Positions 1 to 64,000 of a DNA stretch of 64,000 nucleotides are shown here, piece by piece (the first letter of the stretch is position 1; each line of letters begins with the position of its first letter). The translations under genes were made by a program, and so were the position numbers. The notes beneath the pieces were generated by a model. The model had not been told where the DNA came from. It worked only from the letters and a program-made list of their open reading frames with translations, and searched no databases. Location of the stretch: NCBI RefSeq assembly GCF_963921235.1, contig NC_086097.1, positions 80,664,001-80,728,000 on the forward strand. The letters are read 5' to 3'. Source of the stretch: Mobula hypostoma (lineage: Eukaryota).

Positions 1-399
1 TCCTTTGGGGAAAGGAATATGCCAACTTCAACTAGTTTGGTCAATGGGTGGCTCATAACTGCTTCGGAATTTATTCAACAAGGTTTTCTGCAGAAAGAAA
101 GCTGGCTTACCCGAGGTTACCCAGTCCTGTGTATGAATAACTGAAGTATCTCTGCTTTTCACCTTCAGTCTGCTGCTCTCCCTCTACCTCTGCTCCATGC
201 GATCCTGTTCTCCCTTTTGATTTCCCTCTCTTCCTTTTGGTATATTCTAATTTTCCTTCCCTATAAGATTCTGTGTCTGGCTTTTATTTTTGTCTCAGAG
301 TTCTATTGTTGCTAAGAATTTGGCTGATCTTCTACTTGGTCCAGACCTGAATAACTACACCATCTGAGTTTCTGAAATCTATCACAGCCATGTGTTGTT

Positions 400-870
400 G
401 GGCTTTGCAGCCAGATTGTTGAGAACACAGCCCTACCTATCATGAAAACCAGCCTCACCTCCATTGACTCTATTTGTACTTCCTGCTGCCTCAGGAAAGC
501 AGCCAAGAGAATCAAGGGACCATCCTAGCCCATTCTGTTGTCCTCCCCTCCCATTGGGCAAAAGAGGCAAAACTTGAGAACACATATCACCAGACTCAAG
601 GACAACTTCTAACCTGCTGTTATAAAACTCTTGAATGGATTTCTTATGGTATAAAGATGAACTTTTGATCTTTCAGTCTGCCTTGTCTTGGCTGCTGAAC
701 TTTGTCTATCCGCGCCGCACTTTCTTTGTAACAGCAGCATGATATTCTGCATTCCATCCTTCTTTTCTTTTGTATTACTTTGATATATTGATGTGTGGAA
801 TAACCTGCCTGGATGGCACGCAGACAAAAGTTTTTCATTGTATCCTGGTTTAGCTGACAATAATAAACCA
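400..870 (+). mobile_element. Rex1/Babar-like LINE, decayed 3' fragment
   Basis: Decayed RT C-terminus (AA.IIKD..HP...F..LP.G.R-type segment) and a 3' UTR ending gacaataataaacc; homologous to the better copy at 34225-35665. Confidence 0.6.
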
Positions 871-875
871 AGCCC

Positions 876-1972
876 AAACAAGAGAAAATATGCAGTTGCT
901 GGAAATCCGAGCAATACACACAAAATGCTGGAGGAATTCAGCAGGCCAGGCAGCATTTATGGAAAAAAGCACAGTCGATTCTTCAGACTGAGACCCTTCA
1001 GCAGGACTGGGGAGAATAAAGATGAGGAGTCAGAAGGAAAGTGGGGGGGAGGGAAAGAAGAACCACAAGGTGATAGGTGAACCCTGGAGGGGTGAAGTAA
1101 AGAGCTGGAAAGTTGTTTTTGTGAAAAAGATACAGGGCTGGAGAAGGACGAGTCTGATAGAGGACAGAAGGCCATGGAAAAAAAGAAAAGGGGGAGGAAC
1201 ACCAAAGGGAGGTGGTAGGCAGACAAGGACATAAGGTGAGAGAAGGAAATGGGAATGGCAATGATGAAGGGGGGGGCATTATCAGAAGTTTGAGAAATTG
1301 ATGTTCATGCCATCAGGTTGGAGGCTACACAGATGGAATACAAAGTGTGGCTCCTCCGGCCTGATTGTGGCCTCATCGCAACAGTAGAAGAGGCCGTGGA
1401 TGGATATGTTGGAATGGGAATGGGAAGTGGAATTAAAATGGGTGGCCATTGGGAGATCCCTCTTTTCAGATGGACAGATAGAGAGTAGATGCCCGGCAAA
1501 GTGGTATCCCAATCTGCGTTGGGTCTCATCGATATACAGGAGGCCACACCAGGAGCACTGGATACAGTATATGACTCCAACAGACCTCACTTGGAAGGAC
1601 TGTTTGCGGCCCTGAATGGTAGTGAGGGAGGAAGTGTAGGGGCAGGTGTAGCACTTGTTTCACTTGCAAGGATAAGTGCCAGGAGGGAGATCAGAAGAGA
1701 AGGATAAATAGACAAGCGAGTTGTGTAGGGAGCAATCCCTGCAGAAGGCAGCAAGTGGGGCAGTGGGGGGAGAGAAAGATGTGCTTGGTGGTGGAATCCT
1801 GCTGGAGATGGCAGAAATTATGGAGAATTATGTGCTGGATATGGAGGCTGGTGGGGTGGTACATGAGGACAAGAGGAACTCTCTATCCCTGGTGGGATGG
1901 CAGGAGGATGGGGTGAGTGCAGGTGTGCGCAAGATAGAAGAGATGCGGTTGAAGGCAGCTTTGATGGTGCAA
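876..1972 (-). mobile_element. Penelope-like element, 5'-truncated (GIY-YIG C-terminus plus pLTR)
   Basis: ORF 1282-1590 GVIYCIQCSWCGLLYIDETQRRLG..F..H is homologous to 17247-17741; pyrimidine-rich 3' UTR and pLTR at 876-1010. Confidence 0.9.
972..1009 (-). ncRNA. Degenerate hammerhead ribozyme motif in Penelope pLTR
   Basis: Reverse complement cagtc CTGCTGA agggtctcagtct GAAG aa TC gactg: stem I intact, core mutated. Confidence 0.6.
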
Positions 1973-2568
1973 TGAACCATCTGCAGAAATGTTGAGTGCA
2001 AGTGAGAAGTCACGGGTAAGTAGCATCATGACATACAACAGAGGCACCATTTCTACTTCCGATTAACACAAGGTAAAAGAGTGCAGACAAAGAATCAGAG
2101 GCCTACAGAAGCATTAAATATTCTTGGAAGTTTAGGCAAAATGCAAAGCCAGAGGTTTGTTCAGCCAGCTAACGAAGGTTGTTTAGAGGGTGTCAACCTG
2201 AAACATTGACTATCCCTTTGCCTCTACAGATGCTGCTTGACCCATAGAATTCTCCTACAAATTTATTATTTTGCTAAAATTGCTTACAAGCTGTTTTCTG
2301 GACTGTCTTGTTCTGACTCCGCTACATGTCAGGATTATATTGAGTGATTCGTACTGCTGCACAGGAGGAACTAACTGAGACTGGGTCTGTACCTAACCAC
2401 GAGCTGATCTGCAGAAGATATTTGGACATTCATTACATATGTTGCTGATGTATCCAGGTGGATCATTGCTGACAGTAAATTTTGGCTCACTGCATTGTTC
2501 TGTATGGGAACAGGAATAAACTGCAGCTTCCCTTCAGAGCCTGAATGAGGAATTTATGGTAATCTGCA

Positions 2569-3185
2569 TGTAAGGGATTTCTTCTCTTATGCTACTGTAT
2601 ATGCTAATCAAAATGGCTTCTTTGTTATGTTATAATTAAACTGGTTTCTCTGTGATGTTAACTGCTGAGACAGTGATTCTTTTTCTAGCAGCTAGTAGCT
2701 TGTTTGGGTTATCAATAAAGATAAGGAGAGAATGAACCAATGGGTGTCCATGTTAGTCTTTTTCGGGGTGACATTCTGTCTCATCTGGCTGGGAACCGAT
2801 GTGTTTGTGGGGCTTTTCTAGAGAGACCGGGAGAAGATGGACATGCTGGAAGCGCTCTGGCTGATCCACCTTGGGTGGTCCCGAGCTGCGAGTCGAGGGG
2901 GTCAGAGTGGATCGCGGGGTCAAGAGAGAAGACGCCGGGTATTTGAGCTCCAACTGTGTGCACGAAGAAATTGAACTTTGATAAGTCTGGCGCCTTTTTC
3001 TGTTCCTTTTATATTGTATCTCTATTAATGTCATCGTCCCAGTAAGATTTATGAAGTGTAATCTGTAAAGTGTACATTGTGTGCCGTCTGATATTTGATG
3101 TTTGAGGTCGTACCAGGTGGCATTGCACAGCAACCGACGCAACCAGGAGACATGGTTGGGTGGCGGACTGGGTTTCCCCTAGGTA
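2569..3185 (+). mobile_element. LTR-like sequence, right end not resolved
   Basis: Starts TGTAAGGG; non-coding; shares TTTGAGCTCCAAC..TGTGCAC with the reverse complement of the LTR at 18340-18982. Confidence 0.5.
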
Positions 3186-4040
3186 AACCCCAGCGCATCA
3201 AGTCCATGATCCAGGCTGGGTACAACGTCCTGCCTGGTCCAGCCAACCTTTTTGCTTGGAGCAAAAATGAGGCACTATAATGTCCTCTCACCCCTGGCAG
3301 AGGGACCCTGGTACATCTCCTCAGGAGCTGTACAAAAGCCATGGGAGAAGGCTGCTACCACTAGCACCATGACCAGGAGCTGAAGGCAATGGCAGAAAAT
3401 AACTCCTCAGCAGATTAACAACAGTAAGCATCTCCACCAACCGCGAAAGCCATTGCCTTTGAAAAAGTTGGAAACTAACCTCAGCCCAGATCACTGGCAG
3501 GCTTGCTCGCCATAGTGTCTGTCTGGCAACTGAAAGTTGATCTTGGTAAGCAATTAAAGTTACCTAACTTCATCGTATTGTCATCCCTAAGGCCTGAAAT
3601 GGTCATTCTGTCAGAAGCTTCGAAACCTTGGTCATGGTAGGACTGACTGCCTTGGCAAGACTTGATTGAGGAGGCACTTGAGTGCAAGAAAGCCAAGTAC
3701 TAGGAGCTGATAAAGCGGTGCCTGCGACAGGGGTGGAGGGCACATTGTGAGCCGGTGGAGGTGGGCTTTAGAGGTTTTGCTGACTGCTTGCTCTGCAGAA
3801 CCTACTCTCTCCTTAGCATTATGGGGGCAACAAATTGAAGAGCCATAGAGGGTGCTGAGTGAATCTCCAGATGGCTATGGATCAAGAGGTGTGGCGCATT
3901 GACCAGCTGGCTCACGAGCAGGGGCTTGATCAACCCTGGCTGAGTCACCTGAGCGAGGGTGTCTGATGTTGAAAGACCCAAAACACCCAATGACTTCAGG
4001 TTACATCAGTCATGACGTGGTCCAGTGCATCGTAGGATGT
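3186..4040 (+). mobile_element. HERO/NeSL-like (R2 superfamily) non-LTR retrotransposon, 3' fragment with restriction-like endonuclease
   Basis: Broken frames read PQRIKSMIQAGYNVLPGPANLFAW, decayed CCHC ..RGTLVHLLRSC..., HHDQELK, WQLKVDLGKQLKLP..LRPEMVILS, RKAKYQEL, EPVEVGFRGF; structured 3' UTR. Confidence 0.8.
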
Positions 4041-5214
4041 ATCTCAGCATTGCTAAGATATGTAGGTGAGGAGAACATTAGCAGGGGGAGCTCCATGTAA
4101 TATTGTTTACAGATGAAGAAAAATAGATGGCACATTCTTCAAGAAAATGTGTTGACATAATTACTAGTAAAATGGAAAGGGACCCAAGAGTCTCTGTAAA
4201 CTGCATATTAAATCCACTCAGCTTTAAATATCAAAACAAATTGAATATACATTTTGTGAGGAAGAGAGTTGAGTCTTCCAGAGGAAATTGAGCTAAGAGA
4301 GCAGTGTGATAAAGTCAGAGGCACACCTTGGATGTCATTTCCAGTTCTCGTCTGCAAGACCATGTACAGAGGGCCCAACACCAAAGACAGATAAGAGAAG
4401 AGTCCACTGCAAGGAAGGCTTCCTTAACATTATGATATATATTCAGGGAAAAAAATGATATTTGAGAAATAGTCTCACTGAGGCAGATGGATGATAATGT
4501 GAGAAAGATTAATTTGATACATTACTTCAAAGAGGTGGACTGGGGTTTATATGTTTAAACAAGTATAAAGCAAATTTTGGGCACATTCTTCATTACATAT
4601 CTAGAATTCAGCATAGATAGAAAAGATACTTTGGAATCATTGAGGGAAAAGGTGGATTGCACAATGACAGACATTGGGATCTATCAAAACAGATGGATTA
4701 AGTTGGGCCGCATGGTCTTTTTCATCCACGGTTACCATCTGTTACTAATCTGCATTAATGGCAGTGACATATAAATTAACAAATGCAGTTCTTGGTATCA
4801 GTAATGTTGCATATCAAGTAGCCATACATCTGGTGTTGTGAGAAATGCTTACTTTGTGGCCCATTGCCAGTCATTTAATGAGAGAGTACTGCTGAAGACA
4901 AGTGAAATGAACTTCATTTGCCATATCCTTCCACTTAGTAGAAGATTGTTGAAAGCTGCAAGTATAGAAAATTATTTTTCCCAAGTTAACACATGATGCA
5001 TAATACTTGTATACAAACAAAAAGAACAAGTGAAGAGAAGGATAATTGCTCGGGTGAGCCTCTATATCATATTCACAGATCTGACTATCCTGTATGTCAA
5101 CTTCATTCCAAAATTTGGGGTTTGAATAAATTTAGTAGATTGCTGGATGGTTTACAACCAACCTTTAAGTTGGTTATTCAGTCTACTTTGAAAGGCAGCC
5201 AACATAATCAAAGG

Positions 5215-5530
5215 CCCTTCCCACTCAGCAGACAATATGAAAAGCTGAATCACGAGTCACTAGGCTTAAGACCAGCTTCTATCTAGCTGTCATAAAACTC
5301 TTGAATGGACCTCTTATATGAAAAAGATAAACTCTTGATCTCTCAATCATGGCCTTTGCACCATATCTGGCAACCTACATCGCATTTTTGCTGCAACTGG
5401 AACATTGCAATCTGCATTCTATTATAGTTTTACTTTTGTACCACCTCGATGTACTTGTGCATGGAATAATCTGTCTAAATGGCTTGCAAGCAAAGTTTTT
5501 CATCCTACCTCTAGTGAAAACTAGAAACCA
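5215..5530 (+). mobile_element. Rex1/Babar-like LINE 3' UTR remnant
   Basis: Similar to 590-870 (ataaaactcttgaatgga, ctgcattc, aataatctg..tggc..gca..caaagtttttc). Confidence 0.55.
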
Positions 5531-5696
5531 ACTCTGTATTTTCTTTTTGCTTTGTAATTTTTTTAGGCAGGTTATTTCTCATGTTCAGTGAAGTAAATAG
5601 CATGACATTTCCTAGGTCAGATATAAAGTCAGGATGATTATCCTTCCACTTTCCATCTCACAGCTTTTTTTGCAGTATCTTATCTTCTGGGGTTTG

Positions 5697-6568
5697 TAGA
5701 AACATAGAAAATCTACAGCACAATATAGGCCCTTCAGCCCACAAAGTTGTGCCGAAAATGTCCCTACCTTAGAAATTATTAGGGTTACCCATAGCCCCCT
5801 ATTTTTCTAAGCTCCATGTACCTATCCAAGAGTCTCTTAAAAGACCCTATTGTATCCACCTCCACCACTGTTGCTGGCAGCCCATTCCACGCATTCACCA
5901 CTCTCTGAGTAAAAAGCTTACCCCTGACATCTCCTCTGTACCTACTCCCCAGCACCTTAAACCTGTGTCCTCTTGTGGCAAGGTTTTCAGCCCTGGGAGA
6001 AAGCCTCTGAATAAACACACGATCAATGCCTCTCATCATCTTATACACCTCTATCAGGTCATTTCTCATCCTCCGTCGCTCCAAAGAGAAAAGGCCGAGT
6101 TCACTCAACCTACTCTCATATGGCATGCTCCCCAATCCAGGCAACATCCTTGTAAATCTCCTCTGCACCCTTTCTATGGTTTCCACATCCTTCCTGTAGT
6201 GAGGTGACCAGAACTGAGCACAGTACTCCAAGTGGGGTCTGACCAGGGTCCTATATAGCTGCAACATTACCTCTCAACTCCTAAATTCAATTCCACGATT
6301 GATGAAGGCCAATACACCATACGCCTTCTTAACCACAGAGTCAACCTGCGCAGCTGCTTTGAATGTCCTATGGACTCTGACCCCAAGATCCCTCTGATCC
6401 TCCACACTGCCAGGAGTCTTACCATTAATACTATATTCTGCCATCGTATTTGACCTACCAAAATGAACCACTTCACACTTATCTGGGTTGAACTCCATCT
6501 GCCACTTCTCAGCCCAGTTTTGCATCCTATCAATGTCCCATTGTAACCTCTGACAGCCCTCCACACTA
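5697..6568 (-). mobile_element. CR1 LINE 3' part (host of the nested CR1)
   Basis: ORFs with WAEKWQMEFNPDKC and LVRPHLEYCAQFWSP...FTQRVVNAWNGLP; (TTTCTATG) tail at the left end. Confidence 0.95.
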
Positions 6569-8362
6569 CAGACAGAAACAGGTGAATTGATTATGGGGAG
6601 CAAGGACATGGCAGACCAATTGAATAATTACTTTGGTTCTGTCTTCACTAAGGAGGACATAAATAATCTTCCGGAAATAGTAGGGGACAGAGGGTCCAGT
6701 GAGATGGAGGAACTGAGGGAAATACATGTTAGTAGGGAAGTGGTGTTGGTTAAATTGAAGGGATTAAAGGCGGATAAATCCCCAGGGCCAGATGGTCTGC
6801 ATCCCAGAGTGCTTAAGGAAGTAGCCCAAGAAATAGTGGATGCATTAGTGATAATTTTTCAAAACTCTTTAGATTCTGGACTAGTTCCTGAGGATTGGAG
6901 GGTGGCTAATGAAACCCCACTTTTTAAAAAAGGAGGGAGAGAGAAACCAAGGAATTATAGACTGGTTAGCCTAACGTCGGTGGTGGGGAAACTGCTAGAG
7001 TCAGTTATCAAAGATGTGATAACAGCACATTTGGAAAGCGATGATATCATCGGACAAAGTCAGCATGGATTTGTGAAAGGAAAATCATATCTGATGAATC
7101 TCATAGAATTTTTTGAGGATGTAACTAGTAGAGTGGATAGGGGAGAACCAGTGGATGTGGTATATTTGGATTTTCAAAAGGCTTTTGACAAGGTCCCACA
7201 CAGGAGATTAGTGTGCAAACTTAAAGCACACGGTATTGGGGGTATGGTATTGGTGTGGATAGAGAGTTGGTTGGCAGACAAGAAGCAAAGAGTGGGAATA
7301 AACAGGACCTTTTCAGAATGGTAGGCAGTGACTAGTGGGGTACTGCAAGGCTCAGTGCTGGGACCCCAGTTGTTTACAATATATATTAATGACTTGGATG
7401 AGGGAATTAAATGCAGCATCTCCAAGTTTGCAGATGACACGAAGTTGGGCAGCAGTGTTAGCTGTGAGGAGGATGCTAAGAGGATGCAGGGTGACTTGGA
7501 TAGGTTAAGTGAGTGGGCAAATTCATGGCAGATGCAACTTAATGTGGATAAATGTGAGGTTATCCACTTTGGTGGCAAAAACAGGAAAACAGATTATTAT
7601 CTGAATGGTGGCTGATTAGGAAAAGGGGAGGTGCAACGAGACCTGAGTGTCATTATACACCAGTCATTGAAAGTGGGCATGCAGGTACAGCAGGCGGTGA
7701 AAAAGGCGAACGGTATGCTGGCATTTATAGCGAGAGGATTCGAGTACAGGAGCAGGGAGGTACTACTGCAGTTGTACAAGGCCTTGGTGAGACCACACCT
7801 GGAGTATTGTGTGTAGTTTTGGTCCCCTAATCTGAGGAAAGTCATCCTTGCCATAGAGGGAGTACAAAGAAGGTTCACCAGATTGATTCCTGGGATGGCA
7901 GGACTTTCATATGATGAAAGACCAGATGAACTCGGCTTATACTTGTTGGAATTTAGAAGATTGAGGGGGGATCTGATTGAAACGTATAAAGTCCTAAAGG
8001 GATTGGACAGACTAGATGCAGGAAGATTGTTCCCGATGTTGGGGAATTCCAGAACGAGGAGTCACAGTTTGAGGATAAAGGGGAAGCCTTTTAGGACCGA
8101 GATTAGGAAAAACTTCTTCACACAGAGAGTGGTGAATTTGTGGAATTCTCTGCCACAGGAAACAGTTGAGGCCAGTTCATTGGCTATATTTAAGAGGGAG
8201 TTAGATATGGCCCTTGTGGCTAAAGGGATCGGGGGTATGGAGGGAAGGCTGGTGCAGGGTTCTGAGTTGGATGATCAGCCATGATCATACTGAATGGCGG
8301 TGTAGGTTCGAAGGGCCGAATGGCCTACTCCTGCACCTATTTTCTATGTTTCTATGTTTCTA
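6569..8362 (+). mobile_element. CR1 LINE, 5'-truncated, RT with stop codons, inserted antisense into another CR1
   Basis: KSPGPDG, YLDFQKAFDKVPH, QGSVLGP, KFADD; (TTTCTATG)n tail; host sequence ccacacta|tccacagc rejoins across it. Confidence 0.95.
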
Positions 8363-8478
8363 TCCACAGCACCTCCAACCTTTGTGTCATCAGCAAACTT
8401 AGTAACTCATCCCTGCACTTCCTTATCCAGGTCATTTATAAAAATCACGGAGAGTAAGGGTCCCAGAAGAGATCCCAG
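8361..8478 (-). mobile_element. Continuation of the host CR1 (FADDTK region)
   Basis: tccacagcacctccaacctttgtgtcatcagcaaac matches the uninterrupted CR1 at 32221-32300. Confidence 0.9.
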
Positions 8479-9114
8479 AACTTTGGCTTAACCCATTGAG
8501 TAGATACTTGTGCATGTCAAATGAAGAGATCAAAAGTTCTACAATTAAATTTTGAGTAACATTTTTTACTTAGTAATTCAAAATTACAAAATGCAAAGTT
8601 ATAGAAATGATGTTTGTCAAGAAGGATAATTGTGTGCAGTACTAACAGGATATTTTAAAAGTTTCTGCACTATCAATGCTGTTCTCAACATTGACCATAG
8701 ATGGTGCCTGACCTGCTAAGTTCCTCCGGCATTTCCTGTGTATTGCTTAATATCAAGGTGGTGTTTTTCCTACTGTTACCCTACAAATAATTTCCTGTGA
8801 GATTACACCCCTTATTATCTAACCATTTCCTTACAGAACAATTCTCAGTTTCCTCTTGTATGGATGCATCAAGTCCTAAGCGACGTGTGCATGCTTCTTT
8901 TATAACACAAACATAAATTCACAAAGTGTTGAGAGCCAGACAGAAAAATTAGGAATTGGGAATCCTGGTAGATACCTCTATCATCAACCTGATGCAAAGT
9001 CAAGCAACAAGGCACAAAATGCTTGTTACAGTTCTTTCTAGCCATATGTTCTACAAACATATCCAACATGCCGTACACTTTTGTTATATCAAAGGTACTG
9101 AAAATCAAAAATAA

Positions 9115-9295
9115 CCATTGCCTCCAAAAAGGAAGGAGGTACAGAAGGCTGAAGGCATACACTCAGTGATTCAGGAACAGCTTCCTCCCCTCTGCCATCC
9201 AAATTATGAATTGTCCCTGAACCCATGAATACTACCTCACTACTTTTTATTTTTATTTCCCATATTTTGCACTTCTTATTTATTTTATCCATTTA
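9115..9295 (+). mobile_element. Rex1/Babar 3' fragment
   Basis: aggaggtacagaaggctgaaggcatacactcagtgattcaggaacagcttc matches 35381-35430. Confidence 0.75.
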
Positions 9296-9296
9296 A

Positions 9297-9723
<427 letters not shown>

Positions 9724-9729
9724 GTTTAG

Positions 9730-10385
9730 AGGTACAACATTAGTCACTTGCCAGACCTCCAGAAACTTGCTTGTGGCTAGAAAGGAAATGAAGATACTGG
9801 TCAAGGCCATCTCTTCTCTTGCCCCCTTTGATAACCAGGGATAAATCCCACTGGGCCATCTGGCCCTGGGGACATCCAATTCCCAAATAACTCTTCTTAG
9901 CTCTTGTCCAATGCCCTCATATTTTGCCATATTCCAATTTAAAACTCTCCTGCAAGGACCATACTTATCCTTATCCATAGCTATCCTGAAAGTTAAGAAG
10001 TTGTGGTCACTGTTCTGTTCACCCACTGAAAGGTCAGTCACCTGGCTACGCTCATTACCCAACAGCAGGTTAGAGCCCCTCCTCTCAGTGGACCATCCAC
10101 ACACTGATTTAAGAAACCTTCTTGGATATATTTAACAAATTCCACCCCATCCAAACCCATTCCTCTAAGATGACCCCAGTTGATATTCGGGAATTTGGAT
10201 TCCCCCATGACAACAACCCTACTTTTTTTACACATTTCCTGAATCTGATTACATAGCTGTTCCTCAATGTCATGGTGGCTATTAGGGGGTCTGTAGTACA
10301 ATCTCATCGATGTGATTGCACCCTTCCTACTTCTGAGTTCCACCCAAATAAACTCAGTGTCTGATCCCTCCATTATGTCTGGCCT
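9730..10385 (-). mobile_element. Old CR1 fragment (APE endonuclease, internally deleted)
   Basis: WVELRSRKG...YYRPPNS...VVVMG..FPNINW; SDHN motif. Confidence 0.85.
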
Positions 10386-11324
10386 CTGGCTACTTAGAAA
10401 TTTTTGGCAAGTCTTAAAAACGGAATAGTTATTCTGGGGTGAAATACACTTACTTATGGTTAATAGATTACAATAACTAACAGGAGATTGCAATCACCTT
10501 AAATGATGCAGCAAACAATATGATATCTTTCCATTTCTCTCTAGCCCTCTTTGCTGTGAGCTGAACCCTATTCATATTTCATGATTATCTCGGGGGGTTT
10601 GGCAGGGGGAAGTGGTCGATCCAGTGATAGACAAGTGAAGTAGAATCCTGTGGCAGACCCAACCACTACTTTCTAACTACAGGACCTCCAATAACTAAGG
10701 TCTTACTTTTTAAGTAAAATTCCACTAATTGTGAACAACTTTATCTGCAATTTCCTCTTAGATCCAATACATCACCTCACGTGTCCCCTGCTCCGCTGGC
10801 TTGAGCAAACAGCACTTCAGCTTTCTTCCTTTCTCCTACCTAATACCTGGATCGACTATTATACACAATTATTATTGTTACAAAGTAAACCTTTGCTACC
10901 TCCAGCTTGTGGCTATTCAAAGTGGAAAAGAAGCATTTGGGATGGCCCTGAGAACTGTGAGTCCATGCATGGAGAGCAGACAGAGCTCCCTCTGTAAGCA
11001 GTAGAAATTTCACATCACCTCATAAACTATCCACTCTCTGTGGACGAGTCTCCATTTCCTTCATCAGCCATCACCAAATCTGTAAAACAAATGTGGAACC
11101 ATGGCATCCTTGACCAAATGCTCAAGAAAAAGAAAATTCCAGCTTACAGTGGAATTAATATTCATTGCACTATGTTTGGAAAATCAACAAACTTGCTTGT
11201 GGTGCATGGATTCAAGTGCTCTTATGACTTCCTGGTGACAGCACAACATCATGTGTACACTGTGACAAGCTGCATATTGTTAGTTCAGCAGTGAGAATAT
11301 CAGTTAACCTTGACTTGAACATAT

Positions 11325-12236
11325 CCCCTGTCCCTAATAAAGTGGCTACTGAGCAGTATGTTCATGGTCTTCTGCTGCTGTTAGCCCATTCATTTTAAGG
11401 TTCAACATGTTGTGCATTCACAAATGCTCTTCTGCACACCACTGATTTCGTCATCATCGTGGCTATCCCTCGAGATCGAGGATGATGGTCTTCATTCTGA
11501 AGTGGCCCACAGAGTGAAGACGCCTGTGCGTGTATTTGTTTAACGTGTACTTGATGTTGCACTCCAAGAAGCACACGATACTTCACAAATCAACCGACTG
11601 ATTCCAATGGCAAGGAAACCACGACGATTGGAGCTGATGGATTTGTTGCAGTCTTCATCGCCTTCACAGCCGTTGAGTGCGAAGTAACTTCCTCCGCCTG
11701 TTCCACCGTTGAGATCTTGGTTGGATTGTTCTTTGTCAGGGACCTCACCTTTGACCTTGCTCTCGGGATCACAGGACCACACAAGCCTCTCCACCGCGAC
11801 AAGGTGACAATCCACAGAGTAACGGGTGGCTGTTTGAATTACTGTCACTATCCCATCAGCTTGAACCACTCTGGTCATTCTCTACTGACATCTCTCACTA
11901 ACGAGGCATTTTCACCACAGAACTGCTGCTCACTAGACTTTTTTGTTTCTCGCATCATTCTCTAAACTCTGGAGTTGTTGTGCATGAAAATCCCAGGAGA
12001 TCAGCAGTTTCTGAGATACTCAAAGCATCCCATCGGGAACCAACAATCATTCCACGGTCAAAATCACTTAGATCACATTTCTTTCCCATTCTGATGCCTG
12101 GTCTGAATGATGGCTGAACCTCTTGACCATGTCTGCATGCTTTTGTGCATTGAGTTGCTGCCACATGATAGGCTGATTAGATATTTGCATTATTGAGCAG
12201 GTGTACAGGTGTACCTAATAAAGTAGCCACTGAGTC
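11325..12236 (-). mobile_element. Tc1-like non-autonomous DNA transposon remnant
   Basis: MGKKCDLSDFDRGMIVG..LSISETADLLGFS is a Tc1 transposase N-terminal HTH; terminal motif cctaataaagt(g/a)gc(c/t)actgag occurs twice. Confidence 0.8.
11445..11818 (-). mobile_element. Short non-autonomous RTE-derived bipartite element inserted in the Tc1 remnant
   Basis: 5' GTCACCTTGTCGCGGTGGAGAGGCTTGTGTG resembles RTE 5' UTRs; 3' atcctcgatctcgagggatagccacGATGATGACG resembles an RTE tail; the Tc1 sequence resumes on both sides. Confidence 0.65.
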
Positions 12237-12406
12237 TTTAGCTGCCTAGTTGGTATTTCTGATATTTTACTATCAACTCATTTGAAAGAAATATAGAATC
12301 TCTATAAATACTTCTCCAACCACAGGGTGTACAAAGTCCTTTAATGATAGAACAACTTAAGGACAGAAAACATGATTGCAGATCAGGTTTTTCATCTGTT
12401 CATGTA

Positions 12407-12473
12407 CAGTACTGTGCAAATGTCATAGGCACCTATATATTTCTAGGGTGCATGAGACTTTTGCCCAGTACTG
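12407..12473. mobile_element. 67-bp Tc1/mariner-type MITE
   Basis: TA-flanked; imperfect ~27-bp TIRs cagtactgtgcaaa...ttttgcccagtactg; partial relative at 17101-17152. Confidence 0.7.
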
Positions 12474-13362
12474 TATTTGTCAATGTGGAGCAGAGAGCAA
12501 GTCTGTAAAATTGGCTGGAGCGAAGGATGTTGGGAATGGTGAGAACGGAGTACAGCAGGGGGGTGTGGGATAAGTGGCAGAGAAGGAATGCCAGGACGGG
12601 GGTTAGTGTAGGTGCAGACACATCCAGCACTGAGACACCAAGCAAAGTCATTTGATTCTCAACAATTGGTTTATTGATCATTATGGGATGTCTCTCTAGT
12701 GCTTTCTACTCCCTCATGTCTCCGTTCCCCTTTTCCCAACCATGATTCTCCTCACCCTGCCCCCCTTCCAACTCTCAATCATAAAAGAGACCCATATCAG
12801 AATCAGGTTTATCATCAAAGGTTCAAAGGTTCATTTTGTTATCAAAGTATGTATGCAAAATACAACTCTGAGATTTGCCTTTTCTAGATAGCCACAGAAT
12901 ACAGAAAACAGAATACAGAATACAGAGGTAGTTCAAAGGAAAGACATCATTCCCCCCACCCCCCCCAACACATGAAAAGCTCACAAACCCCAATCCCCCT
13001 AAACCCTCCCTCACATAAAAACTAACAGATCACCCACATGGAGAAACAGCAACAAGAACATCAAACCCCAAAACCCCCAGCCCGCCACCCAGCAACAAGA
13101 AAGAATGTGCGAGACATGAAAACAAAACAGAACTGGAAGAGGCCAAGTGAACTACAGTTACTTTGAACTACAATCCAATCCATAAATCTCAGAATTTCTT
13201 TCTTTTTAAATCTTTGTACTGAATTAGTACACAAAAGGTAAACCATGTAGACACTAATACACCGTTGCAATATAAATTTACAAGAGATATTAATACACAA
13301 AAAAATTAGTACAAACAATGCAGTTTAGATATAAAATAACAAGGTAATATAATTAATATAAC

Positions 13363-13500
13363 TAGTCCTGGCGAGGGGTCTCGGCCTGGGGCGTCGACTG
13401 CGCCTCTTCCTGTGGAAGCTGCCTGGCCTGCTGCGTTCACCAGCAACTTTGATGTGTGTTGCTTGAATTTCCAGCATCTGCAGAATTCCTGTTGTTTGTG
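13363..13500 (+). mobile_element. Solo Penelope pLTR fragment in the L1 3' UTR, 13-bp TSD
   Basis: Aligns to 18034-18169; TSD aaggtaatataat at 13341-13353 and 13501-13513. Confidence 0.92.
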
Positions 13501-13742
13501 AAGGTAATATAATAGTATACTAATTTTCCATACATATCAATAAAGAGAGGAAAACCCCCCAGAAAAACCCCAAAAAAACCCCACCATGCAACTAATCTGA
13601 AAAGCAAAACAAAGCAATGGGCTAACTAGGTATCAAGTAGACTTAAACAACTTAAAACAATCACGTCCTCAAACCCGACCTCCATTAAAAACAGTTAAAA
13701 AACAAGAAGGGAATGTAAATATGTGGCAAAGAGAAAAAAAAA

Positions 13743-16700
13743 TTACATTAAATGAAAATGTTGAATAAAAGATCTACAGGTCTGTTCAAATTTAACTGAA
13801 GTATCATAAAGATTACTTCTGATTTTCTCCAAATTTAAACATAGTATCGTCTGAGAAAAACAAAAGAACGTAGTTGGGGCATTAATCTCCTTCCAATGTT
13901 GTAAGATACATCTTTTCACCATTAAAGTAAGGAATGCAATCAATCTATGGGCTGAAGGGGAAAGATTACTGGAAATTTTAGGTAATCCAAAGATAGCAGT
14001 AATAGGATGGGGAGAGATATCTATATTAAATACCTTTGAAATAATATTAAAAATGTCTTTCCAAAAAGTTTCCAAAGTAGGACAGGACCAAAACATACGA
14101 GTTAAGGAAGCTATCTCCCCATGACATCTGTCACAAAGAGGGTTAATATGAGAATAAAAAACGAACTAATTTATCTTTAGACATATGTGCTCTATAAACA
14201 ACTTTAAATTGAATTAGGGAATGTTTGGAACAGATAGAGGAAGTATTGACTAGTTGTAAAATATGCGCCCAGTCATCCGTCGAGATAATAAAGCCCAATT
14301 CCTTTTCCCAATCTGACCTAATCTTATCCAATGGAGCTTTCCTAAGTTTCATCATAGTATTATAAATAATAGCCGTTACACCTTTCTGACATGGGTTAAG
14401 GTTAATTATAGTATCTAAAATATATGTAGGAGGTAACGTCGGAAAGGAAGAGAGTATAGTACTTAGGAAATTTCTAACTTGGAGATATCTAAAAAAAAGT
14501 ATTCTTGGTAAGTTATATTTGTAAGATAGTTGTTCAAAAGACATAAGGGAGCCGTCTAAAAATAAATCCAAAAACCGTGATATACCATTAGTCTTCCAAA
14601 TTTGAAAGGCACGGTCCGTGGAAGAGGGGGGAAAGAATATGTTGCCTAAAATAGGAATGGCAAGCCCAAGTTGATTAAGATCGAAAAATTTTCTGAATTG
14701 AAACCAAATACGCAAGGTATATTTAACTATCGGGTTACAAACCTGTTCGTGGCGTTTCAAATCGAAAGGAAGAGAAGAACCTAAAATGGAGCCAAGTGCA
14801 TAACCTTGAGCAGATTGTAATTCCAATACTACCCATTTAGGAATGGATACTGTATCTTGGTCAAGTAACCAAAATTTCATGTGTCGAATATTAATTGCCC
14901 AATAATAGAATCTAAAATTAGGTAATGCCAAACCTCCATCTCTCTTAGCTTTCTGTAGATGTATTCTACCCAATCTCGGGTTTTTATTTTGCCAAATAAA
15001 TGAAGAAATTTTAGAGTCAACTTTGTCAAAAAAGGATTTTGGAACAAAAATCGGTAGTGCCTGAAATACATATAAAAATTTTGGCAGAATAAACATCTTA
15101 ACAGCATTAATACGACCAATCAAAGTTAAATAAAGTGGAGACCATTTAAATGAAAGTTGTGTAATGTGATCAATTAAGGGTAGGAAATTAGTCTTAAATA
15201 AATCCTTATGTTTACAGGTAATTTTAATCCCAAGATATGAAAAATGGTTATTAACCAATTTAAACAGGAGGTTCTGATATAAGGGAACTTGCTTATTAAT
15301 CGGGAAAAGTTCACTCTTACTGAGATTTAACTTATAACCTGAAAAAAGACTAAATTGTGCTAATAAATCTAAAGCAGCAGGAATAGATTTTTGAGGATTA
15401 GAAATATATAAAAGTAAGTCATCAGCATAAAGTGATACTTTATGAGACTTTAAACCACGAGTTATACCAATAATATTTGGAGATTCTCGAATAGCAATTG
15501 CAAGAGGTTCTAATGCAATATCAAATAATAAAGGACTAAGAGGACAACCTTGTCTGGTACCTCGAAAAAGAGGAAAAAAAGGTGAGTTTAAAGAGTTAGT
15601 ACGAACTGAGGCCATAGGAGAGTGATATAACAGTTTGATCCAGGATATAAATTTCGGGCTGAAATTAAACATTTCAAGCACCTTAAATAAGTAAGGCCAT
15701 TCAACTCTGTCGAAGCCTTTTTTAGCTTCTAAGGAAATGACGCATTCAGGATCATTTTGTGACGGGGTATAGACAATGTTTAACAGTGTACGAATATTAT
15801 AAAAAGAGTAACGACCTTTAATAAAACCCATTTGGTCTTCCGAAATAATATAAGGAAGTGCTTTTTCTAATCTGTTTGCTAATGATTTAGAAAAAATTTT
15901 AGAGTTAATAAGGATATTGGTCTATAAGATGCACATTGAGCAGAATCTTTATCCTTCTTTAATATTAAAGAGATCGATGCTCTATAAAAGGTTTCGGGAA
16001 GTTTACCAAGTTTTAATGAGGCCTCCAGAAACCTGAATAACCAAGGGATTGATGAGGATGCAAAAAATTTATAAAATTCCGCGGTAAACCCATCAGGACC
16101 AGGAGCTTTCCCCGGGTTCATAGAAAAAATAACATTCTTAATCTCATCAGTGGTAAAGGAAGTGTCTAACATAGAAGATATATCATGTGAAATCTTAGGG
16201 AAATCTAGGTTATCTAAAAAGTCATACATTTGATATAAGGAGGAATAAAAGTCAAAAAAGGATTGATTAACCTCAGTTTGATGAAATATCAGTTGATCTT
16301 TTTGATTATAAATCTGATTAATTGGAAATTTAGTATAGTTAGTCTTCAACTGATTAGCCAACAGTTTACCAACTTTGTCACTATGTATATAAAATTCGCT
16401 TCTTGTTTTCATTAATTGATTTGCAATAGAGGACGAAAGTAATAAACTGTGTTCCATTTGAAGTTCACTTCTTTGTTTATACAACTTCTCAGAGGGAGCT
16501 GTAGCATATTTCTTATCAATTTCCTTAATCTAGTCGCCAATAACCAGCTCCTCCTCCTTCAACCTCTTCCTCAAAGCAGCAGAATACGAGATGATCTGAC
16601 CACGAATATAAGCTTTAAAAGTATCCCAAAGAGTGTTCATGGATATATCCTCTGTACAGTTGATTGTAAAAAAGAGATCAATCTGTTCATTCAAAAAGTT

Positions 16701-16838
16701 AACAAAATCCGAGTCCTGAAGCAACAGCGAATTAAAACGCCATTGTCTATTATTTTGTGTATTGGCCAATATTTTAATAGAAAGCTTAAGTGGAGCATGA
16801 TCTAAAATGGCTTTAGAGTCATATTCACATTTAACCAC
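13743..16838 (-). pseudogene. L1 ORF2 (end of APE endonuclease, RT, C-terminal Cys motif), broken by a few stops and frameshifts
   Basis: DHAPL; KAPGPDGF; RGTRQGCPLSPLLF; LYADD; YLGI; CDRC..MFWSCP across ORFs 16530-16838, 15879-16484, 14143-15831 and 13743-14096. Confidence 0.93.
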
Positions 16839-16884
16839 GATAAATCTCAGAATTTCAATAGTATCTTTAAGAGTATTGGAGAGA

Positions 16885-17050
16885 TCTACCAGTGGCCCCT
16901 CTGAGGGAAGCGACTCAAATCTAGCGGCCTCTCCAAGAGTAACTCAAACCCAGAGGCCCCTCTGAGAAGAGCAACTTGAACCCAGCAGCCCCTTCAAGAG
17001 TGAGACTGCATGCCCTCCTCTGCATTTGCCTTGATGTTTCAATCTTCCTT
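16885..17050. repeat. Degenerate ~30-bp minisatellite inside a dispersed repeat
   Basis: Units like ccagtggcccctctgagggaagcgactcaaa, then cctctgcatttgccttgatgtttcaat; second copy at 53335-53620. Confidence 0.7.
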
Positions 17051-17264
17051 GATGTATGTCTTGAAATTTGTTTTTTGTAGCAGCAGTACTTAAAATTACT
17101 ACAGTACTGTGCAAAAGAGGTACCATAGCTGTATATGTGTGCCTAAGACTTTCATAAGTAATAAGAAAATACTTCTATTATTATATTCAATAATGAAGAT
17201 CAGTGTGTCCACCTTCAGCATTGCATGAACCTAAACAGCCTCTGACATGAACTCTATAGACAGC

Positions 17265-17741
17265 TCCCTACGCAACTCCCTTGTCCATTTGTCCCCCCCA
17301 TCCCTCCCCACTGATCTCCCTCCTGGCATTTATCCATGTAAGCGGAACAAGTGCTGCACATGCCCTTACACTTCCTCCCTTACCACCATTCAGGGCCCCA
17401 AACAGTCCTTCCAGGTGAGGCAACACTTCACCTGTGAGTCGACTGGGGTGATATACTGCGTCCGGTGCTCCCGATGTGGCCTTTTATATATTGGCGAGAC
17501 CCGACGCAGACTGGGAGACCGCTTTGCTGAACATCTACGCTCTGTCCGCCAGAGAAAGCAGGATCTCCCAGTGGCCACACATTTTAATTCCACATCCCAT
17601 TCCCATTCTGACATGTCTATCCACGGTCTCCTCTACTGTAAAGATGAAGCCACACTCAGGTTGGAGGAACAACATCTTATATTCCGTCTGGGTAGCCTAC
17701 AACCTGATGGCATGAACATCGACTTCTCTAACTTCCGCTAA
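17265..17741 (+). pseudogene. Penelope GIY-YIG endonuclease domain (5'-truncated ORF)
   Basis: CKRNKCCTC...GVIYCVRCSRCGLLYIGETRRRLGDRFAEH...LEEQHLIFRLGSLQPDGMN; the ATG at 17247 appears to lie in flanking DNA. Confidence 0.9.
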
Positions 17742-18034
17742 GGCCCCACCTCCCCCTCGTACCCCATCTGTTACTTATTTTTATGCACACATTCTTTCTC
17801 TCACTCTCCTTTTTCTCCCTCTGTCCCTCTGAATATACCTCTTGCCCGTCCTCTGGGTTCCCCCCCCCCGTCTTTCTTCCCAGACCTCCTGTCCCATGAT
17901 CCTCTCGTATCCCCTTTTGCCTATCACCTGTCCAGCTCTTGGCTCCATCCCTCCCCCTCCTGTCTTCTCCTATCATTTTGGATCTCCCCCTCCCCCTCCC
18001 ACTTTCAAATCCCTTACTCACTCTTCTTTCAGTT

Positions 18035-18070
18035 AGTCCTGGCGAAGGGTCTCGGCCTGAAACGTCGACT
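18035..18070 (+). ncRNA. Minimal type I hammerhead ribozyme motif (A6>G variant)
   Basis: agtc CTGGCGA agggtctcggcct GAAA cg TC gact. Confidence 0.75.
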
Positions 18071-18339
18071 GCACCTCTTCCTACAGATGCTGCCTGGCCT
18101 GCTGCGTTCACCAGCAACTTTGGTGTGTGTTGCTTGAATTTCCAGCATCTGCAGAATTCCTGTTGTTTGAGTTCCTCCAGCATTCTGTGTGTGTTGCTTT
18201 CCTGTCTCTTTCCAGTTAACGTACTTTTGTTTCCTGTGAAACCCCCTTTTTCCGAGTGTCTCTTTAGATACAGCTTGATACCTACTTGTTAACAGCTGCC
18301 TGACTCAGCATTGAGAAAAACACCTTTTCAGGCTCTGTA

Positions 18340-18982
18340 TGTCAAGGGTAGATATGATGTGGGTCCCGTCAAACCCGGAGGTTAAAATATCTCACCCACC
18401 TAAACCCCGATCTGTGTGAATACTGTGTAACTACTGCTCCCATGCTATCATCCATTGGCAAGAAATAACAAACAATACACTACATACAATTATAAAGAAA
18501 GTATATTTATGAATATTAACTTAATCAAACCGTTATTGAAGAAAACAAAAGGGCCCATGGTGATTAAAACAGTCAAATGTGCACAGGTTGGAGCTCAAAC
18601 TTCCGATGTGCTCATGGCGTCAACTCCTATTCACTGATCACTGGTAGGATTTCCCTCTTGCGCTCCATCAAATTGCACATTCCCGTCAGATCGAATCCCT
18701 CGACTGTTTCTTTCGAGCTTCTTCTCTCTACATCACCAACCAAAAAAGACCTCGACCCACCTCAGTGTCCATCACAAAACCTCTCTGCCCAGCGTTCTCT
18801 AGATCCTTCTCCCAGTTCCACCATCCTGAATGGATAGCACAACATTCTTAAGCATGAACATCACAACCCCATATCTTTAATGGTAACCTAAACACCACCA
18901 GCAGAACACACTGCTTCTACAGAAAACGATTAAATGAAATATCCTACAACATTAGCAGTAAAATCTTAACCAGGGTGTTACA
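18340..18982 (-). mobile_element. Solo LTR-like element
   Basis: TGT...ACA termini; flanks tctgta and tctgtg may be an imperfect TSD; related to 2569-3185. Confidence 0.6.
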
Positions 18983-19599
18983 TCTGTGTTAAACTGGAGA
19001 GGGTCAGAAAACTTAACTGCTCTTGGATATGGCACTTTAGTTAGAGTGCAATTTAAATCTATAAGAGCTTTTTACAAATTGCCAAGTTTGCCATCAACTT
19101 GCTTACTCTATTAATGAATTTGATTTGATTTGTACACTTGGTCCTAAAGTTACTCTACTATTTTGGACAGAGCTGTTCTGAACCCTACAGGCCTGATGTA
19201 GAGGGATGATGGCAGTGAAGCAGCAGGTGTGACCAGACTCGAAATGCTGAAGCCTCGTCCCCAAAACACTGACTGCTTTTATGCGACACATGGCTTTGTC
19301 TCTTATCAAAGCCTGAGGGGCTTTCTCTTTATAGCATTTATATAAGACCATAAGACTTGGGAACAGAATTAGGCTTTTCATCCCACTGAGGCTTCTCTGC
19401 TATTTTGTCTGCAATTTCTATAGATATTATATATATATATATATATATATAAATCAAACAATAAATTGGGATAAAATTAAAATCAATTCAATTTAAAAAC
19501 ACATTAAAACATTTTCAAATCAATTGAACTAGTAAACAAAATAATTAAACAAAACATATTCACCTTTTTAATTCTGCAGGCTGAGACAAACTGGGGATG

Positions 19600-19950
19600 T
19601 TTTTTCTGGAGCACCAGAGGCTGAGGGGTGAGCAGATATAAATATATAAGATAATTAGAATCATAGATAGGTGAGATAATCAGTGTAATCTTCCCAGAGT
19701 GAATTCTAGTGGGAAGAGGTTTAAGGAGAGAGAGAGAGAGGGAAGTGGGAAAGTGGGATGGAGATTTGCAAGCAAGTTTTTTTAAGCATAAAACTGTAGG
19801 TGCGTGGGACATGCTGCTGGGGGAGGTGATAGAAACAGGTACTATAGCAACAGTCAATGAGCAGGCAGAGAATAGAGGGATATGAACCAGGAGTGGTCGG
19901 ATGGGACAGGTTTAGATTGGCATCATGGTTGGCACTGACATGGGACACAA
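19600..19950 (+). mobile_element. Old CR1 3' fragment
   Basis: Decayed LGXFSLE.RRLRG...FF...W..L region. Confidence 0.6.
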
Positions 19951-20138
19951 AGAGACTGTTCCGATAAATTCTTCAGGTATTTTTTCAGGATCTTGGTATC
20001 CTTCGAGAAACCCTCTTAAAAGGGTGGACGGAAAAACCAGGAAACCTAACAACAAGAAGCACCTGTCAGTACCCTCTTTCTTCCCGATATTTCTGCGGTT
20101 TCTGGAAGGATCCTGAAGAAATACTGGAATAATACTGG

Positions 20139-21942
20139 AATGTAGGTCCCCTGCAGACAGAAACAGGTGAATTGATTATGGGGAGCAAGGACATGGCAGA
20201 CCAATTGAATAATTACTTTGGTTCTGTCTTCACTAAGGAGGACATAAATAATCTTCCAGAAATAGTAAGGGACAGAGGGTCCAGTGAGATGGAGGAACTG
20301 AGCGAAATACATGTTAGTAGGGAAGTGGTGTTAGGTAAATTGAAGGGATTGAAGGCAGATAAATCCCCAGGGCCAGATGGTCTGCATCCCAGAGTGCTTA
20401 AGGAAGTAGCCCAAGAAATAGTGGATGCATTAGTGATAATTTTTCAAAACTCGTTAGATTCTGGACTAGTTCCTGAGGATTGGAGGGTGGCTAATGTAAC
20501 CCCACTTTTTAAAAAAGGAGGGAGAGAGAAACCGGGGAATTATAGGCCGGTTAGCCTAACGTCGGTGGTGGGGAAACTGCTGGAGTCAGTTATCAAGGAT
20601 GTGATAACAGCACATTTGGAAAGCGGTGAAATGATCGGACAAAGTCAGCATGGATTTGTGAAAGGAAAATCATGTCTGACGAATCTCATAGAATTTTTTG
20701 AGGATGTAACTAATAGAGTGGATAGGGGAGAACCAGTGGATGTGGTATATTTGGATTTTCAAAAGGCTTTTGACAAGGTCCCACACAGGAGATTAGTGTG
20801 CAAACTTAAAGCACACGGTATTGGGGGTAAGGTATTGGTGTGGGTGGAGAATTGGTTAGCAGACAGGAAGCAAAGAGTGGGAATAAACGGGACCTTTTCA
20901 GAATGGCAGGCGGTGACTAGTGGGGTACCGCAAGGCTCAGTGCTGGGACCCCAGTTGTTTACAATATATATTAATGACTTGGATGAGGGAATTAAATGCA
21001 GCATCTCCAAGTTTGCGGATGACACGAAGCTGGGTGGCAGTGTTAGCAGTGAGGAGGATGCTAAGAGGATGCAGGGTGACTTGGATAGGTTGGGTGAGTG
21101 GGCAAATTCATGGCAGATGCAATTTAATGTGGATAAATGTGAAGTTATCCACTTTGGTGGCAAAAATAGGAAAACAGATTATTATCTGAATGGTGGCCGA
21201 TTAGGAAAAGGGGAGGTGCAACGAGACCTGGGTGTCATTATACACCAGTCATTGAAAGTGGGCATGCAGGTACAGCAGGCAGTGAAAAAGGCGAACGGTA
21301 TGCTGGCATTTATAGCGAGAGGATTCGAGTACAGGAGCAGGGAGGTACTACTGCAGTTGTACAAGGCCTTGGTGAGACCACACCTGGAGTATTGTGTGCA
21401 GTTTTGGTCCCCTAATCTGAGGAAAGACATCTTTGCCATAGAGGGAGTACAAAGAAGGTTCACCAGATTGATTCCTGGGATGGCAGGTCTTTCATATGAA
21501 GAAAGACTGGATGAACTGGGCTTGTACTCATTGGAATTTAGAAGATTGAGGGGGGATCTGATTGAAACGTATAAGATCCTAAAGGGATTGGACAGGCTAG
21601 ATGCGGGAAGATTGTTCCCGATGTTGGGGAGGTCCAGAACGAGGGGTCACAGTTTGAGGATAGAGGGGAAGCCTTTTAGGACCGAGATTAGGAAAAACTT
21701 CTTCACACAGAGAGTGGTGAATCTGTGGAATTCTCTGCCACAGCAAACTGTTGAGGCCGGTTCATTGGCTGTGTTTAAGAGGAAGTTAGATATGGCCCTT
21801 GTGGCTACAGGGGTCAGGGGGTATGGAGGGAAGGCTGGGTTCTGAGTTGGATGATCAGCCATGATCATAATAAATGGCGGTGCAGGCTCGAAGGGCCGAA
21901 TGGCCTACTCCTGCACCTATTTTCTATGTTTCTATGTTTCTA
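20139..21942 (+). mobile_element. CR1 LINE, 5'-truncated, very young
   Basis: Uninterrupted RT frame; (TTTCTATG)n tail. Confidence 0.97.
20172..21845 (+). CDS. CR1 ORF2 reverse transcriptase and C-terminus (557 aa open frame, no endonuclease; expression unlikely)
   Basis: [49 protein letters not shown]. Confidence 0.8.
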   Translation: MIMGSKDMADQLNNYFGSVFTKEDINNLPEIVRDRGSSEMEELSEIHVSREVVLGKLKGLKADKSPGPDGLHPRVLKEVAQEIVDALVIIFQNSLDSGLVPEDWRVANVTPLFKKGGREKPGNYRPVSLTSVVGKLLESVIKDVITAHLESGEMIGQSQHGFVKGKSCLTNLIEFFEDVTNRVDRGEPVDVVYLDFQKAFDKVPHRRLVCKLKAHGIGGKVLVWVENWLADRKQRVGINGTFSEWQAVTSGVPQGSVLGPQLFTIYINDLDEGIKCSISKFADDTKLGGSVSSEEDAKRMQGDLDRLGEWANSWQMQFNVDKCEVIHFGGKNRKTDYYLNGGRLGKGEVQRDLGVIIHQSLKVGMQVQQAVKKANGMLAFIARGFEYRSREVLLQLYKALVRPHLEYCVQFWSPNLRKDIFAIEGVQRRFTRLIPGMAGLSYEERLDELGLYSLEFRRLRGDLIETYKILKGLDRLDAGRLFPMLGRSRTRGHSLRIEGKPFRTEIRKNFFTQRVVNLWNSLPQQTVEAGSLAVFKRKLDMALVATGVRGYGGKAGF

Positions 21943-22574
21943 TTAATACCATCCACAAGCTTGTAAGGAAGCTCAAGTAACAGCTTATGCCGGTCAAAGT
22001 AGTCTGAGAAATCGGCGGTAGCAGAACACAGCATTCGCAATGGCCACAGGATTGGCTTCGGTGGCTCAAAACTATTGTGCCATGCCTATGGCTTTTGGGG
22101 GCACCTGGCGAAGGAAGCCATTGAAATAAAACTAGAGGAAAAGAATTTTAACAAAGACAAAGGCCTCACTCTAGGTAAGAACTGGAATTCGATTGTAATA
22201 CAGTTGGGGAGCAGAAACCTGTTCGGATGAGGACTAACCAATCAGGAGGGACGGACTATGGGTGTATAAATACCACTGGACTAGACACACCTAAGCATAA
22301 TCCCTGGAGATGGTAGCAGGATTTGTCATCGAAACATTACTTATAATCGACACCTGTACCAGGCTGGAAGCCCGAGAAGAGAATATTCATCATATATGCC
22401 AGGAAAGCACTAGATCATTTTTTAGACTGTTCCTATATTGTATTGCTCTATGTTTTAGCTGGATATCACAGAACAGAATGACAGTTTCAATGACAACTCC
22501 CACTAAGCAATCCCAAATTTACAACAGTTCTGCGCAAATTCAGGACTAACTTGCACACCAAAATCTGGCAGCTC

Positions 22575-23015
22575 CTAGATACACTACATTTGGTCCCCTC
22601 TTCCAGATCATTAATGTATATATTGAACAGTTGCAGGCCAAGCATTGACCCCTGTGGCATACCACACACCATTGATTGCCAAGCAGAGTAACATCCATGT
22701 ATCCCAACTCTCCGCTTTCTATTAGTTAGCCAATCCTCTATCCATGCTAATACATCAACCCCTACTCTATGTATCCTTATCTTCTGGATGTCTTTTATGC
22801 GGCACCTTATCAAATGCCTTCTGGAAATCCAAGTAAATAACATCCATCTATTCCCCTTTATACACCTTGCTCATTATATCCTCAAAGAATATAAGGTGCG
22901 TCAGCGAGTAGGAGATGTTATTTCTAATCTGCACAGACTGTGGTCTCCCAGTGAGGAAGTCAAGGATCCAGTTGCAGAGGGAGGCACAGAGGCCAAAGAT
23001 TAGAACTTGTTGCGT
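22575..23015 (-). mobile_element. Adjacent CR1 RT fragment (22575-22895) and Rex1 RT fragment (22905-23015)
   Basis: WIEDWLTNRKRRV...[27 protein letters not shown]. Confidence 0.8.
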
Positions 23016-23264
23016 AGAATTATTATTCCACACTCAAGCCTTTATCAACCTTTTACATCAGAACACTTGACAAAAGGGTGAAAGACATCTCCCATGATAT
23101 CAGCCTCTAACATGAGTAAGAATGACAAAAGTGGGGTGCTTGCTGAGTTTATCTTTCAATAACCCTCCTCACTTTGATTTTGCATTCAAAGACTTGATTT
23201 GGAAAGGCATTGAAAAAGTCCAGCATTTGGGAGTTTCTGGTTGTAGCTCAGCTTACAAGCAGAG

Positions 23265-23532
23265 CATAATCTAATGGAGCAGCTGCCTCACAGTGACACA
23301 ATCTAGGTTCAGTCCTAACCCTAGTGCTAAGTGTTTATAATTTACTGTGGCTCCATGGGTTTTCTCCATGAGTGTTCTGATTTTCTAAAGGTGCTGGCAG
23401 GTTAAATAGCAACTGTAAATTCCCCTTGTTGATGGGAATGTTGGGAGAATGAAAATGGATGCTGAGGATTAGTGCAAGTGGTTGATGCAGACTCAGGAGA
23501 CTGAAGGCTAGTTTCTGTGTTGTATGACCCTA
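23265..23532 (+). mobile_element. HE1-like V-SINE, decayed
   Basis: tRNA-like head (gctgcctcacag...ggttcagtcc), V-domain-like tgggttttctcc...ggttaa..g..actgtaaattcccc, CR1-type tail. Confidence 0.6.
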
Positions 23533-25986
23533 TAAATCATATTTTATCCCCCCTTTCAATTTTGTTTATTTCCTCACTTCTCATTGCTGTGTGACCAGAC
23601 GGTTAATAACCTACTCAGGCGAAGTCCAAGAAGACTTTTTTTCTCATGAAAATGGCTGTGGCACTGGGAGGAGGAAGATCAATTGTAAATCTCTATCAGG
23701 GGATGCACAAGTCACTCTGCCAATGATTCTGAAATAGAACTAGTGTGTAGAGCAATCTTAATGTTCCTATAAAGCAGTTTCCATTTTACAGTAAAAGCAA
23801 GGATACAGCATGTATCATTCGTCAGGATCAAACCAGAGCTGAAAGAGAATTAATATGAGACTTAAATGTAAGAGCGAATTTCATACTGTTTGATACCTCA
23901 TGAATCTTCAGTGTCAGAAATTGCACTCGGAAAAAAGTGTTGTTCCCCCAAGTAATTAACGTGCATTCCCTGAATTAAATTAAATGTAATTATACATGCA
24001 GATCATTCTTCAGGGTGGCGGAATTGCCATTTGTGCTTAGTAGCAAAACAAGGCATAAAACATTAATAAGCTATTGATCCAGTCCTGACATCAAGTGAAT
24101 TAATTGACATACAATTTTTTTACTTTTAGTTGTTCTCAGACCTTAGATGACAGATTTCCCCTCAAGGTTTGGAGGGGAGGAAGAACAATGTGTTAATTAG
24201 CTTTTGATTGCATTATGTACAGATCCTGAGGTGATGAAAGAAAAGGCTTTCAGCACCAGACCTCGTCAGACATGAGAGTCATAGAGAAATTAGGCACAGA
24301 AACATTCCCTTTCATCTTCCAAGTCCACACCAACCATCAATCACTAATCCTTAATAAATTCCCCACATTTATTCTCCACATTCTCATCAACAAAATATTG
24401 ACTTTGTTGTTAGACTATACTTTTGCCATAAAAATATAAAATTTCTTCTAATCTGCTTTATCACCTCAAAGAAACTATTTTCCAATTTATTTATTTGCTT
24501 CATCTTGTCCAAAAAGTGCAGCATAGACACTCCCCCAGTTGATTGTGAATAATTATACCTTGAATTATTACTTTATTTTGCATTAAATTATACGCTGTCA
24601 CATTAATCCTTTCTAAAATAACACAGCCTTGCTAAGGTGTGCTGACTAGTTGATGTATCACTTGATTTTACATTGTCACATGATTTTAAATTTAATATGT
24701 TATCGTAGAGTGCAACTTGAGATAGTTTCTGATCATCACGTTTAAATTACCTGCACCCATTCTGTGCAGTTAGAAACTGAACAAGACACATCTAGGGCAC
24801 TAAACCAACCTATAAAGGTGGCAGGGGTGGGGGGGAGTGTAGATGAGAGTGTGGAGAGAATAAAAAAAGGGGTTATTGTGGAATTTGTGTGAATGGTTGT
24901 TGATGGCCAGCTCAGACTTAGTGCTTCTATGTTTCCTCTCTCGTTTTGACTCTATCCTTTATTTCTTAAATGAGAACAGTCTGAAAACTAAAAGTACTTC
25001 AGTTAGCTGGGAACATGACAGCCACTCAAGAATAAAACCAAATCTGCAAAGGAGTTGGAAGAAAAGCCCCTGAGAAGGTAGAGTGATTTTGTTTTTCATA
25101 AAGACAGCTGGACACAAACACTGGGACTAAGTTTCGCAGGAGGTTCAATCAGAACAATATTTATTTCATCCCCCACTGCTTCACTCGACTGAATAAATAC
25201 CTTTATGGAACTAATCAATTCTGAGCCAAGATCACATAATCTACCTGTATAATGAATGTTAAGATGAAAGAATGTACAAAAGTGGAGGTTAAACAAAATG
25301 GAAATTGTAATAAGAGAACTAATATGTGCACTTACTGAGCAGATGGGCACATTGATGAAATATATGCTGATATTCCCTATTTGTAAAGCTGTGAGAATAA
25401 ATATGATGATTATACATATGAAGCTGGGGAAATTTTTAATTTTTTTTAAGGTTGAGGATTTCAACCAATTTGAAAGAAGCTGGAAACCATTAAAAGTCAG
25501 CGAAGTTATTGAGGTTTAAAATCCCACCCTTGTTCCTACACTGAAGTACAGCATTCCCTGTCCTCAATCTCCACACTGATTCTGAAGATGAGAATGGGGG
25601 ACTGTGTATAATATGGATCTATCCCCTCAACGGCTGAATTGGCATATGTCCTTTGACCGGATTATGGTGACAATAGAACTGCAACATTGTGTTTCCTCCA
25701 CTGCACCTGAAGGTTCCCCACTCACAGGAAAGTCTGTTATTGAGTGATTGAACTCTGGAATTTAGGTCTATAAAAGCAAGGAGGTTAGATTAAATTCTAT
25801 TAGTTCACTAAATCAAAGCATTATGGTCAATTCTATGAAAGAAACCTGAGGAGTAAAGAACATTCAACAGTAAAGCAGAGCAACAGGACTTTCAGTACAC
25901 AATGTTGTGCCAAACTAATTAAATTAGTAATCAAATGCTTGCTGAAATATTCTCCTCTGCCTACACAGTTTCCACTTCCTTCCATT

Positions 25987-26082
25987 TCACACAAAATGCT
26001 GGGGGAACTCAGAGGGCGAGACACCTTCTATGGAAAAGAGTAAACAGTCGATGCTTTGGACCGAGACTCTTCACCAGTCCTC
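25987..26082 (-). mobile_element. Penelope pLTR remnant
   Basis: cacacaaaatgctgg...tatggaaaagagtaaacagtcga...gagactcttca. Confidence 0.75.
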
Positions 26083-27652
26083 TGACTGAGAGGAAGAGGG
26101 ATGAGAATAGAAATGTGGAAAATAGAGGAGCTATTTTGAAGGGTCATATTAACTGTGGTAGAAAGGAAACCATGTTCAGATAAAAATGCATCTGAGACAG
26201 TAGTGGGGAAAGTCTTGTTTTCTGAACAGGTTCATCAAGACCTGGTGGATGGTGTAGTGATTGGCCAGAATGGAGTCAGTTACATGGTGTACGTTATGAG
26301 GGGATTATACGAAGTATAATGGGAAGGAACTGGCTCCCCTGTCAGGAACGCCAGGCAAAAAATATATTCTACGGTGGGCTACTAAGGCAAAATTTGGAAG
26401 GATGAATACAGAGTATTCAATTGGAAATATAGATTATGAAGAAAGTATAAGTAGGGGAAACAGTAACTCTGTTTCTCTTTCCACAGATGCTGTCTGACCT
26501 GCTGAGTGTTCCCTGTAAAGTTTTGTTTTAATTTCAGAATCAGAATCAGATTTAAGATCATTGGCATACATTGTGAAGTTTGTTCGTTTGTGGCTGCAGT
26601 ACATTTCAATGCATAATAGTAAAAAACTATAAACTATAATAAGAAATAGATATTAAATTAAATGAGTAGTACAACAAGAGAGCAAAACAAAGAACAAAAA
26701 TGCAGTGATGTAGTGTTCAGGAGTTCATTGTCCATTCAGAAATCTGATGGCAAAGGGGAAGAATTTGTTCCTGAAACATTGAATGTGTGTCTTCAGGCTT
26801 TTGTACCTCCTTGATGAGAAGAGGGCATTTCCAGCATCAACTATTTTTTATTAGTTTTCAAGCGATGGCCCATCTTTGAGTTGAATTGATTCTGTATAGC
26901 TAGGTACCTAAAACTAGAGGTAAAGTGGGGTAAGGGGATCAAGGTGACTGGAATCTGGAATGAACTGGCTAGTGGAGACATGTAGTCTTAACACTTAATA
27001 AGTATCAGATGAGCACTGAAATTGCCATCACATCAAAGGCACTGGACGGTGTTGGTAAATAAGATCAGTATAAATCGGTATTTGGTGCTCAGCATGGATC
27101 TAGAGGGCCAAAAGGCCTGTTTCTGTGTTTTATGACTCTATGAATCTATAAAGGGTGTTACCTGAAGTGATTGCCTTCACATGATGGATGTTATTATACC
27201 TGCCAAGGATCTGCTGTTTAATATCTCCCATTCACTCCTCTAATGGTGGCCTGAAGGCAACACTAGGAATTTAGCTGTGCCTCACATGATTATAGTTGAA
27301 AACAGGAACAGCGAGTTAACATGACAGAATAAGTGCAGGATTTTACACGATTATTGTCAGCTATTAGGCTTTGATCTAAAATTTACTCGACCACTGGAAA
27401 AAATATTGATCTTTTAATCTCAAGAACAGGATCATCTTGGCTTCAAAGCACAATCTGTGGTAGCCCTTCAAATCAAAAATTTATCATGTATTTATGGCTT
27501 TCAACCAATCCAGCTTTCAAGGAAATATATACTAATGCTGTGAGTTCAACCTCAGAGGCCATCATTTGAAAACAAAATGTATCAGCTTATCATTTGTCTT
27601 CATTTCTTTTCTCAGAACAGTTGGGAGGGGTTAGCAGTTCAGTATTACGGAG

Positions 27653-27970
27653 GTGTGGGCACGTGGCCAAGTGGTTAAGGCACTCAACTAGCGACCTGAA
27701 TGTCATGAGTTCGAGCCCCAGCCGAGGGAACGTGTTGTGTCCTTGAGCAAGGCACTTAACCACACATTGCTCTGCGACAACACTGGTGCCAAGCTGTATC
27801 GGCCCTAGTGCCCTTCCCTTGGACAACATCGGTGTCGTGGAAAGGGGAGACTTGCAGCAGGGGCAACTGCCGGTCTTCCATACAACCTTGCCCAGACCTG
27901 CACCCTGGAGAGTGAAGACTTTCCAGGCGCAGATCCAAGGTAACACAAGACTAATGGATGCCTTAATTTA
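27653..27970 (+). mobile_element. tRNA-derived SINE with CORE-like block
   Basis: A box TGGCCAAGTGG, B box GTTCGAGCC, CORE-like gtgtccttgagcaaggcacttaacc, AT-rich end. Confidence 0.85.
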
Positions 27971-28213
27971 ATAACTACAGAAGTACAATGAAACCCTTTG
28001 GAATCACCTAGCTTAAAGTATAGTAAACACAGATTGAAACAAAGCTGATGACTATGGACTGAGCTTCTGCTTCACAGGGTGAGGACGACTTGTTTCCACT
28101 CTGGGTCACTGAGTTCTAAGGTGGATAATGAAGCCAAGTTGAGAATTCCTCCACAAAGCACTAAGCATAGCAATAATCAAATTTTTGTCAGAGGAGGCAC
28201 ATTATTTCTGTAC

Positions 28214-28585
28214 AGAAAGGCAGTGTCCATTATTAAGGACCTCCAGCACCCAGGGCATGCCCTTTTCTCACTGTTACCATCAGGTAGAAGATACAGAAGC
28301 CTGAAGGCACACACTCAGTGATGCAGGAACAGCTTCTTCCCCTCTGCCATCCGATTCCTAAATGGACATTGAACCCATGAACACTACCTCACTTTTTAAA
28401 TATGTATTATTTCTGCTTTTTGAATGATTTTTAATCTATTCAATATTCATATACTGTAATTGATTTACTATTTATATACTTATTATTTTTTTCTTCTTCT
28501 ATATTATGTATTGCATTGAACTGCTGCTACAAAGTTAACAAATTTCACGACACGTTTGTGATAATAAACCTGATTCTGATTCTAT
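28214..28585 (+). mobile_element. Rex1/Babar 3' fragment
   Basis: [30 protein letters not shown]; tail aataaacctgattctgattct. Confidence 0.88.
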
Positions 28586-30399
28586 GTTTAACCAAAAGAG
28601 AAATGAAATATTGCTTTTGTGTTTAACTGACAGACATATTTTTCAATATTTTAATTAAGCAAGCTTACTATTGGAGTATGTTCTGGATATCCACCATGAC
28701 CTTAACATAGATTGGTTCTTTTAAGATAAGTTAAAACTTCTGCAGTGAAATCCGTTCCTCAAACCACCTCCAGCCAGATCACAGAACACTATACAAGGTT
28801 CATCCTGCGCATCTACATAACAGATCCTGTGATCGACGGGATATTCCCGGGACACATGTGGAGACCAACGTCAGCAACTGCTGAAAATCATCAGTTCCGT
28901 GTTAGACACTGTTTGGTCTGTCCAAAACTTGGTCTTCCAATGTAAGGAAATGTCTGCAGGTGTATGCTGCTGACGGGTACATTCCAGTTTGCAGGAGTGC
29001 ATGTCGAGGGATATACTAAAAGCTTGGTGCAGCCAGTACATAGGCTCTGCGGATAAGGATCGTAATCTCAGACCTTGTTGCTATTGGGCACTGATGAGTT
29101 GGAGCTTTGTGCAACAACTGTTAAACACTTCACAGTTGCATTGTAAGAGAATTGACAATACAATGAACACAGAGAAAGACAAGCAGCAATTGTATTCATT
29201 GTATATATTATGACAAAAGTATATCTTTGGGGGGAAAGAACTTACCAGTTATATCTAGGAATGGATATTCCATATCAGAGCTTCCTCACGTTCCTTCTGG
29301 ACTATCTCCGCTTTCACCTCATCTACTTTCTTCTCTTTCACATACTTCACTGAATTCCTCTTGAAAGAAACTAAAATATTTAAAGATGGAATAGGAGCAG
29401 GATTGGGTTATTCGGCTCTGCCCCAGCGTTCAATAAGGTTTACAACTGAAACTTTATAAGCAGAAAACTGCAAGAATAATCAAATAAAACTTTATCCATA
29501 CTTTGGTGAGGAAAAAATATAAAGGAGCTACAGAAAGATTTTCAGCAGTCTGATCAGAAAGAGGCTTATGCACAAGATTTTATCCAGCTGTTCATATCAA
29601 TGCCTACCCTTTTGAAGACTTATCTAGCATTACACATGTACAGCAGGGAGGCAAGCCATCCGGCTCAACCACCGTTTGCCAACGTACATACTCACCGTGC
29701 CAGAACTGGATATGTCCCTTACAGAATTTCGACATTGCAATTTACAGCAAAACAAGTGGCCTCATTTGACCAGCTTTACTGAGTTTGTGCAGATACCACC
29801 AAGGCCTCTCCAGCGATGGCAAAGTACTATTCTACGTTCAACTCACTTAAACTGTACAACTTTTAGGTCCCCAAATGAGCTGACATTCCTATGGTAGTCA
29901 ATGGTGGTCAAATGTATTTTCTCAATTTGTTTGACCTGATGGGCTCTTTTCTGTTGCAAGTCATCCCTGACTCAGTTCCACTGTTATCATGGTGATGTTT
30001 ATGCCTCCTGATCCTTCTCCTCACTGCCTAAGCTGTGTGACAAACTACACAGTCAGTCTCTGATTGACTGTCCAGGCTGTACTCTCCTATAGGATGTACC
30101 AACTGAACTCGGCTTCTACCATGTTATCTGGTAAACTAGGCCTTGGCCATCAGTTTCAATGTGAAAGTTCTGCCTTTAATAACTCAACAAACCTAGCTTT
30201 GTCAGTGGACTGTTTCCCTGTGCATTATAAATTGTTCTTCAAGAATAATCTCCAGTTGTTCTAGACTTTAAAATTTGCCCTGTTATATTTTTCCTCTAAA
30301 TATCCAGGAGGATAGTTCTATGTTTCCTCCACTTTATTTTACCTTTCAGCATGTCTTTCCATTCCCTTGTGCGTCTGACTAATCTCCTTGATTTGCCAC

Positions 30400-30850
30400 T
30401 GAACAATGAATTAGGAGCAAAAGTTCCACTTGGCCCCTGTAGACTGCTTCATCATTCAATAAGATCATGGGTGATCTAACTTTCACTTCCCTCCACTTCC
30501 ACTAACCCATAACCCCCTTAATTATCAAGACTTTATCTAATTCTGCCTATAAAACATTCAAAGCCTCTGATTCCTCTTCGGTCTCAGAAAGGGAGCTCCA
30601 AAGCCTCACATCTCTGGCGATAAGGATTCATATTGCTTCTGCCCCTTATCTTTTAGCAGAGTCGCTTAAGTTTAAAATTCTTTGAAAAGAAAAAAATACT
30701 TATTCCACATGCACCCTGTCAAAACCCTTCAGGAAATTAAATGCTGCAATAAAATCTCTTTCTCCTGCAAACTCCAGTAGATATAACCCTAGAATGTACA
30801 GTCTTATCTCAAAACAAGTTTTCCATTGCAGATTTCAGTATAGCATTTGC
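30400..30850 (-). mobile_element. Old CR1 3' fragment
   Basis: ttcaataagatcatgg.tgatc tail region and decayed ORF2 end. Confidence 0.55.
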
Positions 30851-31221
30851 TTCAATGATCTCCTATGGGAGTCATTTGAACATGAACCCTCCATTTACTC
30901 TAGCCATTTTCTTTCATCATTGCTGATGGCATTGTGTGGGGAGTTACATGTCTAAGGTTGCTCATGCTTTTATTTTTGTTTCCCAATCTGGTAGATCAAA
31001 CCTTTTTATTAACATTCATAGGAAATTGTCAGCACTACAGTTTTGCGTTATCTTAGACAGTTAAATCTTTGTGGAAAGTACTTCTTGAGGGCTCCAGACA
31101 GGGAAAAATCCAGTTGTACTTTCTTGAAACCATCATCATTAGTAACCCCTCATCTTTAACAAAGGGAATATCATCCAACACCTTTAAAATTTCTGATGAT
31201 TTCACACTTAAGATTTAAGAT

Positions 31222-31357
31222 GTCCTGATGAAGCATCTCGGCCTGAAATGTCGACTGTTTACTCTTTCCTTTGATGCTGCCTGGCTTGCTGAGATCCTCC
31301 AGCATTTTGTGTGTGTTGCTTGGATTTCCAGAATCTACAGATTTTCTCATGTTTGTT
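31222..31357 (+). mobile_element. Penelope pLTR with hammerhead motif at 31222-31255
   Basis: gtc CTGATGA agcatctcggcct GAAA tg TC gac: core nucleotides intact, stems II and III decayed. Confidence 0.85.
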
Positions 31358-33460
31358 GAAACATAGAAACATAGAAAACCTACAGCACAATACAGGCCCT
31401 TCAGCCCACAAAGCTCTGCTGAACATGTCCTTATCTTAGAACTACCTAGGGTTACTCACAGCCCTCTATTTTTCTAAGCTCAATGTACCTATCCAGGAGT
31501 CTCTTAAAATACCCTATCGCTCCCGCCTCCACCACTGCCACCGGCAGCCCATTCCATGCACTCACCACTCTCTGCGTAAAAACCGATAGGGTTTGCTATC
31601 TGCTCTGTACCTACTTCCAAGCACCTTAAAACTACGCCCTCTCGTGGAAGCCATTTCAGCCCTGGGAAAAAGCCTCTGACTATCTACACGATCAATGCCT
31701 CTAATCATCTTATACACATTTGTTAGGTCACCTCTCATCCTCCGTTGCTCCAAGGAGAAAAGGCCGAGTTCACTTGACCTATTCTCATAAGGCATGCTCA
31801 CCAATCCAGGCAACATCCTTGTAAATCTCCTCTGCACCCTTTCTATCGTTTTCAAGTCCTTCCTGTAGTGAGGCGACCAGAATTGAGCACAGTACTCCAA
31901 GTGGGGTCTGACCAGGGTCCTATATAGCTGCAACATTACCTCTCAGCTCTTAAACTCAATCCCATGGTTGATGAAGGCCAATACATTGTATGCTTTCTTA
32001 ACCACAGAGTCAACCTGCGTAGCAGCTTTGAGTGTCCAAGGTCCCTCTGATCCTCCACACTGCCAAGAGTCTTACCATTAATGCTGTATTCTGCCATCAT
32101 ATTTGAACTACCAAAATGAACCACCTCACACTTATCTGGGTTGAACTCCATCTGCCACTTCTCAGCCCAGTTTTGCATCCTATCGATGTCCCAATGTAGC
32201 CTCTGACAGCGTTGCACACTATCCACAACACCCCCAACCTTTGTGTCATCAGCAAATTTACTAACCCATCCCTCCATTTCCTCAACCAGGTCATTTATAA
32301 AAAGGGCAAGCCAGTTCTGGATCCACAAAGCAATGTCCCCTTGGATCCCTTGTCTCCTTACTTTCTCAATAAGCCTTGCATGGGGTACCTTATCAAATGC
32401 CTTGCTGAAAACCATATACACGACATCTATGGCTCTACCTTCATCAATGTGTTTTATCACATCCTCAAAAAATTCAATCAGGGCTGTAAGGCATGACCTG
32501 TCTTTGACAAAGCCATGCTAACTATTCCTAATCATATTATGCCTTTCCAAAGGTTCATAAATCCTGCCTCTCAGGATCTTCTCCATCAACCTACCAACCA
32601 CCGAAGTAAGACTCACTGGCCTATAATTTCCTTGGGCTATCTCTACTCCCTTTCTTGAATAAGGGAACAACATCTGCAACCCTCCAATCCTCCAGAACCT
32701 CTCCCATCCTCATTGATGATGCAAAGATCATTGCCAGAGACTTAGCAATCTCCTCCCTAGTTTCCCACAATAGCCTGGAGTACATCCCGTCCGGCCCCGG
32801 TAATTTATCAAACTTGATGCTTTCCAAAAGCTCCAGCACATCCTCTTCCTTAACATCTACATGCCCAAGCTTTTCAGTCCACTACATGTCATCCCTACAA
32901 TCACCAAGATCCTTTTCCGTAATTAATACTGATGCAAAGCATTCATTAAGTACCTCTGCTATCTCCTCTGGTTCTATACACACTTTTCCATTGTCACGCT
33001 TGATTGGTCCTATTCTCTCACATCTTATCTTCTTGCTCTTCACATATTTGTAGAATTCCTTGGGGTTTTCCTTAATCCTGTCCACCAAGGTCATCTCACG
33101 GCCCCTTCTAGTTCTCCTAATTTCAATCTTAAACTCCTTCCTGCTAGCCTTATAATCTTCTAGATCTTTATCATTACCTAGTATTTTGAACTTTTCTTAA
33201 GCTCTTCTTTTCTCCTTGACTAGATTTACAACAGCCTTTGTACACCAGGGTTCCTGTACCATACCATCCCTACCCTGTCTCATTGGAATGTACCCGTGCA
33301 GAACCCCACACAAATATCCCCACATTTCTTCCGTACATTACCCTGAGAACATCTGTTTCCAATTTATGCTTCCGAGTTCCTGCCTGATTGCCTCATATTT
33401 CCCCCTTACTCCAATGAAATGTTTCCCTAACTTGTCTGTTCCTATCCCTCTCCAATGCTA
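31358..33460 (-). mobile_element. CR1 LINE, truncated with internal deletions
   Basis: KENPKEFYKY, PGPDG, FSKAFDKVPH, KFADD, RPHLEYC; (TTTCTATG) tail; same subfamily as 5697-6568. Confidence 0.95.
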
Positions 33461-33945
33461 GGAGATAGAATTGGGTCCCCTTAAGATTTTTCTGATGATC
33501 AAGGTATAGGCCATCTTGCTTACCTTTGAACTTGCTGGTAGACATACAATATAATGAAAAGTTACTTTGTTAATCAATCTCTATCAATCAGCAAATGATC
33601 TCTATCGATTTGTCTGTAGCAGATCCAGACAGAGAGGAGACTTTTGGAAAGCAATCTTTCTCTTCCCAAACTTGCCGCATATTGTGCTTCCAATTGCTCA
33701 CATACTATAAGCTTAAAGATTATTTTCAGAAAGAAGTTTATCTGATTTACATCTGGCTCAATCAATACTCTGATCCCACCATCTCCCAAAGGAATCTATT
33801 TCATAGATTGATCTTTCACCCTCTGCCTCCAATTTCAATGTAACATATCTTTCAGAACAACGTGGAACTGCTGTCTCGTTTACATCAGGTTATCCCGTCA
33901 CAATATCCATCACATCAGGCAAGAAGGGAGTTTCCTAAAAGGATT

Positions 33946-34150
33946 CCAAACACAAGAAAATCTGAAGATGCTGGAGATCCGAAGCAACACACACAAAATG
34001 CTGAAGGAACTCAGCAGGCCAAGCAGCATCTATGGAAAATAGTAAACTGTCCTAAAGAAGGATCTCAGCCTAAATCATCAACTGTTTACTCTTTTCCATA
34101 GATGCTGCCTGGCCTGCTGAGTTCCACCAGCATTTTGTGTGTGTTGCCTT
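33946..34150. mobile_element. Fold-back Penelope pLTR mini-element, 11-bp TSD
   Basis: Inverted arms 33984-34047 and 34084-34147; TSD ctaaaaggatt at 33935-33945 and 34151-34161. Confidence 0.88.
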
Positions 34151-34224
34151 CTAAAAGGATTGTTTCGTTTTAAACACCCACCTCATAAATCCTTGTTAAT
34201 ACACTGTAACTGTATGTTTTAATA

Positions 34225-35665
34225 ATGTTGGATTTCAACCTCTCACTGCTACGGGCAGAAGTTCCTACTTGCTCCAAGAATGCAACAATTATACCATTGC
34301 CTAAGAAGAATAACGTGGGCTGCCTTAATGACGATCGGCCAGTAGCACTCACATTGACAGTGATGAAATGCTTTGAGAGGTTGGTCATGACTAGACTGAA
34401 CTTCTGCCTCAGCAAGGACCTGGACCAATTGCAATTTGCCTATCGCCACAATAGGTCACAGCAGACGCAATCTCAATGGCTCTCCACATGGCTTTAGACC
34501 ACTTGGACAACACAAAACACTTATGCCGGTCTGCTGCTCAGCATTTAGTTCTATCATTCCCACAATCCTGATTGAAAAGTTGCAGAACCTGGGCCTCTGT
34601 ACCTCCCTCTGCAACTGGATTCTCAACTTCCTAACTGGAAGACCACAGACTGTGCAGATTGGTGATAACATATCTTCCTCACTGATGATCAACACTGGTG
34701 CACCTCAGGGGTGTGTGCTTAGCCTACTGTTCTACTCTCTATATACGCATGTCTGTGTGGCCAAGCATAGCTCAAATACCATCTATAAATTTGCTGATGA
34801 TACAACCATTGTTGATAGAATCTCAGGTGATGACGAGAGGGCGTACAGGAGTGAGATATGCCAACTAGCGGAGTGGTGCCGCAGCAACAACCTGGCACTC
34901 AACGTCAGTAAGAAGAAAGAGCTGATTGTGGACTTCGGGAAGGACAAGACGAAGGAACACATACCAATCCTCAGAGGGGGATCAGAAGTAGAAAGAGTGA
35001 ACAATTTCAAGTTCCTGGGTGTCAAGATCTCTGAGGATTTAACCTGGTCCCAACATATCGATGTAGTTATAAAGAAGGCAAGACAGCGGCTATACTTTAT
35101 TAGGAGTTTGAAGAGATTTGGCATGTCAACAAATATACTCAAAAACTTCTATAGTTGTACCGTAGACCATTCCAACAGGCTGCTTCACTGGTATGGAGGG
35201 GCTACTGCACAGGACCAAAAGAAGCTGCAGAGGGTTGTAAATCTAGTCAGCTCCATCTTGGGCACTAGCCTACAAAGTACCCAGGGCATCTTTAGGGAGC
35301 AGTGTCTTAGAAAGGCAGCATCCATTATTAAGGACCTCCAGCACCCAGGGCATGTCTTTTTCTCACTGTTACCATCAGGTAGGAGGTACAGAAGCCTGAA
35401 GGTACACACTCAGTGATTCAGGAACAGCTTCTTCCCCTCTACCATCTAATTCCTAAATGGACATTGAAGCTTTGGACATTACCTCACTTTTTCTTAATAT
35501 ACAGTATTTCTGTTATTGCACGTTTTTTTAATCTATTCAATACGTAATTGATTTACTTGTTTATTTATTATTTTTTTCTCTGCTAGATTATGTATTGCAT
35601 TGAAGAGCTGCTGCTAGGTGAACAAATTTCACGTCACATGCCGATGATAATAAACCTGATTCTGA
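34225..35665 (+). mobile_element. Rex1/Babar LINE, 5'-truncated RT
   Basis: [43 protein letters not shown]; ctgattct tail. Confidence 0.93.
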
Positions 35666-37116
35666 GACTTGTGAAAAATCTCAGTGACTATCCATAGAGT
35701 ATTTGAAAGCAAGTTGGTGCACATTTACCTTTATGACTCCGTGAATGCCTTATTTCTGCAATGGATATGAAAAATGAAAACTATAAAAATTGCAAAGTGG
35801 AAAATAGTTCTAAAGATTATTAATATTTACAACAGATCTCTTCAAGTACATCAGTTGCAAAGTATATTCACTGAAGTATTTGCTTGGCGAACGTAGATAG
35901 AAAGAATAATCTTGCATGGTGTATAATGATTGATTGATTTGTTACACCCCATGTAGCACCTATCTATCCATGACCCTTCAATGATTTGTTTCTGCTGGTG
36001 TAAGACAGCCATAGTTTGCTACAAAACATTTCATCATTGCAATAGAAATGATAGAATTAAGTAAGAATATCTGATGATAAATGTTTTAAATCATAATTAA
36101 CAATCTGATTGCTGTTGTAATAAGTGCAGTGAATTTCTATTAATTATTTGAAGTTACATTTTAGATAATACATCTAATGAAGCTTTCAATATAAGGTAAA
36201 AGCGTAAAGCGAGGGTGGTTGGGAGATGCACAGCACAGCATATGGTGCAAGCAGGAACACAGAGATCAAAGAAGCTATAGCTGTTGAGGACTTGGTAAAT
36301 TGAAGCTGGCCTGCTGTGGGATGGGTTGCCAGTGGAACAAGTAGATATTTAAGTGAGGTACTGCAAGATATGAGGTTGGCAGGCATCTTCGAAATGAGAT
36401 GACATAGGTCTCAAGAGTTCAGTAATCGGTTCCTGAAATTGAAGAAATTGCTCACGTTGATGCAGCTTCTGGGTTAATGAGATAACTACCCTACTTTTTG
36501 AAGACAGCCTGTTTATAGCACCAATCATAAATTACTGCAAGGAAAAATGCCTGGGGGCACAGCAGCTTGATCTTAGTTAGGCTGCAAATAATAATGGTCG
36601 TTACTTGCAGTCTTTTCAAGGTCTCTTTCTGCATTTGTTGAATCCTGAGTGTAATCTAATCACCACTGATTTCCTTCCAAATCACCTAGTTATCTCTCAA
36701 ATGAAGAGATTAATTTTTTGGATCGATAAATGATCTCATAAGGCTCTGGTAATTCTATTCCTAGAATTGTTTAATTATATTAAGCAGTTACTTGGTCTGT
36801 CTCTCAAAAGTCATCAAAACCTCAACATCTTTTGAATATTTAAGGATAGAGATACTCACATTCAATGTTTGAAACCTAACTTCCAAGTCACCTACTCTTG
36901 AAGACAAAATAAAAATGGCAATATCTGTCCAAAGACATACTGGGCATTTTCAGCGAGTTGCCCACTCATCCGTTGCCTGAAAAACATGTTCAAACCAAGC
37001 TCATTATTGAAGAAAAAAGGGCATCTTATTAGCTCTTCCTGGATGGTGAACTCTACCTTATCACAATGCCACTCCTCCTCCAGTTTTTCCTCTAGAAGAA
37101 GGACAAACTCGCTCCA

Positions 37117-37360
37117 GGGTTGCATGGTACCACAGCGGTTAGTGTGATGTTATTACAGCTCGGAAGCTTGGACTTCAGTTCTGGCGCTGTCTATAAGGAA
37201 TCTGTCCCATGGAATGCATGGCTTCCGGCTTCCTACCAAAAACGTCCTGGGTCGGTTAATTGGTCATTGTAAATTGTCCTGTGACTAGGTTAGGGTTAAT
37301 TGGGTTTGTCGGAGGTTGCTGGCCAGTGTGGCTTGAAGCACCGTATTGTTGAAATAAAAT
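37117..37360 (+). mobile_element. V-SINE-like element, decayed
   Basis: tRNA-like head; ggttaattggtcattgtaaattgtcc V-domain-like block. Confidence 0.6.
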
Positions 37361-37399
37361 TTAGAAAATAAAGAAGGAAAGTATATCCAGCAGCTTGTT

Positions 37400-37720
37400 T
37401 TTAGACCTGACTGTCTCCTGCCCATTGTGTTTCACCCAGGCAGTAACATCAATGCCAAAGGGCCTGAGTTTCCATCTATGATAGAAGAGTAATATTAGCA
37501 CCTGTTATGTCCATGAGAGTTTTGGAGTTCCAAGTTCTGAACAGCAAATGGACTATTGTAAGATAACTGTGCACAACTACTTTCAACAGGGAATGACTGT
37601 TGCAGATCAGCAACCACCTAGGCTTGACCAAGGCAGGTCTTGATCCAGGTGTGAGGTGCTGGGATGTCCAAGGTGTTTGGCAACCAAGCTCTGCTGAATG
37701 AAGTAAGTGAACATCCACGA
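37400..37720 (-). mobile_element. Very old RTE-like LINE 5'/endonuclease remnant
   Basis: Minus-strand FRTWNSKTLMD resembles the APE N-terminal TWNVRTL motif. Confidence 0.35.
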
Positions 37721-40024
37721 CTCTCTGACTCACTCGAACACATAAACAGAATGCTACCTGCATCAGTACAGAGGTTCTAATACTGCAAGGTACAGGTGAT
37801 GCCAAAAGGGTCTTCAACAAAAATCTCTGATCTGCATTCCAGAGGGGGTTGACATCTTTCTGATGATTTCAATGCCAGGCTTTAAAGGATGCAAGGCTTT
37901 GGAAGGAGCGAAGGTTCAAAGGTAACTCCAATGGAGGCCTTCCTGTGACTGAAAGGTGGTCTTGTCAAAACCAACAGCATATTTTATCAGAGACATTTGC
38001 ATAAGCTTGTGGTAACAGGCCTGATGCACATGCCAACACCCATTAGATTACGTCATTGTCTGGGCAAGGGATGGGGGAGGAAGAGAGAGATGAAACCTAA
38101 TTTTCCAGAGTGGAACTAAACTCTTCTCTGATTGTGCTGCACAGACAACCTGAGGACCCTCAAACAATGGGAGTGCCTGCACTGCCCTAAGGTCCGTCAG
38201 AATTAGCATCATGTGAAGAGACTTTTGCCTTCTGTATCAGAAAGCACAATGGTTAGTTTAATGGGAAATGACCAAGAGATCCAGGAGGAGTAATTACATA
38301 CACTAGGCATGCCTGGATTGTGAGTTCCACCTTGCCTCAAAAGGGAATGAACAACTCTGCAGAAATCTGAAGGCAACAGTCTAATAAAACACACACAAAT
38401 AATGATTGCATGAAAAATTTCAGTTTTGTGAAAGAGCCATCCATAGTCCCAGAAGAGCAAAGAAGAACTTACCAATGATATGGAGATAGTCAGCATTCGC
38501 CAGAAGAAATACTGTTTGCTTCAAGAGGTTATTTTATAGTTAAAAATTATCTTGATTGTCTGTCTGGCTCGTAATAACACTGAACTGGATAGGACTTGAA
38601 GGATGAAGTCAATACTCCTCAACCATGACTCTCTCACTCCATCCTACAACAGACTATCCAGTCCAGTCTTGCCACTTCTCCAAATAGAAACTAGAGGCCA
38701 GTTGCCAATTATAGAATGATATTTCAGAGCATGTAGTATCCGTACTGAAATTCTAATACATGGTGATGAGGAATTTCTGTTAAAACTCCACTACCTGCCA
38801 TGTTTGGGAAGAGGTGAACATGGCAAGGCAACTTGGGAATAGTATAATCATAGTGACCTTTAAGAGAGGTGACGAGTCCAGTTGTGATGCCTCAGGAGAG
38901 TATCCCTGTTGCCTTCCACAATGAACTTCAGCGCCAGGTTCCCCTCAACTGCCTACTCCTGGCGGCTGAACAGCTGACCCCTGAATTGCTTATGGATTTT
39001 GTCTATCTGGAGATACTGTGGATAACATCTTTACTACACAACAAGTGGAGGGAGAAGCACCAGCCATGGTACATTACAGGGATGATGGACAATCCTTCTG
39101 AAATTTGGCTGACAATAGAAAATCATCTCCTACCATATGTCACATGTAAGAAAGTGGTTTGCAACAGATCAAACCTCAGAGAGGACCGGGGTCAAACAGA
39201 TTGCATCATTGCCCCAATACATTATTCAGTCTTTGTCAGTATAACAAATTCCCTTGAGTAGAGCTGATCTAAGGGCAAGTGGGGAACTGTTGAACATACA
39301 ATGCTGTCACACCAAACTAGGGGTCACTCCAATAGCAGCCAACAACCTTGCAGTACAAAGTCAAAGCTTCTGCATATACAAATTCAGAGACCAAGTTCCA
39401 AGACATGTTTGAATATGAAAGAAGAGTTGTTGTTCTTATTACTGGACAACTGATTTTTTTTTTGGTCCATGCCATCTTCTAACACATGTTTTGTGAGAGA
39501 GCTCTATTATCTAACATACTAATGACACCAGTTCATGATTATGCCTCACAGTTCTTCCACCATCCTTCTCTGTGGGGAATTGTCCTCAATCCTCTGTTAT
39601 TGTTGCCATTCTTACGTCGACTGACACATTTAGTCACCTCATTTTTCTGGTACAGACTAGACTGTTGATTTCCTTACTTTGGTCACATAAACCACAATGC
39701 TTCATCATTACTTTTGCAGCTTATTGCTTTCCAGAGTATACAATTAAGTAGTAGAGCTACTAGGACTTGATGTTTCAATCCCTATGGTAAGTTGGCACTC
39801 TTGATGTTGGCAGTGGGCTTGGAGTGGTGACAAGGAGGGAGGGTAGGTACGTCATCGGGGTCATCAGGTGGGCACCCTCCTTCTTTGATGTTTCGTTGAT
39901 AAGCTCATGATGTCTCCAGAGGGCTTAACGGTGCGACCTGGTATCCCAGATACAACCCCCTCAGTTCCATACCCTCCTGTCTTCATCTTGCAGCCCAGCT
40001 GTTGTCTTTCCTTTTAATCCAAAA

Positions 40025-40331
40025 GAGGAAGCTTGACTCAAATGCGGAGCAGCAGAGACAATATAGCGGTGAGTGATAACCTTAATAATCAACAAGCCAT
40101 GATGGACCACAAATCAAGAGAGAACTGATACTAAACACAGCAGGGCAACAAGTAACAGAAGGCTAGGAGCAACTGGTTGAGGCTGGCTGGTTCGTACAGG
40201 ATGAGTGAACAAGGATTGTGGATGAGAGCTGGGTTTAAATAGGCTGCAGATGATGAAGATGGAAACAAGTGTCAGGTGACTCCTGTTAGCTGGGCGGAGA
40301 CTGGGAGGAGCCTGCAAGTGCAGGCCTGACA
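40025..40331 (-). mobile_element. Gypsy LTR, same family as 57970-58292
   Basis: Begins TGTCAGGCCTGCAC on the minus strand; extensive similarity to 57980-58292. Confidence 0.85.
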
Positions 40332-40699
40332 CAACCCTTCAGTTAGCATGTGAATGCTGATCACAGAGAAAGTCAAAAATCAGTCTTATGATTTATATAT
40401 TTCAGAACCTCCCCCACTAAACTACAGATTGCATTGTGCATAACAGTACTGAGAGCATTCAGTCCCTTTGTCAGGAGTATATAGATATCCAAAGGAAATG
40501 GCAGAAGGGGCACATCATTTCTCAACCTAGTCATTCATCTGCCTCGTCATGCACCTCTTGCTCTTGTGGTGGCGTCTCCAAGACCTTAATAGTCACCTCA
40601 GAACCAGAAAGGAAGCAAGTGAAGGTGAACAACAGAGAAAAAGAACAGCTGGCAAAGGTATCCATTTATGGACAAAATAAGTTGCTTTTTATTTCTACA

Positions 40700-41025
40700 G
40701 ATATGGAATCATAAAACATGGTGGTTCTTTGGCCCACCAGGCTTGTGTCAGCCATCAGGCACCCATTTACACCGATCCCATTTTTATTCCCTCCCACTTT
40801 CCCATTGACTCCCCAAGATACAGCTACTCATCTGGATACTTGGAGCCACCTAGCAGTGGCTAACAATCCCAGAAAAATGGAGATTCTGGGACATGGGAAG
40901 AAGCTGAAGCATGTGGAAGAAATCCATACAGTCCAAATCCACTCAAATAGAACCCGGTCAGGAATGAGCCTGGGAGCCTGGTGCTGTGAAGCAGCAGTTC
41001 TAATGGTTGTACCACTCAGCTGCCT
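40700..41025 (-). mobile_element. V-SINE-like element, decayed
   Basis: Reverse-complement tRNA-like head (gctgcttcacagcaccagg...ggctcattcc) and CR1-type tail. Confidence 0.5.
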
Positions 41026-41515
41026 CTCTTTAAGTATTCTCAGTAACTTAAAGTTGGTTTATTCCATCATCTGGTATCTAAAGGGTTAACATCTTTATCT
41101 ATGTAAATGCATGTCAGATTGATCGCAAGAGATGCAGTTAATCTTGAAGGTGGAAATCCACACACATGCGGATTTCAGTTTATTTGTATTTGCCCTCTAT
41201 CTGAGTACGATTGCTAATATAAATCTATGACATCATTTCAATTGCTTTTGTGCAAGTTACTGGCCTTTGGGTATTTGAAATTCAAGACCAGATTCATATC
41301 TGTAATGGTGAAACATGTCACCTTACTTTATTACCGGAGGTGACTGGAATCAGCACCCTGAGTGGGAGGAGGATCGAAGGATGTAGATTTAAGCATATTT
41401 GGAGATAATCAAAAAGTCTGGAGAACATGCTAATTCAGGTATCTGCAGAATCCCTGGAACCACTATCAAAATTAAATCAAATGGCTTGGTAAAACAAGCT
41501 AGAATTGTGTGAATT

Positions 41516-42268
41516 ATTATTTTTTTTTCCTTTTCCATTTTTTTATATGTATAAAACTACAATTATTTATACATTCTTAAGTACACATTGAGATGATATA
41601 AAAGCAAAATAAACATTTAAATAGATAATTATGTACTGTGGTAAATCTAATCTATTAGGCTAAGTAATGAAATTAGTTGTTAAGAAAAATGGTAATAATA
41701 GTTTCCATACAACCCTTCTGGACCATTTCCACTGGTCCAAAATGTTGCATACAAGCCTATATACCAACCATTGTAGGTGTTTATATCCCAATTTGTTCGT
41801 GCTTGTTCCTGCCCGCAGACATAATTATCCAATCCCTATGTACTTATTTACTTAAATTTTTCATTTTTTTATCCCTTTCCCAAATCTTTCCCTTTACTTG
41901 TGTTAATTCTCTATTTTCCAAAAAAAAACAACAAACATTTAGACTAGGGGTGCTTACGTTAGCAATATTACTGTGTTGATGAGAAGAGCAATATAAATCA
42001 TTAGGAGAGTCATCTAAAATCTGCTCGCATTGGGGTTATATATTCAATCCATTTATTCCAGATTTGATAAAATGTTTCTTTTTGAGTTCTCAGGGAGTAG
42101 GTCAACTTTTCCATTTTAAATATTTCCAAGATAATTTCGTACCAATCTTCTAATGTAGGTGGTATTGGATTTAGCCATTTTTTAGTGATTGATTTCTTAC
42201 TTGCCGCTAAGAGGGCCTGCAGCAACTTTATATCTTCCTTCTGTTCAAGGAACAATACATCCAGTTTC
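41516..42268 (-). mobile_element. L1-clade 3' fragment with poly(A)
   Basis: LLAASKKSITKKWL..PPTLEDW...MEKLTY....ETFYQIWNKWIEY is an L1 ORF2 C-terminus; T-run at 41520. Confidence 0.85.
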
Positions 42269-42779
42269 ACCTAGTGTGATGGTTAAAAACCTATTGCACA
42301 TAAGGTACAAAATGCTGAGTACAGACTTTGCACACTCCTGTGAACACAAAGAATTTTCCTCTACTGTTTCTATCATTGTGCAGCTGGCAAAGGAAATCAG
42401 CTGGGCTGTGATTATGCTGGTGGGACGGTGGGGGGGGGGGGGGTTGATGAGCACGAGAGGATTTGGGTGCAATAGTTAAGTGGTTTAGTGGTGAGGTAAG
42501 ATTTGACGAAGGAAACGCGAGACTCCTGCCCATACAGTCCTTTGACCAGGGACCCAGGACTCACCGACCTGGTGATCAATAGCTCCCTCAGCGCCTCCCG
42601 ACTTCACCTCCAGGATCACTGACCTTCAACTGTGGTGTGCTCTAACCTGAACTCAAACACCGGCTCCCATCCCGACTTGTAACTTTATTAACTGCCCCGG
42701 ATCTCTAATTCCCCCTCATGCCTTCCTTAAAAACTGACCTGTCCCCGTGCTATCCCCAAAACCATCCCTCTGAATGCAA

Positions 42780-43212
42780 TAATTGATGGCTCTGGGCCTC
42801 CACTTACTAGAATTCAGAAGAATGAGGGGGATCTCATTAAAGCCTATCAAATATTGAGAGGGTTTGATAGAGTGGATGTAGAGAGGATGTTTCCTATGGT
42901 GGGGGAGTCTAAGACCAGAGGACACAGCCTCAAAACAGAGAGATGTCCTTTTAGAATGGAGATAAGGAGGAATTTCTTAGCAAGAGAGTGGTAAACCTAT
43001 GGAATGTGTTGCCACATATGGCTGTGGAGGCCAAGTCATCAGGTATCATTAAGGCAGAGGTCGATAAACTCTTGACTAGTCAGGGCATGAAGGGATACAG
43101 GGAGAAGGCAGGAGATTGGGGCTGAGAGGAAAATGGATCAGCATGATGAGCTGGCAGAGCAGACTCGATGGGCCAAATGGCCTAATTCTGCTCTTATATC
43201 TTATGGTCTTAT
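42780..43212 (+). mobile_element. CR1 3' fragment, (CTTATGGT) tail family
   Basis: LEFRRMRGDLI...TRGHSL; tail atcttatggtcttat. Confidence 0.88.
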
Positions 43213-44076
43213 AAAGCAACTAGGTCTGAGCTACGACACCAATGGACTTTGTAGCTTAGTACCATCTTGACCAGAAAATGGCTCTGTCAGAGACTGGTGC
43301 TATTCCTAGATATGTTAATTTGCAAGTTAGGATTGGTTTAATAAATTGCAGGGAAACATATGAATTAATAATGTAGTCAGAGAGTATACAAGTTTTACAC
43401 TTCATCAGTTTTAGAATCTTTTCACTGCTAGCTAAATTAATTTTCTTACAGAGTTATTCATTGCAAATTAACAATCTGTTTTTTTTGTTTTTGATGCTTA
43501 TAATTTGTCAGTTCTTTTGCCCAGCATTCTCACCATGCCTCTTAAAAACAGATGCACTCTGTGAGTAAACAGCAATCAATTATATAGTTTGTAAACTCAG
43601 TCATGGACTCTGATTGAATGGTCTACGTGGGATGAATAATTTAGGATGCAAACACCAGGTATTGAAAAGTGGAAGCATCAAGCCATTATTTGGGGACAGG
43701 TACTGGGAGAATGTTCTGCAGGAATAAGATGCTAAATTGTTAAGGGTAAGGCAGGGAGGGTGAAATTTGTGATGAGGGCATGGAGCTGGAGTTTAATATG
43801 GTTTTGCTGTTTAGCCAAGATGGGATATTAGACAACAATTTGCCCACATAGAAAGAGTAGAACTTTGAGAGAGCATGTGGATAAATATGACTGGATGTAA
43901 TCAGCAGATTTACAGAAACTATCCCTTTGTCACCAAATTATATTGTTACATGACATCTGTACCTGGAAAGAGAGGGCCAAGGATAGATCGACAAAAACAA
44001 CAAAGCACGGAAGCTAAGTAACACGCACAACACACTGGAGGAACTCAGCAGGTTGAGCAGCATCCGTGGAAACGAA

Positions 44077-44114
44077 CAGTCAATGTTTCAGGCCAAGACT
44101 CTTCGTCAGGACTG
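44077..44114 (-). ncRNA. Minimal type I hammerhead motif
   Basis: cagtc CTGACGA agagtcttggcct GAAA ca TT gactg. Confidence 0.75.
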
Positions 44115-44684
44115 TAGGGGGAAGGGGCAGGAGCCCTATAAAGAAGGTGGGGGGAGGGTGGGAAGGAGAAGGCTGGTAGGTTCCAGGTGAAAAACCAGTA
44201 AGGGTAAAGATAAAGGGGTGGGGGAGGGGGAGCAGGGAGGTGACAGGCAGGAAAGGTGAAGAAGGAATAGGGGAAAACACAATGGGTAGTAGAAGGAGGC
44301 AGAACCAAGAGGGAGGTGATAGGCAGCTGGAGGAGGGGGCAGAGTGAAACTGGGATGGAGGAAGGGAGGGAGAGGGAATTAGCAGAAGTTGGAGAATTCA
44401 ATGTTCATGCCCAGGGGCTGGAGACTACCCAGACAGTATATGAGGTGTTGCTTCCCCAACCTGAGTATGCCTTTGGACTTTGTTGAATGCCTATCGCCCC
44501 CCTCTTGGTACCGCCTCCTTCTACTACCCATTGTGCTTTCCCTATGCATTCTTCACTTTTCCTGCCTATCCCCTCCCCCACCCCTTGATCTTTCCCCTTA
44601 CTGGTTTTTCACCTGGTACCTCCCAGCCTTCTCCTTCCCACCCTCCCCCCGCCTTCTTTATAGGGCCCCTGCCCCCTCCCTCTT

Positions 44685-44722
44685 CGGTCCTGATGAAGGG
44701 TCTCGGCCCGAAACGCTGACTG
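44685..44722 (+). ncRNA. Minimal type I hammerhead motif (U16.1>C)
   Basis: cggtc CTGATGA a GGG tctcgg CCC GAAA cg CT gactg. Confidence 0.8.
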
Positions 44723-45486
44723 TTTATTTCCACGGATGCTGCCCGACCTGCTGAGTTCCTCCAATGTGTTGTGCATGTTGCTTTGACCCCAGCATCTGCA
44801 GAGTATTTTATGTTAAGGAAGCTAAGTTAGAGACTGCATGTAGCCACACTGCTAAACGTATCTACATACATGACAGCACCTCTGTTGATATATCAGGATA
44901 CAAGGTCCAATGGTTTCACACACTTAGCCACATTATTAATTCATTGACATCCTTAGCACAAACTAAGTTAACCTGAACAAGTAAAGACAATTAAAAAAAA
45001 GTAAAGATGGTTACAGACTGGCCAATTGTGCTCAAAATAACCAAACATGAAAATACCATTCACTTGCAAGCAGACTGGAGTGATGCCTTCCAAAATGTCC
45101 CACCAGGATGAGATTAATAGCATCCAAGAATCTGCAAGCAAATGAAGGAATCATCGACAGGATTGCTAAAAGTAATGTTTATAAGCTGTCCACTGAAGTT
45201 AGTCATGGTTGGCTTTGACCAGTTGGGTCCATTTCTATGTCTCTCATCTCTATCTTCTGTGCACAGCAGTATTTACACTGAAACAATATCACATAACTAG
45301 GTTGGTTTACTTTGATTATATGCTGGATTAAATGGTTATGAAGCATATGAATTCCACCCTCACATTTTATACTAATAGCAAGATATATCTCAGAACCCCC
45401 AAGGTGAGAACTTGGAGCAGCAGAATGCGAAAGAAGTGAGATACAGTTAAAGAGGTGGTGCTCTAGGTCTTTGTCAAAGGCTCTCA

Positions 45487-45910
45487 AAGTTCAAAGTATT
45501 TATTATCAAAGTATGTATACTCTATACAACCTTCAGATTCATCTCCTTACAGGCAGCCACAAAACAAAGAAACCCAATTGAACCCATTAAAAAAAAATCA
45601 TCAGACACCCAACGTGCAGCAAAAGAAAAATCGTCCAAACAATAAAAGTAAGGAAATAACATTCAGAACTGAAGTTCACGGAAGTTAATCTGCAGCCACG
45701 AAGCCAGTCATCACTGCAGTCGATGCAGGAGCCCATCAGTTGCAGGCCACAGCCTCAGTTCAGAGCAGAGTCGAGTAAACCTCGAGGGGCAGCGAGCTAA
45801 ACGAGCCTGTCCCTTGTCTCTGGCCCGACACCCTGACCTTTTCAATCAGGCCCAGTGCTCAAATTGTCCAAACCTTAGGTTGTCCCTTGCTTTCAGACCT
45901 GGGCTCCTTG
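45487..45910 (-). mobile_element. LINE 3' UTR-like repeat (Rex1-type tail)
   Basis: aaagttcaaagtatttattatcaaagtatgtat is shared with 12818-12900 and 63560-63640. Confidence 0.55.
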
Positions 45911-48659
45911 ATTGAACAAGAGATAAGCATATGTGATTAAATCCACTATGGCACGAAAGATGCCAGTTTAATATTCGTTGGGATAAAAATCATGCCTTAC
46001 ATCAATAAAGTCCAACCTTCTGCTGGTTTGTTTCACTTTCATCAATGTCTCTTATTTTACCTTCAGATCCCTGCTTGCAGTCTTGAACAAACTCATTTTT
46101 TCAGTTATTTGCAGGTCAGAATGTTAAACACCCTCTCAGCTTTCTGTTACTCTTGTTCAACTCCCCGTGCTTCTCTTGCTCTATTTCAGTCCTTCTGATG
46201 AAGGATTCCACACCTTCCGTCATGCAGAATATCCGTTTGTTTTCTTTCTCAAGTGATTTCACAATAACTTTGGATCATTGAATTGTTACGCTACAGGAGG
46301 AGGTCATTTGTTTCACTGGTTCTCTGCAATCTCTGGACAGAGGAATCCCAACAGTCCCATTGCCCTGCTCTTTCAGCACAGCCCTGTAAATTATTCTCTC
46401 CCTGGTGCTATTCAATTCCCTTCCAAAAACACTGATTAATTCCATTTCCACTGATCTTGGAAGCAGTAAATTCTAAATCACAACTTTTCTCTAAATGTAA
46501 AAGACTTTCTCACAACCTCTTTGAATCTTATATCCAATATTTTATATCTATATCCCTGGTCCTTGAACAACTTTCAAATGGAAGCAGCTTCCTCTTACTG
46601 ATAAACATAACAACAGGAGCAGAAGGCCAGAGAATGGGGTTGAGGGGGAAAATAAATCAGCTTTGATCAAATGGCAGAGCAAAGTTAATGGGCCAAATGG
46701 ACTAATGGTTCTCTTATGTCCCATGGTCCTGTGATCTCTAGCTATTTATTTAATCCACTCCGTCATTTAATGTCACAACTGAATTGATTATAACCTCCAC
46801 TGTACATTTTTCTTTATCTAACTCGGCAGCCTTTCAACCCCTTGCTTATCAGGAGTCTATTAACGACTAGCTTAAAATATTCAAGGATTGTACTTCCACA
46901 TCCTCTCAGGAAGAAAGTTCTGAAGATTAATGACCCGAAGAGAAAATGATTCACTACATCCCTGTTTTAAATAAGCAACACCTTATTTTTAACTTCTAGA
47001 TTCTCCAGCAAGAGAAAATATCCTTGCCACATCCACCCCGCTGGATTTTGTATATTTTGATAGAGTTCCCCTCTCACTCTCCTGAACTCCAGCAGATACA
47101 GGGCGGATCATATTATTCAACCTGCCCATTCCAGGAATTAGTCCAAAACATCCTTAATGCTGATTATCTGCATCACACTGATCTGTAGATGTACTTTCTC
47201 CTGGAAGAATAGCTCCATTTTCTGCAGACTGCCCTTAAGGCTGAAATCCCTTCTTCCTAGAACTATTCTAGTAAATCCATTTCAACTTTTCCATTACCAC
47301 AACATTCTTCCTAAGTAAGTGTGCTGACTAGAATTGGACCCAAGGTGAAATGTGTATGCTTTGTCTTGTTCTCCCACAAAAATTCATGTTAAACTCTTGT
47401 AATTTTTAAAGTGGATCCAAACCAACCGGGCAGCAATATGAGCAAGGTAACAGCTTAATGGGGAAATGTGCTATTGGATGGTGCCAGACATAAGACAATT
47501 ACATACACGCAACACGTTCATTGTGATCAATAAAGTATGTATGTAGAAATCCTTCAATTAATCTGAAAAGGCTCGATCACTTTATTAGCTCTGAAATTAT
47601 GTTAACATTTTGCTCTAGACGATTTACTGTTAAATCAAATCAATTCAACGTTAAGGTCAAAAATCAGCGTAGGGGACAAATTTAAGGCTACTGTGTACTT
47701 CCTCTTGCTTTTAAGCTTCCAGATGTTAAGTACCTTGCTGAGTGCGGAATTCTCCTGACAAACTACAGAAGTCAGTGTCACTGAATAATGATAATTGTCA
47801 GTCTGAGGAACAGCTATTGAGAGCCCACCGTGCACAGTTAAGTGGCTCTGCACTTGGGAACGCTGTCTCACACCTCAATGGCTGCAGACTGAAACACGGA
47901 AACTGATGGTCTGACATAGCTGTCATGATGATTACATTTCCCTTTTAGCACATTCTTAGCATATCTTTTGGTTGCAACCTTATAAAATAGGTGGATGAGT
48001 TCAGAAGGAAGTCCCTGCTGTCTGCAGAGAATAGTTAATTTTCAAACTGCTTTGCAATGCTCACTCTATTTTCTCTTTTGAACATTAAGTGCTGCAGATT
48101 GTATGTGCTGAGGAAGTCTGAGTGAATGTGACATAGGAATGCTTGCAGTAATAGAAAAACAAAGAGTGGCTGGTGCTGGAGGAGTCTGAAATTAAAACTG
48201 AAAATACTCGAGACACTCAGCAGGCCAGGCAGCAGATATGGAGGGAGAAGCAGAGTTCATGTTTGAGGACATCAGAACCGGAGAACTGAGAAAGCGAGTG
48301 TGCCCTAAGACGCAGAGGGGAGGGAGAGAAAAATACTTGAAAATGTACCCTAAAATGATCTACATATCACATATTGATTTAGGAACACAAGAGACTGCAG
48401 AAGTTGAAACATGGAGTAACAAAACACGTCGAGCTGCATCTGTGGGGAAAAGGAAACCTGAGGTAAGATTTGACCAGAAATGTCAACAGTTCCTTTCCCC
48501 AACAGATGCTGCTTGACCCATCCAGTTCCTTCTGGGGCTTCACATATTTATATATAGTTTTTAAAGGAATGATTTATATATTCACATCAGAAGTTTAGAT
48601 GGAAATGAGAAATAATTCAGGCACGTAGTCACCAATGACAATCACACTAACTATTGTCA

Positions 48660-51600
48660 CAGAGAGTCAGAGTTGTACAGCACAGGAACTGGTCCTTTCG
48701 CCCCCAGCATTCACACTGACTCTTGATCACCTACATTAATCCTATTAGCTCACAGTAGGCCCATGACCTTCCACTCCTTACCTATGTAAGTGGTTGCCTA
48801 AATATATAATTCCACCACCTCCTCTAGCAACAAATTTCAGATATCAACCATTCTGTCACTAAAAAATACTTTTCCTCAAATCCCTTTTAAAACTGCTTCT
48901 TTGCACCTTAAACTATACCTATCGTGGAAAACAAAACTGATTTTTCACCTTATCTATGCCTCTTATGAATTTATATGCTTTTTCAGGTCACCCCTTAGCC
49001 TGCTTCATTCCAGGCAATGCAAGCCCACCCTATCCAGTCTCTCCCTATATCCAAAGTCCTCCAGTCCAGGCAACATCCGAGTGAACATTCTCTTCGCTCT
49101 CTCCGGTGCATCCACATCCTTCTTAGAATGTGGTGACCAGAGCTGCACATAATACTCCAAGTTCAGTCTAACTTTGTAAATTTGTAATGTATCATCCCAA
49201 CTTTTATATTTTATTTCATCACCTATGAAGGCAAGCTTGTCATTTGCTTTCTTCACCTCTCTTCCTCCCTTTGCTGCCAGTTTCAGAGAGCTGTAGACAA
49301 ACTCCAGGGGAGGATGGAGCATAAAGGAAGAAATAATGGGAGCTTGACTGAAAGGTAAAACAATATTCATGAGGGATTTAAATCTACATATAGACAAGAA
49401 AATCAGCAAGGCAATGACAGCTGAAATGAACATTTGATCAAGCACTTTCTGGTGAATTTCTTAGAACAGCATGTTCAGGGGCCAAATAGAGAACAGCAGT
49501 ATCAGAGCTAGTTTTGTGCAATGAGAAAGGATTAATTAATAGCTTCACAATGAAGGTACTTCTGGGTGACAATTGCCACATTATGATTGCATTTTGTATT
49601 CAGTTTGAAGGAGAGAAAGGAAAAACAACAAATATAATGGCAGATTAGGTTAAGGGGGCTGCTCAGTCTAGATTTAGAGGAATCTTTCAGAATATAAATG
49701 ATAGATATATTCCAACAAGAAAAGAAAAAAAAATCAAAGATGAGGGCCCATCGTTTGTGATTAAGTAATAAAAGGTGAAGTATCTACAGAGAAAGCGAGT
49801 AATAACACAAAGATCGGAGGAATGGAGTGAGTGCAGAACAACAAATGTCTAAAAGATCAAAAGGAAGGATGAATTACATCATGAGATAAAACTAGCCATA
49901 GAGTTTCTGGAGACTATTACAAAGGAAAAAGTTAACACGGTGACTGTTAGTCCTTCAGACAGTGAGACTGGGAAATTATTATGGGAAAGCAATGAACGTT
50001 CTTAGTTGTCATCTATATCAATGATCTGGATGATAATGTGGTAGACTGGATCATTAAATTTGTGAATGACACCAAGACTGGGGGCAGGGTAGACAACGAG
50101 GAAGGCCAGCAAGGCTTGCAGTGGGATCCTGAAAAATGGTAGATGGAATTCAATACAGACAAGTGTTGTACTTTGGCAGGACTGACATGATGAGCAGAAG
50201 GGCACTGAGGTGTATGGTAGAACAGAGGGATCTGAGAAACCAGATCCAGAATTCCTTGAAAGTGGAGTCATAAGTAGATTGTGTCATAAAGAGAGCTTTA
50301 GGCACATTGCCCTCCCTAAACTAAAGTATTGAGTACAGGGCATTGTGTTGAACTTGTATTAAACATTGGCGAGGCTTAATTTGGAGTATTGTGTGCAGTT
50401 TTGGTCACCCGTGTCCAGGAAAGATATCAATAAGATTGAAAGAGTGCTGAACACATTTATTTGCTGGGACCTGAGGACCTAGGTTATAGGGAAAGATTGA
50501 ACTGGTTAGGATTCTATTCCCAGGCACGTAGGAGAATGAGAAGCGATCTGATAGACACATGCAAAATTATGTGGGATATAGATATGGTGAATGCAAGCCG
50601 GCTTTTCCCATTGAGGTTGGGTAAGACTGGGACTAGAGGTCATGGGTGAAGGGTAAAAGGTGAAATGTTTAAGGGAAATATTAGGGGGATCTTCTTCGTT
50701 CAGGATGGGGCGAGAGTGTGGAACAAACTGCAGAAGAAAGTGGATGAGGGTTCAATTTCAACATTTAAGTGAATTTTGTATAAGCACAAGGCTGGAATGG
50801 GTATGGAGGGGTATGATTTTGACGCTGGTCAATTAGGCAAGGCAGAATAATAGCTCAGTATGGATTAGATGGGCTGAAGGGCCTGTTTCTGTCCTGTCAT
50901 GTTCTATAACTCTATAATGAGGTAGCAAGTGATTTAAGCAGAGATGTTGCATCAACCTTCACTGTAGAAAATACAAATAATGTTCTAGAAAAACCTGTAA
51001 ATCAGGAACTGGAAAAGAACCCTGAAAAAAAATTAAGCTAGTAGGACAATTGTTACACTGGCTTCTAGTTCACCAACTTCCCTTGTTTCAGAGGAAGTTC
51101 CATTAGAAAATGGCAAGTGTAACTCCTTTTCAAAAAGGAGTGGAGTCAGAAAACAAGAAGCTACACGCCAGTCAGCTGAATATCTGTCATGGGGATAATG
51201 TTAAAAGCTAATGCTTTTAGGGCACTTAAATTATTCTAGGTAATCAAAGTAGTTTTCTGCAAAAGTTATCATGTATGGTTAGGTTATTGGAGTTCTTTGA
51301 AGAAGTAACATGGGTCGTGGATAAGAGGCAAACAATAGATGTACGAGGGGTGATTGATAAGTTTCGTGGCCTAAGGTAGAAGAAGTCAATTTTGGAAAAC
51401 CTAGCACATTTATTTTTCAACATAGTCCCCTCCTACATGTACACACTTAGTCCAGCGGCCATGGAGCATATGGATCCCTTCTTTGTAGAAGTGGTCCACA
51501 GCAAGGGTGATTGATAAGTTTGTGGCCTAAGGTAGAAGGAGTTGAGTTATTAACTTCAAACTTTCTGCATTATCACTCAAAGAGTTGAACTGCACGTGCA

Positions 51601-52030
51601 TGTAACGAGAGCATCTTGGACCTCCAGGTGGTCCACAGCAGGGGTGATTGATAGGTTTGTGGCCTAAGGTAGAAGGAGATGAGTTATACAGCTCTCGTTA
51701 CATGCACGTGCAGTTCAACTCTTTAAGTGAAAATGCAGAAAGTTTGAAGTTTCTCCTCATTGCCTTCTACCTTAGACCATGAACTTATCAATCACCCCTG
51801 CTTGTGGACCACTTCTGGAGGTCCAAGACTTCTACAAAGAAGGGATTCATATACTCCACGACCGCTGGACTAAGTGTGTAACTGTAGAAAAAATAAATGT
51901 GCTAGATTTTCTAAAATTGACCCCTTCTACCTTAGGCCATGAACTTATCAATCACCCCTCGTACTTTCCTTAGATTTCCAAAATGTATTTGATAAGGTGC
52001 TACATTAAGGATTATTTGTGAAAGTAAAAA
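48660..52030. mobile_element. Cluster of decayed CR1 pieces: (-) 48660-49290; old (+) 49290-52030, interrupted by CR1 50000-50917 and by a MITE
   Basis: LEYYVQLWSPH, decayed FADD/LEYC segments; the D.....DF...FDKV motif rejoins across the MITE. Confidence 0.75.
51344..51961. mobile_element. Mariner-like palindromic MITE, TA TSD
   Basis: ta|cgaggggtgattgataagtt...aacttatcaatcacccctcg|ta; long inverted arms with internal TIR repeats. Confidence 0.92.
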
Positions 52031-52047
52031 CACTGGAAGCAGTTCAT

Positions 52048-52235
52048 ACAGGTTGAACACCCCTTATCCAAAATTGCAAAATCCTAAAATCCCTGAAATC
52101 CAAATTTTTCTTGAGTGCTGACATGACATCATAAGTGGAAAATTCTGCAAGACACCGAGAAGGTTCCCAGGTGATGTGCAGGTCTCTGTGCAACACAGAC
52201 ATTTCTGAGAAGTGCCTCACATATGTAATGAATAG
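52048..52235 (+). mobile_element. Tigger/pogo-like DNA transposon end
   Basis: ta-caggttgaacaccccttatccaaaat terminal motif. Confidence 0.5.
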
Positions 52236-52237
52236 AA

Positions 52238-53291
52238 TTTTTCAGAATGGCAGGCGGTGACTAGTGGGGTACCGCAAGGCTCAGTGCTGGGACCCCAGTT
52301 GTTTACAATATATATTAATGACTTGGATGAGGGAATTAAATGAAGCATCTCCAAGTTTGCGGATGACACGAAGCTGGGTGGCAGTGTTAGCAGTGAGGAG
52401 GATGCTAAGAGGATGCAGGGTGACTTGGATAGGTTGGGTGAGTGGGCAAACTCATGGCAGATGCAATTTAATGTGGATAAATGTGAAGTTATCCACTTTG
52501 GTGGCAAAAATAGGAAAACAGATTATTATCTGAATGGTGGCCGATTAGGAAAAGGGGAGGTGCAACGAGACCTGGGTGTCATTATACACCAGTCATTGAA
52601 AGTGGGCATGCAGGTACAGCAGGCGGTGAAAAAGGCGAACGGTATGCTGGCATTTATAGCGAGAGGATTCGAGTACAGGAGCAGGGAGGTACTACTGCAG
52701 TTGTACAAGGCCTTGGTGAGACCACACCTGGAGTATTGTGTGCAGTTTTGGTCCCCTAATCTGAGGAAAGACATCTTTGCCATAGAGGGAGTACAAAGAA
52801 GGTTCACCAGATTGATTCCTGGGATGGCAGGTCTTTCATATGAAGAAAGACTGGATGAACTGGGCTTGTACTCGTTGGAATTTAGAAGATTGAGGGGGGA
52901 TCTGATTGAAACGTATAAGATCCTAAAGGGATTGGACAGGCTAGATGCAGGAAGATTGTTCCCGATGTTGGGGAGGTCTAGAACGAGGGGTCACAGTTTG
53001 AGGATAGAGGGGAAGCCTTTTAGGACCGAGGTTAGGAAAAACTTCTTCACACAGAGAGTGGTGAATCTGTGGAATTCTCTGCCACAGCAAACTGTTGAGG
53101 CCAGTTCATTAGCTATGTTTAAAAGGAAGTTAGATATGGCCCTTGTGGCTACAGGGGTCAGGGGGTATGGAGGGAAGGCTGGGTTCTGAGTTGGATGATC
53201 AGCCATGATCATAATAAATGGCGGTGCAGGCTCGAAGGGCCGAATGGCCTACTCCTGCACCTATTTTCTATGTTTCTATGTTTCTATGTTT
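52238..53291 (+). mobile_element. CR1 3' fragment, near-identical to 20894-21942
   Basis: 258-aa ORF almost identical to the 20172-21845 C-terminus; one TGC>TGA stop upstream; (TTTCTATG)n tail. Confidence 0.97.
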
Positions 53292-53334
53292 AATGGAATA
53301 TGGAAAAACACTGCATAAAACGAAAAATGAAGAT

Positions 53335-53625
53335 CTTTGAGGGAAGCAACATGAACCAGCAGCCACTCAAAGGGCAGCAAATTGAACCAGTGGCCTCGCC
53401 AAGGGCAGCAAATTGAACCAGTGGCCCCCTCCAAGGGATGTGACATGAAATAGCGGCACCTCAGAGGAAAGTGCCTCAAACCGATGGCCTCTCCGAGGGA
53501 AGCGAATGGATTCAGTGGCTTCTCCGAGGGAAGCAACACAAACCTATTGGCCCCTCCAAGGGAAGCAATGGCTTCTCTGAGAACTGCTTGCTCTCCTCTG
53601 CATTTGCCTTGATGTTTCAATTTTT
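53335..53625. repeat. Degenerate ~30-bp minisatellite inside a dispersed repeat
   Basis: Repeated aaccagtggcc.c.ccaagggcagcaaattg units; same downstream block as 17015-17045. Confidence 0.75.
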
Positions 53626-53939
53626 CAACACTTTTTTTCAGCAAGAAATGTAGTCGATCATGGTCCCTTATCTCATCCCTGGGCTCCTCCTCATGGTAGT
53701 TCATGCTCGCATTTCTCTCCTGGAGTTTTCTTGGGAACAGCAGAGCGCTTGCTCACCTGAGCAAACTGTAAGTCACAGGCTCCAACAGTTTCAAAAACAA
53801 AATTAAGATAAATAGAGTAAGTGGAAGATGACAAAGAACTGAAATGATTGACTATCTGGAAGATGTCACCAAGGAATCACTGTTCACTGGCTGGAAAATG
53901 ATTACACCAGCATTCAACACAATCATACTCTCAGTTCTA

Positions 53940-54392
53940 AATAACAAGCTCCAAATTCTGGGCCTCCCTCTGCAACTACCTCACTAGGAGACCACAGTCT
54001 GTGCAGATCAGAAATAACATCTCCTCCTCGCTGATAATCAACACTGGCACACTTCAAGGATCCATGCTTAGCCCACTGCTCTACTCTCTCTACACCCACA
54101 ACTGTGTAGCTAGGCACAGCTCAAACACCATCTATAGATTTCCTAATGACGCAACTATTGTTACACTCAATGTCAGTAAGTCCAAGGAATTGATTTCTAA
54201 ATGGACAATGAATGCATGAAGCTTACCACATGAGTTTTTTGTCCTCTCTCTTTGCACTTTCTATTTAATTTTCATTTTTATATATAGTTATTGTATTTTA
54301 TGGCATTTTAATTATATATTGCTGTATATTGGTGTCGCAAAACAACAAATGTTATGACATGTGCCAGTGATATTAAACCTGATTCTGAATCT
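53940..54392 (+). mobile_element. Rex1/Babar fragment with internal deletions
   Basis: NTGTLQGSMLSPLLYSLYTHNC; tail aaacctgattctga. Confidence 0.85.
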
Positions 54393-54549
54393 GATATCAA
54401 GAGTCATAATTCTAAACATTATTTTTGTTCACCCCTGAAAATTTGACTAAACTAAGCTCAATCATGTTTTAAGTCAACAACGCACTGGTCACCGAGTAGG
54501 ATCATGAAATGTTGTGGAATATGACATTATTCTGTAATTTGGAAGAAGT

Positions 54550-57500
54550 TACAGAAGGGTGCAGAGTATTCTGAAGGGAAAGGGTGAACAGCCAGAAGTT
54601 TTGGTACGCGTTGTTACCAATGACAAAGGTAGAAAAAGGGAGGATGTCCTCAAGAGAGAATTCAGGGAGTTAGGTATGAAGCTGAAAAGCAGGACGTCTA
54701 GGGTAGTAATCTCAGGATTGCTGCCTGTGCCACGTGCCAGCGAGTGCAAGAATAGTATGATCAGGTGTATTAATGTGTGGATGAGAGACTGGTGTAGGGG
54801 GCAGGGGTTCATTGGGCCCTCTTCTTCGGGAGGTATGACCTGTACAAAAGGGACGGGTTACACCTGAACCCAAACAATTCCAATACCCTAGCGGGCATAG
54901 TTAATAGAGCTGTTAGGGAGGATTTAAATGAATCTGGCAGGGGGATGGGAACTGGAGTGATAGGGTTGAAGGAGGCAAAAACAGAAGTAGATCAAAGATA
55001 GCGTGCAACAGAGATTATAGAAAGAACAGGCAGGAGCTTAGGCTTAATCAAAGCCAGTGGCATGAGTTACAGGGCAATGGAGGCATGGTGCAGTTAAAAC
55101 AGAAAGCAACAAATACTGGACTGGGAGTGTTGTATTTGAATGCATACAGCATAAGGAATGAAATGGATGATCTTGAAATTCAGCTACAGACTGGAAAATA
55201 TGACGTTGTGGCCATCTCTGAAACTTGGCTAAAGGATGGCTGCCATTGAGAGCTGAACATATACAGTATATCGGAAAGATAGGTTAGTAGGCAGAGGGGG
55301 CGGTGTGGCTCTGCGTATAAGAAATAATATTAAATCATTGGAAAGAGATGACATAGGATTGTAAGGTGTAGAGTCTCTATGGGTTGAGTTAAGAAATGGC
55401 AAGGGTAAAAGGACCCTAATGGCAGCTGTATACAGGCCTCCAAACAGCAGCTGGGATGTGGATTACAAATCACGGCAAGAGATAGAAAAGGTGTGTCAGA
55501 AAGGCAATGCCATGATAATCGTTCAGGATTTTAACATACAAGTGGATTGGGAAAACCAGGTCAGTACTGGACCTCAAGAGAGAGAATTTATAGAATGTCT
55601 AAGGGATGGGATTTTAGAACAGCTTGTTGTTGAGCCCAATAGGGGATCGGCTGTGCTGGATTGGGCATTGTGCAATGATCCAGAAGTGATAAGAGAGCTT
55701 AAGGTTAAGCAACCCTTAGGGAACAATGATCACAATATGATTGATTTCACATTGAAATTTGAGAGGGGAAATATAAAATCCAATGTGCCAGTATTTCAGT
55801 GGAATAAAGAAAATTACAATGGGATGACAGAGGAACTGGCTGTATTTGACTGGAAAGGGACATTTGCAGGAAAGACAACAGAGCAGCAATGGCTGGAATT
55901 TCTGGAAAAATGAGGGAAGTGCAAGACAGATATATTCCAAATAAGAAGAAATTTTCAAAGGGAAGAAGGACACTACTATGGCTGACAAATAAAGTCAGAG
56001 CCAAAATAAAAGCAAAAGAGAGGGCATACGAGGAAGCCAGAGCTAGTGAGAAGATAGAGGATTGGGAGCTTTTAAAAACTTGAAGAAGGAAACTAAGAGG
56101 TCATGCGAAAGGAAAAGATGAGAGGAAGCTGGCAGCTAATATTAAAGAAGACACTAAAAGCTTTTTTAAGCATATAAAGGTTAAAAGAGAGTCAAGGGTA
56201 GATATAGGACCAATAGAAAATGATGCTGGAGGTATTGTAATGAGAGATGCAGAGATGGCAGAGGAACTAAATGCGTATTTTGCATCAGTCTTCACAGTGG
56301 AAGAAGACTGCAGTATACTGGACTTTCAAGTGTGTCTGGGAAGTGAAGTTTGTGCAGTGAAAATTACGACTGAGAAGGTGCTCAGGAAGCTTAATGGTCT
56401 GAGGGTTGATAAATCTCCTGGACCTGATGGAATGCACCCTCAGGAAGGAAGTAGCTGGAGAGATTGCGGAGGCATTGTACCGGATGACTGGAAAATTGCA
56501 AATGTTACTCTGCTATTTAAAAAAGGGTGGGAAGCAGCAGAAAGGAAACTATAGACCTGTTAGCCTGACATCAGTGATCAGTGATTGGGAAGTTGTTGGA
56601 ATCAATTGTTAGGATTGAGATTATGGAGTACCTGGAGGCACCTGACAAGACAGGCCAAAGCCAGCATGGTTTCCTGAAAGGAAAATCCTGCCTGACAAAC
56701 CTACTGCAATTCTTTGAGAAAATTACAAGCAGAGTAGACAAAGGAGAAGTAGTAGACGTGGTGTACTTGGACTTTCAGAAGGTCTTTGATAAGGTGCCGC
56801 ACATGGGGCTGCTTAGCAAGATAAGATCCCATGGAATTACAGGGGAGTTACCAGCATGAGTGGAGCATTGGCTGGTCAGCAGAAAACAGGGAGTGGGAAT
56901 AAAGGTATCCTATTCTGGCTGGCTACTGATTACCAGTGGAGTTCCACACGGGTCGGTGTTGGGACCGTTGCTTTTTACAATGTATGTCAATGATTTGGAC
57001 TATGATATTAATGGATTTGTGTCTAAATTTCAGTATGATACAAGGATAGGTGGAGGAGCAGGTATTGTTGAGGAAACAGAGAGCCAACAGAGAGACTTAG
57101 ACAGTTTAGGGGAATGGGCAAAGAAGTGGCAAATGAAATACAATGTTGGAAAGTGTATGGTCATGCACTCTGGTGGAAGAAATAAACGGGCAAACTATTA
57201 TTTAGATGGAGAGGGAATTCAAATGCAGAGATGCAAAGGAACTTGGGAATCCTTGTGCAGGATACCCTAAAGGTTAACCTCCAGGTTGAGTCGGTTGTGA
57301 AGAAGGCGAATGTAATGTTGGCATTCATTTCTAGAGGTATAGAATATAAGAGCAGGGATGTAATGTTGAGGCTCTATAAGGCACTTGTGAGACTACACTT
57401 GGAGTATTGTGTGCAGATTTGGTCTCCTTATTTTAGAAAGGATATACTGACATTGGAGAGAGTTCAGAGAAAATTCACAAAATTGATTCCAGGAATGAAA

Positions 57501-57960
57501 GAGTTACTGTATGAGGAATGTCTGGCAGCTCTTGGGCTGTATTCCCTGGAGTTCAGGAGAATGAGGGGGATCTCATAGAAACATTTTGAATGTTAAAAGG
57601 CCTGAACAGATTAGATATGGCAAAGTTATTTCCCATGTAGGGGATTCTTGGACAAGAGGCACGACTTCAGGATTGAAGGACCTCCTTTTAGAACTGGAAT
57701 ATGGAGAAATTAATTTAATCAGAGAGTGGTAAATCTGTAGAATTTGTTGCCACAAGTGGCTGTGGAGGCCAAGTCATTGGGTGTATTTAAGGCAAAGATA
57801 TATAGGTTCTTGATTAGCCATGGCATTAAAGGGTATGGGGTGAAAGCAGGGGAGTGGGGATGACTGGAAGAATTGGATCAGGCCATGATTGAATGGCAGA
57901 GCAGACTCAATTGGCCAAATGGCCTACTTCTGCTCCAATATCTTATGGTCTATGGTCTAA
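54550..57960 (+). mobile_element. Near full-length decayed CR1 (ORF1 SGNH/esterase C-part plus ORF2 EN-RT)
   Basis: EQPEVLVRVVTNDKG...VVISGLLPVP (ORF1 esterase); YLNAYSI, ISETWL, YRPPNS, DHN (APE); RT motifs; cttatggtct tail. Confidence 0.93.
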
Positions 57961-59769
57961 GTTTGGGCCAGGAAATGTAGAAGAGGCTTGACCCAGAATC
58001 AGAGCAGTGGAGATGATTTAGTGGCGAGCGATAAATTTAATATTAAACTGCAAGATAACAAGCCAAAAAGGAGACACAAAATGAGTGAAAATAGAGACTT
58101 AATTCTACAAGGCAACAAGATAAATGAAGGCTGGAACAACTAGTTGAGGCTGGCTGGTTTGTATGAGTGAACAAGGACTGTGGATAAGGGCTGGGTTTAA
58201 AAAGGCTGCAGGTGATGAGTTGAAAATGAGCACCAGGTGAGTCCTGTTAGCTGTGTGGAAACTGGGAGGTATTTGCCTGTGCAGGCCTGACAGGACACAA
58301 CCCCTCCCCACCATGGCTGGCTCCCAACGTCCCAGGGTGATCCAGCTGGGTACGGTGGAACTCCTCGATGAGCGATGGATCCAAGATGTAACTATATGGC
58401 ATGCAAGATCTCTCCTCCGGGCCATACTGTTGCCTGTCAACCAGGTACTGCACCCCATCCTCAAAGACATGAATCCATCAACTGGCAAATCGTGTGCACT
58501 GGACAACATTTCACCATCCCTGGTCCCAGAGGTGCAGGCTCAGATGGGTTGAGTGATCAGAGCACAACAGGTTTGAGGCAGGACACGTGGAAAGTAGGTG
58601 GGATCATGGGGGAAGGTGGCAGCTGGACACAATGAGTGACTGGATTGATCCAATGGGTCATTTTAAAGGGACCGATGAACCAGGGTGAGAGCTTATGGAG
58701 ACAGGGTGTAGGGGCCGATCTCAGATGGGCAGCCAGACACAAAGTAGCCTGGATGGGTGCCTACGGTGGTGAACCTGGCAGCAGTAGGCACGGTTGGATG
58801 CTAGGCTGGCCCTCCATGCCCTCTTCCAAGTATTCCGGCAGTGGCTAAACAGGCCCCTGGCAGATGGTTCCTCCACTGTCGGCTCTTGCGCAGCGAGCAA
58901 TGGGATTTGGAGTCATGAAAGGGTGACATTTCTGTGACAGAGGAGGTGTGTAGACTGTGGGACAGTTCAACCCAGAGCAGATACCTCTTCCATATGGAAG
59001 GGTTAGAGTCGGTGAAGCATTACAGGAACTTCTCCACTTGCTTGGCTTTTTTTGAGGACAAACTCACTGAAAATTATGGACCCCGGTCCGACACAATGCC
59101 CAGAGTCTGTTGTGTGCCTGGATGGCTGGAGAGGGGTGAGGAGTAAACCCATTGGAGTGCCTCAGACCGCACGACTGCCGGTTATCAGGTGTGTCAGCAG
59201 CAGCAGGCTCGTGCTATACGGCCCTGCAGATCTGGTTCTCAAGATCCTGGATGACCAGGGCAAAGCTCTGCAAGGAAGGAACGGTAGCCTGAGGGTCGAT
59301 AGCTGGGTTGAACTGTCGTGACAGGGCATCTGCCTTGGTGTTCTTGGAGCCAATCAATAGGAGAAAGTGAAGTTGAATTACTCAAAGAAGAGGGCCCAGT
59401 GAGCCTGATGTGGATTGAGTTGGCGAATCTGTTGAAATGATGTGAGGTTCTGGTGGTCAGTCCAGATCAGGATGGACTCGGTGCTTCCCATCAGTCAATG
59501 TCTCCATTCCTCCAGGGCCCATTTGATGGCAAGTAGCTCCCCGTCTCCTACTCCATAACCACACTGTAGAGTTGAATTTGCATGAGAAGGCGGCACAAGG
59601 ATGTCTCTTCCTGTCTGGTCCTCGCTGGGAGAGGATATCGCTAGCACCCACATTAGATACATCCACCAAAGGTCTGGGGAGGTTTGGATGGCGGAGAATG
59701 AGAGTGGTGGTGAAGTGTCTCTTGAGCTGCTTGGAAGCCTGGTCTGTGGAAGCAGACAAACTTATCCAT

Positions 59770-62125
59770 GAGGTAGGCAACTTGGTGCCAGTGCCAAAGA
59801 AGAACATGGTAGCCTGCCTCAATGATAATCATTCAGTAGCACCTACATCGACAGGGATGAAGTGTCACGTGATCGGCAACAATAAATTATCAATTGAGGC
59901 AGATTTCATAAACAAGCATAAACATTTATTAAACTCTGCTCAACAATAGCAAAAAGTATTCAAACGACTAACTTAACCAGAAGTTAACTGCTATACGGCA
60001 ACTCAGGAACAGTTCTTAAAAGGGTAAATTCGAAAACAGTTGTTAAAATGGTAAATTTGAAAGTCCAAGTGATTTACACAGCCAATAAGGAGAGACTTCT
60101 CTGGAAACGGATTTCTTCAAAGACGTGACGTTACTGCTGGTTCTCCAAAGGATTCACGACGAAGGAAATAAAATGGCTTAAAGAAACTGACCTTTTCCAG
60201 GCGAGTGAACACTGCACAAACTTCTCTGCTCTTGCAGGAGTTATCTCAGATACAAGTCACTTTTCTGAACGAGGATTAAATAAGGTTGATCCTTCATTAA
60301 ACTGCCGATACTCCAACTTTATTCCGATCCTTCAGGTTCCCATCCTTTAGTAATGTCTTCACTCTCCAATACTACTGTAAAGTTAAATCAAGGATACACC
60401 AACAAAGCTGGCAGAGATTGGTGAAACTGCCAGCACAACGATTTTACCTTACAATAGAAAGTAAAACTCCATTTTAAAACGAAACTGCGTCATGAGACGA
60501 ACACGCAGCATAACCGAGTAACTAACGAAGCAAAAAACAACTCAACTGAAAACTAAACTGCATCACACCAGGGGTCTCCTTTATACCTGTTGAGAACAGG
60601 TCATCATGTGACCTCACACTGGCGGGAAAACTGCATCATGTGACCTCCACAAGACCATTACATCATGCTCATAAGGCAGTCAATTACATCATGGTCTTAA
60701 GATAGTCACAAGATACCCACGAGGTATGTAACAGAAGTGTTTTGAGAGGTTGATGATGAAACATATCAACTCCTGCCAGAGAAATGACTTGGATCCGCTC
60801 CAATTGGCCTACTGGAGCAAACGGTCCACAGTAGATACCATTTCATTGGTTCTTCACTCAACCCTGTAACATTCGGACAACAAAGGTGCATACATCACGA
60901 TGTTCTTTATTGACTACAGCTGAGCATTCAATACTATCGTCCCCACAAAACTAATTAATAAGCTTCAAGACCCAGGCCTCAATATATCCTTGTGCAATTG
61001 GATCCTCAATTTTCTCTACTGCAGATCCTAGTCTGTTTGGATTGACAACATCATCTCCTCAACAATTACCACGAGCACAGGCGCACCACTGGGCTGTGTG
61101 CTTAGCCCTCTGCTCTACTCACCTTACACTTATGACTGTGAGGCTAAGCAGAGATCCAATGCCATATTCACGTTTGCTGAGGACACCACTGTCGTAGGCC
61201 GAATCAAAGTGATGATGAATCAGCATACAGGATGGAGACTGAAAATCTGGCTGAGTGGTGCCATAACTACAACCTCTTACTCCATGTCAACAAGACGAAG
61301 GTATGAAATCAGAGGTCCATGAGCCTCTCCTCATCGGAGGATCAGAGGTGGAGGGGATAAGTAACTTTAACTTCCTCAATGTTTTTTCGAGGATCTGTCC
61401 TGGACCCAGTAGATGAGTGCAATTACAAAGAAAGCACAGCAGTGCCTCTGCTTCCTTAGGAATTTGCAAAGATTTGGCATAACATCTAAAACCCTGACAA
61501 ACTTCTGTAGATGTGAGGTGGAGAGTAGATTGACTAACTGCATCACAACTTGGTATAGAAATACCAATGCCTTTGAACAGAGAATCCTGCAAAAAGTAAT
61601 GGATACGTCCCAGTCCATCACAGCTAAAGCCCTCCCAACCATTGAACACATCTACATGAAACACTTTGCAGGAAAGCAGCATCCATCATCAGTGGCCCCC
61701 ACCACCCAGATCATGCACTCTTATCGTTGCTGCCATCAGGAAGAAGGACTCACACCACCAGGTTCATGAACAGTTATTACCCCTCAACATTCAGGCTCTT
61801 GAACCAAAGGAGATAACTTCACTCAATTTCACTTGCCCCATCATTGAATTGTTCCCACAACCTATGGACTCACTTTTCAGAACGCTTCATCTCATGTTCT
61901 GGATATTTATTGCTAATTTATTTATTATTAATATTATTTCTTTCTGTTTGCATATGCAGTTTGTTGTCTTTTGCACGTTGGTTTGGATGCCCAAGTTGGT
62001 GTGGTCTTTCATTGATTCAATTATGGTTACTATGCTTTTATGGATTTATTGAGTATACCTGCAAGAAAATGAATCTCATTGTTGTGTATGGTGACCCATG
62101 TATACTTTGATAATAAACTTATTCT
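59770..62125 (+). mobile_element. Rex1/Babar LINE nested in the Gypsy element
   Basis: VPVPKKN..CLND..VA.TS..MK|CFERL; LSPLLYS.YTYDC; FAED; 3' tail tttgataataaactt. Confidence 0.9.
59863..60733 (-). mobile_element. Solo LTR (871 bp), 4-bp TSD GAAG
   Basis: TG...CA termini; gaag at 59859-59862 and 60734-60737; minus-strand TATAAA near 60580 and AATAAA near 59925; short catcatg(t)g repeats. Confidence 0.9.
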
Positions 62126-62911
62126 GATTTTTGGTGAGAGAGGTGAAAGGAGTGGTGATTTGGCTGTAGTTTCTGAGGAACCAGCAGTACAAGTTGGAGA
62201 AGCTGAAGAAGAATGGCAGCTGTTCGAGGGAGCACTGCTGGGGCCATTAAATAATGGCACACATGTTCTCTGGGCCCATGGTTATGCCTTGAGGTGAAAG
62301 AATGTAACCCAAAAGGAAATGACTGGGCATGTAACTGGCATTTTTCTAACTTGCAGCACAGTTGGTTTTCGAGGAGACACTGGAGGACTGATCGGACATG
62401 ACAGATGTGTTCTTGGAGGTCCTTGGAGAAGATGTGGATGCCTTCAAGGTAGATGAACACATACGTGTGTAGCATGTCTGGGAGGATCTCATTAATTAAG
62501 GCCTGGAAAATGGCTGGACTGTTGGTGTTGACAATCAGACTTTCCATGTATTTGTACTGGCCAGTGGGTTTTTTGATTGCCATCATCCATTCACCCCCCT
62601 GCAGGACACAAATCTGGTTGGACGCACTCCATAGACCCAGTTTGGCAAAGATCTAGGCCCCATGAAGTGTTTCAAATGAAGTGCTGTCCATCAAGTGGAG
62701 AGAGTAGCAGTTCTTAATGGTGATTTTTTTGACTCCACAATAGTCCCTCATCTTTCTTCCAGACAAAGAAAAGTCCTGTAGCTGCTGGAGACTGGGATGG
62801 CTGAATGAATCCGTGCTGTAGTGCTTCAGTGATGTAGTCATTCATGGGTTAGGTCTGAGGAGGGGAGAGGGAGAACAGACAATCTCTCAGAGGGGTGGTG
62901 CCTGTGAGGAG

Positions 62912-63010
62912 GACTGATGTAAGGCTTTCTGCCGAAACATCGACTGTTTACTCTTTTCCATAGATGCTGCCCGACCTGGTGAGTTCCTTCAGTATTTTGT
63001 GTGTGTTGCA
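62912..63010 (+). mobile_element. Penelope pLTR remnant with decayed hammerhead
   Basis: CTGATGT aaggctttctgcc GAAA ca TC gactgtttactcttttccatagatgctgcc. Confidence 0.8.
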
Positions 63011-63559
63011 TCCATCATTCAGTTCCTTGTCCTGTTACATATGAGATGATCCATTTTGGGTGACTATGAAGTACTAAGATACAGTATTATCAGTTCTGTT
63101 CACCCCAGCAGTCAACGAGTACTCTTTAAAAAGGTCTCATTGGGCATTTCTCTAAGTAGTATTGTGCTCAACGGCTTGGCTCTGTAGACTGGAATGATTC
63201 CAAGTTCTCATGCCTTCGAAATTGCTTCAATTTCTTTGATAGGTTACAATCCATTTAAACCTACTTAGGCAAAGCAAAGCATTTACTTTCATACAATTCA
63301 CACTTGGTTCTCTTGACCTTTACATGAAGTTCATGTGACTACCGAATACTTCTACTATTCTATATTTGTGGCTAAGAGGACATCACTCTAATTCCATGAA
63401 CAATGATCTCCAACTATTTGCATCTTCTCTTCTGTAGCGTGAATGGTCTTCAGAAATAATTTCACACAATCATTACTTTTGTTTAGGAATAAAGACCTTG
63501 ATGCCCTTTAATTGTCAAATATTGCTAACACTCCTTGTCTGCAGTCAAGCTCAAATTTC

Positions 63560-64000
63560 AAGTTCAAATTTTGAAGTAAATTTATTATCAAAGAATAAAC
63601 ATGTTACCATATACTACCTTGAGATTCATTTTTCTTGCAGGTAATTACAGGAAAAGAAATACAATGACATTTTTTGAAAAACTATATATAAACAAAGACT
63701 TACAAACAATCGATGTGCGAAAGAAGGCAAACCATGTAAATAAAAATAATACTGAGAACATGAGATGTAAAGAGTCCTTGAAAGTGAGTCTGTAGGTTGT
63801 AGAATTAGTTAAGAGTAGTGGAAAATGAAGTTATCCACAGCAGTTCAGGAGCCTAATGGTTGTAGGGCAATAACTGTTCCTGAACATGGTAGTGTGGGAC
63901 CCAAGGCTTCTCTATCTCCTCCCCGTTGTTTCGTAGAGAGAAAGTGGCACAGTCTGGATGGTGGGGGTCTTCGTTGGTGGATGCTGCTTTCTTGTAGCAG
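63560..64000 (-). mobile_element. Rex1/Babar-like 3' fragment (runs off the window)
   Basis: Minus strand KKAASTNEDPHHPDCATFSL...RSL..H..MFRNSY plus 3' UTR. Confidence 0.75.

Follow-up and report, generated by a model that had tools for sequence, protein, structure and literature searches.

The 64,000-nt stretch of Mobula hypostoma DNA analysed here (the window) contains a 5'-truncated, 136-nt fragment of a Penelope-like pLTR on the forward strand (13363..13498), whose 3' end lies at the 'tail' start of reverse transcription. The fragment is flanked by a 13-bp target-site duplication (TSD; left copy 13341..13353, right copy 13501..13513, + strand), with nine extra bases resembling an imperfect target copy at the 5' junction (13354..13362, + strand) and two extra bases (13499-13500) before the right copy. 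Since the 13-mer region is present once in seven of seven empty-site paralogues of the flanking host repeat (five exact, two with one mismatch), the TSD is confirmed, and the TSD-flanked pLTR of the original prediction is real. The hallmarks of a retrotransposed copy, namely the TSD, the 5' truncation and a 3' end at the start of reverse transcription, are thus all present, and the copy is a dead fragment. The window also holds a longer, independent 3' fragment of the same family at 17263..18169 (+ strand), which comprises the end of the GIY-YIG region, the 3' UTR and a pLTR and is not hypermutated, with a lone G at 18042. Two head-to-head pLTR pairs of more distant subfamilies lie at 33981..34150 (77-80% identical; an example of a hairpin-forming locus) and 44016..44783 (72-80% identical; a 768-nt fold-back). 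These inverted pLTRs had been proposed as the source of double-stranded RNA; they serve as a model substrate, but not as the partner of the copy, to whose subfamily they are only 72-80% identical.

On the order of domains in its long copies, in which the reverse transcriptase (RT) comes first and the GIY-YIG endonuclease is C-terminal, the family is assigned to the Penelope-like elements (EN+). A 679-aa frame in one long copy (L152) matched RVT_1 (E 2.5e-5) and then GIY-YIG (E 6e-4), both below the Pfam curated cut-offs. As an unbiased family sample, we used 115 young arms around the first listed intact-core 23-mer matches, a choice that is itself biased against hammerhead-edited copies. The 3' ends of these arms fall at two sites about 34 nt apart (53/115 at 1-4 nt and 36/115 at 30-39 nt from the end), and 50 of the 115 (about 43% of young arms) belong to head-to-head pairs. 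TSDs of 14-15 bp were present in 10 of 23 cases examined, and a clear TSD was looked for and not found at L271, L063 and L068. The RT and GIY-YIG ORF, the minimal-hammerhead pLTR and the two 3' ends about 34 nt apart are shared with the Penelope-like elements described in the available portions of PMC4209133 and PMC11167929, whose pLTRs may carry a tail of 30-40 nt, the latter of which reports that in an Anolis element the 'tail' separates two RT start sites. Unlike the present case, the word 'editing' is absent from the available text of PMC4209133, and no editing is mentioned in that of PMC11167929.

By inspection against the description of minimal hammerheads in Penelope-like elements (PMC4209133, in its available part), a minimal type I hammerhead motif was placed at 13363..13400 (+ strand), with stem I at 13364-67/13396-99, the core at 13368-74, stem II at 13376-87, G12-A15.1 at 13388-91 and a predicted cut after 13395. 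The family majority has the core, the extra base between positions 9 and 10.1 and the palindromic helix III of such a ribozyme, whereas the 136-nt copy does not conform, as its A6, A13, A14 and A15.1 are all G. The change of the catalytic GAAA to GGGG, as originally described, is therefore present in the copy (A13, A14 and A15.1). By hammerhead chemistry, G at these four positions should abolish cleavage, and the loss of the core A's is thus predicted to kill self-cleavage of the copy. An Rfam scan of the window did not match the hammerhead and returned only two unrelated weak matches. In the 18-kb copy, otherwise unedited, the lone G at 18042 is an A6-to-G change in the hammerhead, and G occurs there in 2/97 unbiased arms. 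A pyrimidine tract ending in CAG (18013-18033) directly precedes hammerhead stem I and resembles a splice acceptor; the 5' ends of 35/115 arms lie 120-139 nt from the end, and in Drosophila virilis Penelope the end of an intron is at helix I, according to the available part of PMC4209133.

Compared with 18034-18169, the copy has G for A at 13375, 13389, 13390, 13391, 13402, 13412 and 13414, and otherwise differs by C>T at 13413, T>A at 13417 and A versus G at 13452. These differences are as originally listed, but the 18-kb fragment that had been taken as a sister copy proved to be an independent neighbour of the same family, and the copy was scored against the family majority. As a result, it showed an A>G tract at 13371..13414 (+ strand), with seven A>G changes (13371, 13375, 13389, 13390, 13391, 13412 and 13414) among 23 non-polymorphic A's plus one T>A, and the probability of at least seven is 6e-11 at the 0.6% background observed in the unbiased family sample (13 G in 2172 A observations). 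The G at 13402 and the T at 13413 cannot be counted as changes, because both are common alleles (29/108 and 37/109 arms of that sample, respectively), and 13402 and 13456, both G at polymorphic sites, were left out of the scoring. The G at 13371, found in 2/97 unbiased arms, was missed earlier because the 18-kb copy also has G there; with 13402 removed and 13371 added, the cluster still numbers seven. At 13452 the copy carries the family majority A, and the 18-kb copy is the deviant one. The surviving shared A's at 13374, 13397 and 13416 do each have a 5' G, the context disfavoured by ADAR, but so do two of the seven changed A's (13371 and 13389), and the context argument is thus weak within the 136-nt copy alone. 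An A in the favoured TAG context at 13364 is unchanged, and may derive from the target site. Folding of the 136-nt copy alone gave no long hairpin (z -0.5 to 0.1, 3/3 sequences), and neither a partner nor a parent of the copy was found when these were sought.

We then examined how the G-rich form is distributed in the 3.48-Gb genome. The unedited AAA 23-mer has 54,483 exact matches and the GGG 23-mer has 10, against 0.01 expected if mutations were independent. The last two A's were changed in 35 matches, of which 11 were GGG, 2 were other triples, 6 were AGG and 16 were other doubles; GGG thus made up 11/13 triple changes, and 3/3 at an A-run of the UTR. In the unbiased sample an A>G tract was present in 1/115 arms, a rough estimate, and the edited class is rare. 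Runs of at least four same-type changes numbered 1 A>G, 0 T>C, 1 G>A and 2 C>T in the 115 arms, within a total spectrum of 217 C>T, 124 G>A and 60 A>G, so that A>G does not exceed the CpG-type runs in this sample taken alone. Targeted searches, which give no frequency and from which arms with more than 45% other changes were dropped (e.g., the sense arm of L213), yielded 27 hyper-edited arms in 483 alignments, consisting of 19 A>G arms, which belong to 18 insertions, and 8 antisense T>C arms. At least six diagnostic backgrounds are represented among the edited copies, whose patterns are not nested, and edit tracts also occur in the ORF and 3' UTR (L208, L209 and L147). The GGG form is therefore not an amplified subfamily consensus, with its 10 matches against 54,483 for AAA and its several backgrounds. 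In six short head-to-head pairs (L119, L127, L070, L115, L044 and L049), both arms share sense-strand edits and private changes and one arm ends at each RT start site; these are likely two primings on one RNA. Another head-to-head pair (L149, C96:14.085 Mb) has one arm with 15 sense A>G changes and a clean second arm, and likely combines two different template RNAs in one insertion.

Daughter insertions were then compared directly with their parents in the same genome. One daughter on C80 (L061, about 1010-6141; G000:C80:32622000-32627140) is a single insertion of 5.1 kb, with a duplication of 8 bases as judged by eye, in which a long Penelope copy is followed by 1.27 kb of transduced host DNA and then by the antisense and sense arms. 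Its host DNA has one other full-length match, the parent on G000:C36 (L290). Relative to this parent, the antisense arm has 52/93 A's changed to G with one other change, against 0/442 in the host DNA spacer and 2/51 in the primed sense arm. The upstream long Penelope copy, which is absent from the C36 parent, carries 16 dense edits only at 84-246 nt from its 3' end, the span with which the 273-nt antisense arm can pair. A second daughter on C68 (L270, 4472-7475), bounded by a 17-bp TSD whose copies are 3 kb apart, is Penelope-primed and carries 2.3 kb of transduced host DNA; the region of origin is duplicated, and the two parents lie on G000:C66 at 52.44 Mb and 52.32 Mb (L306 and L307). Against these two, respectively, A>G changes affect 62/111 and 64/113 A's of the antisense arm (the 64 accompanied by one other change), 2/661 and 2/657 of the host DNA, and 1/47 and 1/50 of the sense arm. 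The C36 and C66 parents are unedited. Between daughters and parents, the edits are thus almost only in pairable segments and on the RNA strand. Clusters of T>C, which in a strand-symmetric pattern were to speak against editing, do exist, but the arms concerned are antisense in the RNA of the parent loci and read as A>G on the copied RNA, as the editing model predicts. Editing of the cDNA, or of antisense RNA made by the RT, had been considered as the source of the T>C arms and was dropped once the parents were found.

The final ~100 nt of the daughter belong to another subfamily in each of the two parent-daughter pairs; the windows of the switch lie 98-110 nt (C68) and 98-166 nt from the end, and the predicted hammerhead cut (104/103) falls within both. 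The primed 3' sense arm is unedited in 5/5 Penelope-primed composites (L061, L270, L271, L272 and L273), though it could pair with the adjoining edited antisense arm, and a simple hairpin does not explain these unedited primed arms. Linkage between sites gave no support for a hotspot of recombination at the hammerhead cut (mean r2 0.31 upstream, 0.19 across and 0.16 downstream).

A further set of insertions (L240-L246, on C21, C122, C71, C45 and C22) are copies, with varied 5' truncation, of one chimeric RNA composed of a decayed Penelope ORF, an inverted pLTR insert and a shared 3' end that we take to be CR1-like. Two of these copies share one 5' end, and one relative is without the insert. 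L242 is unedited, and its locus folds as a hairpin (z -13.7), whereas L240, L241 and L243 are edited in differing patterns in both hairpin arms and the upstream pLTR, always on one strand. Against L242, A>G changes affect 11/30 A's in the upstream pLTR; among the edited copies, they affect 17/47, 20/45 and 8/20 in the antisense arm, 3, 5 and 3 of 10 in the sense arm, and 0/75, 5/162 and 1/139 in the other parts. In addition, both the sense and the antisense arm of L213, which lie within a single 14-bp TSD, are edited on one strand.

The neighbours of the changed A's in the antisense arms fit ADAR, as judged from the genomic copies, in the order U, A > C > G. By 5' neighbour, the edited share was 33/38 for U, 114/140 for A, 81/134 for C and 90/235 for G (.87/.81/.60/.38), with a p value of 4e-16 that is overstated, as related copies share sites. 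The same counts against the true parents were U 4/8, A 23/27, C 12/22 and G 13/36 for the C80 antisense arm, and U 7/7, A 24/32, C 13/24 and G 20/50 for that of C68. Depletion of 5' G at ADAR targets is reported in the accessible part of PMC4365171. In the sense arms overall, 5'-G depletion was absent (53/135, p 0.68), and a preference for U and A emerged only with the ascertainment sites removed (U 39/78, A 31/64, C 27/138 and G 35/136), with C below G. We also compared contig runs from two related organisms, which come from other individuals or species and unmatched samples and whose RNA status is guessed. At the site of 13412 (18083), A>G amounted to 12.6 and 11.5% in the presumed RNA-type runs versus 2.0 and 2.0% in the DNA-type runs; the corresponding values were 4.9 and 4.2% versus 0.8 and 1.2% at the site of 13414 (18085), 3.5 and 3.3% versus 0.5 and 0.7% at 18113, and 2.2 and 2.1% versus 0.3 and 0.4% at 18116. 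The excess in presumed RNA-type runs was thus 3.4- to 9-fold at these four sites, and among the seven A>G positions listed it was weak at 18073 and not consistent at 18020 and 18137. A CpG-type change at 18044 behaved in the opposite way, with 0.8 and 2.0% in presumed RNA-type versus 6.9 and 8.2% in DNA-type runs.

The copy at 13363..13498 is thus a member of a rare class of genomic copies with clustered A>G changes on the copied strand, which were very probably made by ADAR in double-stranded RNA before reverse transcription carried them into the germ line. Editing of Penelope RNA by ADAR followed by retrotransposition, as originally predicted, is well supported by the parent-daughter pairs, the hairpin family and the neighbour bias, to which the comparison of presumed RNA-type with DNA-type runs adds no more than supporting evidence. 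We propose that read-through transcripts would carry antisense pLTR arms, which would pair with sense pLTR RNA; that ADAR in germ-line cells would turn about half of the A's in such sense-antisense duplexes into inosine; and that the Penelope (or CR1-type) RT would read inosine as G during target-primed insertion. The 136-nt copy itself probably derives from a template RNA that was edited in its own right, and there is a smaller, though by no means negligible, chance that it inherited its edits from an already edited source copy. The further reading that editing serves the host as a defence by inactivating the ribozyme was not supported, as the ORF, 3' UTR and antisense arms are also edited, the copy is dead, and mutants of the hammerhead core did not reduce insertion by the Anolis Penelope-like element in vitro, as reported in the available portion of PMC11167929. 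Since the editing is not confined to the hammerhead and the core mutants left insertion in vitro unaffected, the hammerhead loss looks incidental, and the loss of the core A's would be a by-product.

We considered whether the tract could instead mark a small, amplified G-rich lineage, with the copy made from an already G-rich source. The seven sites of the copy are indeed all among those edited in L061 and L127, and a haplotype common to the copy, L061, L064, L119 and L127 occurs in 5/18 edited insertions versus 1/100 unbiased arms. However, L061 and L127 have 8 sites in common and differ at six more, which shows that equal sub-patterns arise independently; editing of a polymorphic A can itself make the shared haplotype; and the several backgrounds with non-nested patterns speak against one lineage. 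Such a lineage would leave the first origin of the tract unexplained and so overlaps with the editing explanation; a non-editing origin of it has a very slight probability. Clustered changes of a single type are also a feature of retroviral RT errors, and bursts of A>G could in principle come from error-prone reverse transcription under nucleotide-pool imbalance. This is highly unlikely here, because the same RT pass changed 0/442 and 2/657 A's in the adjoining host DNA and spared the primed arm, the tracts coincide with pairable segments, and the A>G excess is already seen in presumed RNA-type runs.

Deamination of adenines in DNA, either in the cDNA strand of an RNA:DNA hybrid or in the genome after insertion, deserves mention, as the DNA strand of model hybrids is open to editing by ADARs (PMC12925331, in its accessible part) and the ends of the T>C arms coincide exactly with RT start sites. 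These ends, however, are inherited from parent loci, with the arm antisense in the copied RNA, both arms are A>G on the RNA strand, and the parents are unedited, which makes this route very improbable. Least probable is a sequencing or assembly error. The base calls do rest on the assembly, since no sequencing-run contig spans the site (best share 0.39 of words) and the flank is a repeat, but 26 edited arms or insertions on many contigs show the ADAR-like context and structure-dependent limits, and inverted twins such as L119 and L127 carry identical edits on both strands.

Beyond ADAR editing and reverse transcription as such, it is conceivable, though rather unlikely, that Penelope elements capture host RNAs by sense-antisense pairing in trans with active element RNA, with ADAR marking and template switching as parts of the process. 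In such a scheme, a host read-through transcript would pair through its antisense pLTR arm with the RNA of an active element, and the duplex would be marked by ADAR; the RT would prime on the active RNA, switch near the hammerhead cut to the host transcript, whose sense arm is free, and then copy kilobases of host DNA. The scheme draws on the unedited primed arm (5/5), the switch window that spans the predicted cut (2/2) and the edited sense partner captured in one daughter. Pairing in trans would explain both the unedited primed arm and the subfamily switch; a missing intermediate locus or ordinary homologous switching would do so as well.

A-to-I editing is normally lost with the RNA. In the family described here, non-LTR retrotransposition appears to have turned it into a heritable mutation, for which the unedited parents within the same genome serve as controls. 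Our search of the open-licence literature yielded no account of A>G hyper-editing fixed in the germ line among Penelope-like or other non-LTR copies. The closest precedent comes from avian retroviruses, which captured A-to-G hypermutation of the ADAR type (Hajjar and Linial 1995; Felder et al. 1994; as cited in the available parts of PMC12925331 and PMC8586724), in which likewise about half of the A's in an inverted repeat became G and were reverse-transcribed into DNA. Those viruses are exogenous, whereas here many independent germ-line insertions, Penelope-like and CR1-ended, coexist with their unedited parents. APOBEC-edited endogenous retroviruses (Knisbacher and Levanon, PMC4866542, from its accessible text) are similar in that deaminase footprints fixed in genomic copies were found by comparison of copies, but they involve G>A changes from editing of the cDNA in LTR elements, in contrast to A>G on the RNA strand, in pairable segments only, in a non-LTR element. 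ADAR hyper-editing of inverted repeats in transcripts (PMC4365171 and PMC2873906, in their available portions) shares the A>G clusters, the 5'-G depletion and the need for a long duplex, but occurs in RNA and is not inherited; in high-quality DNA traces of human and Xenopus, A>G was not over-represented, according to the accessible part of PMC2873906.

The edited copies would thus serve as a record in DNA, readable from assemblies alone, of paired RNA segments and of ADAR activity in the germ line, and would be for RNA what the APOBEC fossils of endogenous retroviruses are for cDNA. With their two priming sites, template switches and transduced host DNA, they also offer a handle on the poorly known insertion intermediate of Penelope, and if pairing in trans were true, the A>G tracts would show, with date and strand, where RNA duplexes formed in the germ line, and would likewise chart the retrotransposition intermediate. 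The extent of the effect is small, at 1/115 sampled arms. Two further inverted repeats in the window, at 51363-51943 (55-61 nt arms) and 62066-63632 (56 nt arms, 1.45 kb apart), are unrelated to the pLTR and are possibly DNA-transposon ends.
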